Positions 1 through 64,000 of a stretch of DNA of 64,000 nucleotides are shown here, piece after piece. Each line of letters begins with the position of its first letter. Position 1 is the first letter of the stretch. The position numbers and the translations under genes were made by a program. The stretch comes from an uncultured Gemmatimonadales bacterium. Its GTDB lineage: Bacteria > Gemmatimonadota > Gemmatimonadetes > Longimicrobiales > RSA9. A model generated the notes under the pieces. It saw nothing but the letters and a program-made list of their open reading frames with translations, ran no database searches and was not told the DNA's origin. Location of the stretch: the NCBI GenBank assembly GCA_963798845.1, contig CAWCUS010000006.1:160001-224000 (forward strand), written 5' to 3'.

Positions 1-363
1 CACCCGCACCGACGTCCACACTTCCGGTGCCCGCCCCCGCGCCACCAGAGCACTGTCCGGCAGCGCACGGATCGTCTCGCCCTGGAAGTGTACCTGGGAC
101 ACCTGGCCGGCCGCGATCCGGGCCTTCAGTTCGCTGTACGGGATCTGCGCGCTCTCCTTGCCGCTCAACAGCAGGTTCAGACCGAGGAGCAGAACGAGCG
201 CCAGCAGGAAGTACAGGATGGAGAAGCGCGTCCGCCGGTTCCGCATCGGGTTGTGACGACGATCGTCCCGCCCGTTCCTGCGTTCCGGGCCTCGCTGCCG
301 GCCGCGGTCCCGCTCGCGCCGATCGTCCGGCCCCGTCCTCCGTTCCTGCCCGAATGGTGTCAT
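1..363 (-). CDS. ftsH: ATP-dependent zinc metalloprotease FtsH, N-terminal part (runs off window start)
   Basis: Manual translation from ATG at 363: Arg/Asp-rich tail, TM helix FSILYFLLALVLLLGLNLLL, then FtsH periplasmic motif QIPYSELKARIAAGQVSQV; open to position 1. Alternative start ATG 246. Not in ORF track; the AAA+ domain lies outside the window. Confidence 0.8.
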   Translation of the reverse strand, partial: MTPFGQERRTGPDDRRERDRGRQRGPERRNGRDDRRHNPMRNRRTRFSILYFLLALVLLLGLNLLLSGKESAQIPYSELKARIAAGQVSQVHFQGETIRALPDSALVARGRAPEVWTSVRV

Positions 364-545
364 GGGACGGGACTGGGGGGGCAATGTTCGTACCGGTGGA
401 TGCGCGGCCCGCTTCCCCGGCGTTCCTTTCGCGTTGAAGCCGCGCCTCGCGCTCCACGCAGGCCGGGGGGGCGCGCCCCGCGCCGGAGCCGGCGCGTCCT
501 GCGCCGCGGTGCCGCGCGAGCCGCAGCATCAGCGTCGACCGCGTG

Positions 546-2078
546 CTACCGGCTGTGCATCTCCTCCGCGAGCCGCCGCGCGAAAGCCATGATCGTCAAC
601 GACGGGTCGACACTGATGCTGCCCGGCAACGCCGCTCCGTCCGCCACGTGCAGATTCTCCACCCGGTGTGCCTCACCCGAGGGCGATGCGAACGAGTCCT
701 CGGCATCGCTGCCCATCGGCGCGGTGCCCATCAGGTGGGTGCCCAGGCAGACCTGGCTGTTCGGCTCCACGCTGCGCAGGGTGATGAGCGATTCGACCTC
801 CCGCTCGTTCCGCACGCGCGTCCCCCAGACGTCCGGGATCCACACCTCCCGGGCGCCGGCGGCGAGAAAGATGCGGCTGGCGTTCCTGAGGTAGTCCACG
901 GCCTTCAGGGCGTCCTCGCCGCGGACCCGATAGCTGGTGCGGCGGTAGCCGTCGTCGTCGAGGAAGACGCGGCCTGGATTCACCTCGTCGATGACGGACA
1001 GCACGGAGCCGAGCTGGTGCCAGCGCCCCATCCGGTCGGTGTGGCGAGGGCCGACCTGCCCCAGGAGCGCGGCGGTGCTGCCGGGCTGCTGGTGATTGCA
1101 CAGCATGATGTAGCCGCCGCCGGCGTAGCGGCCATCGGAGCGGCGGCGGACGCCGCGCCATTCGTGCACGACGTACGCGCATGGAATGCCCGTGTGATTG
1201 TCGATGTCGCGCCCGAAGTCGGCCCAGACGTTGAAGCTGGGATTGATGTAGAGGCGGCGGCCGACGGTGTGGTCGTCGAGGCTGCGAAGGAGTAGCTCCG
1301 CGGTGCCCAGGGATCCGCCGGCCACGACCACGTGGTCGGCGTCGACGCGGAAGCGGCCCACGGCCGGCCGCTCGCCGTTGCCACGGGCCAGGAACGAGCC
1401 CTCCACGCCGATGGCCCTGCCATTCTCGACGATCACGCGCTCGGCGCGCGCGTCGCTGTAGATTCGGCCACCCGCTCTGGAGACGCGCGGGATGGTGGTG
1501 ATCAGCTGGGAGCTCTTGCGGTTGTACGCACAGCCCAGCTGGGTCCAGCCGCAGCCGATGCAGTCGACTCGGGCAGTGGGGACCGTGAAGCCTTCCCACC
1601 CCAGCGTCTCGCACCCCGTCCGGACCAGCCTGTTGTTCTCGTTGAACAGCCCGTCCTCGGCCGGGTGGATCCCCAGCTCCCGCTCCACCGCCTCGAAATG
1701 CGGCCTCAGGGCACCGGGCGTGGCCCACTCGAGCCCGTGCTCGGTTCGCCACCGCTCCAGCCGGTCGTCGGGTGTGCGGATCGAGTCGCCCCAGTAGTGC
1801 ACCGTCGTCCCGCCGACGGTCTCCGCGTAGCTGAACAGGACGGCGTTGTCCACCGTGCTGTCGGCGCCGCCGCGGCCGTTGAACTCGGCCATGGCACCGC
1901 GCTCGTCCTGCGTGAAGCTCTCCGCCGTGTGGAAGCCTCCACGCTCGACCATGACGACGTCCCAGCCGCGCTCCGCCAGGTACGCCGCCAGCGTCCCGCC
2001 TCCCGCCCCCGTGCCCACCACGACGACGTCGGCCCGCTCGCCCGTCATCCCGGTCCGTTTCCAGCCCTCGAGGATCAC
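546..2078 (-). CDS. GMC-family FAD oxidoreductase
   Basis: DVVVVGTGAGG FAD motif, VGGTTVHY, CIGCGWTQLGC, C-terminal HLMGTAPMG and VDPSLTIMAFA; GTG 2078 overlaps the upstream TGA, with SD GGAGG. Confidence 0.9.
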   Translation of the reverse strand: MILEGWKRTGMTGERADVVVVGTGAGGGTLAAYLAERGWDVVMVERGGFHTAESFTQDERGAMAEFNGRGGADSTVDNAVLFSYAETVGGTTVHYWGDSIRTPDDRLERWRTEHGLEWATPGALRPHFEAVERELGIHPAEDGLFNENNRLVRTGCETLGWEGFTVPTARVDCIGCGWTQLGCAYNRKSSQLITTIPRVSRAGGRIYSDARAERVIVENGRAIGVEGSFLARGNGERPAVGRFRVDADHVVVAGGSLGTAELLLRSLDDHTVGRRLYINPSFNVWADFGRDIDNHTGIPCAYVVHEWRGVRRRSDGRYAGGGYIMLCNHQQPGSTAALLGQVGPRHTDRMGRWHQLGSVLSVIDEVNPGRVFLDDDGYRRTSYRVRGEDALKAVDYLRNASRIFLAAGAREVWIPDVWGTRVRNEREVESLITLRSVEPNSQVCLGTHLMGTAPMGSDAEDSFASPSGEAHRVENLHVADGAALPGSISVDPSLTIMAFARRLAEEMHSR

Positions 2079-2713
2079 GTTACCTCCCCGAAGTCCACCG
2101 GGTACGCGGGATAATGGTAGCGCTCCGTCCACGGACCTTCGAAGCCGGTGACGGGCCGCGTCTCCGGCCTCGCCCAGGCGTAGAAGTGCACCAGCGTGCG
2201 CAGCGCCTGGTACGCCGCTCGCCGCAGGTTGAACCGGCTGCGCCCCCACCCCTGCAGGTAGGCCAGCGCGTCTGCGGAGTCGAGGGCGGTGAACGGCCGG
2301 ACGTGACCGCTCAGGAACGTCAGCCGCTCCACCAGCCGCAGCACCGTCCGGATGTCCGTCACCACCGGCTCGCCCATGGCGGCGAGACCGCGGTCCACGT
2401 CACGGACGACTCTATCCGCTCCTACAGGGACGCCCTCCAGCAGCGCCGCAGCCGCCGCCCGCACCACGGCCAGCTCGCCTTCGGGCAGCACGCCTCCCGG
2501 CTGCGCCAGCTCGTGCGCGGCCGCGGGGAGGCCGGCCGGCAGCAATCGGCCCAGCCAGATCGCCGCGCCACCGCCGGCCACGCCGCGGAGGAAGCCGCGC
2601 CGGTCGAGGGGGAACGGAGGAATGGCCGCGGCCTCCGATGCGCCGTCGGGTCGGGAGGCACCCTGCCTGGCATCGGCCGCCGGGGCGCGGCGGGGAAAGG
2701 CTGTGTCGTGCAT
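2075..2713 (-). CDS. TAT-exported gluconate-2-dehydrogenase subunit-3-like partner of the GMC enzyme
   Basis: Twin-arginine signal LDRRGFLRG, motifs PFTALD..ALAYLQGW and RAAYQALR..GFEGPW; coupled to the GMC gene; start ATG 2713 uncertain. Confidence 0.7.
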   Translation of the reverse strand: MHDTAFPRRAPAADARQGASRPDGASEAAAIPPFPLDRRGFLRGVAGGGAAIWLGRLLPAGLPAAAHELAQPGGVLPEGELAVVRAAAAALLEGVPVGADRVVRDVDRGLAAMGEPVVTDIRTVLRLVERLTFLSGHVRPFTALDSADALAYLQGWGRSRFNLRRAAYQALRTLVHFYAWARPETRPVTGFEGPWTERYHYPAYPVDFGEVT

Positions 2714-2852
2714 CCTGGTCACGGGTTCGGGGTGCCTGCATCCTAACCCGCGGGCCATCGACTCGACCACCCCGACCGCGGCAGTCTGGCGTCGAACCGG
2801 CTTCTTCACCTAGGTTCAACCCTCCGACCACTCCACCCCCGACCCGACCGAC

Positions 2853-4055
2853 TTGCGCGCTATTCGCTTTCACTACCGCCCCGTACGTTATCTGCTGATT
2901 CGGGCGGCCGGCCGACGGCTGCGGGCGGGCGGCGCCGGGCCGCTCGGCTTCGTCCGGCTGGAGGAGGTCGCGCCGGAGCCGCTCCCGGCGAGCGACTGGG
3001 TGCGGGTGGAGCCGCGGCTCTCGGGGATCTGCGGGAGCGACCTCGGCGCCATCGCCGCCCACGATTCATTCACCCTCGAGCCCTACGCGTCGTACCCGTT
3101 CACCCTCGGCCACGAGGTAGTGGGCACGGTGGTGGAGGCGGGCCGAACGGTTTCACGCTGGCGCGAGGGAGACCGGGTGATCCTGAACCCGATGCTGGCG
3201 TGCCGCCAGAAGGGGGTGGAGCCGTGCGCCGCGTGCGCTCGCGGCGACTACGGCGTCTGCCGTCGCGCCACGGACGGAGTCGGCTCGATCACGGGGTTCA
3301 GTCCGCTCACCGGCGGGGGATGGGCCGATTCGCTGGTGGCGCACGAGAGCCAGCTCTGGCCGCAGGAAGAGCTGCCGGACGAGGTGGCGGTCTTCGCCGA
3401 CCCGTTCGCCTCGGCGGCGAAGGGCGTGTTCCTCGAGCCGCCTCTGGAAGACGACGTCGTCCTGGTCATGGGCGCGGGGAACATCGGCCTGCTCACGATC
3501 CACGCCCTGCGCGCCACGGGTTGGAACGGCGTCATAGCCGTGTCCGCCCGCTACGGCTTCCAGGCGGAGCGCGCCCGCCACGCCGGCGCGGATACGGTGC
3601 TGGAGTCCGACGTCGCGCTGTACGATTGGGCCGCGTCGCTGCCGGGCGCCGCCGCGTTCAAGCCCACGCTGGCCCCCCGCTTCGTCGAGGGCGGTCCGTC
3701 GCTGGTGTACGACACGGTGGGCACGGAGCGCACGGTCGCCCAGGCCCTGGCGCTCACGCGGGAAGCCGGTCGCATCGTGCTGACCGGGGCCGCCGCGCGC
3801 TCCCGTATCGATCTGACCCGTCTCTGGCACCGCCAGCTCCGGGTGACCGGTGTGATGGTGTACGGCGCCGTGGAGCTGGAAGGCCGAAAGGTCGACGTGT
3901 TCGACGCCGCGCTCGCGCTGCTCCGCCGGGGAGGCCTCGAGCGGCTGGAGCTTCTCACCCACGTGTTCGAACTGGAGGAGTATCGTGACGCCATATCGGT
4001 CGCGCTCGGGAAGGGCGGTCACAACAGCATCAAAGTCGCCTTCCGCCCCCGTTGA
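2853..4055 (+). CDS. Zn-dependent medium-chain alcohol dehydrogenase (MDR)
   Basis: GICGSD, GHE, four-Cys structural Zn site (C..CAAC..C), GAGNIG Rossmann motif. Confidence 0.9.
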   Translation: MRAIRFHYRPVRYLLIRAAGRRLRAGGAGPLGFVRLEEVAPEPLPASDWVRVEPRLSGICGSDLGAIAAHDSFTLEPYASYPFTLGHEVVGTVVEAGRTVSRWREGDRVILNPMLACRQKGVEPCAACARGDYGVCRRATDGVGSITGFSPLTGGGWADSLVAHESQLWPQEELPDEVAVFADPFASAAKGVFLEPPLEDDVVLVMGAGNIGLLTIHALRATGWNGVIAVSARYGFQAERARHAGADTVLESDVALYDWAASLPGAAAFKPTLAPRFVEGGPSLVYDTVGTERTVAQALALTREAGRIVLTGAAARSRIDLTRLWHRQLRVTGVMVYGAVELEGRKVDVFDAALALLRRGGLERLELLTHVFELEEYRDAISVALGKGGHNSIKVAFRPR

Positions 4056-5325
4056 GGACCTGGGTGCATACACGCGCGACCCCTTCGACGGCTTCTTCGA
4101 GGCGCGCGCGGTCGAGGATCTCATCCAGCCGGGCAGCCTGCTCGACACCGAGGCCGCCCGGCAGTGGTTCGAGCTCTTCCACCGCGGGCTCCCCCAGTCG
4201 CTCTACACGTACCAGCTGCCGCTCGAGCGCGCGGCACGCGCCGAGTCGTCCGTGTTCGGCCGCGAGCTGCTCATGTTCTCCTCCTACAGCTATCTCGGTC
4301 TCATCGGTGACCCACGGGTCGCCGCCGCGGTCCGCAGCGCCGTAGAGCTCTACGGCACGTCCACGGGTGGCGTCCGTCTCCTCACCGGGACGCTGGCCCT
4401 GCACCACGAGCTGGAGCGCGAGCTGGCCGACTTCCTGGGCGTGGAAGCCGCGGCGGTGTTCAGCTCGGGGTACGACGCCAACGTGGCCGCCATCAGCTCC
4501 CTCTTCGGCCCTGGCGACTGGGCGATCCTGGACCGGTACGCGCACCGGAGCATCCAGGACGGCTGCCGCATGGCCGGCTGCGAGGTCAGACCGTTCCGCC
4601 ACAACGACATGGCCGACCTGGAGCGCCGCCTTCGCCAGGCCCGGAGCCGCGGCGTCGAGCGCATCCTGGTCGCGGTGGACGGGGTGTTCAGCATGGACGG
4701 GGACCAGGCGCGACTCGAGCATGTCCTGGAGCTCAAGGACCGCTACGAGGCGTTCCTGCTGGTGGACGAGGCCCACGCGCTCGGCGCCATCGGCCAGATG
4801 GGGCGGGGGACGTGCGAGGCGCGCGGCGTGGACCCGGCCCGTGTGGACATTCTCACCGGCTCGCTCTCCAAGGCCATTCCCTCCTCCGGCGGGTTCGTGG
4901 CCGGGAGCCGCGCCCTGAAGATCTACGTCCAGCACGGATCGGCGCCGTACATCTTCAGCGCCGCGCTCACGCCGGCCAACGCCGCCGCGGCGCTGGAGGG
5001 GATCCGGATCCTGCGCGGCGACGCGGCGCGCATGGAGCGGCTCCGACAGAACGCCCGTCGCCTGCGCGATGGCGTCGCCGAGCGCGGCTTCGACACCGGC
5101 GCCACGGAGTCTCCGGTGGTCCCCCTGATCCTGGGCGACGAGTGGCGCGCCTACGCCTGGGCCCGCGCCATGCTCGACGACGGTGTCCTCGTCTCCGCGG
5201 TGGTATTTCCCGCCGTCGGCCGCGGGATGGCCCGCCTCCGTCTCTGCGCCACTGCCAGCCACGAGCCCGCGCACTTCGACACGCTCTTCGAGTCGATCGA
5301 CCGCCGCATTCGCGCAGAGGCCTGA
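3985..5325 (+). CDS. PLP-dependent alpha-oxoamine synthase (serine palmitoyltransferase/BioF/Kbl family)
   Basis: SYSYLGL, SGYDAN, HRSIQDG, FRHND, DGVFSMDGD, DEAH, GSLSKA (PLP lysine), RLRL; true start uncertain. Confidence 0.9.
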   Translation: MTPYRSRSGRAVTTASKSPSAPVEDLGAYTRDPFDGFFEARAVEDLIQPGSLLDTEAARQWFELFHRGLPQSLYTYQLPLERAARAESSVFGRELLMFSSYSYLGLIGDPRVAAAVRSAVELYGTSTGGVRLLTGTLALHHELERELADFLGVEAAAVFSSGYDANVAAISSLFGPGDWAILDRYAHRSIQDGCRMAGCEVRPFRHNDMADLERRLRQARSRGVERILVAVDGVFSMDGDQARLEHVLELKDRYEAFLLVDEAHALGAIGQMGRGTCEARGVDPARVDILTGSLSKAIPSSGGFVAGSRALKIYVQHGSAPYIFSAALTPANAAAALEGIRILRGDAARMERLRQNARRLRDGVAERGFDTGATESPVVPLILGDEWRAYAWARAMLDDGVLVSAVVFPAVGRGMARLRLCATASHEPAHFDTLFESIDRRIRAEA

Positions 5326-5372
5326 GCGGCCGTTCCAGCTCGCGCCGCCCCCGGCGGCATGGTGACACGGAT

Positions 5373-5414
5373 GCGGAAAGTCCCCGGCGTCCGGTGGCCG
5401 CCGGGGACTTCCGC
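5373..5414. terminator. Hairpin between convergent genes (probable bidirectional terminator)
   Basis: GCGGAAAGTCCCCGGCG...CGCCGGGGACTTCCGC near-perfect inverted repeat between the AOS and susD stops. Confidence 0.6.
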
Positions 5415-5458
5415 GTGATCACCGCCGGGCCAGGGCCCGGCCGGTTCGGCTCGACGGG

Positions 5459-6898
5459 TCAGGGCGTATTGGTGCTGCAGCCCGACGGGTCGTACTGCGG
5501 GTTGTTCCGCTCCTGGTACGGCACCGGGAACGCCACGTCGTCGCCGATGGCGGCGTTGAAGATGGTCGTCCCGATGGGGAACAGGTCATTGGCGGTGAAC
5601 ATCCCCTGGTAGGGGGAGATCGTGAGCAGGCGGCGCAGGTCGCCGAGCCGGTGCCCGGTCAGCCACAGCCAGAACGCGCGCTCCCTGTACAGCATCAGGA
5701 CGCGGTCCCTGGCGTTGCCCGGGTCCGACAGCGCAGGCAGATCCACCCCCGACCGGAGGTCGTTCAGGATCGCCAGCCAGTTCCCGGCCGCGCTGCTCCC
5801 CGCCGTGGCGCCACCGCTCAGGTTGGCCTCCGCGATGATCAGCTGCGCTTCCGTGTACGTCGCCAGCGGCACGCCCGTGCCCCGGCTCGGATACTTGAAC
5901 TGCGCGTACTCCGGAATCGCCGTCCCGCTCCCCACGGCGGCCGAGTCCACCGGCACCCGCGGGTCGATGATGTTGGCCGGGTCCGGCGTCGGGTTGTCCA
6001 CCGTGTTGGTCCCGATTCCGCGATTGAAGAACACGAGGCCGTTCACGCCGTCACCGGAAGCGGCGGACGAGCGCCGCTCGGAGTTGATGTTGTACCAGAT
6101 CCCGTTGTTCTGTGACGAGGCGTTCGGGCTGAACTCCACGTCGTACTCGAACCCCGACGGGATCTGCTGGGCCAGCGCCGCTGCGCCGGCCAGGTCGCCC
6201 TGGTCCTGCCTGACGCGGGCCATGCCCAGCCTCGCCAGGTTCACGAAGTCCGTGGCGCCCGCGGCCGTGCCCAGGTCCATTGCGGTCTGGAACCGAACGG
6301 CAGCCGAATCCAGCATCGCCGCCTTGTCGATGCCCGGCTCGAACACGATGTTCTGGCCGAGCGGCGCGTGGCTGAACGGGATGTGGCTGCACCAGTCCTC
6401 GGCGAAGAACACGAACGTGTACCCCGAGAGCGCCTTCATCTGCGCCCGGTAGGGGTCGTCCGAGTTCGCCGCGGCCAGGAGCTGCTCCGCCTGCTCGGCC
6501 AGGTTCCTGGCCCGGTGGAGGCGGTAGTACACGGTGTACACGTCACCGTTGGTGTCCTGCATGCTCCGGCCGTCGATCTCCTTCATGGTGTCGAACGTGC
6601 TGGAGTACCACAGCTCGTCGGCCAGCAGGCCGCCGATCCCCACCACGCCCGGTGTCTCGTTGTTCGCCGCGGGGCCGGCGATGGCCCGGGCGAACTCGAA
6701 GAGCGCGCCGTTGCGCACTGCCGGTGCGTTCGCAGTGTCCTCCACCGTGGGGAGGGTGATCAGGTCCGGATCCTGGAGGTTGACCAGCTTGTCCGTATTG
6801 CACGCGGCCAGCGCCAGGGTTGTAGCGAGCATCGCGACGCCCGCGAGCCGGAGAGGGCTCCCGAGCGGCGAGTCGCTCGTATTCGTCGTTCTCATCAA
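5459..6898 (-). CDS. RagB/SusD-family nutrient-uptake lipoprotein
   Basis: Lipobox LAAC, TPR-like helices, C-terminal ERAFWLWLTGHRLGDLRR and FPVPYQERNNP; directly downstream of susC. Confidence 0.9.
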   Translation of the reverse strand: MMRTTNTSDSPLGSPLRLAGVAMLATTLALAACNTDKLVNLQDPDLITLPTVEDTANAPAVRNGALFEFARAIAGPAANNETPGVVGIGGLLADELWYSSTFDTMKEIDGRSMQDTNGDVYTVYYRLHRARNLAEQAEQLLAAANSDDPYRAQMKALSGYTFVFFAEDWCSHIPFSHAPLGQNIVFEPGIDKAAMLDSAAVRFQTAMDLGTAAGATDFVNLARLGMARVRQDQGDLAGAAALAQQIPSGFEYDVEFSPNASSQNNGIWYNINSERRSSAASGDGVNGLVFFNRGIGTNTVDNPTPDPANIIDPRVPVDSAAVGSGTAIPEYAQFKYPSRGTGVPLATYTEAQLIIAEANLSGGATAGSSAAGNWLAILNDLRSGVDLPALSDPGNARDRVLMLYRERAFWLWLTGHRLGDLRRLLTISPYQGMFTANDLFPIGTTIFNAAIGDDVAFPVPYQERNNPQYDPSGCSTNTP

Positions 6899-6904
6899 TG
6901 CCTC

Positions 6905-9904
6905 CTAGAAGTTCGCGTCGACGCGGAGCGTGAACACGCGGTTCGGCGGCAGCGGCGAGAGGTCGCGTGACGAGAAGTTCGCCTGCTGCCCGTAGCTCTG
7001 AACCTCGGGATTGAGTCCCGGGTAGCGGGTCCACGTCACCAGGTTCCGCCCGGCCAGCGTCAGGCGCAGGTCGCTCGCCTTGAACGACCGCGTCCAGCCG
7101 TGCGGCAGCATGAACGTCAATGACAGCTCGCGGAGCTTCAGGAAGTCCGCGTCCTCGATGTAGCCGGCCCACGTGCCGTAGCCGGCGTAGCCGACGATCT
7201 TCGCCTGGTCCGCGAGCGAGCCCGTGTAGGCTTCCTGACAGTTGGCGTAGCTCCGGCACCGGACGTCCTCCGTCTGGTTGAACAGCTTGTAGCCGCCCTT
7301 GTAGTCGAACAGCGCCGACAGGCGGAGCGCCTTCCAGAACGTGAAGTCCGTGCTCAGCGACGCTTCCTTCGTCGGGAACGAGCTGCCCAGGTACACGGCG
7401 GTGTCGCCCACCACCATCTCGTTCGGCGCCAGGATCCCGTCGCCGTTCTCGTCGCTGTAGGACAGGATCGGCTTCTGCCAGTACCCGCCCAGCGGGTAGC
7501 CTTCCACGTGACGCTGGCGTCCGGCCGCCATCTCGATCGGCGGGATCGGGTTGCCCTCGGCGTCCGTGCCCAGGCTGAGCAGCTCGTTCGACAGCCAGCT
7601 GCCCGTCAGGTTGAAGTTCCAGTCGAAGTTGTCCGTGCGGACCGCTTCCCCGTTCAATCCCAGCTCGAGCCCGCTGTTCTTCACCGAGCCCAGGTTCTCC
7701 CATCGGCTCGTGCTGCCACCGGGCGACGGCGGAAGCGGCTTGTTCACCAGCGCGTCCGTGGACTTCTTGTAGTACCACGTGGTCTCGAGCCCGAGGCGTC
7801 CACCGAACCAGCCGCTCTCGAAGCCGAGCTCCCACTCCGAGGTCCGCTCCGGCTTCAGCTCCGGGTTCCCGAGCTCGTTGATCGTGATCGCCGGCACGTC
7901 CGACTGGTTGAACGCCGTGATCTGCGAGCCGAACGACAGCAGCGCGTCCGTTGCGCCGGGCCGGAGACCGGCCTGTCCGTACGCGGCGCGCAGCCGCAGG
8001 TCGCTCAGGGCATCCAGCTTCGGGAAGAAGCCTTCTTCACTGATCACCCACGAGCTGCTCACCGACGGGTACCAGATCCAGCCAATGTCGGTCCCGAATG
8101 CCGTGTTCTTGTCGCCCCGCAGCGCACCGTTCAGGAACACGCGGTCGCGCCACGCCAGCTGCTCCTGCGCGTAGGCGGATACCGTTCCGTTCAGCAGGTG
8201 CCCTTCGCTCGTCTCGAAGTCGCTCGTGGCGCCCGCCAGCGAGGTCTCGATCCCGGGCGTGAGGCCGGCGCCGAAAGCGTAGACGTCCCGAGAATCCTCG
8301 CGGATGTACTGCGTCCCGCCGGTGGTCGTGGACACCAGCGTCGGCGTGGCGTTCCACACCGCCGAGCCGCTCAGGTTGGTGTTGATGTTGTAGATGTCCC
8401 AGTCGTCGACCTGGATCCACCCGTGCGAGTACACGCCGCCGTACACCTGATACGCGCTCACCCGCGGGATCCGGCCGCGGTCCTCGCGCGTGATCCGGTC
8501 CAGGCCGGCCGAGCCGTTGAAGCTCAGCCACGACAGCGGCGTCCAGTCGGCGCTCGCGCTGCCGATGAAGCGGCTCTGCTTCTGGTACGTCTTCCAGTCG
8601 TAGAAGAAGTCGATCGGGTACAGGTACCCGCCCGTCGCCGCCACACTCGCCGGGTCCGACGAGCCGTAAAGCCCAAGCCCCGTGGCCCCGAACAGCGAGT
8701 TGTCGCTCAGCGGGAACTGGGCGTCGTTCTCCACGTACCCCACCGTCCCGCGGACACGGAAGTCCTCGCCCACGTTCCCCGTCAGGTTCGCCTGCAGGTT
8801 CCACTTGTGCAGCCAGTTCTCGGAGTTGTAGACCGACTCCTCCCGCGTGCGCTCGCCCGAGACGAAGAACGTCGCGTCCTCGCTCCCGCCCGAGATGCTC
8901 GCGCCGTACACCTGCCGGCTCCCACCGTCGAACACCGTCGTCGAATCGTTCTCCAGCGGGTTGGCCGAGTACATGTTCGCCACGCCGCTGCACAGCGGAT
9001 TGCCGCTCGCGTCGTACGTGACCTGGTTGATCAGCGGACAGAGACGGCCCTGCGTATCAAAGCCCTGCACGTTGTTCGGGAAATCCGCTCCCAGCCGCAG
9101 CGCGGACTGCTCCGTCCAGGCATGGATCGAGGGGGCGCCAGCGCGACCCTTCTTCGTCGTCACCTGGATCACACCGTTCGCCGCCGCCGTTCCGTACAGC
9201 GCGGATGCAGCCGGACCTTTCAGGATCTCTATGCTCTCGATGTTGTTCGGGTTCAGGTCGTTCAGCGCCGACGGCGCCTGGTCGAGGCCGCCGATCGGCG
9301 CCTCGTTCGGATCGTTGTCCACCCGCACGCCGTCCACCACCAGCAGCGGCGCGTTGCTCAGCGACATCGAGTTCGCGCCGCGGATCCGGATCCGCGACCC
9401 CGACCCCGTCACGCCACTGCTCTGCAGCACCGTCGCGCCCGCCGTCCGGCCCTGGATCAGCTGCTCGAACGACGCCACCGGCGCCAGGTCGACCTTGTCC
9501 ACGTTCACCACGCCGACCGAGCTCCCGATCTCCCGCAGCGTCTGCTGCTGCCCCGTCGCCGAAACCACCACGGCGCCCAGCTCGATCGCCGACTCCCCCA
9601 GCTGGAAGTCCTGCGTGGCCGTGCCGCCGGCCGTCACCGTCACCGTGTTCGTCGCCGTCGAGTACCCGATCAGCGTCGCTCGCACCTCGTACTGACCCGC
9701 CGGCACCTGGCGGACGATGTACTGCCCGTTCTCGTTCGCGAGCGCGCCCAGCGTCGTTCCCGTGACCGAGATCTGCGCACCCGGCAACGGCGCGTTCGAT
9801 GTACGGTCCACGACGCGGCCCACGATCGTCCCCGTCTGTGCCGCGACCGGCGACGCGCCGGCCAGCGCCAGCAACGCCACGATCGCCCACTTGTATCTGG
9901 ACAT
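6905..9904 (-). CDS. SusC/RagA-family TonB-dependent outer-membrane transporter
   Basis: Signal peptide, carboxypeptidase-regulatory-like N-domain, plug motif IESIEILKGPAASALYGTAAANGVIQVTTK, GNPELKPER, terminal Phe; SD GGAGG before ATG 9904. Confidence 0.95.
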   Translation of the reverse strand: MSRYKWAIVALLALAGASPVAAQTGTIVGRVVDRTSNAPLPGAQISVTGTTLGALANENGQYIVRQVPAGQYEVRATLIGYSTATNTVTVTAGGTATQDFQLGESAIELGAVVVSATGQQQTLREIGSSVGVVNVDKVDLAPVASFEQLIQGRTAGATVLQSSGVTGSGSRIRIRGANSMSLSNAPLLVVDGVRVDNDPNEAPIGGLDQAPSALNDLNPNNIESIEILKGPAASALYGTAAANGVIQVTTKKGRAGAPSIHAWTEQSALRLGADFPNNVQGFDTQGRLCPLINQVTYDASGNPLCSGVANMYSANPLENDSTTVFDGGSRQVYGASISGGSEDATFFVSGERTREESVYNSENWLHKWNLQANLTGNVGEDFRVRGTVGYVENDAQFPLSDNSLFGATGLGLYGSSDPASVAATGGYLYPIDFFYDWKTYQKQSRFIGSASADWTPLSWLSFNGSAGLDRITREDRGRIPRVSAYQVYGGVYSHGWIQVDDWDIYNINTNLSGSAVWNATPTLVSTTTGGTQYIREDSRDVYAFGAGLTPGIETSLAGATSDFETSEGHLLNGTVSAYAQEQLAWRDRVFLNGALRGDKNTAFGTDIGWIWYPSVSSSWVISEEGFFPKLDALSDLRLRAAYGQAGLRPGATDALLSFGSQITAFNQSDVPAITINELGNPELKPERTSEWELGFESGWFGGRLGLETTWYYKKSTDALVNKPLPPSPGGSTSRWENLGSVKNSGLELGLNGEAVRTDNFDWNFNLTGSWLSNELLSLGTDAEGNPIPPIEMAAGRQRHVEGYPLGGYWQKPILSYSDENGDGILAPNEMVVGDTAVYLGSSFPTKEASLSTDFTFWKALRLSALFDYKGGYKLFNQTEDVRCRSYANCQEAYTGSLADQAKIVGYAGYGTWAGYIEDADFLKLRELSLTFMLPHGWTRSFKASDLRLTLAGRNLVTWTRYPGLNPEVQSYGQQANFSSRDLSPLPPNRVFTLRVDANF

Positions 9905-10204
9905 GTTCTCTCCTCCGTCTTCGTTCCTCTCGCGTCGGCCGCACTCGCGACCAACGTCAATCTCCTCCGCAACCCCGGACCTTCCGGAGCCGCGTGCTAC
10001 GGGTCGGCTCACCTCCTGACGCACACGGACACAACAACACCGACCGATGCACGGCCGCTGTTCTCTTTCCTGCTCCGGTTTTTTTGGGGGGATTCGTAAC
10101 GCTGGGTCCTCGGCACGCCTCCTTCCTCTGGGTTCCACCCATTCACCGGGTCGGCGCCGCGCGGGCGCCGTCCCCCGGTTCTCCGGGCCACGCCAGGATC
10201 CTCG

Positions 10205-10235
10205 AATCTAGAACGAGGTCCGGCGTGGCTGTCAA
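10205..10235 (-). promoter_or_regulatory. Putative sigma70 promoter for susCD
   Basis: TTGACA (10235-10230), 19 bp, TAGATT (10210-10205); the spacer is long. Confidence 0.4.
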
Positions 10236-10276
10236 GCGAATCGACCCCGGTTCGGGACGATCCGCGCTATCTCAAT

Positions 10277-11881
10277 TCACATGGCCGCCACGGAAAGCAG
10301 CGCGCCTGCCTTCGCCAGCGTCTCGGCATACTCGCGGGCGGGGTCACTGTCGGCCACCACGCCCGCTCCGGCCTGGACGTGGGCCCGGCCGCCGGCCGCG
10401 ACCAGAGTGCGGATGGCGATGGCGGTGTCCATATCGCCTCCGCCGTATCCGAGCCACCCGACCGCCCCGGCGTAGGGTCCACGGCGGGCGGGCTCCAGCT
10501 CGTCGATGATCTCCATGGCGCGCACCTTCGGAGCACCGGAGACGGTCCCTGCCGGGAAGGCGGCGCGCAGCGCGTCGAAAGCGTCGAGGCCTTCGCGCAG
10601 CCGTCCGTCTACCTGACTCACCATGTGGAGCACATGGCTGTATCGCTCGACGCTCATGAGGTCCGAGACCTGCACGGACCCGTAGCGGCAGACGCGGCCG
10701 AGGTCGTTCCGGCCGAGGTCGACGAGCATGAGGTGCTCGGCGCGTTCCTTCGGATCGGCGAGGAGCTCGGCTTCGAGCCGGGCGTCCTCGCCTTCGTTTC
10801 GCCCTCGGTGTCGAGTCCCGGCGATGGGACGGACGGTGGCGCGACCATCGCGCACCCGGACGAGCACCTCTGGCGAAGCACCCGCAAGGACGACGCCATC
10901 GAGCTCGAGATAGAACATGTAGGGGGAGGGATTGAGGTGCCTCAAACGGCGGTAGGCATCGAAGGGAGCGGAAGCGAGCTGAACGTCGAGTCGCTGGCTC
11001 AGGACCACCTGGAAGGCGTCTCCGGCCGCGATGTACTCCTTGATGCGGCGGACGGCGTGCTCGAACTCGGGACGGGTGAAGGTGCTGCGGAGGTCGGCAG
11101 GGAGCCCGGGCGCCGGTGGCGCGTCCTGCCGCTTCGTCGCCCCGAGGGCCGTGGAGCTGCCGCGTGCGGCGGCGGAGTGCACGGCCAGGGACGGCGCGGT
11201 CGTAAGCGGCTCGGGGCCCGTGCCCGCGTGGAGGTCGGCGAGGGTGCGGTCGATGCGGGCGAGGGCATCCTTATAGCCGTGGCGCAGCTCGGAGCGCGAT
11301 CTCGAGCCTGTCACCCGTTGCACGGCAACGACGTGGGCGCAGCCGTACACGTTGTCGATGGCGAGTACGACGTCGGTGAACGCCAGGATGGCGTCGGGGA
11401 GCCCGAGATCGTCGGGCGGCCCCTCTCCCAGGCGCTCGATCTGGCGCACCACGTCGTAACCGAGGTAGCCCACGGCGCCGCCAATGAACGGTGGCAGCCC
11501 GGGGGGGGCGGCCAGACGCTCCCCGCGTAGCCGCCGGGCGAGCCGGTCCAGCGGACCGGCGCCGGCACGAGAGGCATGCGCGGTATGCGCCGTCTCATCG
11601 GCATCCACGGCGTCGTCGGTCCAACCGGCCTGCGGCGTCCAGCGTCGGACGCGGCCGTGCTGGAGCTTCCACGCCTCGCGCGGGCGCGTCCCCAGGAAGG
11701 TCCAGCGCGCCCAGCGCTCGCCACCGGTGACGGACTCGAGGAGGAAGGAAAAGGGCGGCGCCGCGAGTCGGGCGTACGCCGTGATCGCGGTCTCGGTATC
11801 GAACGGGATCTCCCGGGAAACGGCGACCAGGGAGGCGTCCCGGGCGAGCTCGCAGAAGGTGTCGAAATCGGGTCGGATCAT
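10277..11881 (-). CDS. trpE: Anthranilate synthase component I
   Basis: FLLES, GDAFQVVLSQR, NPSPYM, SPE, PIAGT, KERAEHLMLVDLGRND, PAGTVSGAPK, AIAIRT; start ATG 11881. Confidence 0.9.
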   Translation of the reverse strand: MIRPDFDTFCELARDASLVAVSREIPFDTETAITAYARLAAPPFSFLLESVTGGERWARWTFLGTRPREAWKLQHGRVRRWTPQAGWTDDAVDADETAHTAHASRAGAGPLDRLARRLRGERLAAPPGLPPFIGGAVGYLGYDVVRQIERLGEGPPDDLGLPDAILAFTDVVLAIDNVYGCAHVVAVQRVTGSRSRSELRHGYKDALARIDRTLADLHAGTGPEPLTTAPSLAVHSAAARGSSTALGATKRQDAPPAPGLPADLRSTFTRPEFEHAVRRIKEYIAAGDAFQVVLSQRLDVQLASAPFDAYRRLRHLNPSPYMFYLELDGVVLAGASPEVLVRVRDGRATVRPIAGTRHRGRNEGEDARLEAELLADPKERAEHLMLVDLGRNDLGRVCRYGSVQVSDLMSVERYSHVLHMVSQVDGRLREGLDAFDALRAAFPAGTVSGAPKVRAMEIIDELEPARRGPYAGAVGWLGYGGGDMDTAIAIRTLVAAGGRAHVQAGAGVVADSDPAREYAETLAKAGALLSVAAM

Positions 11882-11890
11882 GGCTGAGCG

Positions 11891-11920
11891 AATGTCGGCA
11901 GGCGCGGCCGCGGTTGTCAA
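11891..11920 (-). promoter_or_regulatory. Putative sigma70 promoter of trpE (near-leaderless)
   Basis: TTGACA, 18 bp, GACATT, ending 9 nt before the ATG; no SD. Confidence 0.45.
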
Positions 11921-12172
11921 ACGCGTCCGCCGCGGGAGGGAGATGGCTGTGGAGAGTGGGCCGGCCCCGCCCAGATCCGGAGTGCGGGGCCGCGGTTCGC
12001 GGCACCGGGCGGCGCCCGGCGCGGGGCGAGCGGGCGCATGGTGCGCGGGGGCACCCGGCCGCAGATTGCCGGGGCGGACGGGCCGGTCAGCCGGGGCTAA
12101 GGTCGGGGTGGAACCGGCCGGGGCCGGGGGCGCGGACTCGAGCAGGGTAGACTGGTGGAGCGGGAGAACCGA

Positions 12173-14149
12173 ATGGCGGAACGGGTGGAGACCTCCCTGG
12201 TCGCGGTGGACACGGGCGGCACGTTCACGGACGTGGTGGCGCTGGTGGCGGGGCGACTGGTGGTCGTGAAGGTGCCGTCGACGCCGGCGGATCCCGCGGG
12301 CGCGGTGCTGGATGGGGTGCGTGCGGCGGCGCCGGGCGCTCGCTGGGTGCTGGTGCACGGGTCCACCGTGGCGACGAACACGCTGCTGGAGCGAACGGGT
12401 GCCCGGGTGGCTCTGGTGACGAACCGCGGCTTCGAGGACGTGATCGAGATCGGACGGCAGAACCGGCCGCAGCTGTATGCTCTGGTGGGGCGGCGTCCGG
12501 CGCCACTGGTGGAGCGCCGGGACCGACATGGCGTGGCGGGGCGTCTGGGTCCGGATGGGGAGGAGGAGGAGCCGCTGGACGCGGGTGAGCTGGCGGTGCT
12601 GCGGGAGAAAGTGGCTGGTGCGGAGTCGGTGGCGGTGTGCCTGCTGCACAGCTATGCGGACGCGGGTCACGAAGACCGGGTGGCGGAGGCGCTGGAAGGG
12701 CTGGGTGTCCCGGTGTCGGTGTCGTCGCGGCTGCTGCCGGAGTACCGGGAATACGAGCGGACGGCCACGACGGTGGTGAATGCGTACGTGGCGCCGCGGA
12801 TGGAACGGTACCTGGGGCGCCTGGCGGCGGAGTCAGGGGCGGAGCGGGTGCGGGTGATGGGGTCGGGAGGCGGCGCAATCCCGGTGGAGCGAGCGCGGCG
12901 CGAGCCGGTGCACACCGTTCTCAGCGGCCCCGCGGGGGGAGTGGTGGGTGCGCTGCGCGTGGCTCGCGATGTGGGGGTGAGCGACATCCTCACCTTCGAC
13001 ATGGGCGGAACGTCGACGGACGTCTCGCTGTGCCCGGGGGCGCCGCTCCACACGCGCGAGTTCGTGATCTCGGGCGTGCCCGTGGCGGTCCCGGTGATCG
13101 ACATCCACACGGTGGGCGCGGGCGGCGGCTCGATTGCGGAGGTGGATGCGGGCGGGGCGCTGCGCGTGGGGCCGCGCAGCGCGGGCGCCGATCCCGGCCC
13201 GGTCTGCTACGGCCGCGGCGGTGATCGGCTGACGGTCACGGACGCCAACGTCTGGCTCGGCCGCCTGCCCGAGGACCTGTTCCTGGGCGGCAATGTTGAG
13301 CTGGACCGTGCCGCGGTCGCGGGTCCGCTTCGTGCACTGGCTCGGGAGCTGGGGATTTCGCCGGAGGACGCGGCGGAGGGCGTGCTCGCCGTGGTGAACA
13401 CGGCGATGGAAGGCGCCCTGCGTGTGATCAGCGTCGAGCGCGGATACGACCCGGCCGACTTCGCGCTGGTCCCGTTCGGCGGGGCGGCGGGGCTGCACGC
13501 CGTGGAGCTGGCGGAGCGCCTCGGGATTCCGCGGCTGCTGGTGCCGCCGGACCCGGGTGTCCTGTCGGCGCTGGGGATGCTGATCTCCCCGGTGCGCAAG
13601 GACGCGTCGCGCACGATTCTCCTGCGGGACGTGGAAGCGTCCGCGGAGCGGGTGGCGGAGGCGTTCGAAGCGCTGGAGGAGGCGGCGCTCGCGGGGATGG
13701 AAGCGGAAGGCATCGATGCTGCAGAGGTCACGATCCAGCGTCTGGCCGACGTCCGCTACGCAGGGCAGAGCTTCGAGCTCCGGGTCCCGGCGGAGGGTTG
13801 GGCGGAGAATTTCGAGCGCGCCCACGAGGCGCGATACGGCTTCAGTCGGCCGGGTGCCGCGCTGGAGCTGGTGACGGTGCGGGTGGAAGCGGCCGGGTCG
13901 TGGCGTCCGACGCCGGCGCGCGAACCGGCCCGGCCAGAGGAGGGGGTTCAGCGGCGACGCCTCGCCGTGCGGTTCCGCGGCGAGGATGTGGACGCGGAGG
14001 CGGTGCCCCGAACGGCGCTGGAGCCCGGGGCAACGGTGGAGGGTCCAGCGATCATCCACGAGTACAGCGCCACGTTCTGGCTTCCCAGGGGCTGGCGCGC
14101 CGAGACGCTGGCAGGGGGGAGCCTGTCGGTGAGGAATGCTCCCCGGTGA
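12173..14149 (+). CDS. Hydantoinase A / 5-oxoprolinase ATP-binding subunit
   Basis: DTGGTFTD, HGSTVATN, SGPAGG, DMGGTSTD, GAGGGSIA, SAGADPGP, FGGAAGLH, RYAGQSFEL. Confidence 0.92.
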   Translation: MAERVETSLVAVDTGGTFTDVVALVAGRLVVVKVPSTPADPAGAVLDGVRAAAPGARWVLVHGSTVATNTLLERTGARVALVTNRGFEDVIEIGRQNRPQLYALVGRRPAPLVERRDRHGVAGRLGPDGEEEEPLDAGELAVLREKVAGAESVAVCLLHSYADAGHEDRVAEALEGLGVPVSVSSRLLPEYREYERTATTVVNAYVAPRMERYLGRLAAESGAERVRVMGSGGGAIPVERARREPVHTVLSGPAGGVVGALRVARDVGVSDILTFDMGGTSTDVSLCPGAPLHTREFVISGVPVAVPVIDIHTVGAGGGSIAEVDAGGALRVGPRSAGADPGPVCYGRGGDRLTVTDANVWLGRLPEDLFLGGNVELDRAAVAGPLRALARELGISPEDAAEGVLAVVNTAMEGALRVISVERGYDPADFALVPFGGAAGLHAVELAERLGIPRLLVPPDPGVLSALGMLISPVRKDASRTILLRDVEASAERVAEAFEALEEAALAGMEAEGIDAAEVTIQRLADVRYAGQSFELRVPAEGWAENFERAHEARYGFSRPGAALELVTVRVEAAGSWRPTPAREPARPEEGVQRRRLAVRFRGEDVDAEAVPRTALEPGATVEGPAIIHEYSATFWLPRGWRAETLAGGSLSVRNAPR

Positions 14150-14201
14150 AGTTCGCGGGCCAGGGCCGGCCCCCACGCAACGAAATTGATGGAGGTTGAG
14201 C

Positions 14202-14837
14202 ATGAATACGCTGAAGACCACGTTCGCGGCAGCCGTGTGCACGGCGGTTCTGGCCGCCCCGGCAACCGCGCAGGCGCCCGGATTCGACCTGAAGCTGAAC
14301 CCGCGCATCGGCCTGTACGAGCCATTGACCAAGCTGACGGATGCGCCGGACGCCGTGGCGGAGCTGAAGGGGAGCCTGGCGGTGGGCCTGGGTGTCGAGC
14401 TCCAGTTCGGGGCTTCCCCCTTCGGCCTCCGTGCCAACATGGACTACGCGACGAGCTCCAAGGTGGAGACCAGCTCTGGCGGCGTGACGCTGGGCGACTC
14501 GCCCGACGCCACGCTGCTCGCAGTCGTGGGCGACGTCATGCTGCGCCCGCTCCCCCGGTTCCCCATCGTCAAGCCGTACCTCTTCGCCGGGGGCGGTCTG
14601 AAGCAGTACGACGTCACCGCGAGCAACGTCGGGTACGAGTCGTTCAAGAACGAGAGCGACCCGACCGTCCACCTCGGCGGCGGGCTGGACCTGGGCCTGG
14701 GGCCGCTCGCACTGAACGCCGAGGTCGGGGACTACATCAGCTGGTCCGACTTCCAGGCCACGGCGAGCGGGCCGACCGACAAGAAGACCCAGCACGACCT
14801 GTTCGTGACGGTCGGTCTCACGATCGGGATGCTGTGA
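14202..14837 (+). CDS. Small outer-membrane beta-barrel protein
   Basis: Signal peptide ending ATAQA, amphipathic strands (KPYLFAGGGL, VHLGGGLD); SD GGAGG. Confidence 0.75.
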   Translation: MNTLKTTFAAAVCTAVLAAPATAQAPGFDLKLNPRIGLYEPLTKLTDAPDAVAELKGSLAVGLGVELQFGASPFGLRANMDYATSSKVETSSGGVTLGDSPDATLLAVVGDVMLRPLPRFPIVKPYLFAGGGLKQYDVTASNVGYESFKNESDPTVHLGGGLDLGLGPLALNAEVGDYISWSDFQATASGPTDKKTQHDLFVTVGLTIGML

Positions 14838-14938
14838 CCCCGGCACGGGGCCGTGGCCGCCGCCTGTTGAGCGGTCGCGGCCCTCGCGGTTAGGTTGGGG
14901 CCTCGTCGCAGGACCCGAACCCGTCCCGGCTCAGGCGG

Positions 14939-17320
14939 ATGAACGAGACCAAGCTGGCGGAGCAGCCGCGTACTGCAGCGCTCCGCGACGATCTGGAGTA
15001 CCGCCCCCCATACCTGGGCGCCGCCCTCGCGGCCCTGGCCGTGTGGATCCTGTACGCGCTAACGCTGGCGCCCACCACCGGGTTCTGGGACACGAGCGAG
15101 TACATCGCCACCGCCCACATCCTCGGGATCCCACACCCGCCGGGGAACCCCACGTTCGTCGTGCTCGCCCGGGCATGGGAGCTTCTCCTGGCTCCGTTCG
15201 GGCTATCGGTGGCTGCACGGGTCAACCTGTTCAGCGCCACCATGAGCGCTCTGGCCCACGGCTGCTGGTTCCTCGTGGCCCACCGCATCGTGGCGTCCTT
15301 CACCCGCGACCGCAGGCTGCGGCTGCTCGGTGCCGCGCTCGCGGTCCTGGTGAGCGCCACCGCGTTCACCGTGTGGGCGCAGTCCAATTTGAACGAGAAG
15401 GTCTACACGGTCTCCCTTTTCACGATCGCGCTGCTGAGCTGGCTGACGTTCCTCTGGCGGGACAACATTGGGAAGGGGAAGGATGACAATCTCATCCTGC
15501 TCATGATCTTCATCCTGGCGCTGTCGGTGGGGAATCATCTCATGGCCTTCCTGGCGGCGCCGGCCATTCTGGTGTTCATCCTGCTCGTCGAGCCGCGCAC
15601 GCTGCTCAACTGGAAGCTGTACGCCTTCGGCGCGGCCGTGGCAGTGCTCGGGCTCTCGATCCACCTGTTCCTCCCGATCCGCGCCTCCCTCGACCCCGTG
15701 ATCAACGAGGCCGATCCGAGCACCCTGCACGCGCTCCTGGAATCGCTGGCGCGCAAGCAGTACGACAAGCCATCCGTGTTCACGAACCCCACGGACCTGG
15801 CCATGCCGCGCAGCATGCCGCTCATCCTGGCGCAGATAGGGAACTATCTCCAGTACTTCGATTGGCAGTGGGCGCGCGGGCTCAACTTCGCGCGGTCGCT
15901 CTTCGGCGGACTGGGCCAGAACCCGCCGGGCGGTGCGCCGATCCGGCCGCTCGTCACCCTGATCTTCGTGGCCGTGGGCGCATACGGGGCGTACGAGCAC
16001 TTCCTGCGCGACCGGACGAGCTGGTGGTACGTGGTGATCCTCTTCGCGACGGTCTCCATCGGCCTCGTGGGGTACCTGAACTTCAAGTACGGCTACACGT
16101 ACCCGCAGCCGGGCGCTGGCTACGACATCGAGCTGCACGAGGTCCGCGAGCGCGACTACTTCTTCATCGTCAGCTTCAGCATCTGGGGGCTGTGGTCCGG
16201 CCTGGGCATCTTCACCCTGTGGCGCCGAATGGCGGAGGTGCTCGGGGAGAAGGTGAGCTCGCTGGCGAGCGGTCGGAAGCGGAGGCTGGCTGCGTCGCCC
16301 GTGCTGGTGCTGGCGCTGTTGCCGCTGCTGCTGAACTGGAAGTACGCGGACCGGAGCCACCAGTACATGGCCCGGGACTGGGCGTACAACATGCTCATGA
16401 GCGTGGAGCCGTACGGAGTGCTCTTCACCAACGGCGACAACGACACGTTCCCGCTCTGGTACGTGCAGGAGGTGGAAGGGATCCGACGAGACGTCACGGT
16501 CATCGTCATGAGCTACCTCAACACGCCGTGGTATGCCAAGCAGATCAAGGCGCTGACGCAGCCGTGCCCCGCCGGCGTCGATCCCCTGGCGGACCCCACC
16601 CGGATCGCCTGCCAGCGGCCGTTCCAGCCGGAAAGGGACGCGCAGGTCTACGCGGCGCCCTCAGGGTCGCCGCTGGACAGCGCCGGCATGCCGGTGACGG
16701 GCATGGCGCGGCCCGCGTGGACGAGGCCGGACCGGTCCATCCTGCCCAGGTCGGACGCGTGGATCGACTCGATCCCGAACGTCTATGCCGCCAATCCGTA
16801 CAATTTCCTGATCCAGGAGCCGATGACACTGGAGGCGGACAGCCTCCGCTTCACGATACCCGGGAACCGTGTGCTGCTCCCGGCCGACGTGTTCATGCTG
16901 AACATCATCCAGAACTCGCTCGGTGACCGGCCGGTGTACTTCGCGACCACGACGCAGGCCTACGACCGGGTCGGCCTGAGCGACCACCTGGTGAGGCAGG
17001 GGCTGGCACTCAAGCTGTTCGACGGCGATCTGAAGCCCGACTCGACCGCCGGCATCTTCGCCATCCCGCCGAGCACGCAGATTCCCGGCGAATACGTGGA
17101 TCTCCCGGCCACGGACACGCTCCTCTGGAACGTCTTCGTCCACCGGGGCGGGATCCCGGATGAGTGGGACTTCTGGCCGGAGCCTTCCACCAAGAACATC
17201 CCGTGGTACTACGTCTACGCCCACTACGCGGCGTACACCGCCCACGTGCAGCTCGGGGAGGAGGAGAAGGCGCAGCGGCATTACGAGCGGATCGAAGCGT
17301 GGACCAGGCTGGCCCAGTAG
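14939..17320 (+). CDS. DUF2723 / TMEM260-family GT-C membrane glycosyltransferase (putative protein O-mannosyltransferase)
   Basis: FWDTSEYIATAHILGIPHPPGNP, EKVY, NH, RERDYFF, FTNGDNDTFPLWYVQEVEGIRRDV; multiple TM helices and a soluble C-terminal domain. Confidence 0.88.
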   Translation: MNETKLAEQPRTAALRDDLEYRPPYLGAALAALAVWILYALTLAPTTGFWDTSEYIATAHILGIPHPPGNPTFVVLARAWELLLAPFGLSVAARVNLFSATMSALAHGCWFLVAHRIVASFTRDRRLRLLGAALAVLVSATAFTVWAQSNLNEKVYTVSLFTIALLSWLTFLWRDNIGKGKDDNLILLMIFILALSVGNHLMAFLAAPAILVFILLVEPRTLLNWKLYAFGAAVAVLGLSIHLFLPIRASLDPVINEADPSTLHALLESLARKQYDKPSVFTNPTDLAMPRSMPLILAQIGNYLQYFDWQWARGLNFARSLFGGLGQNPPGGAPIRPLVTLIFVAVGAYGAYEHFLRDRTSWWYVVILFATVSIGLVGYLNFKYGYTYPQPGAGYDIELHEVRERDYFFIVSFSIWGLWSGLGIFTLWRRMAEVLGEKVSSLASGRKRRLAASPVLVLALLPLLLNWKYADRSHQYMARDWAYNMLMSVEPYGVLFTNGDNDTFPLWYVQEVEGIRRDVTVIVMSYLNTPWYAKQIKALTQPCPAGVDPLADPTRIACQRPFQPERDAQVYAAPSGSPLDSAGMPVTGMARPAWTRPDRSILPRSDAWIDSIPNVYAANPYNFLIQEPMTLEADSLRFTIPGNRVLLPADVFMLNIIQNSLGDRPVYFATTTQAYDRVGLSDHLVRQGLALKLFDGDLKPDSTAGIFAIPPSTQIPGEYVDLPATDTLLWNVFVHRGGIPDEWDFWPEPSTKNIPWYYVYAHYAAYTAHVQLGEEEKAQRHYERIEAWTRLAQ

Positions 17321-18204
17321 CCCGGCCGGCGCTGGGCGCGGTCATGGTCATCGGGGCTGCCTCGCTCTGGGGCAGCCTCGGTCTTTTCGGGCGCCTCGCG
17401 TTCGCCCACGGCGCTTCGCCGCTCCAGGTCGGGTCCATCCGCGCGGCCTTGGCGTTCGTGGGCATCCTCCCCTTCGTCCTGGCGCGGCCTCGCCTCCTGC
17501 GCGTCCGCCCCACGGACGTGCCGCTCCTGGTCGGGTACGGCGCCGTCGGCGTCGGTTTCTTCTACTATGTGTACCTCGAGGCCGTGGCGCGCCTGCCGCT
17601 GGCCATGGCCGCGGCGCTCCTGTACACCGCGCCCGCCTTCGTGGTGGCCTTCGCCTGGACGCTGCGCTGGGAGCCGGTGCGTACACGCCGTCTGATCCCG
17701 CTGGCGATGGTGCTGGTGGGCGTGTTCGTGGTCACGGGCGCGTTCAGGGCGCTGGACGGCGGCGTGAGCGGGGTCGGGGCCGCGGCGGGAGTGGCGAGCG
17801 GCGTCGCCTACGCGCTCTACACGGTGCTCGGGAAGCGGATCCGCGCCCGCTACGACGTGCTCACCACGATCGTTTACGCCTACGGCGTGGGCGCGCTGGC
17901 TCTCGCCTTCGCCTCTCCGCCCTGGGTGGTGCTGGTGGAGCACCCGGATGCCACCGGCCTGCTGCTCCTCATGGGACTGGGGCCCACGCTCCTCGCCGCT
18001 CTCCTCTTCTACGGCGGCCTCCGTCACATTGACGCCAGCGCCGCCAGCATGCTGGCCACCATCGAGCCCGTGGTCGCCGCCTTCCTCGGGCTGGCCTGGC
18101 TGGGGGAGCGGCTGCCCTGGAGCACGTTGGCGGGCACCGCCCTGATCCTCGCCGCCGCCGTGCTCCTGCGCCCCGGCGGCGGGGGCGCCGTCAGCCCGCG
18201 GTAA
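17299..18204 (+). CDS. EamA/DMT-family transporter
   Basis: Ten TM helices in two EamA repeats, LLYTAP, ATIEPVVAAFLG; start GTG 17299 or ATG 17344. Confidence 0.88.
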   Translation: MDQAGPVARPALGAVMVIGAASLWGSLGLFGRLAFAHGASPLQVGSIRAALAFVGILPFVLARPRLLRVRPTDVPLLVGYGAVGVGFFYYVYLEAVARLPLAMAAALLYTAPAFVVAFAWTLRWEPVRTRRLIPLAMVLVGVFVVTGAFRALDGGVSGVGAAAGVASGVAYALYTVLGKRIRARYDVLTTIVYAYGVGALALAFASPPWVVLVEHPDATGLLLLMGLGPTLLAALLFYGGLRHIDASAASMLATIEPVVAAFLGLAWLGERLPWSTLAGTALILAAAVLLRPGGGGAVSPR

Positions 18205-20623
18205 CGGATGCGGGCGTGAGGCGCTCGTCTTCGGACCCGACCACGCTGGCGCCCGTGCGCTCGTCGAAGCGGCAGCGGATGACGTGGTCCATGCCGTCGC
18301 GGATCCCTTCGATGTGCGTGATCAGGATCACCTGCTCGAACCGGCCGGTGAGCGTGTGCAGGAGCTGGATCACGTTGTCGCGCCGGTCCACGTCCAGCGA
18401 TCCGAAGACTTCGTCCAGAATGAGCACGCCCACGGGGAGGCCCGCCCGCTCTGCGATCATCTGGCTGATGGCCAGACGGAGGACCAGGTTGGCGATGTCC
18501 TCCTCGCCGCCGCTGATCACGGGCTTCTCCTCGCCTTCGTCGAGGACCAGGACGTTGTAGGCGTCGTCGATCTCGAGGGCGGCGTAACGGCCGGCGGTGA
18601 TGTCGGAGAGGAAGGAGCTGGCGAGCTCGCTCAGCTCCGGACGGACGCGGGCGTTCAGCTGGAGCCGGAGCTGGCTGAACGCCGCATCCAGCTCGCCGTT
18701 GTGCAGCCGCTCGAGCTCGAGCGCATCCAGCACCGCCTTCTTGACGGCGTAATCAGCTTTGGCCTTCTCCGCGCCCCGCACCAGGTCCTCCGCGGCGTCC
18801 AGCCTCCCATTCGCGGCGGTCAGGCGAAGCTCCGCCCGGCGCTCCGCCTCCGCCACCCGCTCGTGCTCGGCGCGCAGCGCGTCGTGACGCTCGGGATCGA
18901 AGCCCAGCCGGGTGAGCGTCTCCCGCGCCGCCCGGCCCTTCTGTTCCGCCGCGGCTCGCCGGCCCATCACCTCGGCCCGCTCCCGCTCCAGCGGCGCTCG
19001 CCTCGAGGCCGCAGCTTCCAGCCGCATGGCGCGCCGTTCCACGTCCCGCAGCAGCTCCAGCCGCTCCTCAGCCGAGCGGTGCGCGGCCGCATCGTAGCCG
19101 GTGGGTAGCTTCGAGAGCTCCGATTCCTGCCGCTCGAGGCGGCTCCGCTTGCGGGCCAGCTCGGCCGACAGCTTCCCGCTCTCTTCTGCCGCCTGCTCGG
19201 AGCGGTTGAGCTTCTCCGTCCGCGACTCGACCCCCGCCTGGAGCTCGGCTCTGCGGCTCTCCGCCTCCTCGAGCGGCCCCGGCTTCCGCTCCAGCTGTCC
19301 TTCACGCTTCTTCAGCCACTTGCCATCCTGGACGAGGGACTCCCATTCGTCCTCCAGTGAGCGCATCACCTGGTCGTAATGGTCGTGGAGGGGGCGCCCG
19401 CATGTCGGGCACGTCCCTCTGGCCCCTGCCTCCCGGAGCTGGTCCAGCTGCTGCTGCAGCTCGGCCGTGCGGTCCTTGTAGGTCTGGAGCCGCGTCCTCA
19501 CCTCCTGGCGACCCTGCTGCCAGGCATCCCGCTCCCGTTCCGCGCTGGCCTCCACGTCCGACAGCTCGCGACGCAGCTCCTCGATCTCGGCCCGGAAGCG
19601 CTCCACGAACTCCGGGGCCCGTGCCAGCGCCTCCAGCCTGCGCTCCCCTTCCTCCACTTCCGATCTCAGCTGCCGCACGGTTTCATCGAGGACCCGCCGC
19701 CGCTCGTCCAGGCGGGCGAGCTCCGACAGCCGCTCGCACTGCTGCACCAGCTCGGGGAGCGGTGACAGCTCTTCGCGGAGCGCGGCCAGCTCCTGCTCGG
19801 CCTTCGCGACCTCCTCGAGCTCTTCCTCCGCCCGACCGACGGCCCGCACGGCATCCCGGTACTCCTGCGCTGCCATCTCCCGCTCGTGCTCCAGCTCCGA
19901 CGCCTGCTCCTGGGAGGCCCGGGTTTCCGCCCACTGCGGCTCCAGTGCTTCCAGCGCCGCCACCGCCCGGCCGAGCTCCGTGCGTGCGGCGTCCACCGCC
20001 GCCCTCGCCTCCTCGCGACGTCCTCTGGCGCCCTCCAGCTCACCGCGCAGCTCGGTGGGGTCGGGCAGCCCGGCGCGCAGCCCCTCGATCTCGTGGCGGA
20101 GGTCGTTGCGGCGAGCACGGGCGCGCTCCTGCGCCAGCCGGAGCCGCTCGTAGCCCAGCACCTGGGCGAAGAAGCGGCCGCGGTCGGTGGGCCCCATCTG
20201 CGCCAGGAACTGGAGCTCCTTCTGTCCGGTGAAGTAGGTGTTGAAGAACTCGTCCCGGGTCATCCCGAGGCGGTGCTGGAGGTAGTCGGATGCGCCGCGG
20301 AGGGTGGTGGCCACCGGGTCGTCGCCGCCGTCGATGAAAACGTCGGCCGTCGTGAGCGTACGCACGACCCGGTACGTGTGGCCGCCGAGCCCGAGCTCCA
20401 GCTCCACCCGCACGGTGCTCCGCGGCTCCGCCCGGGTGAAGCGGATCGTCTCGTTCGTCCCGCGGGCCGCCGACGCCCCGTAAATCCCCCACGCAATGGC
20501 TTCGAGCAGCGTGCTCTTCCCGGCACCGTTCGGACCGATGATGCCCGTGACGCCCGCGCCGAACTCGATGCAGGTGTCCGCATGCTGCCGGAAGTTCAGG
20601 AGTCGCAGGCGGTCGATCCTCAC
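18191..20623 (-). CDS. sbcC: SbcC/Rad50 SMC-like ATPase
   Basis: Walker A GPNGAGKS, coiled coil with CPTC zinc hook, ISGGE signature, LDEVFGSLD, ITH; GTG 20623 overlaps the sbcD stop. Confidence 0.9.
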   Translation of the reverse strand: MRIDRLRLLNFRQHADTCIEFGAGVTGIIGPNGAGKSTLLEAIAWGIYGASAARGTNETIRFTRAEPRSTVRVELELGLGGHTYRVVRTLTTADVFIDGGDDPVATTLRGASDYLQHRLGMTRDEFFNTYFTGQKELQFLAQMGPTDRGRFFAQVLGYERLRLAQERARARRNDLRHEIEGLRAGLPDPTELRGELEGARGRREEARAAVDAARTELGRAVAALEALEPQWAETRASQEQASELEHEREMAAQEYRDAVRAVGRAEEELEEVAKAEQELAALREELSPLPELVQQCERLSELARLDERRRVLDETVRQLRSEVEEGERRLEALARAPEFVERFRAEIEELRRELSDVEASAERERDAWQQGRQEVRTRLQTYKDRTAELQQQLDQLREAGARGTCPTCGRPLHDHYDQVMRSLEDEWESLVQDGKWLKKREGQLERKPGPLEEAESRRAELQAGVESRTEKLNRSEQAAEESGKLSAELARKRSRLERQESELSKLPTGYDAAAHRSAEERLELLRDVERRAMRLEAAASRRAPLERERAEVMGRRAAAEQKGRAARETLTRLGFDPERHDALRAEHERVAEAERRAELRLTAANGRLDAAEDLVRGAEKAKADYAVKKAVLDALELERLHNGELDAAFSQLRLQLNARVRPELSELASSFLSDITAGRYAALEIDDAYNVLVLDEGEEKPVISGGEEDIANLVLRLAISQMIAERAGLPVGVLILDEVFGSLDVDRRDNVIQLLHTLTGRFEQVILITHIEGIRDGMDHVIRCRFDERTGASVVGSEDERLTPASVTAG

Positions 20624-21918
20624 CCGTTCCCCTCCCCCGTTCGGCCCCCGTCCCCGCCGGCGCCGTCCCCGTCCTCTGCCGGCGCGGCCGGCTCCGGTCC
20701 CGCAGGGGCGAAGTCCGCTCCGCCCGAACCGGTCTGCTCCCGCCAGTCTTCCGCCGCGGACAGGTACTCCGAGCCCAGCACCAGCAGCCGCTCGAGCTCG
20801 ATCCCGGGCGCCGTGGTCCGCCAGGTGGAGAGGAACCGCTCCAGCTCCTGCTCGAGCGTCAGCCGGCGACGGTCCGCTACGAGATCGTCGCCCACCGCCC
20901 CGGCCCGGCTGTCCGGCCGCCGCGCATCCACCTGGAAGTGGACGGCTTCCGCTTTCAGCGCGCGGATGCGGCCGTGGTCGAGCTGCCGGAGGAGCTCCCT
21001 GGGCATGTCGGTGATCACCTGCCGCACGATCTTCCCGGCCACCCCACCCGACAAAGCGGCCACCGCGTCGTTGATGCGCGCGTTCACCTCCTCCGCCGGT
21101 AGCCACGACCCATCCGCAGCGCGCGCGCCGAAGCGTGGCAGGTCCACGACTTCTCGCGTGCGCACGTCCCGGAACTCGCCCTCGCCCCGGTCCACGTCGA
21201 ACAGGACCCACCCCTTCCGGGTGCCCGCCTCCGCCCACACGTTCGTGACCGTGTGCTCCGTGGCACCAGCATACCACACGTTCGGCGCGATCCGCGTGGC
21301 ATCGTGGTAATGGCCCAGGGCCACGTAGTCCCAGTCGTCCTCGCGGAGCGCGCTCCGCTCCAGCTGCGCGCCCCCGTATTCCACGAGCCGGAGCAGCCGC
21401 TCGTCCACCCCGGTGCCGGTGACGGTCCCGTGCAGCATGAGGACGTTCACGCCCGCGGTCGGATCGGGCTCGGCTTCGGCCGCGGCCCCGGCAATGAGGG
21501 CCTGGTGGGGGAGGCAATGCACGGCGACGCCTCCCCCATCGAGCCTCACCGTCCGCGCCTCGGCATCCACGACGTGAATCTCCGGGATCTCCGACAGCAG
21601 GCGCAGGATACTGCCGGAATCGGCGGAGCGCGGGGAATCGTGGTTGCCGGCGATGATGACCACCGGCGTGCCCGGCAGCCCGTGCCGGAGTCGCATGAAG
21701 AGGCGGAAGCCGTCCATGATGGCGGCGTTCGGCGGGCGGACGGTATGGAAGACGTCGCCGGCGACGAGCACCACGTCCGGCGACGCGGCCACGACCTGAT
21801 CCACGGCCCGGCCCGCCGCTTCGGCCACATCACGCTCCCGCTGGTTCATCCCCCCGCGCGCCTGACGGTGGTAGGCGCGATAGCCGAGGTGCAGGTCGGC
21901 GAGGTGGGCGATCCTCAA
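20620..21918 (-). CDS. sbcD: SbcD/Mre11 nuclease
   Basis: DLHLG, AGDVFH, AGNHD, LHG, ALGHYH metallophosphoesterase motifs. Confidence 0.9.
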   Translation of the reverse strand: MRIAHLADLHLGYRAYHRQARGGMNQRERDVAEAAGRAVDQVVAASPDVVLVAGDVFHTVRPPNAAIMDGFRLFMRLRHGLPGTPVVIIAGNHDSPRSADSGSILRLLSEIPEIHVVDAEARTVRLDGGGVAVHCLPHQALIAGAAAEAEPDPTAGVNVLMLHGTVTGTGVDERLLRLVEYGGAQLERSALREDDWDYVALGHYHDATRIAPNVWYAGATEHTVTNVWAEAGTRKGWVLFDVDRGEGEFRDVRTREVVDLPRFGARAADGSWLPAEEVNARINDAVAALSGGVAGKIVRQVITDMPRELLRQLDHGRIRALKAEAVHFQVDARRPDSRAGAVGDDLVADRRRLTLEQELERFLSTWRTTAPGIELERLLVLGSEYLSAAEDWREQTGSGGADFAPAGPEPAAPAEDGDGAGGDGGRTGEGNG

Positions 21919-21919
21919 C

Positions 21920-23236
21920 TCAGCGCAGTCCTTCCCCGGGCACGCCTACCACCTGCCCGTTGATTCCCGAGCCGCCCTCGCCGAGGAGGAACAGCACCAC
22001 GGAGGCCAGCTGCCCGCGGGTCACCCACTTCGTTCCTTCCGGGTCCGCCACCTCGTCCCGGTTCTGTGCCGTGTCCACCATCCCCGGCGCGACCGCGTTC
22101 ACCCGCACGCCGGTCTCGCGCTCCTCCAGCGCCAGCGCGCGGGTGAGCGCCACGACCGCCGCCTTGGCCGCGCTGTAGGCGGCCATACCTTTCGCGGCCC
22201 GCTCCCCGGCGGGCGAGGCGAAGTTGACAATGGCGCCGCGGCTGGCACGCAGCAGCGGCAGCGCCGCCCGGCTCGCCAGGAACGCGGTCCGCGCGTTCGC
22301 ATCCAGCTCCCGCTGCCACGCCTCCGGCGACGTCTCCGACACCGGCCCCGTCGCCCGGAGTCCGCCGGCCACGTTCACCAGCCCGTCCAGCCGACCCCAC
22401 CGCGCATCCACGGCCGCGATCACCGCCGCCGCCCCCGCTTCCTCGGCCAGGTCGGCCGTCACGCCCAGCACGTCCCCGCCCAGCGTTCGGGCCAGCTCCC
22501 CCACATCCTCGCGCCGCGACGTGATCGCCACGCGCCCGCCCTCCGCCACCAGCGCTTCGGCAATGGTGAACCCCACCTGCCCCGGCGAACCCACGCCGGT
22601 GACGAGAAACACCCGCTCTGCCATCCGGCCCTCCTTCCATTCGGCCGACAGCCCGATCTCCAGCCAACCCGCCCCCGTTAGCAGGAGCGCCGCGGCCACG
22701 AACACGGGTCCCGGCGGGAACGCCGGCACCAGCCACGCCGCGGCCACCGCCACCCCGCCGGACACCCCCACCAGCGCGGGCACGACCGCGCCGCCACGCA
22801 CCGCCGAGCCCAGCCGCTTGAGCAGACCCGCGATCGCATAGCCCGGGCTCACGACCAGCACCACCACGCCCAGCGGCGGCGCCCACGGGGCCTTCTGCAG
22901 ATCCGGGTACCGTAGCCATGCCATGGCCACGAACGACGCTGCCACCAGCGCGAGGATCGCGGCCGTCCACCACGCCACTCGCCGCGACGGCGTCGGAGCC
23001 GCGGGCCCGGTGCCCTCCGCCCGCCCGGCCCCTGCGGACTCGACCGGCGCACCCGCCACCCAGACTCCGGCCGCCAGGCTCAGCAACGCCACCGACAGCA
23101 GGAATCCGACCGAGGAGAGCAGCCCTTCGCCCGTGTAGAGGAGGAGCGCGCCGGCGGAGAGCGAGGACACGCCGAGCGCCACCCCCGCCACGAGCGCGGC
23201 GACGGTCCCGGGCCACGTCCGCCCCGCGGCCATCAC
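21920..23236 (-). CDS. Membrane domain fused in frame to a short-chain dehydrogenase/reductase
   Basis: About 6 hydrophobic segments, then SDR (TGVGSPGQVG, NVAG, YSAAK, VNAVAPG); internal ATG 22624 has its own SD AAGGAG. Confidence 0.75.
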   Translation of the reverse strand: MMAAGRTWPGTVAALVAGVALGVSSLSAGALLLYTGEGLLSSVGFLLSVALLSLAAGVWVAGAPVESAGAGRAEGTGPAAPTPSRRVAWWTAAILALVAASFVAMAWLRYPDLQKAPWAPPLGVVVLVVSPGYAIAGLLKRLGSAVRGGAVVPALVGVSGGVAVAAAWLVPAFPPGPVFVAAALLLTGAGWLEIGLSAEWKEGRMAERVFLVTGVGSPGQVGFTIAEALVAEGGRVAITSRREDVGELARTLGGDVLGVTADLAEEAGAAAVIAAVDARWGRLDGLVNVAGGLRATGPVSETSPEAWQRELDANARTAFLASRAALPLLRASRGAIVNFASPAGERAAKGMAAYSAAKAAVVALTRALALEERETGVRVNAVAPGMVDTAQNRDEVADPEGTKWVTRGQLASVVLFLLGEGGSGINGQVVGVPGEGLR

Positions 23237-23706
23237 GGAGACAGTCGGCCGTAGCCGCCCCGGAAGTAGAGGAGCGGCGCACCCTGATCCGCATCGCCCG
23301 CCACGACCTCGCCCAGGAAGATCGAGTGATCACCGCCGTCGTAGCGCTCCTGCACGCGGCAGTCGAACCAGGCCAGTGCGCGCTCGAGGATCGGGGCGCC
23401 CGTGGTCTCGCGCCGGTATGCCACCCCGTGGAACTTGCGGGACCGGTCGTACTCAGCGAACCGCCGGGCGAGCCCCTCCGCCCGCTCCCCCAACACGTTC
23501 ACTGCGAACGCCCCCGCCCGCTCGATGCACCCGTGCGTGTCCGCTTCCCGACCCACGCAAACCAGGACGAGCGGCGGCTCGAGCGAGAGCGACGCCACGC
23601 TGCTCGCGGTCAGCCCGTACGGCTCCCCGTCGCTCGCCGTGACCACGGTCACGCCCGTTGGCAGGTGCCCGAGGATGCGGCGGAACTCCGCGGATTCCAT
23701 GGACAT
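23233..23706 (-). CDS. Flavin reductase-like protein
   Basis: FRRILGHLPTGVTVVT, SLSLEPPLVLVC, GGDHSIFLGEV, PLLYFRGGY. Confidence 0.92.
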   Translation of the reverse strand: MSMESAEFRRILGHLPTGVTVVTASDGEPYGLTASSVASLSLEPPLVLVCVGREADTHGCIERAGAFAVNVLGERAEGLARRFAEYDRSRKFHGVAYRRETTGAPILERALAWFDCRVQERYDGGDHSIFLGEVVAGDADQGAPLLYFRGGYGRLSP

Positions 23707-23783
23707 CAGCCTCCTCGCGCCTCTCCGCTCATTGCGTCGGTGAACGACGACTCCGTAACTTCCGCGGGGTGGGAATACATGCG

Positions 23784-24887
23784 ATGGAAATCGGCCTTCT
23801 GCGAGCCGCCGCGCGCACCTGGCGCGTGGCGGCCGTCCTGATGGTAATCGCTCTCACGGGCTGCGACAACGTGGAGTGGGGCGGGGTGGAAGTGGCGGTC
23901 GTCCCGCCTCCGCCCAAGAGCGGCCCCGCCGAGACCCAGCTCGGTGAGGTCGAAGAGCTCCCGCAGGGCGCCATCCTCTACCTCGTCACGCGAGACAGCA
24001 CCCGGACCACTGCCGTCCCCGTCGCCGAGATCGCAGACGGCGAGACCCGCCCGATCCGCATGGGAGACGATCCCAAGACGTACGGGGACCGCTTCATCTC
24101 GTCGTTCCTCCGCGCGGGGGGAGAACTGACCCTCTTCCGGCACGGGCGACGCGCCGGGACCCTCCTCATCGACTCGGCCTCCGTCCAGCCGGCCGGCTGC
24201 ACCGTCCTCCCCGTGGCCGTCGGCCGGGCCGAGCTCTCCGGCCGTACCGGCGACGCCACCGAGTTCCTGGCCATGGCCCGGACCCAGGCCCCCCAGGGAG
24301 TCGTCCTCGCCCCCGATTCGCTCGAAGTCGAGCCGCGCATGCAGGTCGTGGGCAACATCCTCGCCGAGCGTATCCTGCGCGACCGTCACGCCCAGCTTCC
24401 CAACTGGTCCCGCGCCCGCCGCCAGCTCTTCCCCTTCCCCGTGGAAGGCTCTCAGGACCTGGGCTTCACCGCCACCTTCCTCGTGGACGACGCCCTCGAG
24501 GTAGGCGACGACGACCAGGGATACTCCCTCTTCGTCCTCTACACCCCCCAGGCCCAGACGTACGACACCGCCTACGTCGAATTCACCAGCTACACCGCCT
24601 CCGGCAAGGCCGCGCCCCGCGTCGTCGACTTCCTGGATTGGAACCGCGATGGCAGCGTCGAGCTCCTCCTCGATGTCTACGGCACCCGCGACAGCTGGTT
24701 CACCGCCATCGGCAAGACCGAGGGCGGCTGGCAGCAGATCATGAACGCCCGCTGCCCACCTTCCGCCACCGTCACCGACACCAGCGCCGGCCTCCCGGGC
24801 GAACCGGCCCTCGACTCGACCGCCGGGCCGGCCACCACGCCGGACACCACCGCGGCCCCCGGCGACAGCGGAGCCGTCTCGCCCTAG
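23784..24887 (+). CDS. Hypothetical lipoprotein with FG-GAP-like Ca-binding loop and Thr/Pro-rich tail
   Basis: Lipobox LTGC, DWNRDGSVELL, low-complexity C-terminus; good codon bias. Confidence 0.7.
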   Translation: MEIGLLRAAARTWRVAAVLMVIALTGCDNVEWGGVEVAVVPPPPKSGPAETQLGEVEELPQGAILYLVTRDSTRTTAVPVAEIADGETRPIRMGDDPKTYGDRFISSFLRAGGELTLFRHGRRAGTLLIDSASVQPAGCTVLPVAVGRAELSGRTGDATEFLAMARTQAPQGVVLAPDSLEVEPRMQVVGNILAERILRDRHAQLPNWSRARRQLFPFPVEGSQDLGFTATFLVDDALEVGDDDQGYSLFVLYTPQAQTYDTAYVEFTSYTASGKAAPRVVDFLDWNRDGSVELLLDVYGTRDSWFTAIGKTEGGWQQIMNARCPPSATVTDTSAGLPGEPALDSTAGPATTPDTTAAPGDSGAVSP

Positions 24888-24935
24888 CCGCGGTCGGGCG
24901 AGCGGTGGGTGGAGGCGGCACCCGCCCGCCCCGCC

Positions 24936-24964
24936 TTGATGCCCCACCGCTCGCCGGGTACCTT
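24936..24964 (+). promoter_or_regulatory. Putative sigma70 promoter of the B12 riboswitch/btu operon
   Basis: TTGATG, 17 bp, TACCTT immediately upstream of the riboswitch. Confidence 0.55.
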
Positions 24965-24977
24965 TACGGTGACATGA

Positions 24978-25150
24978 CACGGACGGGGTCAACCGGAAGC
25001 CGGTGAGAATCCGGCGCGGCCCCGCCACTGTGAGAGGCCTGGTCCGGCGAAACCGCCGGTCCGGACGGCGCGCTCAGGAAAGCCACTGGGGCTGCGGCCC
25101 CGGGAAGGAGAGCGTCGCCGCCTCGAGCCAGGAGACCGATCCCGCCCGTG
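24978..25150 (+). ncRNA. Cobalamin (B12) riboswitch
   Basis: GGAAGCCGGTGAGAATCCGGCGCGGCCCCGCCACTGT, GCCACTGGG...GGGAAGG, B12-box AGCCAGGAGACC; closing helix CGGACGGGGTC/GATCCCGCCCG; upstream of btu genes. Confidence 0.93.
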
Positions 25151-25244
25151 CCCGAGCAGACCCTTCGAGGGAGGGGTGCGGGCGCGCGCGGTGTCTCGAC
25201 AACCGCAGGCGGCCCGCCCCCGTACGAGGGAGGCGGGCATTTCA

Positions 25245-26351
25245 TTGCACCGGGTCGCGAACCGCTGGTCGCTGGCGCTCCTTGTCGCGTGCGTGTTGCC
25301 GATAGCGGCATGCGGCGACGGCCGGCATACCGGGAGCGCGGGCGGCTCTGGCGGCCCTGCTCCCGTCGGTGCGCCGGACGGCACCGCGGAGGCCCCCGCG
25401 TCCGATAGGGCCTCCACGCCCGGGCCCGGCGCGCCCCACTCCGTCGGCCCGATCCAGGTCACCGATCCGGCCGGCCACTCCGTCGCCATGGACCGCCCGG
25501 CACGCCGTGTCGTCTCGATGGTGCCCGCGATGACCGAGTGGATCGTGGCTTTCGGGAGCGGTGACAGGCTCGTGGCGCGGACGGACTACGACGCGGAGCC
25601 TTCGCTTTCCGGGCTCCCCTCGGTGGGCGGCGGCCTGGACCCGAGCGTGGAATGGCTCGCAGCGCGGCATCCGGACCTGGTGATCGCGTGGCCCGACGCC
25701 CCCAGCCGCTCCCTCGTCGCCCGGCTCGAGGGGCTGGGGATCCCGGTCTACACGGCCGCGGTCCAGACCGTCGAAGGCGCGTTCGGCGCCGCCCGCGACC
25801 TCGGCCGCCTCCTTGGCGAGGATTCCGCTGCGGCCGCGGTGGTGGACCGCGTCCGCGCAGGCCTCGACGCCGTGCACCGGGGGACGGCCGGCGCTCCGCG
25901 GCCATCCGCGCTCTTCGTCATCGGCCTCGACCCCCTCATGGCGGCCGGTCCCGGCACGTTCCTCGACCAGCTTCTGGAGGAGGCCGGGGCGACGAACGTG
26001 CTCGCGGACGTGAGCGTTCTGTGGCCCCAGCTGTCGCTCGAGGAAATCGTCGCCCGCTCACCCGACGTGGTCATCCTGGCGACCGCCGGCGAAGCCGCCG
26101 CATCGCGCCAGTCCGCCTCCCCGGACAAAGCCGCCTCCGCTCCGGGGAGCTCCTCCTCCCGGGATGGCGCCAGCGCCGCCCGCTCGCACGCCACCGACCT
26201 GCTCCGCGGACGGCCCGGGTGGCGTGAGATCCCTGCGGTCCGCGACGGCCGTGTCTACGCGGTGGACCCCTACGTGGTGAATCGCCCGGGTCCGCAGCTG
26301 GCCGAGTCTGCGAGGCTTCTCGCCCGCCTGGTCCACGGAAGAGACCAGTGA
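25245..26351 (+). CDS. btuF: Cobalamin-binding periplasmic lipoprotein
   Basis: Lipobox IAAC, RRVVSMVPAMTE, PSVE, GPGTFLDQLL, RPGPQL; start TTG 25245 (SD GGAGG) or GTG 25176. Confidence 0.85.
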   Translation: MHRVANRWSLALLVACVLPIAACGDGRHTGSAGGSGGPAPVGAPDGTAEAPASDRASTPGPGAPHSVGPIQVTDPAGHSVAMDRPARRVVSMVPAMTEWIVAFGSGDRLVARTDYDAEPSLSGLPSVGGGLDPSVEWLAARHPDLVIAWPDAPSRSLVARLEGLGIPVYTAAVQTVEGAFGAARDLGRLLGEDSAAAAVVDRVRAGLDAVHRGTAGAPRPSALFVIGLDPLMAAGPGTFLDQLLEEAGATNVLADVSVLWPQLSLEEIVARSPDVVILATAGEAAASRQSASPDKAASAPGSSSSRDGASAARSHATDLLRGRPGWREIPAVRDGRVYAVDPYVVNRPGPQLAESARLLARLVHGRDQ

Positions 26352-27343
26352 AGCCTCGGCCGCTCGCGGTACGCCTGCTGGTCCTGGCCGGAGTCCTGGT
26401 CGGCGCGCTCCTCCTGGCGGTCGGCGTTGGCGCCGTCCCGGTCTCGCCCGCCGCTGTCGTGCGCGCCCTCGCCGGCCACGGCGACGCCACTACCCGGACC
26501 ATCATCCTCGAGCTCCGCCTCCCGCGCGCCGCCACCGCCGTCCTCATCGGCGCGGCGCTCGGCGTGGCAGGTGCCGTCTTCCAGGCGCTCCTCCGCAACC
26601 CGCTCGCCGAGCCCTACATCCTCGGCGTGTCCGGCGGGGCCGCGGTGGCCGCGGTGGCGGTGATCGGCTTCGCCGGGGCAGCCGTGGCGCGCTGGCTCGT
26701 CCCCGTGGCCGCGTTCGCCGGGGGCGTTGGCGCGATTCTGCTCGTCTTCCGCATCGCGGCCTCGGTCGGACGGGCGCTGGACACGCGCGTGCTGCTGCTC
26801 GCGGGCGTGGTGGTGGGCGCATTCTTCAACGCCGTGATTCTGCTGCTCCTCACGCTCGCGGACGTGGAGACGTTCCGCTCGGCCATCTTCTGGATGATGG
26901 GGAGCCTGGCCTCGGCGACGTGGGGCACGGTCGTCGCCCTGACCGCGTTCACGCTCCCGGCTCTCGCCGCCCTCCTCGGTCTCTCGCGCGCGCTGAACCT
27001 CATGGCCGTCGGAGAGGAGACCGCCCTCTACCTGGGGACGCGCGTCGAGAACGTGAAGCGGGCTGCCTACCTGGTGGCGTCGCTCCTGGTGGCGTCCGGC
27101 GTGGCCGCGGCCGGGGTGATCGGCTTCGTCGGGCTCATCGTGCCCCACGCGCTGCGGCTGGTCTGGGGCGGCGACCACCGCTTCCTCCTCCCGGGCAGCG
27201 CCCTCGCCGGCGCCGCCTTCCTCCTGCTGGCCGACACCGCCGCCCGCACGGTGGCCGCGCCCGTGGAGCTGCCCGTGGGAGTGGTGACCGCTCTGGTCGG
27301 CGTTCCGGTCTTCGTCGCCCTTCTCACCAGGAGGTCGACATGA
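26348..27343 (+). CDS. btuC: FecCD-family ABC permease (B12)
   Basis: LRLPR, RNPLAEPYILGVSGGA, GVIGFVGLIVPH, ELPVGVVTALVG. Confidence 0.9.
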   Translation: MKPRPLAVRLLVLAGVLVGALLLAVGVGAVPVSPAAVVRALAGHGDATTRTIILELRLPRAATAVLIGAALGVAGAVFQALLRNPLAEPYILGVSGGAAVAAVAVIGFAGAAVARWLVPVAAFAGGVGAILLVFRIAASVGRALDTRVLLLAGVVVGAFFNAVILLLLTLADVETFRSAIFWMMGSLASATWGTVVALTAFTLPALAALLGLSRALNLMAVGEETALYLGTRVENVKRAAYLVASLLVASGVAAAGVIGFVGLIVPHALRLVWGGDHRFLLPGSALAGAAFLLLADTAARTVAAPVELPVGVVTALVGVPVFVALLTRRST

Positions 27344-28134
27344 TCTACCGCGCCCGCGGCCTCACGTACCGCTATCCGGGCGCCGCCCGCGAGGCCGTGG
27401 CCGGCGTGGACCTCGAGGTTGCCCGCGGGTCCTTCCACGCCGTGATCGGCCCCAACGGCTGCGGCAAGACGACGCTTCTCCGACTGCTCCTCGGCGCACT
27501 CCGGCCGGACGGCGGCGAGGTCCACTACGACGGTCGGGCGCTGGAAGCGTGGTCGCGCCGCGACCTCGCCCGGCGCGTCGGCGTCGTGCCGCAGACCGAG
27601 GAGCTCGTCTTCCCCCTCACCGTCGGCGAGCTGGTGGCCATGGGCCGCTATCCGCACCTCGGCCCCTGGCGGGCGGAGGGGAGGTCCGACCGCGCCGCCG
27701 TGGAGCGGGCGCTGGACACGTGCGACATTGCCGGCATGGCCGACCGCGCCGTCGGCACCCTCTCCGGCGGCGAGCGCCAGCGGGCCCGGGTCGCCCGCGC
27801 GCTGGCGCAGGAGCCCGAGGTGCTGGTGCTCGACGAGCCCACGGCGTCGCTCGACGTGAGCCACGAGATGGGGATCTTCGAGCTGGTGCGGGGGCTGGCC
27901 GATGGCGGCGTCACGGTCCTCATGGTCACGCACAATCTGAACGTGGCCGCCCGCTTCGCCGACCGGCTCCTCCTCCTCGATCGCGGGCGCGCAGCCGCGC
28001 GCGGCACCGCGGGCGAGGTGCTCCGCCCGGAGATGCTGGAGTCGGTGTACCACTGGCCCCTGACGCTACTCCGCCATCCCGGTCCCGGCCCGGACGGCGG
28101 CACGCCTCAGGTCATTCCTCTTCGACGCCCGTGA
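27340..28134 (+). CDS. btuD: ABC transporter ATP-binding subunit (B12)
   Basis: GPNGCGKT, LSGGERQR, LDEPT, VTH; ATG 27340 overlaps the btuC stop. Confidence 0.9.
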   Translation: MIYRARGLTYRYPGAAREAVAGVDLEVARGSFHAVIGPNGCGKTTLLRLLLGALRPDGGEVHYDGRALEAWSRRDLARRVGVVPQTEELVFPLTVGELVAMGRYPHLGPWRAEGRSDRAAVERALDTCDIAGMADRAVGTLSGGERQRARVARALAQEPEVLVLDEPTASLDVSHEMGIFELVRGLADGGVTVLMVTHNLNVAARFADRLLLLDRGRAAARGTAGEVLRPEMLESVYHWPLTLLRHPGPGPDGGTPQVIPLRRP

Positions 28135-28226
28135 ACTGATGTTCCAACCCGCCGTGAGCCGACCCGTGATCCCGATGCGCTTCCGACCCCTGGCGCTGGC
28201 CGGACCTGTGATCGCTGGCCCGACCC

Positions 28227-30274
28227 GTGGAGCTGGCGTGGATCGCCGTCCTCGCGCTCGCCGGAGCCCTGGCCGGCCAGCAGGGCGGCGGTCCTCGCCC
28301 TGCCCGGGACACCGTCCCGGATACGCTCCGGCTCCCGGATCTCGTGGTCACGGCCACCCGCGTCCCGCTGCCGCGCGCGGCGCTCCCCACACCGGTGTCC
28401 GTGCTTTCGGGAGAGCGCCTGCGCGAGAGCGGCGTCGAGACCGTGGCCCGGGCGCTCCGGGAAGTTCCCGGGGCGGCGGTGGTGCGTGCCGGTGCCGCGG
28501 GTGCCCAGACGTCGATCTTCCTGCGCGGCGGCGAGAGCGACTACGTGAAGGTACTGGTGGACGGCGTTCCCGTGAACGACCCGGGCGGGGCATTCGACCT
28601 CACGGACCTCACCACCGAACAGGTGGAGCGGATCGAGGTGGTGCGAGGCCCGGTCAGCGTGCTTTACGGCAGCGACGCGATCAGTGGCGTCGTCCAGCTG
28701 TTCACGCGGCGCGGGCGCGGAGCGCCCTCTCTCCTCGCCCGTCTCTCGGGCGGCGTGGGCGCTCGCCCGGACCGATCGGGGGCCGGCGACGGCTCCGGCG
28801 CAGGCGCCACGGCCGGCGCCTTCCCTTCCGGCGGCGACACGTATGGCGATGCCGAAGCGTCTGCTTCGGTGACTGGCTCCACGGGCGAGGTCTCTTACGC
28901 GTTCGGGGGAAGCCGCGCCTGGACCGATGGGCTCTACCGCTTCAACAACCACCGCGACCTCGCGACGGGGAGCGCGCGCCTGGCGTGGACTGCCGCTCCC
29001 GGGACGGAGCTCGCGGTCACCGGCAGGTTGAGTGACAGCCGTTCGGGCTTTCCCACCGATGGGACCGGCGCGCTCGTGGACCGGAACGCTCGGATCGACC
29101 GGACCCGGATCACCGGCGCCGTGGACGGGGGGATCCGGCTCTCGCGACATTCTGGAGGCGGACGTGCGCATCGGGCTCACGCGCCGGCACCAGCTGACTC
29201 TCGACGGTCCCGACGGCGGCGCGGACACGCTCGGCGTCTTCGCGTCGGAGCTGGAGTGGAACGTGGCGCGGGTGTCGGCAGACGCCCACCTGAACGCCAG
29301 GCTTCCCTGGGGGATCCTCACCGCCGGCGCGTCGCTCGACGACGCCCACGCCGACACGCGCTACCACTCCCGCAGCGAGTGGGGCGCTTCTGCCGCTTCC
29401 GCCGACTACCGCCGCAGCAGCGCCGGCTACTACGCCCAGGTCCTCGCCGAGCCAGCCGCTGACCTCCACCTTACCGCCGGCGCTCGCCTCGACTACAGCG
29501 ACACGTACGGCGCCTTCGAGACCTACCGCCTCGGCGCCACCATCGGTCTGGTCCCCGGCACCCGTCTGCGCGCAGCGGTTGGCCGCGGCTTCCGTGAGCC
29601 GGCGTTCGACGAGAGCTTCGGCAGCGGCTTCGGCGACCGCGGCAATCCGGAGCTCGCGCCGGAACGGTCGCGCAGCTGGGAAGTGGGCGTCGAGCGCGAA
29701 CTCGGGAGTGCCGCCCATCTCGCGGCGACCTGGTTCGACCAGCGCTTCGACGACCTCATACAGTTCACGTTCACCCCCCCGGCGCCGGATGCGCCCAGCT
29801 ACTTCAACGTTGGCGCCGCCGCCGCCCGCGGCATTCGAGCTCGAGGCCTCGGTCCGGTTCGGCCGCCTCGACCTGGAAGCCGGGTACACGCGCCTCCTCA
29901 CGGAGGTGCTCGACCCCGGCCTCGCCTCCGATGCCGCGTTCACCGCCGGCAGGCCCCTGCTACGCCGCCCTCCCCAGAGCGGCTCCGTGCACGCGCGCCT
30001 CGCCATTCCCGCCGGGGCGCTCACGGCCACGGTCACGGCGGCAGGGAAACGCGAGGACCTGGATTTCGGCGCCGGCTACCCGGCGCCCCGCGTGACCCTC
30101 GCCCCTTACGCCACGCTCGACCTCACGATCGAGCGACGCCTTCCGATCCCCGGCCCCGCCACCACCGCCTCCCTCGCCCTCGACAACGTCCTCGGCGCCG
30201 CCTACGAGACCGTCCGCGGGTTCCCCGCTCCCGGCCGCCTCGCCCGCCTCGGCGTGCAGGTGCGGGTGCCGTAG
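28227..30274 (+). pseudogene. btuB: TonB-dependent cobalamin receptor, split by two +1 frameshifts (real or sequencing artefact)
   Basis: LVVTATR and plug ERIEVVRGPVSVLYGSDAISGVV in frame 1; barrel GNPELAPERSRSWE in frame 2; C-terminus YETVRGFPAPGR in frame 3. Shifts near 29145 and 29834. Confidence 0.8.
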
Positions 30275-30389
30275 GTCACCGCCCGGACGCACCTCGCCCC
30301 CGTGCGGCTTCGCGGCCGACGGGGGCGAGTGATCGCGGCTCGAGCGAGGGCGCGTCGGACGATCCGATCACGCCCTCAGCGCGGCCCGG

Positions 30390-31304
30390 TCACGGCGCGA
30401 GGGCCGCAGCCGTGATGACCCAGGCCACCGTCTGGGCCTGCGCGCTGCCGAGCGTGAGCGTCTGCACGGCAGCCGGCTCGGTCGTGAACGTGACGCCAGC
30501 GGGGCCGTTCAGGGTCAGCGTGTAGTCCATGCCGGGCTGCTCGTACTGGAAGTGCGCCTCGAACACCTGGTCGCCGTCGTCGTCGGTGAACGCCGCGGTC
30601 TCCTCGTCGCCCTCCGCCGGCGTCATGGTGACGCTGAAGTCGGCCGGCGTGAACGGGCTCGGCAGCAGCGCGTCGGGGTCGGCGAGGGTGATGTCGAACC
30701 CGCCGGTCACCGAGATGTCCGCCGCGTGCACCACTGCGTGCAGGTTGTAGCGGTTCGGGTTGCCGGTCTCGTGCAGGAACGACTCGTTCACCACGAAGTC
30801 CAGCAGCAGGATCTGCTGCGTCCCGCCCGTCACGTGGAGCCCGTGCAGCAGCACCTTGATCCCCGAGTTCCCGGTGCTGGTCATGTTGATGGTGCCGGTC
30901 GGCTCACCGCACTTCGTGTAGTCCGGGGAGGACGAGAACACTCCAGCGCCCGTGATGATGCAGGCATCGCCGAGCACCACGCGCAGCTGCCCGTAGTCGC
31001 CCTCGGGCACGTCGGCGCCGGTGGCCAGGTCGGCCACGGCGCCGGCGAGGCTGGTGAGCTCGAACTCCTGATCACTGTCCTCCAGCAGGTACACGCGCGT
31101 CCCGGGCGGATCGGCCTCGCCGTCGTCGCCCTGCAGGTAGATGTCCGTGAACGTGACCCAGGCCTCCTGGATCTCGTCACCGTTCGCATCCGTCAGCTTC
31201 AGCGAAACGGTGCCGTAGTCGTTCGCCGTGGTGTTGCCATCGCAGCCGGCCAGGGGGAGAATCAAAGCCACTGCCAGCGCAGCAAGGCCGCTGGTTCGGA
31301 ACAT
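30390..31304 (-). CDS. DUF4382-domain lipoprotein
   Basis: Lipobox LAGC, LKLTDA, VPEGDYGQLRVVL, SGIKV, LLDFVVNESF. Confidence 0.75.
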   Translation of the reverse strand: MFRTSGLAALAVALILPLAGCDGNTTANDYGTVSLKLTDANGDEIQEAWVTFTDIYLQGDDGEADPPGTRVYLLEDSDQEFELTSLAGAVADLATGADVPEGDYGQLRVVLGDACIITGAGVFSSSPDYTKCGEPTGTINMTSTGNSGIKVLLHGLHVTGGTQQILLLDFVVNESFLHETGNPNRYNLHAVVHAADISVTGGFDITLADPDALLPSPFTPADFSVTMTPAEGDEETAAFTDDDGDQVFEAHFQYEQPGMDYTLTLNGPAGVTFTTEPAAVQTLTLGSAQAQTVAWVITAAALAP

Positions 31305-31423
31305 GGTGTTGCTCCCTATTCGGGTTCAGCCTTCGGCCGACCGGCGCCGCCGATCGCCGCTTCCCTCAACAGACGACTCACCCGGCAGTCGCGTCACGGG
31401 GCCACCCGACGTTCACCCGCCCC

Positions 31424-32344
31424 TCACGCGTCGCCCCCTTGCAGCATCGCCGCATAGCTCTCGTAGCGCTCCCTCTTGACCAGCCCTTCCGACAGCGCCG
31501 TGAGCACCCCGCATCCGGGTTCGTGGGTGTGGGAGCACGAACGTCCGAACCGGCAGCGCCGGGCGGGGCCCCGCATCTCGGGAAAATAGAAGTCGAGGTC
31601 CTTCGCATCGACGCCCCAGAGCCCCAGCTCCCGCAGGCCGGGGGTGTCGGCGACGTGGCCGCCGCAGGCGAGCGGGATGAGCCGCGCCGAGACGGTGGTG
31701 TGGCGCCCCTTCCCCTGCGCCTCGCTCACGTGCCCGGTGCGCAGGCCCAGGCCCGGCTGGATCGCGTTCAGCAGGCTCGACTTCCCCGCGCCGGACGGGC
31801 CGGCCAGGGCGCTCACCCGGCCGCACAGTCGTTCCCGAAGCGCTTCCACCCCCTCACCCGTGACGGCGCTGGTGTGGACGACCGGGTAGCCGATCTCCTC
31901 GTACGCGTCGAACGCCGCCCGCTGTGATGCGCTGGCCCGATCCATCTTGTTGGCGACGACGACCGCTTTCAGAGCGTTCGACTCCGCCAGCACCAGGAAA
32001 CGATCGAGCATCCGGAAGTGCGGGGCGGGGTGGACGGCGGCGAAGACAGCCACCAGCTGGTCCACGTTCGCGGCGATCGCCCTGGGCCGCCCGCTCCGGC
32101 CCGGCGCAGTGCGGACCAGCTGGCTCCGGCGTGCTTCCACGGTCTCGATCGTGTAGGCGCCGTCCGGCTGCCGCTCGACCGAGACCCGGTCCCCCACGAC
32201 CACCGCGTCGCCGGTCCGGACCTGCTGCTTGAGCCGGCCGCGCAGCACCGCGTCCACCGCCTCGCCCTGATGCAGCTCGACCTCGTACACGCCGCCGTAG
32301 GCGGAGCGCACGAGGCCGTGGTGCAAGCCGGGGCCCGGGGGCAT
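31424..32344 (-). CDS. rsgA: Ribosome small-subunit-dependent GTPase A
   Basis: NKMD, GPSGAGKSSL, GRHTT, DTPG, CRFGRSCSHTHEPGC. Confidence 0.95.
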   Translation of the reverse strand: MPPGPGLHHGLVRSAYGGVYEVELHQGEAVDAVLRGRLKQQVRTGDAVVVGDRVSVERQPDGAYTIETVEARRSQLVRTAPGRSGRPRAIAANVDQLVAVFAAVHPAPHFRMLDRFLVLAESNALKAVVVANKMDRASASQRAAFDAYEEIGYPVVHTSAVTGEGVEALRERLCGRVSALAGPSGAGKSSLLNAIQPGLGLRTGHVSEAQGKGRHTTVSARLIPLACGGHVADTPGLRELGLWGVDAKDLDFYFPEMRGPARRCRFGRSCSHTHEPGCGVLTALSEGLVKRERYESYAAMLQGGDA

Positions 32345-32360
32345 GGGGGTGCCTGGCTCG

Positions 32361-33257
32361 CTAAGCGGCGAAGCTCTCCAGCGCCGGACCCATGTCCCCC
32401 TCCCGCAGCCGCTTCAGGGCACGGTCGCGCAGCTGTCGCACGCGCTCGCGCGTCACCCCGAGCATGTTGCCGATCTCCTCGAGCGTGTGCGTCTCGCCCC
32501 CATCGAGGCCGAAATACAGCCGGAGCACCTTGGCGTCACGCGGGTTCAGCGTGTCCAGCGCGGCATCGATGTGCTCGGCCAGCAGCCGGTCCTCGACATC
32601 CTCCTCCGGCTCGGTGGCCTCGTCCAGAACGAACCGCTCGACCAGGTAGCTGTCATCCGAGTCGCCGATCGGCGCGTCCAGCCGGATCTCCGCCGCGTTC
32701 AGCGTCTGGAGGTGGCGGACCACCTCGGGCGTCAGCCTGGCCGCCTTCGCCACTTCCTCCAGGCTCGGGTCGCGACCCAGTTCCTGCTTCAACCGCTCCC
32801 GCTCCCGGAAGATGCGGGCGAGATCGCTCGCGCGGTTGAGCGGCACGCGCACGGACCGACCCTGGTTCGCCAGCGCCGCCAGGATCGCCTGCCGGATCCA
32901 CCACACGGCGTAGGAGATGAACTTCACGCCCTGCTCCGGGTCGAACTTCCGCGCGGCCGTGACCAGCCCGACGTTCCCTTCCTGAATCAGGTCCGCGAGC
33001 GACACGCCGCGGTTCTGATACTTCTTCGCGACGCTGATCACGAACCGCAGGTTGGCCCGCGCGAGCGCCATGACCGCGTCCTCATCGCCCGCCTGGGCGC
33101 GCTTCCCCAGCTCGATCTCCTCCGCCGGCGTGATCAGCTCGTGCCTGCTCACGTCGCCCAGGTATTGGTCGAGTGCGCTGGTGTCCTCGTATGTCGGACG
33201 GAACGCGCTCTTGCGCCGACGGCGCTTCTTGGAATCGGTCGCTGCCATTTCGCCCAT
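32361..33257 (-). CDS. RpoD/SigA-family sigma factor, short form (no region 1.1)
   Basis: ANLRFVISVAKKYQNRG, DLIQEGNVGL, FISYAVWWIRQ, TLEEIG..GVTRERVRQ. Confidence 0.93.
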   Translation of the reverse strand: MGEMAATDSKKRRRRKSAFRPTYEDTSALDQYLGDVSRHELITPAEEIELGKRAQAGDEDAVMALARANLRFVISVAKKYQNRGVSLADLIQEGNVGLVTAARKFDPEQGVKFISYAVWWIRQAILAALANQGRSVRVPLNRASDLARIFRERERLKQELGRDPSLEEVAKAARLTPEVVRHLQTLNAAEIRLDAPIGDSDDSYLVERFVLDEATEPEEDVEDRLLAEHIDAALDTLNPRDAKVLRLYFGLDGGETHTLEEIGNMLGVTRERVRQLRDRALKRLREGDMGPALESFAA

Positions 33258-33466
33258 CGTTTATGATCGCTCGCTGTCGGGTTGTCACGACCAGTGTCGG
33301 CCCTCGCCCGGCAACTGTATGCCTCGCAAGCCCTTTGCCGTGTGCCGATGCAGAGAAGAGCGCACCTGCACGCTCCCTGTCACTGCATCGCGGCCTCTAG
33401 TAACCCCGCTCCCTCGGCGGTGTTCCCGCCATTCCGCCGCTGCCGGAGGCTACCCGCCCGGCAGCC

Positions 33467-34057
33467 TCAATGCCCCCCCTGGCCCGCGGGGCGACCCAGC
33501 GGTCCCCCGCCCGCGCTGCCTCCCGCGCCGGTGCTGTCCGCCCCCGCCCGTGAGGGCACGGCCGAGGAGGACACGTCACGCAGCGGGTCCTGCGCCAAAA
33601 GGGTGTTGAGCGACGGCGGGGCCCGCCCGCCCCCGGGCTGCGTGAGCTGCTCCCTCAGGTCAAGCGCGGACGCCTTGAGCGTCTCGATCTCGGGTGTGAC
33701 CTGGCCGAGTGATGCGCCACGGCGCAGGCGCGCCACGATCCTGTCCGCCATGGCCTCGAGCTGCCGCACCCTGGCCTCCACGTCGTACCCCGACGCAAGC
33801 CAGTCCACGGTGCGCCGGGCGGTGAGGAGCTGGTCCGTCATGGCCTCGGCCGTGTACATCAGCGAGGCGTTCCCTGCCATCGCCGTGTCCAGCACCGCCG
33901 CGAACTCCCCCAGCTGATCCCCGAGCGTGCCCGCGCTCCGCCCGGCCACCAGCGCGGCCGCCGGCGGCGGGGTCTCCTCCGTGAGCCTGTGGTCCTGGCT
34001 CATGTTGCACGCCGCAAGCAGCATGGTCGCGGCGCACGTGGACAGAAGGCGTCTCAT
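33467..34057 (-). CDS. Hypothetical helical lipoprotein
   Basis: MRRLLSTCAATMLLAAC lipobox; the 5' part of the long track ORF is antisense to PP2C. Confidence 0.6.
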   Translation of the reverse strand: MRRLLSTCAATMLLAACNMSQDHRLTEETPPPAAALVAGRSAGTLGDQLGEFAAVLDTAMAGNASLMYTAEAMTDQLLTARRTVDWLASGYDVEARVRQLEAMADRIVARLRRGASLGQVTPEIETLKASALDLREQLTQPGGGRAPPSLNTLLAQDPLRDVSSSAVPSRAGADSTGAGGSAGGGPLGRPAGQGGH

Positions 34058-34123
34058 CACTGCCATGTCGGGCAATCCGTGTGCCGCCTTGCCCCTCGCC
34101 CCGCGCACGCCTACGCTTCGCGG

Positions 34124-34852
34124 ATGAATATCGCATTCGCCGGCCGGACCGACACGGGACGCGTGCGGGTCCGCAACGAGGACGCGCTTCTCCAGCGCCC
34201 CGAGCGGGGGCTCTTCGTCGTGGCCGACGGCATGGGCGGCCACGCGGCCGGGGACATCGCGAGCCGGATCGCCGTGGACGTCGTCGACGAGCGAACGGCG
34301 GAGTCCACCGACGACCCCGTGGCCCAGCTGACCGAGGCCGCTCTCGCTGCCCACGAGGCGATCCTCAAGGCCGCGGATGCCAACCCCGCGCTCAGCGGCA
34401 TGGGCACCACCCTGACGGCGCTGCGGGTCGTGGACGGCGACGGCTGCGCGGTGGTCCACGTGGGTGATTCCCGGGCCTACCGCTGGCACCGCGGCGCTCT
34501 CGAGCAGGTCACGCGCGACCAGACGTGGGTACAGGACCAGGTGGAGGCGGGCGCCCTTTCTCGCGCGCAGGCGCGCGTCCACCCTTTCTCCGCCATGCTC
34601 ACCTGTGCCCTCGGCATCGGTGACGCCGAGCTCGACGTGCAGGTGGTCCGCTCCGACTGTGAGCCCGGGGATGTTTTCCTCCTCTGCAGTGACGGCCTCA
34701 CTGCCGCCGTGGACGATGACGACCTCCGCTCCACCCTGGCCGAGCACGACGACCTCGGCCAGGCCGCCGCCGCGCTCGTCCGCCGCGCCAATGAAGCCGG
34801 CGGTCCCGACAACATCACGGTCGCGCTCGTCCGCATCGCCCCCGGCCACTGA
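34124..34852 (+). CDS. PP2C-family Ser/Thr protein phosphatase (Stp1-like)
   Basis: RVRNED, VADGMGGHAAG, MGTT, HVGDSRAY, LCSDGL, GGPDNIT. Confidence 0.93.
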   Translation: MNIAFAGRTDTGRVRVRNEDALLQRPERGLFVVADGMGGHAAGDIASRIAVDVVDERTAESTDDPVAQLTEAALAAHEAILKAADANPALSGMGTTLTALRVVDGDGCAVVHVGDSRAYRWHRGALEQVTRDQTWVQDQVEAGALSRAQARVHPFSAMLTCALGIGDAELDVQVVRSDCEPGDVFLLCSDGLTAAVDDDDLRSTLAEHDDLGQAAAALVRRANEAGGPDNITVALVRIAPGH

Positions 34853-34858
34853 CCCCCG

Positions 34859-36214
34859 TCACGCCAGCAGCTCTTCCCCCGCGTCCAGCCGACGCCGCAC
34901 CTCGGGTTCCGGCAGCGATACCAGCAACGCCACCGCGTCCGCCCCCACTGGCGGGCGCCCGCCGAGCGCGAACAGCCTCAGCACCCGCGCCGTGCGATAG
35001 AGCTCCTCGGCGATCCGCGGCAGCCCGATCAGGCCCGCGCGCCCTCCCGGCCCCAGGCGCAACACCTCGCCCGTGCTCCGCTGCACCAGCAGATCCAGGC
35101 GGAACATCCCCGGCTTCTCCGGAAAGTCCAGGAACGCCCCGCCGCCCTCGAGCCCGAGCTCCCGGGCCAGCGCGTCCTCCACCCGCCGCTTCAGCGGGGA
35201 GTCGCTCGTGGCCCACGACGCCACCTCCCCCGGCAGCTCCGCGGCCACAACCTCCACCACCCGCTTCGGAAGCCGGCGCCGCTGCAGCGCCTCCACCATG
35301 CTCGCCACCCTCGCCGACCCGGAGTACGACTCCGCTGCCGTCCCGCCCTCCGCTCTCCCCGACAGGAGAAAGAGCAGCGCCTCGTCCGTCTTTCCGACCA
35401 GCTCCTCCGGCCCGATCAGTCCCCCCGACAGCGCGTCGAACACGATCCGCTTGTACAGCACCGTCCCGGCGCGCACCGCGTGATGCCAGTAGACGTTGCG
35501 GAACATCTGGTACTTCGAGAACAGCAGCGACTCCAGCGCCGCCACTCCCTTCTCGTGCACCCCCACTTCGGCTGGACCACCCCCGGGCGGCGACAGCACC
35601 AGAAGCGCGCCCAGCAGTCGATCCACGTCCACCTCCCCGTATGGCACGCCGCAGTACCGAGCGTCCCGCTTCAGGTACTCCACCTTGTCCAGGTCCAGGC
35701 TGCCGCTCACCAGCCCCTGCAGTGGCGAAGACGAGCGGCCCCGGACCAGCGACTCCACCTTCGCGACTCCGTCCCCCGCCACCGACTCCAGCGCCGCACG
35801 GACCTCCGGGTCCTCCAGGAACCTACCGGTCAGCGACTCGTGGTGTCCGGGGATCAGATCCTCCTCCAGCTCCTCGAGCGCGTGTGAGAACGGGTAGTGG
35901 CCTACGTCGTGAAGCAGCCCCGCCAGCGGCACAAGCCGCAGCTCCTCCGCGTCCACCACACCCAGGGCCCCCCGCACGGACAGGCTGGTGATCGCCCGGC
36001 GGATCAGGTGGTACACACCCAGCGCGTGGTCGAACCGTGTGTGGCTCGCGCCCGGGTACACCAGGTGCGCCAGACCCAGCTGCCGGATGTAACGCAGCCG
36101 CTGGAAGGCCCCCGAGTCCACCACCCGCCTCGCCTCCTCCTCCACCTCGATCGTGCCCCACACCGGCTCACGGATCACCACGGGCCCACGCGCCTGCTCC
36201 GCCCGGTCACTCAT
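34859..36214 (-). CDS. HD-domain phosphohydrolase (SAMHD1/dNTPase-like)
   Basis: FQRLRYIRQLG, HTRFDHALG, LLHDVGHYPFSH, DLDKVEYLKRD, VYWH. Confidence 0.9.
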   Translation of the reverse strand: MSDRAEQARGPVVIREPVWGTIEVEEEARRVVDSGAFQRLRYIRQLGLAHLVYPGASHTRFDHALGVYHLIRRAITSLSVRGALGVVDAEELRLVPLAGLLHDVGHYPFSHALEELEEDLIPGHHESLTGRFLEDPEVRAALESVAGDGVAKVESLVRGRSSSPLQGLVSGSLDLDKVEYLKRDARYCGVPYGEVDVDRLLGALLVLSPPGGGPAEVGVHEKGVAALESLLFSKYQMFRNVYWHHAVRAGTVLYKRIVFDALSGGLIGPEELVGKTDEALLFLLSGRAEGGTAAESYSGSARVASMVEALQRRRLPKRVVEVVAAELPGEVASWATSDSPLKRRVEDALARELGLEGGGAFLDFPEKPGMFRLDLLVQRSTGEVLRLGPGGRAGLIGLPRIAEELYRTARVLRLFALGGRPPVGADAVALLVSLPEPEVRRRLDAGEELLA

Positions 36215-36277
36215 GGCTCCGCTCCGCCTCCGAGGTGGTCCGATCCATGCGATTCAACGCGTCTTGAAGTGAGCGAC

Positions 36278-36301
36278 GGGGGGCTGCTGAGCCCCCCTTT
36301 T
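36278..36301 (+). terminator. Terminator-like hairpin in a divergent intergenic region
   Basis: GGGGGGCT-gctg-AGCCCCCC followed by TTTT. Confidence 0.45.
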
Positions 36302-36325
36302 CTCGGGCATTGCGAGTTGAGGATC

Positions 36326-36808
36326 ATGATAAAGCGTGCGACCTGTACCGCCAGCGCGCTGATGGCCCTGGCGGTCTCCGCGTGCAGCGGGCCGGCCGGC
36401 CCGGCGCCCGGGTCGGCGTACCCGAGCACCGCCGAGCGGGAGGCGAAGCTGTCGCGAAAGAGCACGGCACCGAAGAGTGTGCAGATGCGGGACCTGGACC
36501 GATACCCGGTTTCGGATATGGCCGAGTACCTGGCGCAGCACGTGTCCGGGCTGCGTCTGGTGCAGGGTCCCAATGGTCGGCCGGCGCTGCGGATCCGCGG
36601 CGCCAGCTCGGTGATGGCCACGAACGATCCGCTGGTGGTGATCGACGGGGTGGCTGTTCCGCGCTACGGTCTCGACGCCGTGCTGGTCGGGCTGGTCCCT
36701 GCGGACATCGCGCGCGTGACGGTGCTGAAGGATGCGGGCTCGACGTCGTTCTACGGCGTGCGTGGCAGCAACGGCGTCATCCTGATCGAGACCAAGCGGG
36801 GCCGTTGA
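36326..36808 (+). CDS. Lipoprotein consisting only of a SusC-type TonB-receptor plug domain
   Basis: Lipobox VSAC; IRGASS..PLVVIDG..DIARVTVLKDAGSTSFYGVRGSNGVILIETK, then stop. Confidence 0.85.
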   Translation: MIKRATCTASALMALAVSACSGPAGPAPGSAYPSTAEREAKLSRKSTAPKSVQMRDLDRYPVSDMAEYLAQHVSGLRLVQGPNGRPALRIRGASSVMATNDPLVVIDGVAVPRYGLDAVLVGLVPADIARVTVLKDAGSTSFYGVRGSNGVILIETKRGR

Positions 36809-36827
36809 CGGGCGGAAGCGGGGCGCC

Positions 36828-38414
36828 TCAGGGTCCCGCGTTCCGGACCGCCTCGCTGACCTCATCGGCGAAGCCGACGAAGTTCTGGCGGAACATCGCC
36901 ACCAGCTTCCTGGCCTGCTCGTCGTACTCCCAGGGGTGCTCCCATGTCTGGCGCGGGCGCAGCACCTCGTCCGGGACGCCGCGGACGTGCTCCGGGACTT
37001 CGAGTCCGAAGGCCGGGTCCCTGTGCGTCTTCACGTCGTCCAGCTCACCGGTCAGCGCGGCGGTCACCATGCGGCGCGTGTGGGCGAGCTCCATCCGGTG
37101 CCCCTGTCCGTATGCCCCCCCGGTCCACCCCGTATTGACCAGCCAGGTGCTGGCGTCGTGCTGCTCGATCAGGCGCGCGAGCAGCTCGGCGTATCGGCCG
37201 GGCGGCAGCGGGAGGAAAGGCGCGCCGAAGCAGGCGCTGAACGTCGCATTGGGCTCCGTGACCCCCTTCTCGGTCCCGGCGACCTTGGCGGTGTACCCGG
37301 AGAGGAAGTGGTACGCCGCCTGGTCCCGATTCAGCCTGGCGATCGGCGGGAGCACGCCGAAGGCGTCGGCGGTGAGGAAGATCACGTGGCGCGGGTGGCC
37401 GCCGCGCTTGTCGCGCACGGCGCCGTCCACGAAGCGGAGCGGGTAGGAGGAGCGAGTGTTCTCGGTGACTGCGTCGTCGTCCCAGAGCGGGCAGCGCTTC
37501 TCGTCCAGGACCACGTTCTCCAGGATCGCGCCGAACCGCTTGCTCGCGGCCCAGATCAGCGGCTCGCCGTCCTTCGACAGCCGGATCACCTTGGCGTAGT
37601 TGCCGCCTTCGAAGTTGAACACGCCGTCCTCGGACCAGCCGTGCTCGTCGTCGCCGATGAGGTAGCGGTCCGGGTCGGTCGAGAGCGTGGTCTTCCCGGT
37701 GCCCGAAAGCCCGAAGAACAGGGCCACGTCCCCGTCCTCCCCCATGTTGGCCGAGCAGTGCATGCTCAGCACGTCCTGCCGCGGCAGGAGGTAGTTCATC
37801 ACGCTGAAGACCGACTTCTTGATCTCGCCCGCGTAGCGGGTGCCGCCGATGAGCACCTGCTTTTCAGCGAAGTTGACGACGACGAAGGCGCCCGACCGGG
37901 TCCCGTGCGTACCGGGATCGGCCTGGAACTCGGGAGCGTGCAGCACCGTGAACCCCACCTTGAAATGGCCGCGGTGATCACCGTACGGTTCGAGGAACAT
38001 GTTGTTCACGAACAGCGAGTGCCACGCGCTCGGCGTGACCACACGCACGTTCAGACGGTACTGCGGATCGGCCCCCGCCCAGACGTCCCGGACGTACAGG
38101 TCTTCCTGCTCGTCCAGGTACGCGATCAGGTCCGCGCGCAGGCGTTCGAACTGCTCCGGCTCGAACGGTACGTTCACGCTCCCCCACCAGATCTCGTCCT
38201 CGGTTCCGGGCTCCCGGACCGTGAACTTGTCCTTCGGGGACCGCCCTGTATGGGGTGCCGTGATCGCCACGAACGAGCCGTCGGCCGACAGCTTGCCCTC
38301 GCCCCGCCATACCGCGTGCTCGATGAGCTCCGCGGGTGGGAGGTTCCAGTGAATCCGACCGGCCGGCGTCAGCCCCTGCTCACTCAGCTGCGTGCGTTCC
38401 TTCGTCGTCGCCAC
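36828..38414 (-). CDS. pckA: Phosphoenolpyruvate carboxykinase (ATP)
   Basis: [45 protein letters not shown]. Confidence 0.97.
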
Positions 38415-38436
38415 TCTTCTCGCCTCTGCTGTCCTC

Positions 38437-40710
38437 TTACGGGTTGTTGATCGTCGTCCGGCGACGCTGCGCGTCCACGACCGCGATCGCCGTGAGGTTC
38501 ACCACGTCCGCCGCCTCGCTGCCGCGCTGCAGCACGTGCACGGGCTTCGCCATCCCCATGAGGATCGGACCGATCGCTTCCGCGCCGCCGATCCTGCCCA
38601 TGAGCTTGTACGCGATGTTGGCCGCGTTCAGGTCCGGGAAGATGAGAACGTTCGCCGGACCGTCTAGCGTGCTGAACTGATACCGGCTGCGCAGGATGTC
38701 TGCCACGACGGCCGTGTCCGCCTGCATCTCGCCGTCCACCTTGAGATCCGGGCGGAACTGCCGGACGCGCTCGGTGGCGTCGCGTACCTTCTGCGCCTGC
38801 GGGTGCCGCGTAGACCCGAAGTTGGAGAACGAGAGCATGGCCATGCGCGGCTCGATGCCCAGTCGCTGCACGAAGTCCGCCGACAGCAGAGCGATTTCCG
38901 CCAGCGTTTCCGCGTCCGGGTCGATGTTCACGGTCGTGTCGGCGAAGAACATGATCTCGTGCTGCAGCACCATCATGTAGAGCCCGGCCACGTGCTTCAC
39001 CGCCGGGTCGGTGCCCACGGCTTCCAGCGCGGGCCGGATCGTCTCGGGGTAGTGCGTTTCGATCCCCGCGATCGCCCCGTCGGCGTCCCCTTCGGCCACC
39101 ATCATGTGACCGAAGTACGAGGTTTCCCGCAGCCGGTCCTGCGCCTCCGGTAGCGTGATCCCTTTGCGCTGACGCCGTTCGAAGAACCGCTGAGCGTAGC
39201 GGTCCCGCAGCTCCTCCGCGCTCGCCGGGTCGATGATGTCGACCCCGTTGAGGTCCACGTGCAGCTCCTTCGCCCGCTCCCGGACCCGGTCCTCCCGGCC
39301 CAGCAGCACCGGGTGGACGATTCCCTCCTGCATCGCCTGCCCGACCGCGCGGATGATCCGGTCGTCTTCACCCTCCGGATACACGATGCGACGCGGGTCG
39401 CGCTGCGCTCGCAGCATGATGTCGCGCATCACCTCGCGCCGCCGGCCCAGCCGCGCCTCCAGCTGCGTCCGGTACTCCTCCAGGTCGATGTCGTGACGCG
39501 CTACACCGTCTTCCATGGCCGCCTTCGCCACCGCCGGGGCCACCCACAGCAGCACTCGGTAGTCGAACGGCTTCGGGATCAGGTAGCGCGTGCCGAACCG
39601 GAACGTCTCCTTGTCGTAGGCGTGCGCCACCGACTCCGGCACGTCTTCCTTGGCCAGCGCCGCCAGCGCGTGCGTGGCCGCCAGCTTCATGTTGTCCGTG
39701 ATGGCGCGCGCGCGAACATCCAGCGCACCGCGGAAGATGAACGGGAAGCCCAGGACGTTGTTCACCTGGTTGTCGTAGTCACTGCGCCCCGTGGCCATGA
39801 TCGCGTCCTCCCGCACGGCGAACACCTCGTCCGGCAGGATCTCGGGATCCGGGTTCGCCAGCGCGAAGATCACCGGGTGCTCCGCCATCTTCTTCACCAT
39901 CTCGGGAGTGACCGCCCCTGCCACCGACAGCCCGACGAACACGTCCGCCCCCTCGATGGCCGCCGACAGGTCCTGGCCCGCGACATCCTGCGCGAACAGC
40001 GCCTTGTACTTGTTCATCCCCGCGGTGCGGTCCTTCGTGATCAGCCCCTTGCTGTCGCACAGGAAGATGTTCTCCCGCCTCGCTCCCAGGCGGATGTAGT
40101 GGTTGGCGGTCGCGATCGACGCCGCCCCCGCGCCGCTGAACACGATCTTTATGTCGGCGATGTCCTTGGCAACCAGCTCCAGCGCGTTCACCAGCGCCGC
40201 ACCCGAGATGATGGCGGTGCCGTGCTGGTCGTCATGGAAGACCGGGATGTCCAGCTTCTCCTTCAGCGCTTCCTCGATCTCGAAGCACTCCGGGGCCTTG
40301 ATGTCTTCCAGGTTGATCCCGCCGAGCGTCGGCTCCAGCAGCTCGCAGAAACGGATGATCTCCTGCGGGTCCTCCGAGTCCACCTCAATGTCGAACACGT
40401 CGATGTCCGCGAAACGCTTGAACAGGACGGCCTTCCCCTCCATCACCGGCTTCCCCGCGAGCGCCCCGAGGTTGCCCAGCCCCAGCACAGCCGTGCCGTT
40501 CGACACCACCCCGACCAGGTTCCCGCGCGCCGTGTACCTGAACGCCGCGTCCGGGTCGTCCTTGATGATGCGACACGGCTCCGCGACGCCCGGCGTGTAG
40601 GCGAGCGAGAGGTCCCATTGCGTCCCCACCGGCTTCGTGGGGACGACCGCGATCTTGCCCGGGCGGCCCTGCTCGTGGTAGTCGAGCGCCGCCTGCTTTC
40701 TATCCACCAT
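38437..40710 (-). CDS. maeB: NADP-dependent malic enzyme with PTA-like domain
   Basis: [52 protein letters not shown]. Confidence 0.97.
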
Positions 40711-40746
40711 TCATTCACTCCTCAGCGTCAAGGTCCGAGCAAGCGA

Positions 40747-40775
40747 AGGCTACCGACGGGGCGGGTCGAAAGCAA
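40747..40775 (-). promoter_or_regulatory. Putative sigma70 promoter of maeB-pckA
   Basis: TTGCTT, 17 bp, TAGCCT. Confidence 0.45.
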
Positions 40776-40871
40776 GCAGGGACGCGGGCCTTCAGCCGGT
40801 TGCGTCCGGGTCGCGGTGGCGCGATTCTGGCACCGGTGCGGCCCCGTCCGGTCATACCTCGAACCCACGCG

Positions 40872-42665
40872 ATGCGACGACACTTCGGCCTCTCCGCCCC
40901 CGCCGGCCTCCTCCTCGCCGCCGTCGTCGCACCGCTCCAGGCGCAGGGGAGCGGCGACCATGCCTGCAAGGCCGGCCGGGTCGAGCACATCTTCATCGAC
41001 AATCACTCCATCTTCGACACCTCGGATCCGGACCTCGACCCGCGCTTCCGCTGGGCGTACACGCTCGCCAACCGCCTCCACGTCCGGACTTCCGAGTCGG
41101 TCATCCGGCGCGAGCTGCTGTTCGACGTGGGCGACTGCTTCGACCCGATCCGCCTCGAGGAGTCGGAGCGTCTCCTGCGCGGCTATCCGTTCATCGCACG
41201 GGCGGACATCTACGCCATCCAGCAGCCGGGCGGCGCGTACCACGTGGTGGTGGACACCGAAGACGAGTGGTCGACGCAGCTCGAGACGCGGCTGGACCTG
41301 AGCCAGGGTCTGGACTTCCAGGGCGCGGACCTGCGGGAGCAGAATTTCCTCGGCACCGGCCGCGAGGTGGAAGCGTTCTACAGCAACCTCAATGCGACCC
41401 GGACGTACGGCCTCCGGTACTTCTCTCCCCAGCTCTTCCGCAGCCGCTGGGATCTCGAGATGTCCGGCGGCAGGACCCGGGCGGGGACGCTCCTGGAGCA
41501 GACCGTAAGCTATCCGTTCGTCGGGGAGATCGGGCGCTGGGCGGCGCAGCAGCGCTTCTACCGCCAGGACCGCTTCTTCGATTACCTCCTCCCCACCCAG
41601 GCCGGAGAGGACACCCGGCTCCTGATCCCGCTGCGTGAAAAGGAGTTCCAGGTGGCGGCGCTGCGGCGCTTCGGCCGCCTCGGCAACCTGACCATCGTGG
41701 GCGGTGGCGTGGGGTTTCAGGAAATCTCGTATCCGGGGAGCGACGGCAGCCTGGAGCTGGTCCGCAACAACGACTACGGCCACACCTCCCCGGCCCCGCC
41801 GGCGGTGGCCGAGCCCGCCCTGGGGTCCATGGAGCACCGGCGCAACATCCGGGCGATGGTGTTCCTGGGAAAGCGGAACATCGTGTGGCGGCAAAGAGAA
41901 GGGCTCGACAGCTTCCACGGCGAGCAGGACCTGCGGACGGGGACCGACGTGGAAATGTCGTTCGCCCGCTCCCTCCCGGCTCTCGAGTCCGACGACGACC
42001 TGCACGCCTCCATCGACTTCTACGCGGCCACTGGCCCCGCTACGGCCTTTTTCGCCACCCGCATGCGGGCGGACGGACGCCGCGACTACGATGCGGAGCC
42101 GGGCATCTACGAGATGAAGGACGTCATCGCCGAGGGGGAGTGGTTCCTCTACGTGCGGCCCGCGTTCGAGTCCCACCACACCCTGCTGCTGCGCGCCTCC
42201 GCGGCCGGCGGCTGGCACACGTCCACCCCATTCCAGATCACGCTGGGTGGCCAGCAGTCTCTTCGTGGCTTTCCGCAAACCGCGTTTCCCGGCGGCCGTC
42301 GCCTGGTGTTCACGGCGGAGGACCGATTCTACCTGGGGTGGCCTTTCCCGGACGTGGCGGACATCGGCACTTCCCTTTTCGTGGATGTTGGCCGCATCTG
42401 GCCCGGTGACGCACCCTACGGCCAGAGCTCGGGATGGCGCACCAGCATCGGCGGCGGCATTCGCGCCAATTTCCCCGCCGGCGGCACCAACACTTTCCGT
42501 GTCGATGCCGCGTTCCCGGTCGGCTCCGATGGCGGGCTGGGCAAGCTCCAGCTGCTCATCGGTGTGACAGAATACCTCGGCATCACGTCCGGCTTCACGG
42601 ACCCGCAGCTCAGCCGCTCTCGCGTGCCCCCCATCACGGGCAACCTCCTGAACTTCCCCAACTGA
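40872..42665 (+). CDS. Omp85/BamA-TamA-like outer-membrane protein (POTRA plus barrel)
   Basis: Signal peptide, TSESVIRRELLF..ESERLLR (POTRA), EQNFLGTG, LRGFP, FVDVGRIW, RVDAAFP. Confidence 0.8.
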   Translation: MRRHFGLSAPAGLLLAAVVAPLQAQGSGDHACKAGRVEHIFIDNHSIFDTSDPDLDPRFRWAYTLANRLHVRTSESVIRRELLFDVGDCFDPIRLEESERLLRGYPFIARADIYAIQQPGGAYHVVVDTEDEWSTQLETRLDLSQGLDFQGADLREQNFLGTGREVEAFYSNLNATRTYGLRYFSPQLFRSRWDLEMSGGRTRAGTLLEQTVSYPFVGEIGRWAAQQRFYRQDRFFDYLLPTQAGEDTRLLIPLREKEFQVAALRRFGRLGNLTIVGGGVGFQEISYPGSDGSLELVRNNDYGHTSPAPPAVAEPALGSMEHRRNIRAMVFLGKRNIVWRQREGLDSFHGEQDLRTGTDVEMSFARSLPALESDDDLHASIDFYAATGPATAFFATRMRADGRRDYDAEPGIYEMKDVIAEGEWFLYVRPAFESHHTLLLRASAAGGWHTSTPFQITLGGQQSLRGFPQTAFPGGRRLVFTAEDRFYLGWPFPDVADIGTSLFVDVGRIWPGDAPYGQSSGWRTSIGGGIRANFPAGGTNTFRVDAAFPVGSDGGLGKLQLLIGVTEYLGITSGFTDPQLSRSRVPPITGNLLNFPN

Positions 42666-42670
42666 ACGCC

Positions 42671-43381
42671 ATGACCCTCCTGCCCCGGGCCCGCAACGCG
42701 CCCGAGCGGATGGACCACGACGGCGTGGATCCCGCCGCGCTCCAGGACGCCCTGGGCCACGTCGCAGCCGTGAACCGCTGGCTCGGCGCACGACGCGCGC
42801 TCCTCAGCCACCTCTCCTGGGCGCTGCCCGTGCCCCGCGACGGCGCCGTCCGCATCCTCGACGTCGGCACCGGCTCCGCGGACCTCCCCCTCGCCGTCGC
42901 CGCCTGGGGCCGCGCGCGCGGACGATCCCTTTCCATCACGGCCGTGGATCGTCACGAGGGGACCATCCTCGCCGCACGCCGCCGTACGCACCCGTGGCCG
43001 GAGATCCGCCCGGTGCGCGGCGATGGGCTCCGCCTCCCCTTCGCCGAGGGCGAGTTCGACCTCGCGCTCCTCTCGATGACCCTCCACCACATGGACGGCG
43101 CCGCACTCGAGGGCCTGCTCCGTGAAGCCGCCCGCGTGGCCCGCGGCGGGAGGATCCTGGTGGGAGAGCTGCGACGTTCCGTGCCGTCGTACCTCGGCGC
43201 CCGGTTCCTCGCCGCCACCGTCTGGCGACGCAATCCCGTGACTCGCCACGACGGCCCTCTTTCCGTGCGCCGCGCCTTCACCCCCCGCGAGCTCGATGCC
43301 CTCGCCCTCGCCGCCGGGCTCCACGATGCCCGCGTGTTCCGCCACCCGCTCTTCCGGCTCGTGCTGCGCGCTCTCGCCTGA
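42671..43381 (+). CDS. SAM-dependent methyltransferase (family usually beside type III PKS)
   Basis: ERMD, VNRWLG, ILDVGTGSAD, TLHH, ELRR, TRHDGPLSVRRAFT. Confidence 0.85.
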   Translation: MTLLPRARNAPERMDHDGVDPAALQDALGHVAAVNRWLGARRALLSHLSWALPVPRDGAVRILDVGTGSADLPLAVAAWGRARGRSLSITAVDRHEGTILAARRRTHPWPEIRPVRGDGLRLPFAEGEFDLALLSMTLHHMDGAALEGLLREAARVARGGRILVGELRRSVPSYLGARFLAATVWRRNPVTRHDGPLSVRRAFTPRELDALALAAGLHDARVFRHPLFRLVLRALA

Positions 43382-43615
43382 ATCAGCCCGAACCCACTCC
43401 GCTGGCCGGCTCGCCAAGGGCGGCTCGCCAGGGCCGGCTCGCCCTGACCGGATCGCCCTGATCGGCCCGGCGTCGCGGTCCCCCTTCCATCCTCCGCTAC
43501 CAGCAGCCACGTTTCGGAACGAAGGGTGCATCTCACTGCGGCAGGCTTGAAGACAGGACGGCGGCCGGAGGCTCCGGGCGCCCGCGCTCGAAACACCGGG
43601 AGCCATTCGGTCTGG

Positions 43616-44863
43616 ATGCCATCACCTTTCAACAGCTGTCCGCTCGCTGACGGCACGACCGCCGACGTCATCGTCGTCGGGGCCGGGCCCGCCGGCGCCA
43701 CCACCGCGTTGCTGCTGGCGCGCGCCGGTCAACGCGTCCTGCTCCTCGACCGCTCCAGCTTTCCGCGCCCGAAGCCGTGCGGCGACTGCCTCAGCGCCGG
43801 GGCCACGGCGCTCCTGCGGCACCTCGGTCTGCTCGACGAGGTGCTCGCCGCGGGCACGGTGCGGCTCCACGGGTGGGACGTCATCTCCCACGGCGGCCGC
43901 CGCGTCCCCGGCCGTTTCGGCGGAGAGCCCGCGCTCGCCATCGAGCGCAGGCACTTCGACGCCGTGCTCCTGCGCGCCGCCCGGGAGGCGGGGGCATCGT
44001 TCGCCACCGGGCACGTCGAGGACCTCTCATTGCCGCGCTTCCCGGGGGGACCGCGAGTAGTCCGCGCCCGAACCGAGGCGGGGCAGGTGGTGGAGGCGCG
44101 GGCCGCGCTCGTGGTGGGCGCCGATGGACTCCGCTCCGTGGTCGCCCGGCGGGTCGGCCTGGTCGCCCGCAGGCCCCGGGTACGCAAGCTCTCGCTCACC
44201 GCCCACCTGCCCGTCGCCTCCCGCAGCTCGGTGGGTTCCATGCACCTCCTTCCGGGCGGCTGCGTGGGTGTCGCGCCCGTCGGTCCGGAGCGCGCGAACG
44301 TGACTCTGGTCGTCGATGGCAGCCACGCGGCGAGACTCCGCCAGCTCGGCGCCCCGGCGTTCTTTCGGGAGTGGGTCGCCCGCGCATCGCATCTGGAGCC
44401 GGCGCTCGCCCGCACGGCTCCGGGCTCTCTCCTCGCCTCCGGACCCTTCAATGTCCCCGTGCGCGCGGTCACCGTGCCCGGCGTGGCCCTGGTGGGCGAC
44501 GCGGCCGGGTACTTCGACCCGTTCACGGGACAGGGAATCCACCGCGCGCTGGCCAGCGCCGTCGCGCTGGCACACCACGTGGGCCCTGCGCTGGCCGCGG
44601 GCGACGATCTCGACCAGGCGCTCCGGGCATACGCCCGAACGCATGCCCGGCTGGCGCAGCCGACGCTCCGGCTCCAGCGCCGGATCGAGTGGGTGGTCTC
44701 CCGCCCGGCCGTGGCAGAGCCCGTTCTCGGTCGGCTCGCCCGGGCCCGCACCGTGATGGACCGACTCCTGCAGGTTACGGGCGACCTGCGGCCGCCCCGC
44801 TCGCTGCTGTCCCCGGCATCGCTGTGGGGCTTCGCGTTTCCTGCCACCGCGGACTCTCAATGA
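43616..44863 (+). CDS. FAD-dependent oxidoreductase (geranylgeranyl-reductase/monooxygenase-like)
   Basis: VGAGPAG, FPRPKPCGD, GADGLRS, LVGDAAGYFDPFTGQGI. Confidence 0.88.
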   Translation: MPSPFNSCPLADGTTADVIVVGAGPAGATTALLLARAGQRVLLLDRSSFPRPKPCGDCLSAGATALLRHLGLLDEVLAAGTVRLHGWDVISHGGRRVPGRFGGEPALAIERRHFDAVLLRAAREAGASFATGHVEDLSLPRFPGGPRVVRARTEAGQVVEARAALVVGADGLRSVVARRVGLVARRPRVRKLSLTAHLPVASRSSVGSMHLLPGGCVGVAPVGPERANVTLVVDGSHAARLRQLGAPAFFREWVARASHLEPALARTAPGSLLASGPFNVPVRAVTVPGVALVGDAAGYFDPFTGQGIHRALASAVALAHHVGPALAAGDDLDQALRAYARTHARLAQPTLRLQRRIEWVVSRPAVAEPVLGRLARARTVMDRLLQVTGDLRPPRSLLSPASLWGFAFPATADSQ

Positions 44864-45381
44864 TCCGGATCGATGAGCGTATCACCGCCGCCGCGCCTTC
44901 CCGCGCGTTCCTGGCGGCGGCGGGCGTGGAGCGCTGGCCCGAGATCCTCCCGCACTACCGCCTCGTCCGCTTCCTGGACCAGCGCGGCTTCGGCCAGGGG
45001 GTTGTGGAGATGTCTGCGTGGCGGGACTTCGCAGGGCCGCTCCGCTATCCCGTCTGGTGGGTCTCGGAGATGCAATCGGACGGCGAGGTGCCGCTCATCC
45101 GGTACCGGCACGTGGACGGCATCACGGTCGGGATGGACGTCCGCTGGGAGTTCATTCCCGCTCCGGGCGGCACACGCGTCCGGATCGTTCACGAGTGGGA
45201 TGGCCCGGACTGGCCTCTGGTAGGCGGCCTCGCCGCGACCACCGTCATCGGACCCTGGTTCGTCAGCGCCATCGCCCGCCGCACGCTGGCCGGCGTCTGT
45301 GCCGAGGCGGAGAGGACGGAGAGCGGGCAGCGTCGTCGCTCCGCCCCCGACCGATATCGCGAGGAGACCCCGCGTGCATGA
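44860..45381 (+). CDS. SRPBCC / polyketide cyclase-aromatase-like protein
   Basis: VERWPEILPHYR, WVSEM, HVDGITVGMDVRWEF, TRVRIVHEW; ATGA overlap with the upstream gene. Confidence 0.8.
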   Translation: MIRIDERITAAAPSRAFLAAAGVERWPEILPHYRLVRFLDQRGFGQGVVEMSAWRDFAGPLRYPVWWVSEMQSDGEVPLIRYRHVDGITVGMDVRWEFIPAPGGTRVRIVHEWDGPDWPLVGGLAATTVIGPWFVSAIARRTLAGVCAEAERTESGQRRRSAPDRYREETPRA

Positions 45382-46630
45382 CCGCGACGGAGGGCCGCCG
45401 TACCGGGTCGCGATCACTGGAATCGGCCCGATCACCGCCGCCGGCACCGGGCACGACGGCTTCCTGCGTGGCCTTCGCTCCGCGCGCTCGCCGATCCGGC
45501 GCGCGACCCGGTTCGACGCCTCGCCCTGGCGCTCCAGGCTCGCCGCCGAAGTGGACGATTTCGATCCGGCGGACCATATGGAGTCGCGCCAGGTCCGGCG
45601 CCTCGACCGCTTCATGCACTTTGCCATCGCGGCCACGCGTCTGGCGCTCCGCGATGCCGATCTCGATCCGGCCGACCCGGACCCCGACGGCGTCGCCGTT
45701 CAGTTCGGCTCGGCGCTCGGGGGGATCGCGTACGCAGAGCAGCAGGTCGGGAATCTCCTGACCCGCGGCACCCGCGCAGTGGATCCGCGCGTCGCGCTCA
45801 CCACGTTCTGCGGCGCCGCCAGCTGCGGCGTCGCCATCGAGTACGGCTTCACTGGCCCGAACGCCACCAACGCCATGTCCTGCGCGTCCGGGACCATCGC
45901 CGTGGGCGAAGCCTTCCGCCTCATCCGCGAAGGGTCGAGCGACGTAGCCATCGCCGGCGGAGCGGAAGCGCCCCTGGCACCGCTCTCCTTCGGCGCTTTC
46001 GCCCTCATCCGAGCCATGAGCGCCCGCAACGACGAGCCCGAGCTCGCGTGCCGGCCGTTCGACCGCGAGCGGGATGGCTTCGTCATGGGGGAGGGCGGCT
46101 GTGCCCTCGTCCTGGAGCGGTGGGACCACGCCGTCGCCCGGAGCGCGCGCATATACGCGGAGATCGCCGGATACGGCACGACCAACGACGCCCACCACAT
46201 GACGGCACCCCGTCCCGACGGGCGCCAGGCTGCCCGCGCAATGCGCCTCGCTCTCCGCTCCGCCGGGCTCACCGCCGATGACGTGGACTACGTCAACCCC
46301 CACGCCTCCTCCACACCCCTGAACGATTCCACGGAGACGCTCGCCATCAAGGCGGTCCTGGGCGAGCGCGCCTACCGGATCCCGGTCACCGGCACGAAGC
46401 CGTACCATGCCCACGCACTCGGTGCGTCCGGCGCCATGGAGGTCGGCGTCGCCTGCCTCGCCTTTGAAAACGACTGGCTCCCGCCCACCCTCAACTTCCA
46501 GGATGGCGGCCAGGAGTGCGATCTCGACTACGTGACCGGCACCGGCCGCGCGTTCCACGGCGACGTCTGCCTCTCGAACTCCTTCGGCTTCGGCGGCATC
46601 AACGCCTCGCTCGTCCTGCGGCGGCCATAG
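45374..46630 (+). CDS. fabF: Beta-ketoacyl-ACP synthase II-like (FabF/KAS)
   Basis: RVAITGIG, catalytic SCASG, RPFDRERDGFVMGEG, NPHASST, KPYHAHALGASG, SNSFGFGG. Confidence 0.85.
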   Translation: MHDRDGGPPYRVAITGIGPITAAGTGHDGFLRGLRSARSPIRRATRFDASPWRSRLAAEVDDFDPADHMESRQVRRLDRFMHFAIAATRLALRDADLDPADPDPDGVAVQFGSALGGIAYAEQQVGNLLTRGTRAVDPRVALTTFCGAASCGVAIEYGFTGPNATNAMSCASGTIAVGEAFRLIREGSSDVAIAGGAEAPLAPLSFGAFALIRAMSARNDEPELACRPFDRERDGFVMGEGGCALVLERWDHAVARSARIYAEIAGYGTTNDAHHMTAPRPDGRQAARAMRLALRSAGLTADDVDYVNPHASSTPLNDSTETLAIKAVLGERAYRIPVTGTKPYHAHALGASGAMEVGVACLAFENDWLPPTLNFQDGGQECDLDYVTGTGRAFHGDVCLSNSFGFGGINASLVLRRP

Positions 46631-46700
46631 CCGAATCGGCGTCGTATCCCGCCCCAGGGCGGCCCCTTTCCCGGGTCCCCGCCGACAGCCACCTTCCAGC

Positions 46701-47660
46701 ATGATTCCCGTGCTGCTCGGCCAGATCCTGGGCGTGTCGTTCGCCTGCGGGCTCAACCTCTACGCCACCGTGGCGGCCCTCGGGATCCTCTCCCGGTTCG
46801 CCGTGATCCGGCCGCTGCCGCCGGGGCTGCGCGGACTCGAATCCCTCATCGTCATCGCCAGCGCCCTCGCCCTCTACGTCGTGGAGGCCGTGATCGACAA
46901 GGTGCGCCACGCAGACTCCATGTGGGACGCCGTCCACACGTTCATTCGCCCGCCCGCCGCCGCCCTCCTGGCCGTGGGCGCCCTGTGGGGGAGGCCTGCT
47001 CTCGGCGTCGCCGCCGGCGCGACGATCGCTTTCGTGGTGGCTCTGGCCACCCACGGCACCAAGGCCGGGCTCCGTCTCGCGCTCAACGCCGGTGCGCCCA
47101 ACCGCCGCAGCAGGTGGATCAGCGTGGCCGAGGACCTGGCCGCGGTCGCGTTCGCCGTCGCCGCCCTCCAGTTCCCCGCAACCGCCCTGGCAGCCGGCGC
47201 CGTGGTCCTCTTCCTCGTCGCCTTGTTCGGTCCCCGATTCTGGCGCGCCTTCGCTTTCGGGATGCGCTGCCTCGCGGCCTGGGTCCGCGCCTTCTTCGCA
47301 CCCGCCCGGTGGCACGACGAAGCCGAGATCCCCCGAAGCCTCACACGCGTCCTCGACCACCGCGCCGTCGGCAGCGCGCCGAACCGGGGGACCCGTGCGG
47401 GACTGCACGGGCTGCGTGGGGTGGGGCCCTACCGGACCGGCTGGCTCGTGGTCACGGGAGACGGCCCGGTCTTCCTCTATCGCTCGCTCTTTCGCACGCG
47501 CCGCGTCGACCTCCCGCCCGTCCTCTCCTTCGAGGTCCACAGAGGCGTTTGGGCCGACATCCTCCGCCTCACCGCCGAGGACCAGGATTTCACGCTCTAC
47601 CTCCTCAAGGATGGGCCCGCAGTGGAATCGGCGGCCAGCGAGCTGGCGCTCACCGGCTGA
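46701..47660 (+). CDS. DUF4126-domain membrane protein with C-terminal extension
   Basis: GLNLYA, VEAVIDK..DSMWDAVHTFIRPPAAA, SVAED. Confidence 0.8.
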   Translation: MIPVLLGQILGVSFACGLNLYATVAALGILSRFAVIRPLPPGLRGLESLIVIASALALYVVEAVIDKVRHADSMWDAVHTFIRPPAAALLAVGALWGRPALGVAAGATIAFVVALATHGTKAGLRLALNAGAPNRRSRWISVAEDLAAVAFAVAALQFPATALAAGAVVLFLVALFGPRFWRAFAFGMRCLAAWVRAFFAPARWHDEAEIPRSLTRVLDHRAVGSAPNRGTRAGLHGLRGVGPYRTGWLVVTGDGPVFLYRSLFRTRRVDLPPVLSFEVHRGVWADILRLTAEDQDFTLYLLKDGPAVESAASELALTG

Positions 47661-47831
47661 GGGCACCGGACACGGCGCCGCACCGGGAGTCCTCATGGCC
47701 GGATCCTGCCAGCCGGACGACCGATCCGCAGCTTCCTCCAAGTCTCTAGCAAACAGGGGTTTACAAGAAATTCGACAGCTCTCGAAAGCCATTCCGGCGC
47801 GCCATTGCGCGAGTTTTTGCACGCACCAGGG

Positions 47832-47860
47832 TTTACACTAATCCTCGTTTGTTCTATACT
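47832..47860 (+). promoter_or_regulatory. Strong sigma70-type promoter of the second sigma gene
   Basis: TTTACA, 17 bp, TATACT in an AT-rich island. Confidence 0.7.
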
Positions 47861-48014
47861 TGTTCGTTCTGTAGGCCGATGATCCTCCGACGGCTTGCCG
47901 AGTGCGGATGATTCGTACGCAGTCCCACATTTTCCGACACTTCGCTTTGTGCAGCGGGAGCCGGGTGCCGGCCGGCCTCGCTGCCTTTTTTGTGTCCACG
48001 ACCCCGAGACTTCT

Positions 48015-48875
48015 ATGTTCGTGAACGCCCGCGCGCTGGACTCCTTCGACCAGTACCTCTTCGACGTGGAGAAGTACCCGCTCATCGAAGACCCCATGGA
48101 GGAGCGCCACCTGGCAGCCCAGGCCCGTGAAGGGGACAAGGAAGCGGCCGAACGACTCGTGACCGCCAACCTGCGGTTCGTCATCTCCTACGTGAAGAAG
48201 TACCAGGGCCGCGGCCTCGGGCTCGCGGAGCTCGTGTGCATCGGGAACGAGGGGCTGCTGAAGGCCGTGAAGAAGTTCGATCCCGACAAGGGCGTGAAGT
48301 TCATCTCATACGCGGTCTGGTGGATCCGCCAGACCGTGCTTCAGGCGCTGGCCGAGCAGACCCGCTCGGTGCGGATTCCGCTGAACCAGAACTCGAACCT
48401 GGTGAAGCTCTCTCGCACCGAGACGGCGCTCACCCAGCTCCTGGGCCGCTCGCCGACGGACCAGGAGATCGCCGAGCATATGGAGGAGCCGATCGAGACG
48501 GTGCGCGCGCTGCGTCGCGTGGCCGCGTCCGAGCTGTCGCTGGACGCGCCCATCGACCGCGGGGACCGCGACAGCGCCTCCTTCGGCGAGCGCTTCGCCG
48601 GCGCGGAGGGCGAGGACATCGAGGAAAGCGTCGAATCTCAGGCGCGCCGCGAGTTTCTCGACCGGATGTTCGACAAGTACCTGACCGAGCGAGAGCGCAA
48701 GATCCTGTACCTGTATTACGGCCTCGACGACGGCGAGGAGCGCACGCTCGAGGAGATCGGCTCGCTCCTGGGCGTCACGCGCGAGCGGATCCGCCAGATC
48801 CGGAACCGCGCATTCGAGAAGCTGCGCGAGAGCGCCGACGGCGACGCCCTGGCCACGTTCTGGGCAGCCGAGTAG
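48015..48875 (+). CDS. Second short RpoD/SigA-family sigma factor
   Basis: ANLRFVISYVKKYQGRG, FISYAVWWIRQ, TLEEIG..GVTRERIRQ; start ATG 48015. Confidence 0.92.
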   Translation: MFVNARALDSFDQYLFDVEKYPLIEDPMEERHLAAQAREGDKEAAERLVTANLRFVISYVKKYQGRGLGLAELVCIGNEGLLKAVKKFDPDKGVKFISYAVWWIRQTVLQALAEQTRSVRIPLNQNSNLVKLSRTETALTQLLGRSPTDQEIAEHMEEPIETVRALRRVAASELSLDAPIDRGDRDSASFGERFAGAEGEDIEESVESQARREFLDRMFDKYLTERERKILYLYYGLDDGEERTLEEIGSLLGVTRERIRQIRNRAFEKLRESADGDALATFWAAE

Positions 48876-48896
48876 CCTTTCCGAGCTTCGGCCTTC

Positions 48897-48932
48897 CGGC
48901 CCGCCGGGCTTTCATGCCTGGCGGGCCGTTTT
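48897..48932 (+). terminator. Intrinsic terminator
   Basis: CGGCCCGCCGGGC-tttcat-GCCTGGCGGGCCG-TTTT after the sigma stop. Confidence 0.75.
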
Positions 48933-49005
48933 CACGCAGAGGCGCCGGACTCGATCGCGGACAGGGCGTTCCCGCCGTGCCCCGGTCGCTGCGCGGCCGT
49001 TCAGC

Positions 49006-49401
49006 TCACGCCTCCACCAGCTCCTCCTCCGCCTCCGCGTGGTCCAGCGCCGTTCCGCTCAGGCTCCGTCCCGAGGCGGAGCCGAGCATCACCAGCTCCC
49101 GCACCACCACGTCCGCCGTGGGGATGGTCACGCCGTCGCGCTCGTAGGAGTCGTACTGGATACGGCCCTCGATGTAGAGCCGATCGCCCTTGCGAATGTA
49201 CTCGCTGGTGAGCTCGGCCAGGCGGTCCCACACGGTCAACCGATGCCAGTCGGTCCGCTCGTCGAAGCCGTTCTCCCGCGGGATCCGGCGGCTGGTGGCC
49301 AGGGAAAAGTGGGCCACCTTGTGCCCGTTGGCCGTGGACTGCACCTCCGGGTCCCGCCCCACGTTGCCTACCAGGATCAGCTTGTTCACCGAGCGCGACA
49401 T
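49006..49401 (-). CDS. ssb: Single-stranded DNA-binding protein (short)
   Basis: SVNKLILVGNVGRDPE, FSLATS, TDWH, KGDRLYIEGRI. Confidence 0.9.
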   Translation of the reverse strand: MSRSVNKLILVGNVGRDPEVQSTANGHKVAHFSLATSRRIPRENGFDERTDWHRLTVWDRLAELTSEYIRKGDRLYIEGRIQYDSYERDGVTIPTADVVVRELVMLGSASGRSLSGTALDHAEAEEELVEA

Positions 49402-49538
49402 GGCTGCCTCCGCGAGAGTGTCCGGGCCCCGAGATCCGGGGCCATCGGGCGCTATCATGGCACCCGATCCGGGGCACTCCCATGGCGGAAGCGGACGACT
49501 TTCGCGAGGCTGCCTCGGCGCGCGTCAGCGACACGGGC

Positions 49539-52500
49539 TCAGGACGATTCCGCCTCGGCGGCGCTCATCCCGACCACTGCCGTCGGCCCGAGCTCGGGCG
49601 CGCGTCGCTGCACGTCGGCCGGCGCCGGTGGGGCGGCGGAGCGGGTGGGACCGTGGCCGGTGAGCCACCTGCCGAGCCGTTCGGCAGCGGTGTTGAAGAT
49701 CACGTAGGCGCTCGGCACCACGAAGAGCGTGAGCAGCGTGGAGACGCTGAGGCCGCCGACCACGGCAATGGCCAGCGGCTGCATGAGCTCGGAGCCCTGG
49801 CCGATCCCCAGCGCGAGGGGGAGCATGCCGAACGCGGTGGTCAGCGTGGTCATGAGGATCGGACGCAGGCGCACTGCGCCCGCCTCCACTACCGCCTGTT
49901 CGCGGCTGAGACCTCGCGCCCGCCCCTGCTCGGTGTACTCCACCAGGAGGATCGCGTTGTTCACCACGATCCCCGCCAGGAGGATCACGCCCAGGAGCAC
50001 GGGCGCGCTGAGGGGCGTCCCGGTGATGCCGAGGAGGAGCCCCACCCCGATGAGCGACAACGGGATGGCGAGCAGGATGATGAACGGGTTCACCACGCTC
50101 TCGTACTGCACGGCCATGACCACGAAGACGAGGAAGACGGCGAGGATCACCACGATGGCGAGCTGGCGGTTGTTCTCCCTCATCGCCTCCGCCTCGCCGC
50201 CGTAGATGATGCCATAGCCCTCGGGCAGCTCGAGGTCCGCGAGGCGCGCGCGGATCGAGTCGTTCACCGCGCCCACGCTCGCCACTTCGTTGATCACGTC
50301 GCCCGTGAGCCGGAACGTCCGGTTCTGGTTCACCCGCAGGACGGTGGTGGGGCCCAGTGTGTTGTTGACGGTGGCCACGTCGCGCAGGTAGATGGGCGCC
50401 CCGCCCGACCCCCCGGGGAAGAGCGCCACGCCGCCCAGGTCCTCCGGGCTCTTGAAGCGGTCGCGCGGGAACATGACCCGCATGTCGTATTCGTGGTTCC
50501 CCGCCGTGAACTTGCTCGCGATCGTCCCGTCGAGGGCGGTGCGGAGCGTCTGACCGACCGTCGCGACGCTCAGGCCCAGGTACGCCGCGCGCTCGCGGTC
50601 CAGCTGTACCGACAGCTGCGGCGTCGCCTCCTCTTCGGACGGCTCCAGGTTGGCCAGCCCCGGCACCCCGCGCACGAGGCTCATGACCTCTTCGGCGATG
50701 TGGCGCAGCTCGTTCAGGTCGTCCCCCTGGATGCTGAGCTCCACGGGCGACCCGGACATGGACGTGCGCAGTCCCCGAATACGCGGCGGACGGACGAAGA
50801 TCCGGGCGCCGGGGAAGCCGCGCGCGTCCACCTTCTCCTGCAACCTCCTCACCCACTCATCCGCGCTGATCTTCCGCTCCGTCACTGGAGCCAGCACCAC
50901 GGTGATGCTCCCCCGCCCGCTCCGCTGCGCCGTGGAGCCGCCGAACAGAAAGCCTCCGGCGGTGGCGAACATGGTGCGCACGTCCGGCATCTGCCGCACC
51001 ATTTCTTCGACCTCGAGCGTCACCCGGTTCGTCTCCTGCGCGGACACGCCGGCCGGCATGGCCACATACACGCCGACGTTGCCGTCGTCCACCTGGGGGA
51101 GGAACTCGTTCCCCAGGTTGCGCGTCATGAGGAAGGCGCCGACCAGCGCCAGCACCGCGCCACCGAGCACGGCCCAGCGCCACCGGACCGCCACCGGCGC
51201 GATGCGCCGGTAGAAGCTCCGCAGCCACCCGACGCCGTTGTCGAACGCCACCAGCGGCCTCCAGTGCCCCAGGCCGCTCTCGAAGCGGATCTTTCCAAGC
51301 TGCGCCGACAGCATGGGCACCACCGTGAGCGCGACCGTGAGCGAGGCCAGGATGGCGAAGGAGATGGTGAGGATCAGCTCCCGGAAGATCAGCGCAGCCA
51401 GACCGCTGATGAGCAGGAACGGGATGACGGCCGCCAGGTTCGTGGCCGTCGACGCGGTCACCGCGCTGGTGACTTCCGCCGCGCCCTCGTGCGCCGCCAG
51501 CTCCGGATCCTCGTTGCCTTCCTCCTTGTGCCGGAAGATGTTCTCCAGCATCACGATGGAGTTGTCGATCAGCAGACCCACGCCCAGGGCCAGGCCGCCC
51601 AGCGTCATGATGTTCAGCGTCAGGTGCCCGAGCCCCATCATGATGAACGTGGCCAGGATGGCGATGGGGATGGCCAGGCCGATGACGAACGTCTTCCGCA
51701 GCGACCCGAGGAAGAGGAAGACCACGAGCATGGCCAGGAACGCCCCCGTCAGCGCCGCACTCTGTACCGACCGGACCGAGCTGCGGATGAAGGTGGCCTG
51801 GTTCTGGATCGTGCGGTACTGGATGTCGCCCGGGACGAACCCCGTCGTCGTGAGCGACTCCAGCCGCTGCTGGACCTGCTCGGCCACCTTCACGGTGTTG
51901 GCGTTCGGTTGCTTCCGTACCGACAGCTGCACGGCGGGCACGCCGTTCATGCGCGCCCAGAGCCGCTGATCCTGATGGGTGTCGCTCACGCTCGCCACTT
52001 CCGACAGCGGGATCCGGCCCCCGCCCGCGGGCGTCAGCAGCACCGAGCGCACGTCATCCACGGTCTGGAACTTCCCCGCCGTCTTCCCCACCACCTCGCG
52101 CGTGGCCGAAGCCACGTAGCCGGCCGCCACGTCCTGGTTGGCCGCGCGGATGGCGTCGATGACCTGCGACACCGTGAGCCCGTAGTGCCGCAGCCGCTCC
52201 TGGTCCAGCACCACCTGGATCTCCCGGACCAGCCCGCCGGCGACGTCCACCGATGCTACGCCCGGTATGGTCAGCAGCTGTGGCCGAAGCCGGTACTCCA
52301 CCCAGTCCCGGAGCGAGATCAGGTCCCTCGCCTGCGACGAGAAGCCCACCTCGTACACGGGCATCTGCGACGGGTCGAACTTGTACACCGTCGGCGGATT
52401 CGCTTCTTCCGGCAGCGCGCCCCGGGCCCGCTCGAGGTTCTTCGCCGCGTCCTGGAGCGCGAAGTCGATGTCGGTGCCATAGGAGAAATGGAGGTTGACG

Positions 52501-52793
52501 CCCACGCGTCCCTCCTGGATCTCCGTCTCCATGCTGGTGACGTTCTCGGTGGTGGCGAGCGCTGCCTCCAGCGGCTTGGCGACCGTCTCCTCCAGCACGG
52601 TCGGCTCCACGCCCGGGTTCGACACCCCGGCGCGGATCTGCGGATAGACGATGGTGGGCAGGAGGTCGAGCGGCAGACCGCCCAGGAAGAAGATCCCGAG
52701 GACGACCACCACGGACGTGATCATGAGCGTGCCCACGGGCCTGCGTATGGCAAGGCTCGGCAGGCCGCGGAACCGCTTGTACTGCTCGCTCAC
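49539..52793 (-). CDS. RND efflux permease (AcrB/MdtB family)
   Basis: IRRPV, LIDNSIVMLENI, GIVVNNAILLV, RLRPILMTTLTT. Confidence 0.95.
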   Translation of the reverse strand: MSEQYKRFRGLPSLAIRRPVGTLMITSVVVVLGIFFLGGLPLDLLPTIVYPQIRAGVSNPGVEPTVLEETVAKPLEAALATTENVTSMETEIQEGRVGVNLHFSYGTDIDFALQDAAKNLERARGALPEEANPPTVYKFDPSQMPVYEVGFSSQARDLISLRDWVEYRLRPQLLTIPGVASVDVAGGLVREIQVVLDQERLRHYGLTVSQVIDAIRAANQDVAAGYVASATREVVGKTAGKFQTVDDVRSVLLTPAGGGRIPLSEVASVSDTHQDQRLWARMNGVPAVQLSVRKQPNANTVKVAEQVQQRLESLTTTGFVPGDIQYRTIQNQATFIRSSVRSVQSAALTGAFLAMLVVFLFLGSLRKTFVIGLAIPIAILATFIMMGLGHLTLNIMTLGGLALGVGLLIDNSIVMLENIFRHKEEGNEDPELAAHEGAAEVTSAVTASTATNLAAVIPFLLISGLAALIFRELILTISFAILASLTVALTVVPMLSAQLGKIRFESGLGHWRPLVAFDNGVGWLRSFYRRIAPVAVRWRWAVLGGAVLALVGAFLMTRNLGNEFLPQVDDGNVGVYVAMPAGVSAQETNRVTLEVEEMVRQMPDVRTMFATAGGFLFGGSTAQRSGRGSITVVLAPVTERKISADEWVRRLQEKVDARGFPGARIFVRPPRIRGLRTSMSGSPVELSIQGDDLNELRHIAEEVMSLVRGVPGLANLEPSEEEATPQLSVQLDRERAAYLGLSVATVGQTLRTALDGTIASKFTAGNHEYDMRVMFPRDRFKSPEDLGGVALFPGGSGGAPIYLRDVATVNNTLGPTTVLRVNQNRTFRLTGDVINEVASVGAVNDSIRARLADLELPEGYGIIYGGEAEAMRENNRQLAIVVILAVFLVFVVMAVQYESVVNPFIILLAIPLSLIGVGLLLGITGTPLSAPVLLGVILLAGIVVNNAILLVEYTEQGRARGLSREQAVVEAGAVRLRPILMTTLTTAFGMLPLALGIGQGSELMQPLAIAVVGGLSVSTLLTLFVVPSAYVIFNTAAERLGRWLTGHGPTRSAAPPAPADVQRRAPELGPTAVVGMSAAEAESS

Positions 52794-53923
52794 GACTCCA
52801 CCCTCCCCGCCTCGCCGGACACCACTCGCACCTTCACGCCGTCGCGCAGCATGTTCGCGCCCCGCGTCACCACGACGTCACCCGTCTCGAGCCCCGCCAC
52901 GACCTGCACCTTCCCCTCCGACGTCAGCCCCGTAGTCACGGTGCGCCGGACGGCCGTCCCGTTCTCGACCACGAACACCGACTCCGAGCCCGCCGCGCCC
53001 ACCAGCGCGGAGCCCGGGATCAGCAGGACATCGTTGCGCGCGCCCAGCCCGAACGTGGCCCTGGCCAGGAATCCCGGCCGCGCCAGCCGCGCGTCCTCGC
53101 CCGTCAGCGCCACCTCCACCGGCACCAGCCGCGTGGTCGGATCGCCGCTCGGGAACACTCGCCGGATGCGACCGTGGAACCCACGGTCGGGAAACGCGTC
53201 CAGCGCCAGCACGACCGGATCGCCCGGAGCGAGCTCCACCACGTCCAGCTCGGAGACGCCCACGCGCACCACCAGCGTGGACACGTCCGCGACCGTGAAG
53301 AGCCGGGTCTGCGGCGAGACCAGGTCGCCCGCCTCCACCCGTTTCTCCGTCACCACGCCGCTGATCGGCGAGGCGATCGTGGCGTAATCCACCCGCGTTT
53401 TCAACTGGTCCAGCTGCGCTTTCGCCGCCGCTCTCGCCGTGCGCTCCTTCTCGAACTCCGGCAGCGTGATGACCCGGCGCTCCCACAGCTGCTGCGCCCG
53501 GTCGTACGACGCGTCGGCCACCTGGAACGCGGCCTCCGCAGCCGCCAGCTGCGCCCGCAGCTCGCTGTCATCCACGCGCGCCAGGAGCTGGCCCGGGTGG
53601 ACGACGTCGCCTTCCTCCGCCGCCACGGCCAGAAGCACGCCGGAGAGCTGGCTGTTCACCCCCACCGTGCGGATCGGCTGGATCACGCCCGACACGGTCA
53701 CGGAGCGCGCGATCGACCCCGTCGTCGCCGGCGACGCCGCCACCGCCACCACCCGGTCTGCGCTACCCGGTCCGCCCGGACCACCTGGGCCGCCAGGTCC
53801 ACCGGAGCGTCCGGGCGAGGGCTCCGCCGCTTCGCTGCCACCGCAAGCCGCAGCTGCGGCCGCCAGGATCAGGATCATGGGCCGGAGCGACGCCGGCCTG
53901 CACAGGGATCGAATCGTCGACAC
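52790..53923 (-). CDS. RND periplasmic adaptor (MFP) lipoprotein
   Basis: Lipobox AAAC, lipoyl and hairpin motifs (EEGDVV..GQLLA, IASPISGVV), GLETGDVVV; GTG 53923. Confidence 0.9.
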   Translation of the reverse strand: MSTIRSLCRPASLRPMILILAAAAAACGGSEAAEPSPGRSGGPGGPGGPGGPGSADRVVAVAASPATTGSIARSVTVSGVIQPIRTVGVNSQLSGVLLAVAAEEGDVVHPGQLLARVDDSELRAQLAAAEAAFQVADASYDRAQQLWERRVITLPEFEKERTARAAAKAQLDQLKTRVDYATIASPISGVVTEKRVEAGDLVSPQTRLFTVADVSTLVVRVGVSELDVVELAPGDPVVLALDAFPDRGFHGRIRRVFPSGDPTTRLVPVEVALTGEDARLARPGFLARATFGLGARNDVLLIPGSALVGAAGSESVFVVENGTAVRRTVTTGLTSEGKVQVVAGLETGDVVVTRGANMLRDGVKVRVVSGEAGRVES

Positions 53924-53924
53924 G

Positions 53925-55274
53925 CTACTGCTCCTCGCCCAGTCGTTCCCCGAGGATGGACTCCAGGTGCGCCACCGCGCCACCGAGTCCCTGCCTCGCC
54001 CGCACCCCCGCCACCTGCGCTTCCGCCAGCGCGACCTGCGACGCCTGCAGTTCCAGGATCGTGGCCGCGCCCATCGTGTAGCGCTCCTCCTGCACCCGCA
54101 GATCCTCCTCCGCGAGCTCCACCGTTCGGTCCGCCACCTGCACCTGCCGCTCGGCGACCTCCAGCTCCCGCACCGCCGCCTCCACCTCCACCCTCGCCGC
54201 CAGCGTCGCGTCCTTCGCCTGCGCTTCCGCGGCCCGCTCCTGCGCCGCTGCCCGCTGCACCGCCGCCTCCCGCTGCAGGCCATTGAAGAGCGGCAGAGAA
54301 GCGGTGACACGCAGGCTCCAGCTCTGCTGCGCGGGCGGGAAGTCGTAGGAGAACCAGTCGTAGCCGCCGCTGACCCGGACCACCGGCAGGTAAGGCGTGA
54401 ACGACGCCAGCTTGTCCGCGTGCCGGCTCGCCCGCACGGCGTTCGCCGCCATCACCGAAGGCGACGACTTCACGGCCCGGCTCACCAGCTCGTCCACTGG
54501 CGGGAGCGACGGCGCCTGCTCCGGCAGCGCCGACTCCGCCGCCATGACTTCCTCGGCCATGCCCACGGCGCGGCCGAGATCGAGCGCCGCGCCCTGCAAC
54601 GCCGAGCGGGCTTCGAACACCGCCAGGTCCGCGTTCTGGACTTCGATCTCTGCCCGGAGAACGTCCGAGCGCGTGGCCGTTCCCACGTCGAATCGCTGCC
54701 CGGCGAACTCCTGCTGCTGCTTCGCCCGCTCGAGACGCTGCTCCGCCACCTCGAGCAGGTCCTGCGTCGCCGCTGCAGCGTAGAACGTCAGCGTTGTCCG
54801 GTACGCCGAGGCGAAGCGCTGCTCCCGCTCCTGGGCGTCCGCGGCCGTGACGTCCGCCGAAGCCGAGCGCAGCTGGGCCAGCTTCCGCCCCCCGGAGAAC
54901 ACCTCGTACGAGCCCTGGAGCTGGTTCGTGTAGCTCTGCGACACCAGCCTTCCCGACGCCTGATCGAAGCGCTGGTTGCTCGAGTTGCCGTAGACCGTGT
55001 TCGCGCTGACTGTGGGCAGCAGGGCGCCGCGCGCCTGCAGCTGGTCCGCCCGCGCCACCGACGCCCCCGATGATGACGACACCACCAGCGGATCCACGTC
55101 CTCCGCCAGCCGCAGCGCCTGCTCCAGGGTCACGGTGCGGTGCGGTGCGGCTTGCCCCGCGGCCCGCGCTTCCTGCGCCCAGGCGCTCACGGGTCCGCAG
55201 GCCTGCAGCGCCACCACCGCCAGCCACATGCGTCCCGCACGCCCGCGGCTGTGCGATGCCATACTGTGCTTCAT
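53925..55274 (-). CDS. TolC-family outer-membrane channel
   Basis: TLEQALRLA, two OEP repeats, RFDVGTATRSDVL, RYTMGAATILEL. Confidence 0.9.
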   Translation of the reverse strand: MKHSMASHSRGRAGRMWLAVVALQACGPVSAWAQEARAAGQAAPHRTVTLEQALRLAEDVDPLVVSSSSGASVARADQLQARGALLPTVSANTVYGNSSNQRFDQASGRLVSQSYTNQLQGSYEVFSGGRKLAQLRSASADVTAADAQEREQRFASAYRTTLTFYAAAATQDLLEVAEQRLERAKQQQEFAGQRFDVGTATRSDVLRAEIEVQNADLAVFEARSALQGAALDLGRAVGMAEEVMAAESALPEQAPSLPPVDELVSRAVKSSPSVMAANAVRASRHADKLASFTPYLPVVRVSGGYDWFSYDFPPAQQSWSLRVTASLPLFNGLQREAAVQRAAAQERAAEAQAKDATLAARVEVEAAVRELEVAERQVQVADRTVELAEEDLRVQEERYTMGAATILELQASQVALAEAQVAGVRARQGLGGAVAHLESILGERLGEEQ

Positions 55275-55420
55275 GCTTCCTGTTCCGATGGGGAATCCCC
55301 GCAGACCGCCCACGTCAGGGATGACGCCCCAGACCCCCCGGACGTTGTGGCCCTGCGCACGGGTACCCCCGGCAGCCTCGCCGGTTGCAGCCGGCGCCAG
55401 GGAGAGGTCGGGTCAGACGC

Positions 55421-58171
55421 CTACTTGCATTCGTACCAGCTCGCGCCCCGGCCCAATTCCACGCGGAGCGGCACCTCCAGCTCGAACGCACCCTCCATCT
55501 TCCGCCGCACCAGCTCCGAGATGGCATCGGCGCGGGACTCGGGCACCTCGAACAGCAGCTCGTCGTGGACCTGGAGGAGCATCCGCGTCCCGTCGGGCTC
55601 CTCCCCCAGCGCACGGTGGATGTCGATCATGGCGATCTTGATGATGTCGGCCGCGCTTCCCTGGACGGGCGCATTCGTGGCCGCGCGCTCGCCGAACTGC
55701 CGGATGTTGTAGTTCTTGCTCTTCACTTCCGGGATGTACCGGCGGCGCCCCGTGAGGGTCTCCACGAACCCGTCCTCGTACGCCCGCGCGATCTGCCGGT
55801 CCAGGTACCTCCGCACCTCGGGCAGCCGCTCGAAGTAGTTCTCGATGAACGTCTTCGCCTCCTGTACGCTCGTGCCGAGCTGCTTCGAGAGAGCGTAGGG
55901 GCCGATGCCGTAGAGGGTCGCGAAGTTGATGGTCTTCGCGGCGTCACGCATCCGCTGCGTCACGTCCTCCACGGCCACCTCGAACACCAGCGCGGCCGTC
56001 TGGCGGTGGATGTCGTCGCCCGCCCGGAACGCCCGCACGAAGGTCTCGTCGCCCGAGAGGTGGGCCAGGACGCGCAGCTCGATCTGCGAGTAGTCGGCAG
56101 AGACGAAGACGAACCCGTCCTCGGGGACGAACCCCTTGCGCAGCTCGGCTCCCACTTCCGTGCGGATCGGGATGTTCTGGAGGTTGGGGTCGACGGACGA
56201 CAGCCGGCCGGTAGCGGCCACCGCCTGGTCGAAGCGCGTGTGGATCCGCCCGGTGGCCTGATCCACGTGCTGCGGCAGCGAGTCTACGTACGTGTTCTTC
56301 AGCTTGTCCAGCTGCCGGTACTCGATGATGAGCGACGGGATCCGGTGCCCCTGCTCGGCCAGCTCCTCGAGCACGGTCGCATCCGTGGACGGCCCCGTCT
56401 TCGTCTTCTTCAGGACCGGGAGATCCAGCTTTTCGAACAGCACTTCCCGCAGCTGCGGCGTGGAGTTGATGTTGAACTCCTCCCCGGCCTCCTTGAAGAT
56501 CTCCTCCTGGATCAGCGCCAGGTCCCGCTCCAGCTTCTTCGAGACTTCGCGGAAAAAAGCGGTATCGATGCGGATCCCCGCCGTCTCCATGTCGGCGAGA
56601 ACCCCCTCGAGCGGCATCTCGATCTCGCGATAGAGCCGCTCCAGGTGGTAACGCTCGAGATCCGGCTCCAGGCGCGCGCGCAGGCGCAGCGTCATGTCGG
56701 CCTTCTCGCACGCGAAGTCCCGCACCGCGTCCGCGCCGCACTCCGCCACGGGTGAAGCGCTCCGCCCCTTCCCGCACAGGTCCTCGTAGGTGGTGGGGCT
56801 GTGGCCCAGGTGCTGGAGCGCCAGCGAGTCCAGCGCCTGGTCGCGGCGACCCGGCTCCAGCAGGTAGGACGCCAGCATCACGTCGAAACCGAGCCCCCGG
56901 AGCGTCGCGCCGGCGCGGCGCAGCGCCAGGAGCGTGAACTTCAGGTCGTGGCCCGTCTTCTCCACGTCCGCGTCCCGGAGCAGCTCCACCAGCGCCCGCA
57001 TCCCGGGCGCGTTCAGCGCGGGCAGGTTGACGCCGGCGTGGTCCCCCAGGTCCAGCTCCCCCGCGCGACGGTGGGAGAGCGGCAGGTACGCGGCCTCCCC
57101 GGGCTTCGTCGCCAGCGCCAGCCCCACGAGCTCGCCACGCAGCGCGCTCTCCGAGGACGACACGGCCCAGACGGCCACCCCTCCGACTTCCCTCGCCGCC
57201 ATTGCCAGCCGCGCCACCTCTTCCGGCTTCGTGACCAGGCGGTAGTGGCCCTCCAGCTTCGCCGTCTCCGGCTCGGGCGCCGCGATCTCGCGCACCAGCC
57301 CGTGGAACTCCAGCTCGACGAACAGCTCCTTCAGCCGCTCGCGGTCCGGTTCCGTCACGGCCAGCGCGTCCAGGTCCAGCTCCACCGGGAGGTCCTGCTT
57401 GATCGTCACCAGCGCCTTCGACAGCAGCACGTCCTCCCGGTGCTCCAGCAGCGCTTCCCGCGCCCGCTTGCCGCGGATCGACTCCGCCACCTCCAGGATC
57501 GACTCCACGGGCCCGTGCTCGCCGATCAGCTGGAGCGCCGTCTTGGGCCCGATCCCGCGCGCGCCCGGCACGTTGTCGGAGCTGTCCCCGATCAGCGCCA
57601 GGTAGTCGCACACCCGCTCCGGCGGCACACCCAGGCGCTCCGCCGCGTTGCGCGTGTCCACCCACTCCTCGTCCACCGCCGCCTGCCCTCCGCGCCCCGG
57701 GTTCAGGAGCGACACGCCCGGACGGATGAGCTGGTAGAAGTCCTTGTCCCCCGAGACGATCACGCTGTCCACGGCGGCGTTCTCCGCGAGGCGGCAGAGC
57801 GTGCCGATGACGTCGTCGGCCTCGTGGTCGTCCAGCCGCAGCACGGGAATGCGGAACGCGTTCAGCAGCGCCTCGATCCGTGGCAGCGACGCCCGCAGCT
57901 CGTCCGGCATCTTCTCCCGCGTGGCCTTGTACTCCGGGTACAGCTCGGTGCGCTGGCTCGTGCCCGCGTCCAGCACCACGCCCAGGTAGTCCGGCTCGTA
58001 GTCGGACAGGAGCTTCAGCAGGAAGCGCGTGAGCCCGAACGCCGCCAATGTGTTCTCCCCCTTCGACGTCGTCAGCGGCCGGCTGATCATGGCGAAGAAC
58101 GCCCGGTAGATCAGAGCGTAGCCGTCGATGAGGAACAGTCGGGGACGGGTCTTTTCCGGCGTCTCTACCAT
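55421..58171 (-). CDS. polA: DNA polymerase I
   Basis: 5'-3' exonuclease LIDGYALIYRAF, EADDVIGTL; polymerase DYSQIELR, KTINFATLYG, QVHDEL. Confidence 0.97.
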   Translation of the reverse strand: MVETPEKTRPRLFLIDGYALIYRAFFAMISRPLTTSKGENTLAAFGLTRFLLKLLSDYEPDYLGVVLDAGTSQRTELYPEYKATREKMPDELRASLPRIEALLNAFRIPVLRLDDHEADDVIGTLCRLAENAAVDSVIVSGDKDFYQLIRPGVSLLNPGRGGQAAVDEEWVDTRNAAERLGVPPERVCDYLALIGDSSDNVPGARGIGPKTALQLIGEHGPVESILEVAESIRGKRAREALLEHREDVLLSKALVTIKQDLPVELDLDALAVTEPDRERLKELFVELEFHGLVREIAAPEPETAKLEGHYRLVTKPEEVARLAMAAREVGGVAVWAVSSSESALRGELVGLALATKPGEAAYLPLSHRRAGELDLGDHAGVNLPALNAPGMRALVELLRDADVEKTGHDLKFTLLALRRAGATLRGLGFDVMLASYLLEPGRRDQALDSLALQHLGHSPTTYEDLCGKGRSASPVAECGADAVRDFACEKADMTLRLRARLEPDLERYHLERLYREIEMPLEGVLADMETAGIRIDTAFFREVSKKLERDLALIQEEIFKEAGEEFNINSTPQLREVLFEKLDLPVLKKTKTGPSTDATVLEELAEQGHRIPSLIIEYRQLDKLKNTYVDSLPQHVDQATGRIHTRFDQAVAATGRLSSVDPNLQNIPIRTEVGAELRKGFVPEDGFVFVSADYSQIELRVLAHLSGDETFVRAFRAGDDIHRQTAALVFEVAVEDVTQRMRDAAKTINFATLYGIGPYALSKQLGTSVQEAKTFIENYFERLPEVRRYLDRQIARAYEDGFVETLTGRRRYIPEVKSKNYNIRQFGERAATNAPVQGSAADIIKIAMIDIHRALGEEPDGTRMLLQVHDELLFEVPESRADAISELVRRKMEGAFELEVPLRVELGRGASWYECK

Positions 58172-58259
58172 CTCGTGCGCGGTTCGGGGAAACGTCGCCG
58201 GGATCTTACCCCGGTGGCGCGGCTGGGTGCAACGCGGCGCGAGCTTCGCGTGCCGGCAC

Positions 58260-58294
58260 AAAAAACCGCCCCGTCACGAATGGTGGCGGGGCGG
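58260..58294 (-). terminator. Intrinsic terminator after csp
   Basis: Minus strand CCGCCCCGCCAC-cattc-GTGACGGGGCGG-TTTTTT. Confidence 0.75.
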
Positions 58295-58317
58295 CGATCG
58301 CGGTCTGAGACGTCAGC

Positions 58318-58527
58318 TCAGGAGGACAACTGGCGCTGCACGTTCGTGGCCTGAAGCCCCTTGTCCGTCTGCCGGACCTCGAAGTCGACCTCTTCGCCCT
58401 CGGTCAGCGTCTTGAAGCCGTCCATGGAGATTGCCGAGAAGTGGACGAACACATCCTCGCCATCCGTTTGCTCAATGAACCCATAGCCCTTCGAGTCATT
58501 GAACCACTTTACCCTGCCCTTGAGCAT
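58318..58527 (-). CDS. cspA: Cold-shock protein
   Basis: [32 protein letters not shown]. Confidence 0.95.
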
Positions 58528-58578
58528 GAAACCGACCTCCTAACAAGGGTACCTCACGTCGGATGCGCCAGCGTCGCC

Positions 58579-58608
58579 AAAATAGACGCGTTTGCACAGC
58601 AACGTCAA
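58579..58608 (-). promoter_or_regulatory. Putative sigma70 promoter of csp
   Basis: TTGACG, 18 bp, TATTTT. Confidence 0.55.
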
Positions 58609-59207
58609 GAAAAACCTTGCACTCCGAACAGCCAGATCACGCCCAGCACGGCCGCTGCGGAGGCGAGCGGAAGGAACAGGTTGTCGTCCACCGCGAGATC
58701 CGGTGCCTCGATCACCGTGGCCGCGAGTGCGGCGACGGCGGCGGGGAGCGTGCCGACCCCGGCCGCTCCCATGATCAGCAGCCATGCCACCAGGAAGAAG
58801 GCGATGCTCCCTTCCAGCGTCTTGCCTCCCGGATAGCGCACTCGACCGTAGCGCTTGCCGAGGACCGCGGCCGTCGCGTCGGCGACGCCGGTGACCAGGA
58901 TTCCGGTCACGGCTATGGGAGCGGGGAAGAAGGCGGCGGTCAGCGCGTAGCCCACGGCCATGGTGGCAGCGCCGGTCACGCGCCGGTGCTCCTCCGGGCG
59001 CAGGAGGAAACCGAGTCTCCGCTCGAACCACGAACGGAAGTCGCCACTGAACTGGCGCGCCAGCTCGACGCCCACCGCGATGGCCGCGGCGACGGCCAGC
59101 ACGATGGCGCCCGTCGGGCTGGGGAGGAGGGAGACGCACGCCGCGGCCGTGACGGAGGCGGTGATGTGGATGAGCTTTCGCGCGGCTTCTCCACGCGTGT
59201 TCAGCAT
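58605..59207 (-). CDS. Phytol/dolichol-kinase-like (CTP-dependent) membrane protein
   Basis: RKLIH, ADATAAVLGKRYG, GKTLEGS, DDNLFLP. Confidence 0.8.
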   Translation of the reverse strand: MLNTRGEAARKLIHITASVTAAACVSLLPSPTGAIVLAVAAAIAVGVELARQFSGDFRSWFERRLGFLLRPEEHRRVTGAATMAVGYALTAAFFPAPIAVTGILVTGVADATAAVLGKRYGRVRYPGGKTLEGSIAFFLVAWLLIMGAAGVGTLPAAVAALAATVIEAPDLAVDDNLFLPLASAAAVLGVIWLFGVQGFS

Positions 59208-59212
59208 GCCGT

Positions 59213-61649
59213 TCAGTCGCCGGTGGCCTCGATGGGCTCGCCGAGCGCCCGGTCGATGTCGGGATAGAGGGCGCGGTAGAGGGCGCGGTGGAGCAGGACG
59301 TGGCGGATGTAGTCCCGGGTCTCCGGGTACGGGATCCGCTCCGCCAGGAGCTCCATGTCGCGGCTCTCGGGCAGCTTCTGCCACACGACCGCGCGGTTCG
59401 GTCCGGCGTTGTACGCGGACAGCACCAGCGGAAGCTCGCCGTGGAACTGTTTCATCAGGCTGGCGAGATAGCGCACGCCCAGGTGGACGTTCACTTCCGG
59501 CTCCTTCAGCATCGAGACTTCGAAGTGGTCCAGCCCCGCCCCACGCGCCAGGCCGCGGCCGGTCGCGGGCATGATCTGCATCAGGCCGATCGCCCCCGCG
59601 CCGCTGGACACCGCGGGGCTGAACGCGGATTCCCGCCGGATCAGCCCCGCCACCAGGTACGGATCAAGCCCCTGGTCGCGGGCTTCCGGCACCACCATGC
59701 TCCGGAAGGGGAACGGGTAGACGATGCGCAGGAGCCGCGGGTTCCACGCCCCTTCCCGATCCCGCAGCTGCCACCCGATCGACACGCCCGTGAGCGTGTA
59801 CCCGCGTGCGTTCAGCGCTTCCGCCAGCGCGTACTCGCCGTCCACCTCGCTGGAGAACTGCCGCCGCAGCTGCGTCACCTCCCGCACCATGTCGTCGCGC
59901 AGGTCCAGCTCCGACAGCAGGTCCACCCGGCGCAACGCCCGCCCCACGGCCGAGTCCGCCTGCGCATTTCGCGCCGGCGCGGACGCCATCGGGATGTCGA
60001 GCACGCCACGCCCCAGCAGCTCCGCGGCCCGCGCCCCATAGAACGACAGCGGGTCCCGCCAATGCAGCGCCTCCAGCCTTGCCGTGGCGAGGGAGTCCTG
60101 CCCCAGCTTCTCGTACATCCTCGCCGCCCAGTACGTGGCCTGCGACGCCCGACGGCCATCAGGGAAGCGGCGGAGGTACCCCTCGAAGAGGTCGGCGGCC
60201 CCGGCGAAGTCGCCGTCCATGATCGCGAGGTCAGCGAGCCGCATCCGGGCGAGCCCCGCCTCGTTGAGGTCGGGGGCGGCGGCCGCCGCCTGGCGGTAGT
60301 ACTTCCTCGCCTCGTCCGTCTTCAGGGCATCGTGCTTGAGGTCGGCGAGCATGTAGAGGCCACGCGCGGAGGCCTCCTCGTCCGGATACCGCCCGGCGAG
60401 GCGCACGAACGTTCTCTGTCCTTCGGCCGATCGGCCCTGCCGGTATTGGGCCCGGCCCGCCACGTACAGCGCTTCCGCGGCCACCGACGGCTCAGCCCCA
60501 GGCTCATCCGCCAGCGCCAGAAGCCGTCGCTCTGCGTCCTGGTAGCGCCCTGCGCCGAACATGGCGCGGCCGAGCTGCAGCTCGAATGCGCCGCCTCTGC
60601 ACCTCACTGACTCCGCCGCCCCCCAGGTAGTGGCCGAGCGCCTCTGCCGCCCCCGACGCGAAACCGTGCCGCAGGTAGATCTCGCCGATCATCCGCCAAT
60701 CGTCCTGCGACGGCGCCAGCCCGCTCAGCCCCCTCGCCGCCTCCACCGCCGCCGCTGCCCCCGGTGCGGCGTCCATGGCACTGCGGAACGCTTCCCCGGC
60801 CCGCGTCGAGTCCCCGCCCTCCAGCCGCAGCCGCCCCAGCCTGGCCCACGCGTCCGCGCGCTCATCGCCCTGGTCGGCGTTCCTCGCTGCGGCGAGAGCC
60901 ACCTCCCGTGCGAGCATGGGGTCCTCCGCTTTGGTGGCCGCTTCGAACCGGATGCGCCATCCGCGGTCGCGGTCCAGCCACCGGGACACGTGCGTCAGCC
61001 GTCGCGCGACCTCGGCGGTGTCCCCCGCCTCCGCGGCCACCCTCGCCGCGAAGAGCGCGATCCAGTCGCCGAACCACGGCACCGCCGCCGACGCGCTGTC
61101 GAACGCGCTCAACGCCCGCTCCGTCTCCCCTGCGTCCTCGAGCGCCAGGGCCCGTCGCAGCTCGGCCACGCCGAGCGCGGAGTCGCCGGGCGTCGCCACG
61201 GCGAGATAGCGGGTCAACGCGTCGACGGCCTGTGCGGAACGGCCGTCGCGCAGCTTTGCCCGGGCGAGCAGCGCCCAGCCTCTGCCGCCCCCGACGCTGT
61301 CCAGCCACGCTCGCCCCTCCAGGAGCCGCGCCACCGACGGCCAGTCCCCCCAGCCGGCGTTCAGCTCCGAAGCGACGAGCAGGGTCGCGGGTGAGGTGTC
61401 GGCAGCCGCGTGCAGGTGCGCCGCGAGCAGACGGCTCGCGCGCCAGTACCGCCCCTGCTTCGCCGCGTCCCTGACAACCTGCGGGATGCCGGGCTCCATG
61501 GTGCCCGTATCCTCCGGGGCGGCGAGGGCCGCGAACGTGCTCGCCGGGCGGATGGCGTGGGGCGAGGCGCCGCGCGAAAGCCGCGCGGGAATGGCAGCGG
61601 CGAGGACGAAGAGGACGACAATCGCGGGATGGCGGACCATGAAGTTCAT
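59213..61649 (-). pseudogene. TPR-containing soluble lytic transglycosylase (Slt-like), split by a +1 frameshift near 60585 (real or artefact)
   Basis: Signal peptide and TPR helices in frame A; continuation ELQLGRAMF...IRRESAF, GAIGLMQIMP, AYNAG, ETRDY in frame B. Confidence 0.8.
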
Positions 61650-61856
61650 CGAGTGCAACTGTCGGACCCGGGGTTGGCACGCGGGCGGCCTGCAGCGGCG
61701 GGTGCGCCCGACGGTCTCGACGGGATGTACACCGCTGGCGCTGAAACGCGCCGACTTTCGGGGCGGGCGCAAACGGGAAGCCCCGGGGCAAAACGAAAGG
61801 AGGCCACCCGGCGGGTGGCCTCCACGGAGCACACGTCGCTGTCGCGCCGCGTCACA

Positions 61857-62570
61857 TCACACTGTGGCGCCAGCCTCGATCTCCTGGAGCGTGTCGATCA
61901 TCTTCTGCGCCGACTCCTCCATGTCGATGACCAGGCGGTCCACTCTCGTCACGAAGTAGTTGTGCATGATGTTGATCGGGATCGCGATGGTCAGCCCGGC
62001 GGCGGTCGTGATCAGGGCTACCTTGATGCCGCCGGCCACCAGCGTCGCCTCCACCTCGCCTGCGGCCTCAATGTTCTGGAAGGCCTGGATCATCCCGATC
62101 ACCGTCCCGAGGAACCCGAGCAACGGGGCCACGTTCGCGATCGTGGCGAGCCAGACGAGGCCGCTCTCGAGACCGGCCATCTGGATCAGGCCGACATTCT
62201 CGATCGCCTTCATCACCCGCTCCGTGCCCTCACCGTGACGCTCCAGTCCGGCCAGCAGGATCCTCCCCGCCGGCGTGTTGGACTCGCGCGCCGCTTTCAA
62301 CGCACCCGGGACGTCGCGCTTCGACAGCCGATCGTCCACCTCGCGCAGCACCTTGCGCGTGCGCGCTCCAGTGATGCCCAGGTCGATCAGCTTCCAGATA
62401 ATGACCCCGAGTCCCAGCACCGCAGCCGCGCCCAGCGGCCACATCATCCAGCCGCCATCCTGCCAGATGGAAACAGCCCATTCACCGAAGGTGAGGTCAG
62501 GGGTTTCCATTCCCGGAATCTGCAGCAGCGCAAGGTTCAGGAAACTGACTCCGCTCAAGTTCGCCTCCAT
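61857..62570 (-). CDS. MotA/TolQ/ExbB proton-channel protein
   Basis: GGWMMWPL, APLLGFLGTVIGMI, GIKVALITTAAGL. Confidence 0.92.
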   Translation of the reverse strand: MEANLSGVSFLNLALLQIPGMETPDLTFGEWAVSIWQDGGWMMWPLGAAAVLGLGVIIWKLIDLGITGARTRKVLREVDDRLSKRDVPGALKAARESNTPAGRILLAGLERHGEGTERVMKAIENVGLIQMAGLESGLVWLATIANVAPLLGFLGTVIGMIQAFQNIEAAGEVEATLVAGGIKVALITTAAGLTIAIPINIMHNYFVTRVDRLVIDMEESAQKMIDTLQEIEAGATV

Positions 62571-62641
62571 TCACACGGCTCCGACCGTCCCGGCCCTCGG
62601 GCGGCCAGCGCCGTATCCTACGTGACGGTTAGGGAACGAGC

Positions 62642-62670
62642 AAGGTAGACGGGCCCTCCGGGGGTGTCAA
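62642..62670 (-). promoter_or_regulatory. Putative sigma70 promoter of the exbB-like gene
   Basis: TTGACA, 17 bp, TACCTT. Confidence 0.6.
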
Positions 62671-63734
62671 GACGCTGCTCCTCCCCTCCCGGGCACTGCC
62701 TTGTCCCGCTCATACGACGGCTCCTTTATGCACGCCGCGTAATGCTCCGGCGCCTTCTCCGCCAGCGGCGGCCTGATGCGCCCGCACTCTTCATCCTTCA
62801 AAGGATGCGGGCAGCGCGGGTGGAAGGGGCAACCGGAGGGCGGGTCGATCGGGCTGGGGACGTCGCCCGGAAGGACGATCCGATGCCGCTTCCGCCCCGG
62901 CTCGGGCACGGGCACCGCCGACAGCAGCGCCCGCGTGTACGGGTGCCGGGGCTCCGAGGTCAGCGCGGCGGCGCGCGCCACCTCCACGATCCGGCCCAGG
63001 TACATCACCGCGATCCGATCGCTCACGTGCTCCACGACGCTGAGATCGTGGGCAATGAACAGGAACGAGAGTCCGAGGCGGCGCTGGAGGTCCTCCAGCA
63101 GGTTCAGCACCTGAGCCTGCACCGATACATCGAGCGCGGACACCGGCTCGTCGCAGACGATGAAGTCCGGCTCCACGCTCAGCGCCCGCGCGATCCCCAC
63201 CCGCTGCCGCTGTCCGCCGCTGAACTCGTGCGGGTACCGGCCGGCGAACGACGCTCGCAGTCCCACGAGCTCGAGCAGCTCCTGCACCCGCCGGTCCGCC
63301 GCCTCGCCGCGCGCCAGCCGGTGCACCTTCAGCACCTCTCGGATCGCGGCGCCCACCGTGAGCCGCGGGTTCAGCGAGGCGAACGGGTCCTGGAAGATGA
63401 TCTGGGCCTCGCGACGCAGCCCGCGCAGCTCGTCCTGATCCATGGCCCGCACGTCCCGCCCCCGGAACCGGACCTCTCCGGCCGTGGGCTCCAGCAGACG
63501 CAGGATCGCCCGACCGGTCGTGGATTTCCCCGATCCGGACTCCCCCACCAGGCCGAGCGTCTCCCCCTCACCGACCCAGAACGTCACGCCATCGACAGCC
63601 TTGACCTGCGCGCCCACGCGGGAAAGGAATCCGCTCCGGATCGGAAAGTGCTTCTTCAACTCCCGGACTTCCACCAGCGCCCCGTCCGGCCGCTCCTCCT
63701 CCAGGCGCCGCCCGCCCAGCCAGCTCTCGCTCAT
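62667..63734 (-). CDS. Oligopeptide ABC transporter ATP-binding subunit (OppF/DppF)
   Basis: [43 protein letters not shown]. Confidence 0.93.
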
Positions 63735-64000
63735 GTGCCCCGCTCTCGGGTCCGACGCGGACCCCTGGCCGAGCCGCGCCCCGGCCCGCCCTCCGGCCCG
63801 CCACTCCCGCTGCCGCCCCGCGCTTCCGCGCCGGAACGCGTCGCCGGCGCGGCAGTGAACCCGCCGCCTGCCTGCCGCACCCGGTCCCGCCTCGCCGGCT
63901 CGTCCACCAGCCAGCATCTCGCCTCCTGCCGCTCGGACGAACGCAGGAGAGGCGGGTGCTCGAGGCAGCGGTCCCACGCGTAGGGGCAGCGGTCGCGGAA
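63731..64000 (-). CDS. C-terminus of OppD/DppD ATP-binding subunit (partial)
   Basis: Manual translation [18 protein letters not shown]...ARCWL; TGA overlaps the oppF ATG. Confidence 0.75.

Follow-up and report, generated by a model that had tools for sequence, protein, structure and literature searches.

A probable Bacteroidota-type O-glycosylation system in a Gemmatimonadota bacterium, with a TMEM260-like DUF2723 enzyme as candidate initiating transferase

Exported proteins of a Gemmatimonadota bacterium carry a marked excess of the sequon D-[S/T]-[AVILMT], and on this evidence the organism very probably has a Bacteroidota-type general system for O-glycosylation, for which a single-copy DUF2723 enzyme is a good candidate transferase. 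In Bacteroidota, bacteria that are dominant in gut and soil, this modification reaches envelope proteins in their hundreds. A 2025 review (PMC12871550) describes, in its available text, en bloc transfer of a core disaccharide as the current model, counts the flippase, OTase and ligase as undiscovered, and suggests homologues of eukaryotic O-mannosylation as leads. The initiating enzyme is still given as unidentified there and in the accessible part of a July 2026 preprint, which proposes YfhO as the Bacteroidota OTase (bioRxiv 10.64898/2026.07.27.740950). Our literature search, in which few subscription papers were covered, returned no proposal of DUF2723 as a bacterial glycosylation enzyme, and there was nothing on Gemmatimonadota glycosylation among the matches listed; the review text available names Fibrobacterota and does not mention Gemmatimonadota, which its tree figure may show unnamed (PMC12871550). 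Here, we analyze a 64,000-nucleotide stretch of DNA (the window) and the genome to which it belongs, set DUF2723 against the one published candidate, YfhO, and name four genes and the residues D500 and R403 as testable. The probable extension of the system to Gemmatimonadota and the assignment of four genes open a 15-year-old question to direct testing.

Genes were taken from our own codon-model caller (3495, of which the 3028 both long and strong enough were used) and classed by a heuristic signal-peptide rule, and expected sequon counts are exact per-protein permutation values. Signal-peptide proteins hold 775 sequons against 507 expected (n = 360) and lipoproteins 334 against 183 (n = 140), whereas cytoplasmic proteins hold 1229 against 1288 (n = 1468), a ratio of 0.95 (0.90–1.02). 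For the exported set including N-anchored proteins (n = 424) the ratio is 1.56 (bootstrap CI 1.39–1.75), so the enrichment that a preliminary description had read from hand counts in a few proteins, and had proposed to check against the proteome, is borne out. Six permuted or substituted control motifs (E-, N-, reversed) lie at 0.77–1.04 in the signal-peptide class, no tripeptide among the 8000 ranks above DSV, DSL and DSA, and 909 of 919 sites stand in distinct sequence contexts. At the third position the residues in excess are A, L, V, M and T, and also I in DS-I, with W marginal (1.09 on 28 sites), and Bacteroidota glycoproteomes have the same spectrum in the available parts of two sources (PMC12871550; PMC10897501). 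The excess is uneven: 233 of 424 exported proteins are above expectation, and removal of the top 20 proteins or the top tenth lowers the exported ratio to 1.28 or 1.13, the same trimmings giving 0.88 and 0.67 for cytoplasmic proteins. Barrel-like proteins have no excess (20 against 25.8 expected, n = 13). Sequons are frequently preceded by Pro or Ala.

Within single proteins the sites follow topology. Thirteen proteins have 11 sequons in predicted periplasmic loops (4.7 expected) and 6 in cytoplasmic tails (10.5 expected), and eight kinase-type proteins have 26 outside (15.7 expected) and 3 inside (6.1 expected). Two other sources of the excess were rejected: a DNA-level or codon artefact, given that codon use is equal in both classes, and STT3/PglB N-glycosylation, for which the genome has no match over the cut-off and N-S/T-x and E-S/T-x are unenriched.

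Lineage controls were run through the same pipeline. Bacteroidota exported proteins, sampled from 59 loci around DUF2723, hold 138 sequons against 86 expected (1.61). Counts fall below expectation in Myxococcota with DUF2723 (47 against 76) and without it (16 against 24, small counts) and in Verrucomicrobiota with DUF2723 (49 against 65), and a pooled non-FCB set of both phyla with more DNA gives 139 against 196 (0.71). Hence the sequon is normally depleted in exported proteins. Other FCB groups, in a small sample of 9 proteins, give 15 against 17. The Pfam family PF11028 (DUF2723) occurs in 150/151 Gemmatimonadota, 121/121 Bacteroidota, 40/71 Myxococcota, 27/71 Verrucomicrobiota and 1/14 control genomes; the co-occurrence of DUF2723 with sequon enrichment, a further check proposed earlier, is seen in Bacteroidota and in this genome and fails in Myxococcota and Verrucomicrobiota, whose DUF2723-positive members are depleted. 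That any DUF2723 implies the system was accordingly rejected (54 against 88 expected in DUF2723-positive Myxococcota, 71 against 85 in Verrucomicrobiota); divergent homologues without W50 and R403 are found in lineages lacking the excess. The sample from other FCB groups counts against our preferred model, and so does random DNA (400 kb) from 10 other Gemmatimonadota: its 59 sequons against 58 expected (1.01; 37 proteins) are below 97.5% of same-size samples from this genome, with DS-[AVIL] at 31 against 22.

Conserved envelope proteins were compared across lineages, LptD and TamB chosen after high counts had been seen here and BamA before counting; homologous sites and kin are non-independent, and the counts are therefore read as patterns, not p-values. 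LptD is above expectation in 30/30 genomes from 12 families (295 against 105). TamB holds 82 sequons against 35.6 in Gemmatimonadota (10 proteins), 50 against 33.9 in Bacteroidota (8 proteins) and 22 against 26.8 in non-FCB lineages (9 proteins; 0.82). BamA from 14 Gemmatimonadota has 44 against 27.2, with 42 against 13.8 in the POTRA part and 2 against 12.5 in the barrel, and from 10 non-FCB genomes 11 against 21.6 (0.51). One aligned BamA column carries a sequon in 12/15 Gemmatimonadota (this genome included), 3/3 Bacteroidota and 1/1 Latescibacterota (small counts for the last), and in 0/1 Eisenbacteria and 0/10 non-FCB genomes, a short Fibrobacterales fragment being left out; within Gemmatimonadota it is present in 12/12 of the source organism's class and 0/3 from other classes. 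The single identified BamA glycosite of P. gingivalis, a glycopeptide in Table S2 of PMC8729774 as available, matches the Bacteroidota segment at this column by eye, not by alignment. An Eisenbacteria genome with sequon excess (LptD 11 against 4.0, BamA 5 against 2.5, TamB also in excess) was first sampled for its non-FCB-type DUF2723 and also carries an FCB-type copy, as predicted.

Like the Bacteroidota system, described for B. fragilis, P. gingivalis, P. intermedia and F. johnsoniae in the available text of the review (PMC12871550), the excess is confined to non-cytoplasmic parts. Further likenesses are the effect size (1.57 here and 1.61 there in one pipeline), the preference for S over T, the BamA site and the core genes; the differences are that the phylum is another one and that the system is here a prediction from sequence. 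The earlier proposal of envelope O-glycosylation at D-S/T-x thus gains from the sequon statistics, the control lineages, the topology and the BamA site, and the glycans themselves remain a prediction.

The candidate enzyme is encoded in the window, with the following features.

14939..17320, + strand: DUF2723/TMEM260-like (GT117) GT-C glycosyltransferase, FCB-type, single copy (793 aa; PF11028)
15086..15136, + strand: W50-D51...H66 sugar-recognition loop (alignment to human D52, H67)
15752..15763, + strand: R272 and Y275, donor-binding residues (human R264, Y267; by alignment, with roles from the available part of the TMEM260 structure preprint)
16139..16159, + strand: EVRERDY loop, with V402 as human V352 (+1 pocket) and R405 as human R355 (donor), by profile alignment
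16433..16444, + strand: GDND motif, with D500 as the human catalytic base D441 (ungapped alignment block)
16676..17122, + strand: five sequons within the C-terminal periplasmic domain of the enzyme itself (5 against 1.8 expected)

That this is a full DUF2723 GT-C enzyme is confirmed by the PF11028 match (E 3.7e-36, 125 bits against a curated Pfam cut-off of 24.2), the only one in the 4.26 Mb, 96%-complete genome, and by a predicted structure with GT-C fold and a periplasmic alpha-beta domain (pLDDT 82.4). Human TMEM260 (9rql) is its only PDB sequence match. In a fold search with the model each of the top 20 matches has a GT-C or GT-C-like fold (Z 24.1 for the best, with rmsd 4.8 and 419 aligned); the Foldseek list is headed by STT3/AglB/PglB, the wider fold search puts ALG12 and ArnT first, and TMEM260 is absent from both lists. 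The protein has no Pfam TPR match and its model shows just a short helical C-terminal end; TPRs are present in the Eisenbacteria orthologue. In a tree it clusters with named Gemmatimonadota sequences, and most of the Atlas clusters nearest to it come from that phylum, so the first guess at a Gemmatimonadota origin, made from the letters of the window, holds. FCB sequences separate in midpoint-rooted FastTree trees with support of 0.94 (89 sequences) and 0.86 (66), a grouping read from tree support.

TMEM260 is the sole characterised DUF2723 relative and mannosylates protein acceptors (PMC10214176, as available). According to the accessible parts of two preprints, it glycosylates Ser/Thr in extended peptides from polyprenyl-monophosphate-mannose, it loses its activity when D52, H67, R264, Y267 or the base D441 is changed (10.64898/2026.03.17.711096), and Ser is accepted (10.64898/2026.09.21.753134); the available text of the former, a structure preprint, does not mention bacteria. 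All five essential residues are kept in the window enzyme as D51, H66, R272, Y275 and D500, by equivalences counted along printed alignments, and are invariant in 31 Gemmatimonadota sequences. Among the 126 of 128 homologues long enough for residue counts (102 FCB-type, 24 others), D51 and H66 occur in 126/126; W50 and R403 (human V353) occur in 102/102 FCB-type sequences and 0/24 others; and the D500 position is Asp in 100/102 FCB-type sequences, the remaining 2 being gaps. R403 sits between the acceptor +1-position residue V402 and the donor-binding R405, and human E466, which touches the -1 acceptor position, is mostly replaced by Ser in FCB-type enzymes. This pair, we infer, may read the sequon Asp, with low model confidence in the R403 loop. 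The window enzyme is like human TMEM260 (GT117; PDB 9RQL, 9RQM, 9RQN) in PF11028, GT-C fold, the five residues and the R355 and V352 equivalents, and unlike it in having Arg for V353, Ser for E466 and GDND for GDLP. What the human enzyme recognises, via its TPR domain, is a long IPT-domain sequon, and this differing sequon, set beside a window protein that has no Pfam TPR match, is a point against DUF2723 in our preferred model.

No glycosylation genes stand among the neighbours of the DUF2723 gene in the window, and a local operon logic was rejected over 69 loci, where the recurring glycosylation neighbours are GT2 genes alone, at 3 loci each. Related genes lie together on another contig of the genome, C5.

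C5:68965-69696: DPM1-like GT2 (best PDB match dolichol-phosphate mannose synthase)
C5:73800-76190: YfhO-like GT-C (PF09586), single copy in this genome
C5:76205-77143: LPG-synthase-like membrane protein, candidate flippase

This cluster adjoins lptCAB-rpoN and also includes a GT4, gmd, a second GDP-sugar enzyme, a methyltransferase and two GT2s. It is YfhO, not DUF2723, that clusters with DPM1-like and flippase genes in Gemmatimonadota (this genome and 4/5 other loci, the fifth, without the DPM1-like pairing, being a short contig), and at 4 other FCB loci YfhO has wzx-like genes nearby. In Eisenbacteria the flippase gene directly precedes DUF2723, and YfhO and the DPM1-like gene follow on that strand at a distance of about 12 kb, about 1 kb of this four-gene region being unseen; a Fibrobacterales contig has a DPM1-like gene two genes after DUF2723. 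The DPM1-like gene is single copy in 41/41 Bacteroidota. The polyprenol-kinase-like gene at 58605 had been suggested as a source of carrier lipid, a link that gained no support: the assignment comes from language-model features only, with no Pfam or NCBIfam match, and none of the loci covered has a homologue. The DPM1-like synthase on C5 is the better donor candidate.

P. gingivalis has both DUF2723 (PGN_0192) and YfhO (PGN_1968), both glycosylated, and its PGN_1026 carries the identifier K00721, which we take to be DPM1; its loci were assigned to the four gene families by annotation, not alignment. Its essential-gene list, as available, contains PGN_0192, PGN_1968, PGN_1026 (K00721) and PGN_0249 (LPG-synthase-like), the last three also in a table shared with B. 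thetaiotaomicron and DUF2723 in the P. gingivalis table only (PMC3547785).

Given that the system is present, DUF2723 probably initiates it, and a joint model of all four genes has, in our judgment, slightly the better of an even chance. In this model the DPM1-like GT2 would make polyprenyl-phosphate-mannose and the LPG-synthase-like membrane protein would flip it; DUF2723, holding the donor by D51, H66, R272, Y275 and R405 and using D500 as base, would transfer a single mannose to Ser/Thr within D-S/T-hydrophobic where periplasmic segments are extended, while the FCB-specific R403 would read the sequon Asp; and the YfhO-like GT-C would next add a second sugar or ligate the outer glycan. We infer mannose as the first sugar, and likewise the order in which the two GT-Cs act. 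Two universal GT-Cs therefore match the two missing periplasmic steps, and the protein-acceptor step is given to DUF2723 because TMEM260 performs it with the same residues and because the YfhO model most resembles the glycan-acceptor enzyme AftD. The transferase role first suggested for DUF2723 thus stands as a good candidacy, with the essential residues kept, and is qualified by a YfhO equally widespread in Bacteroidota, over which its margin is modest. More tentatively, and at somewhat less than an even chance, the four genes may form an FCB-wide, eukaryote-like module from the FCB ancestor, with a single mannose, an R403-read sequon, TMEM260-type catalysis and extension or ligation by YfhO. 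Our assignments, if true, would provide both a sequon-directed tool for glycoengineering and a bacterial model for TMEM260, an enzyme of a human congenital glycosylation disorder.

Unlikely, though a serious contender, is that YfhO is the protein transferase, for a single sugar or an en bloc core, and that DUF2723 has a narrower set of clients or takes a lipid or a glycan as acceptor. YfhO, the enzyme put forward in bioRxiv 10.64898/2026.07.27.740950, is a GT-C family separate from DUF2723 and encoded by a separate gene, which is a core gene with one copy in Bacteroidota as in this genome. It is present in 121/121 Bacteroidota and in 71/71 genomes of one family, so distribution cannot separate the two enzymes. 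YfhO loss was discarded as a discriminator, being seen in 0/121 and 0/71, and 3 FCB genomes negative by the Pfam model turned positive with our own alignment. The available part of that preprint describes P. gingivalis as lacking YfhO, yet Table S3 of PMC8729774, as available, has PGN_1968 as YfhO/PMT family. Essentiality favours YfhO, being recorded for it in both P. gingivalis and B. thetaiotaomicron (PMC3547785, as available), as do its wzx-like neighbours and, in Gemmatimonadota, its place in a cluster of DPM1-like, flippase and GT genes, but linkage to wzx and variable GT genes also fits the outer-glycan ligase proposed here. A Bacteroidota YfhO model has the GT-C fold with Pmt (13.7) and STT3 among its matches, but the best is AftD (Z 16.1, rmsd 5.4, 558 aligned), by a small margin. 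YfhO-like genes are moreover frequent in lineages without sequon excess, and in B. subtilis the acceptor of the characterised YfhO is lipoteichoic acid.

It is improbable that a third enzyme, a PMT_2-type GT-C or a Wzy_C-type protein, starts the system, or that DUF2723 moves a pre-built oligosaccharide. Over the cut-off, the genome has another three PMT_2-type GT-Cs as well as three Wzy_C/O-OTase-like genes, but the B. thetaiotaomicron control genome has no PMT_2 match; en bloc transfer would agree with the STT3/AglB/PglB hits at the head of the Foldseek list and with the model in the available review text (PMC12871550), but every contact that TMEM260 makes with monophosphate-mannose is retained and ALG12 and ArnT lead the wider search. 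Just as doubtful, or slightly more so, is the absence of any glycosylation, with the excess explained as a relic or as a bias, structural or from linkers, in the proteins that this lineage exports: its concentration in a minority of proteins, often after Pro or Ala, and the near-1.0 ratio in random DNA of other Gemmatimonadota would fit, but the flat permuted motifs, the depletion of BamA and TamB in non-FCB lineages, the Bacteroidota-like third-position spectrum and S preference, the periplasmic confinement, the match to a measured BamA glycosite and the distinct contexts argue for a glycosylation sequon.

Several proteins of the window are candidate substrates of the system proposed here, and others carry sequons.

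1..246, - strand: FtsH N-terminus, with PDSAL past the first membrane helix (from the sequence)
5459..6898, - strand: SusD-like lipoprotein, candidate substrate (4 sequons against 1.9 expected)
23784..24887, + strand: predicted lipoprotein, candidate substrate (6 sequons against 1.6 expected), with no Pfam or NCBIfam family
28308..28328, + strand: double sequon DTVPDTL, in the linker at the N-terminus of a BtuB-like receptor (from the sequence)
59213..61832, - strand: TPR and Slt lytic transglycosylase, candidate substrate (7 sequons over two overlapping frames)

The hand counts of the preliminary description were reproduced for the enzyme (5), the lipoprotein at 23784 (6), PckA (0), MaeB (2) and PolA (4), as were the FtsH motif and the SusD sites. 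The 7 sites of Slt were found, not in a single protein of about 810 aa but in the frames 59213-60607 and 60504-61832 (2+5), and the BtuB gene, with its double sequon in place at 28308, is also split over two frames. The BtuF site (1 against 1.3 expected) is present but uninformative, and so is PolA as a low-count cytoplasmic example (2.3 expected). The enzyme's own sequons, at residues 580, 610, 634, 701 and 726, all lie beyond its last membrane helix, and the C-terminal parts of DUF2723 from 37 Gemmatimonadota hold 84 sequons against 33 expected.

Exported proteins at five loci of the source genome (G000), an LptA-like one among them, carry 15–18 sequons (D-[S/T]-[AVILMT]) per protein, against 2–3 expected:

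C5:82169–83782, sequon-rich exported protein
C1:315080–316612, sequon-rich exported protein
C1:92294–93721, sequon-rich exported protein
C1:696055–696966, sequon-rich exported protein
C2:835976–839203, sequon-rich exported protein

In Myxococcota and Verrucomicrobiota, exported proteins are depleted in the sequon (0.71) and the acceptor-site motifs of the DUF2723 homologues differ (L156–L195, L216–L235, L321–L340), while most Myxococcota copies lack the equivalents of R272 and D500. These altered motifs and residues suggest that such divergent homologues may have other substrates. Across a survey of many genomes, most Gemmatimonadota have 2–4 DUF2723 matches, unlike G000 with its single copy; some Bacteroidota have a second, shorter paralogue (600–700 aa), and copies are sometimes in tandem.

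The rival GT-C, YfhO, lies in a gene cluster on contig C5:

C5:68965–79359 (L154), gene cluster with the YfhO-like GT-C

It encodes a DPM1-like GT2, a GT4, gmd, a second GDP-sugar enzyme, a methyltransferase, the YfhO-like GT-C, an LPG-synthase-like protein and two GT2s. Adjoining it is rpoN-lptB-lptA-lptC-kdsD-kdsC-kdsA, and the cluster could function in LPS modification as well. For P. gingivalis, two sources disagree: Table S3 (glycoproteome) of PMC8729774 assigns PGN_1968 to the YfhO/PMT family, whereas bioRxiv 10.64898/2026.07.27.740950 describes the species as lacking YfhO.

One further membrane protein shows its kinase resemblance in Atlas features only, with PF01148 on 41% of one cluster:

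window 58605–59207, 200-aa membrane protein, diacylglycerol/polyprenol kinase-like

Slt (window 59213–61832) and BtuB (28227–30525) are each split into two overlapping frames, probably by assembly frameshifts.
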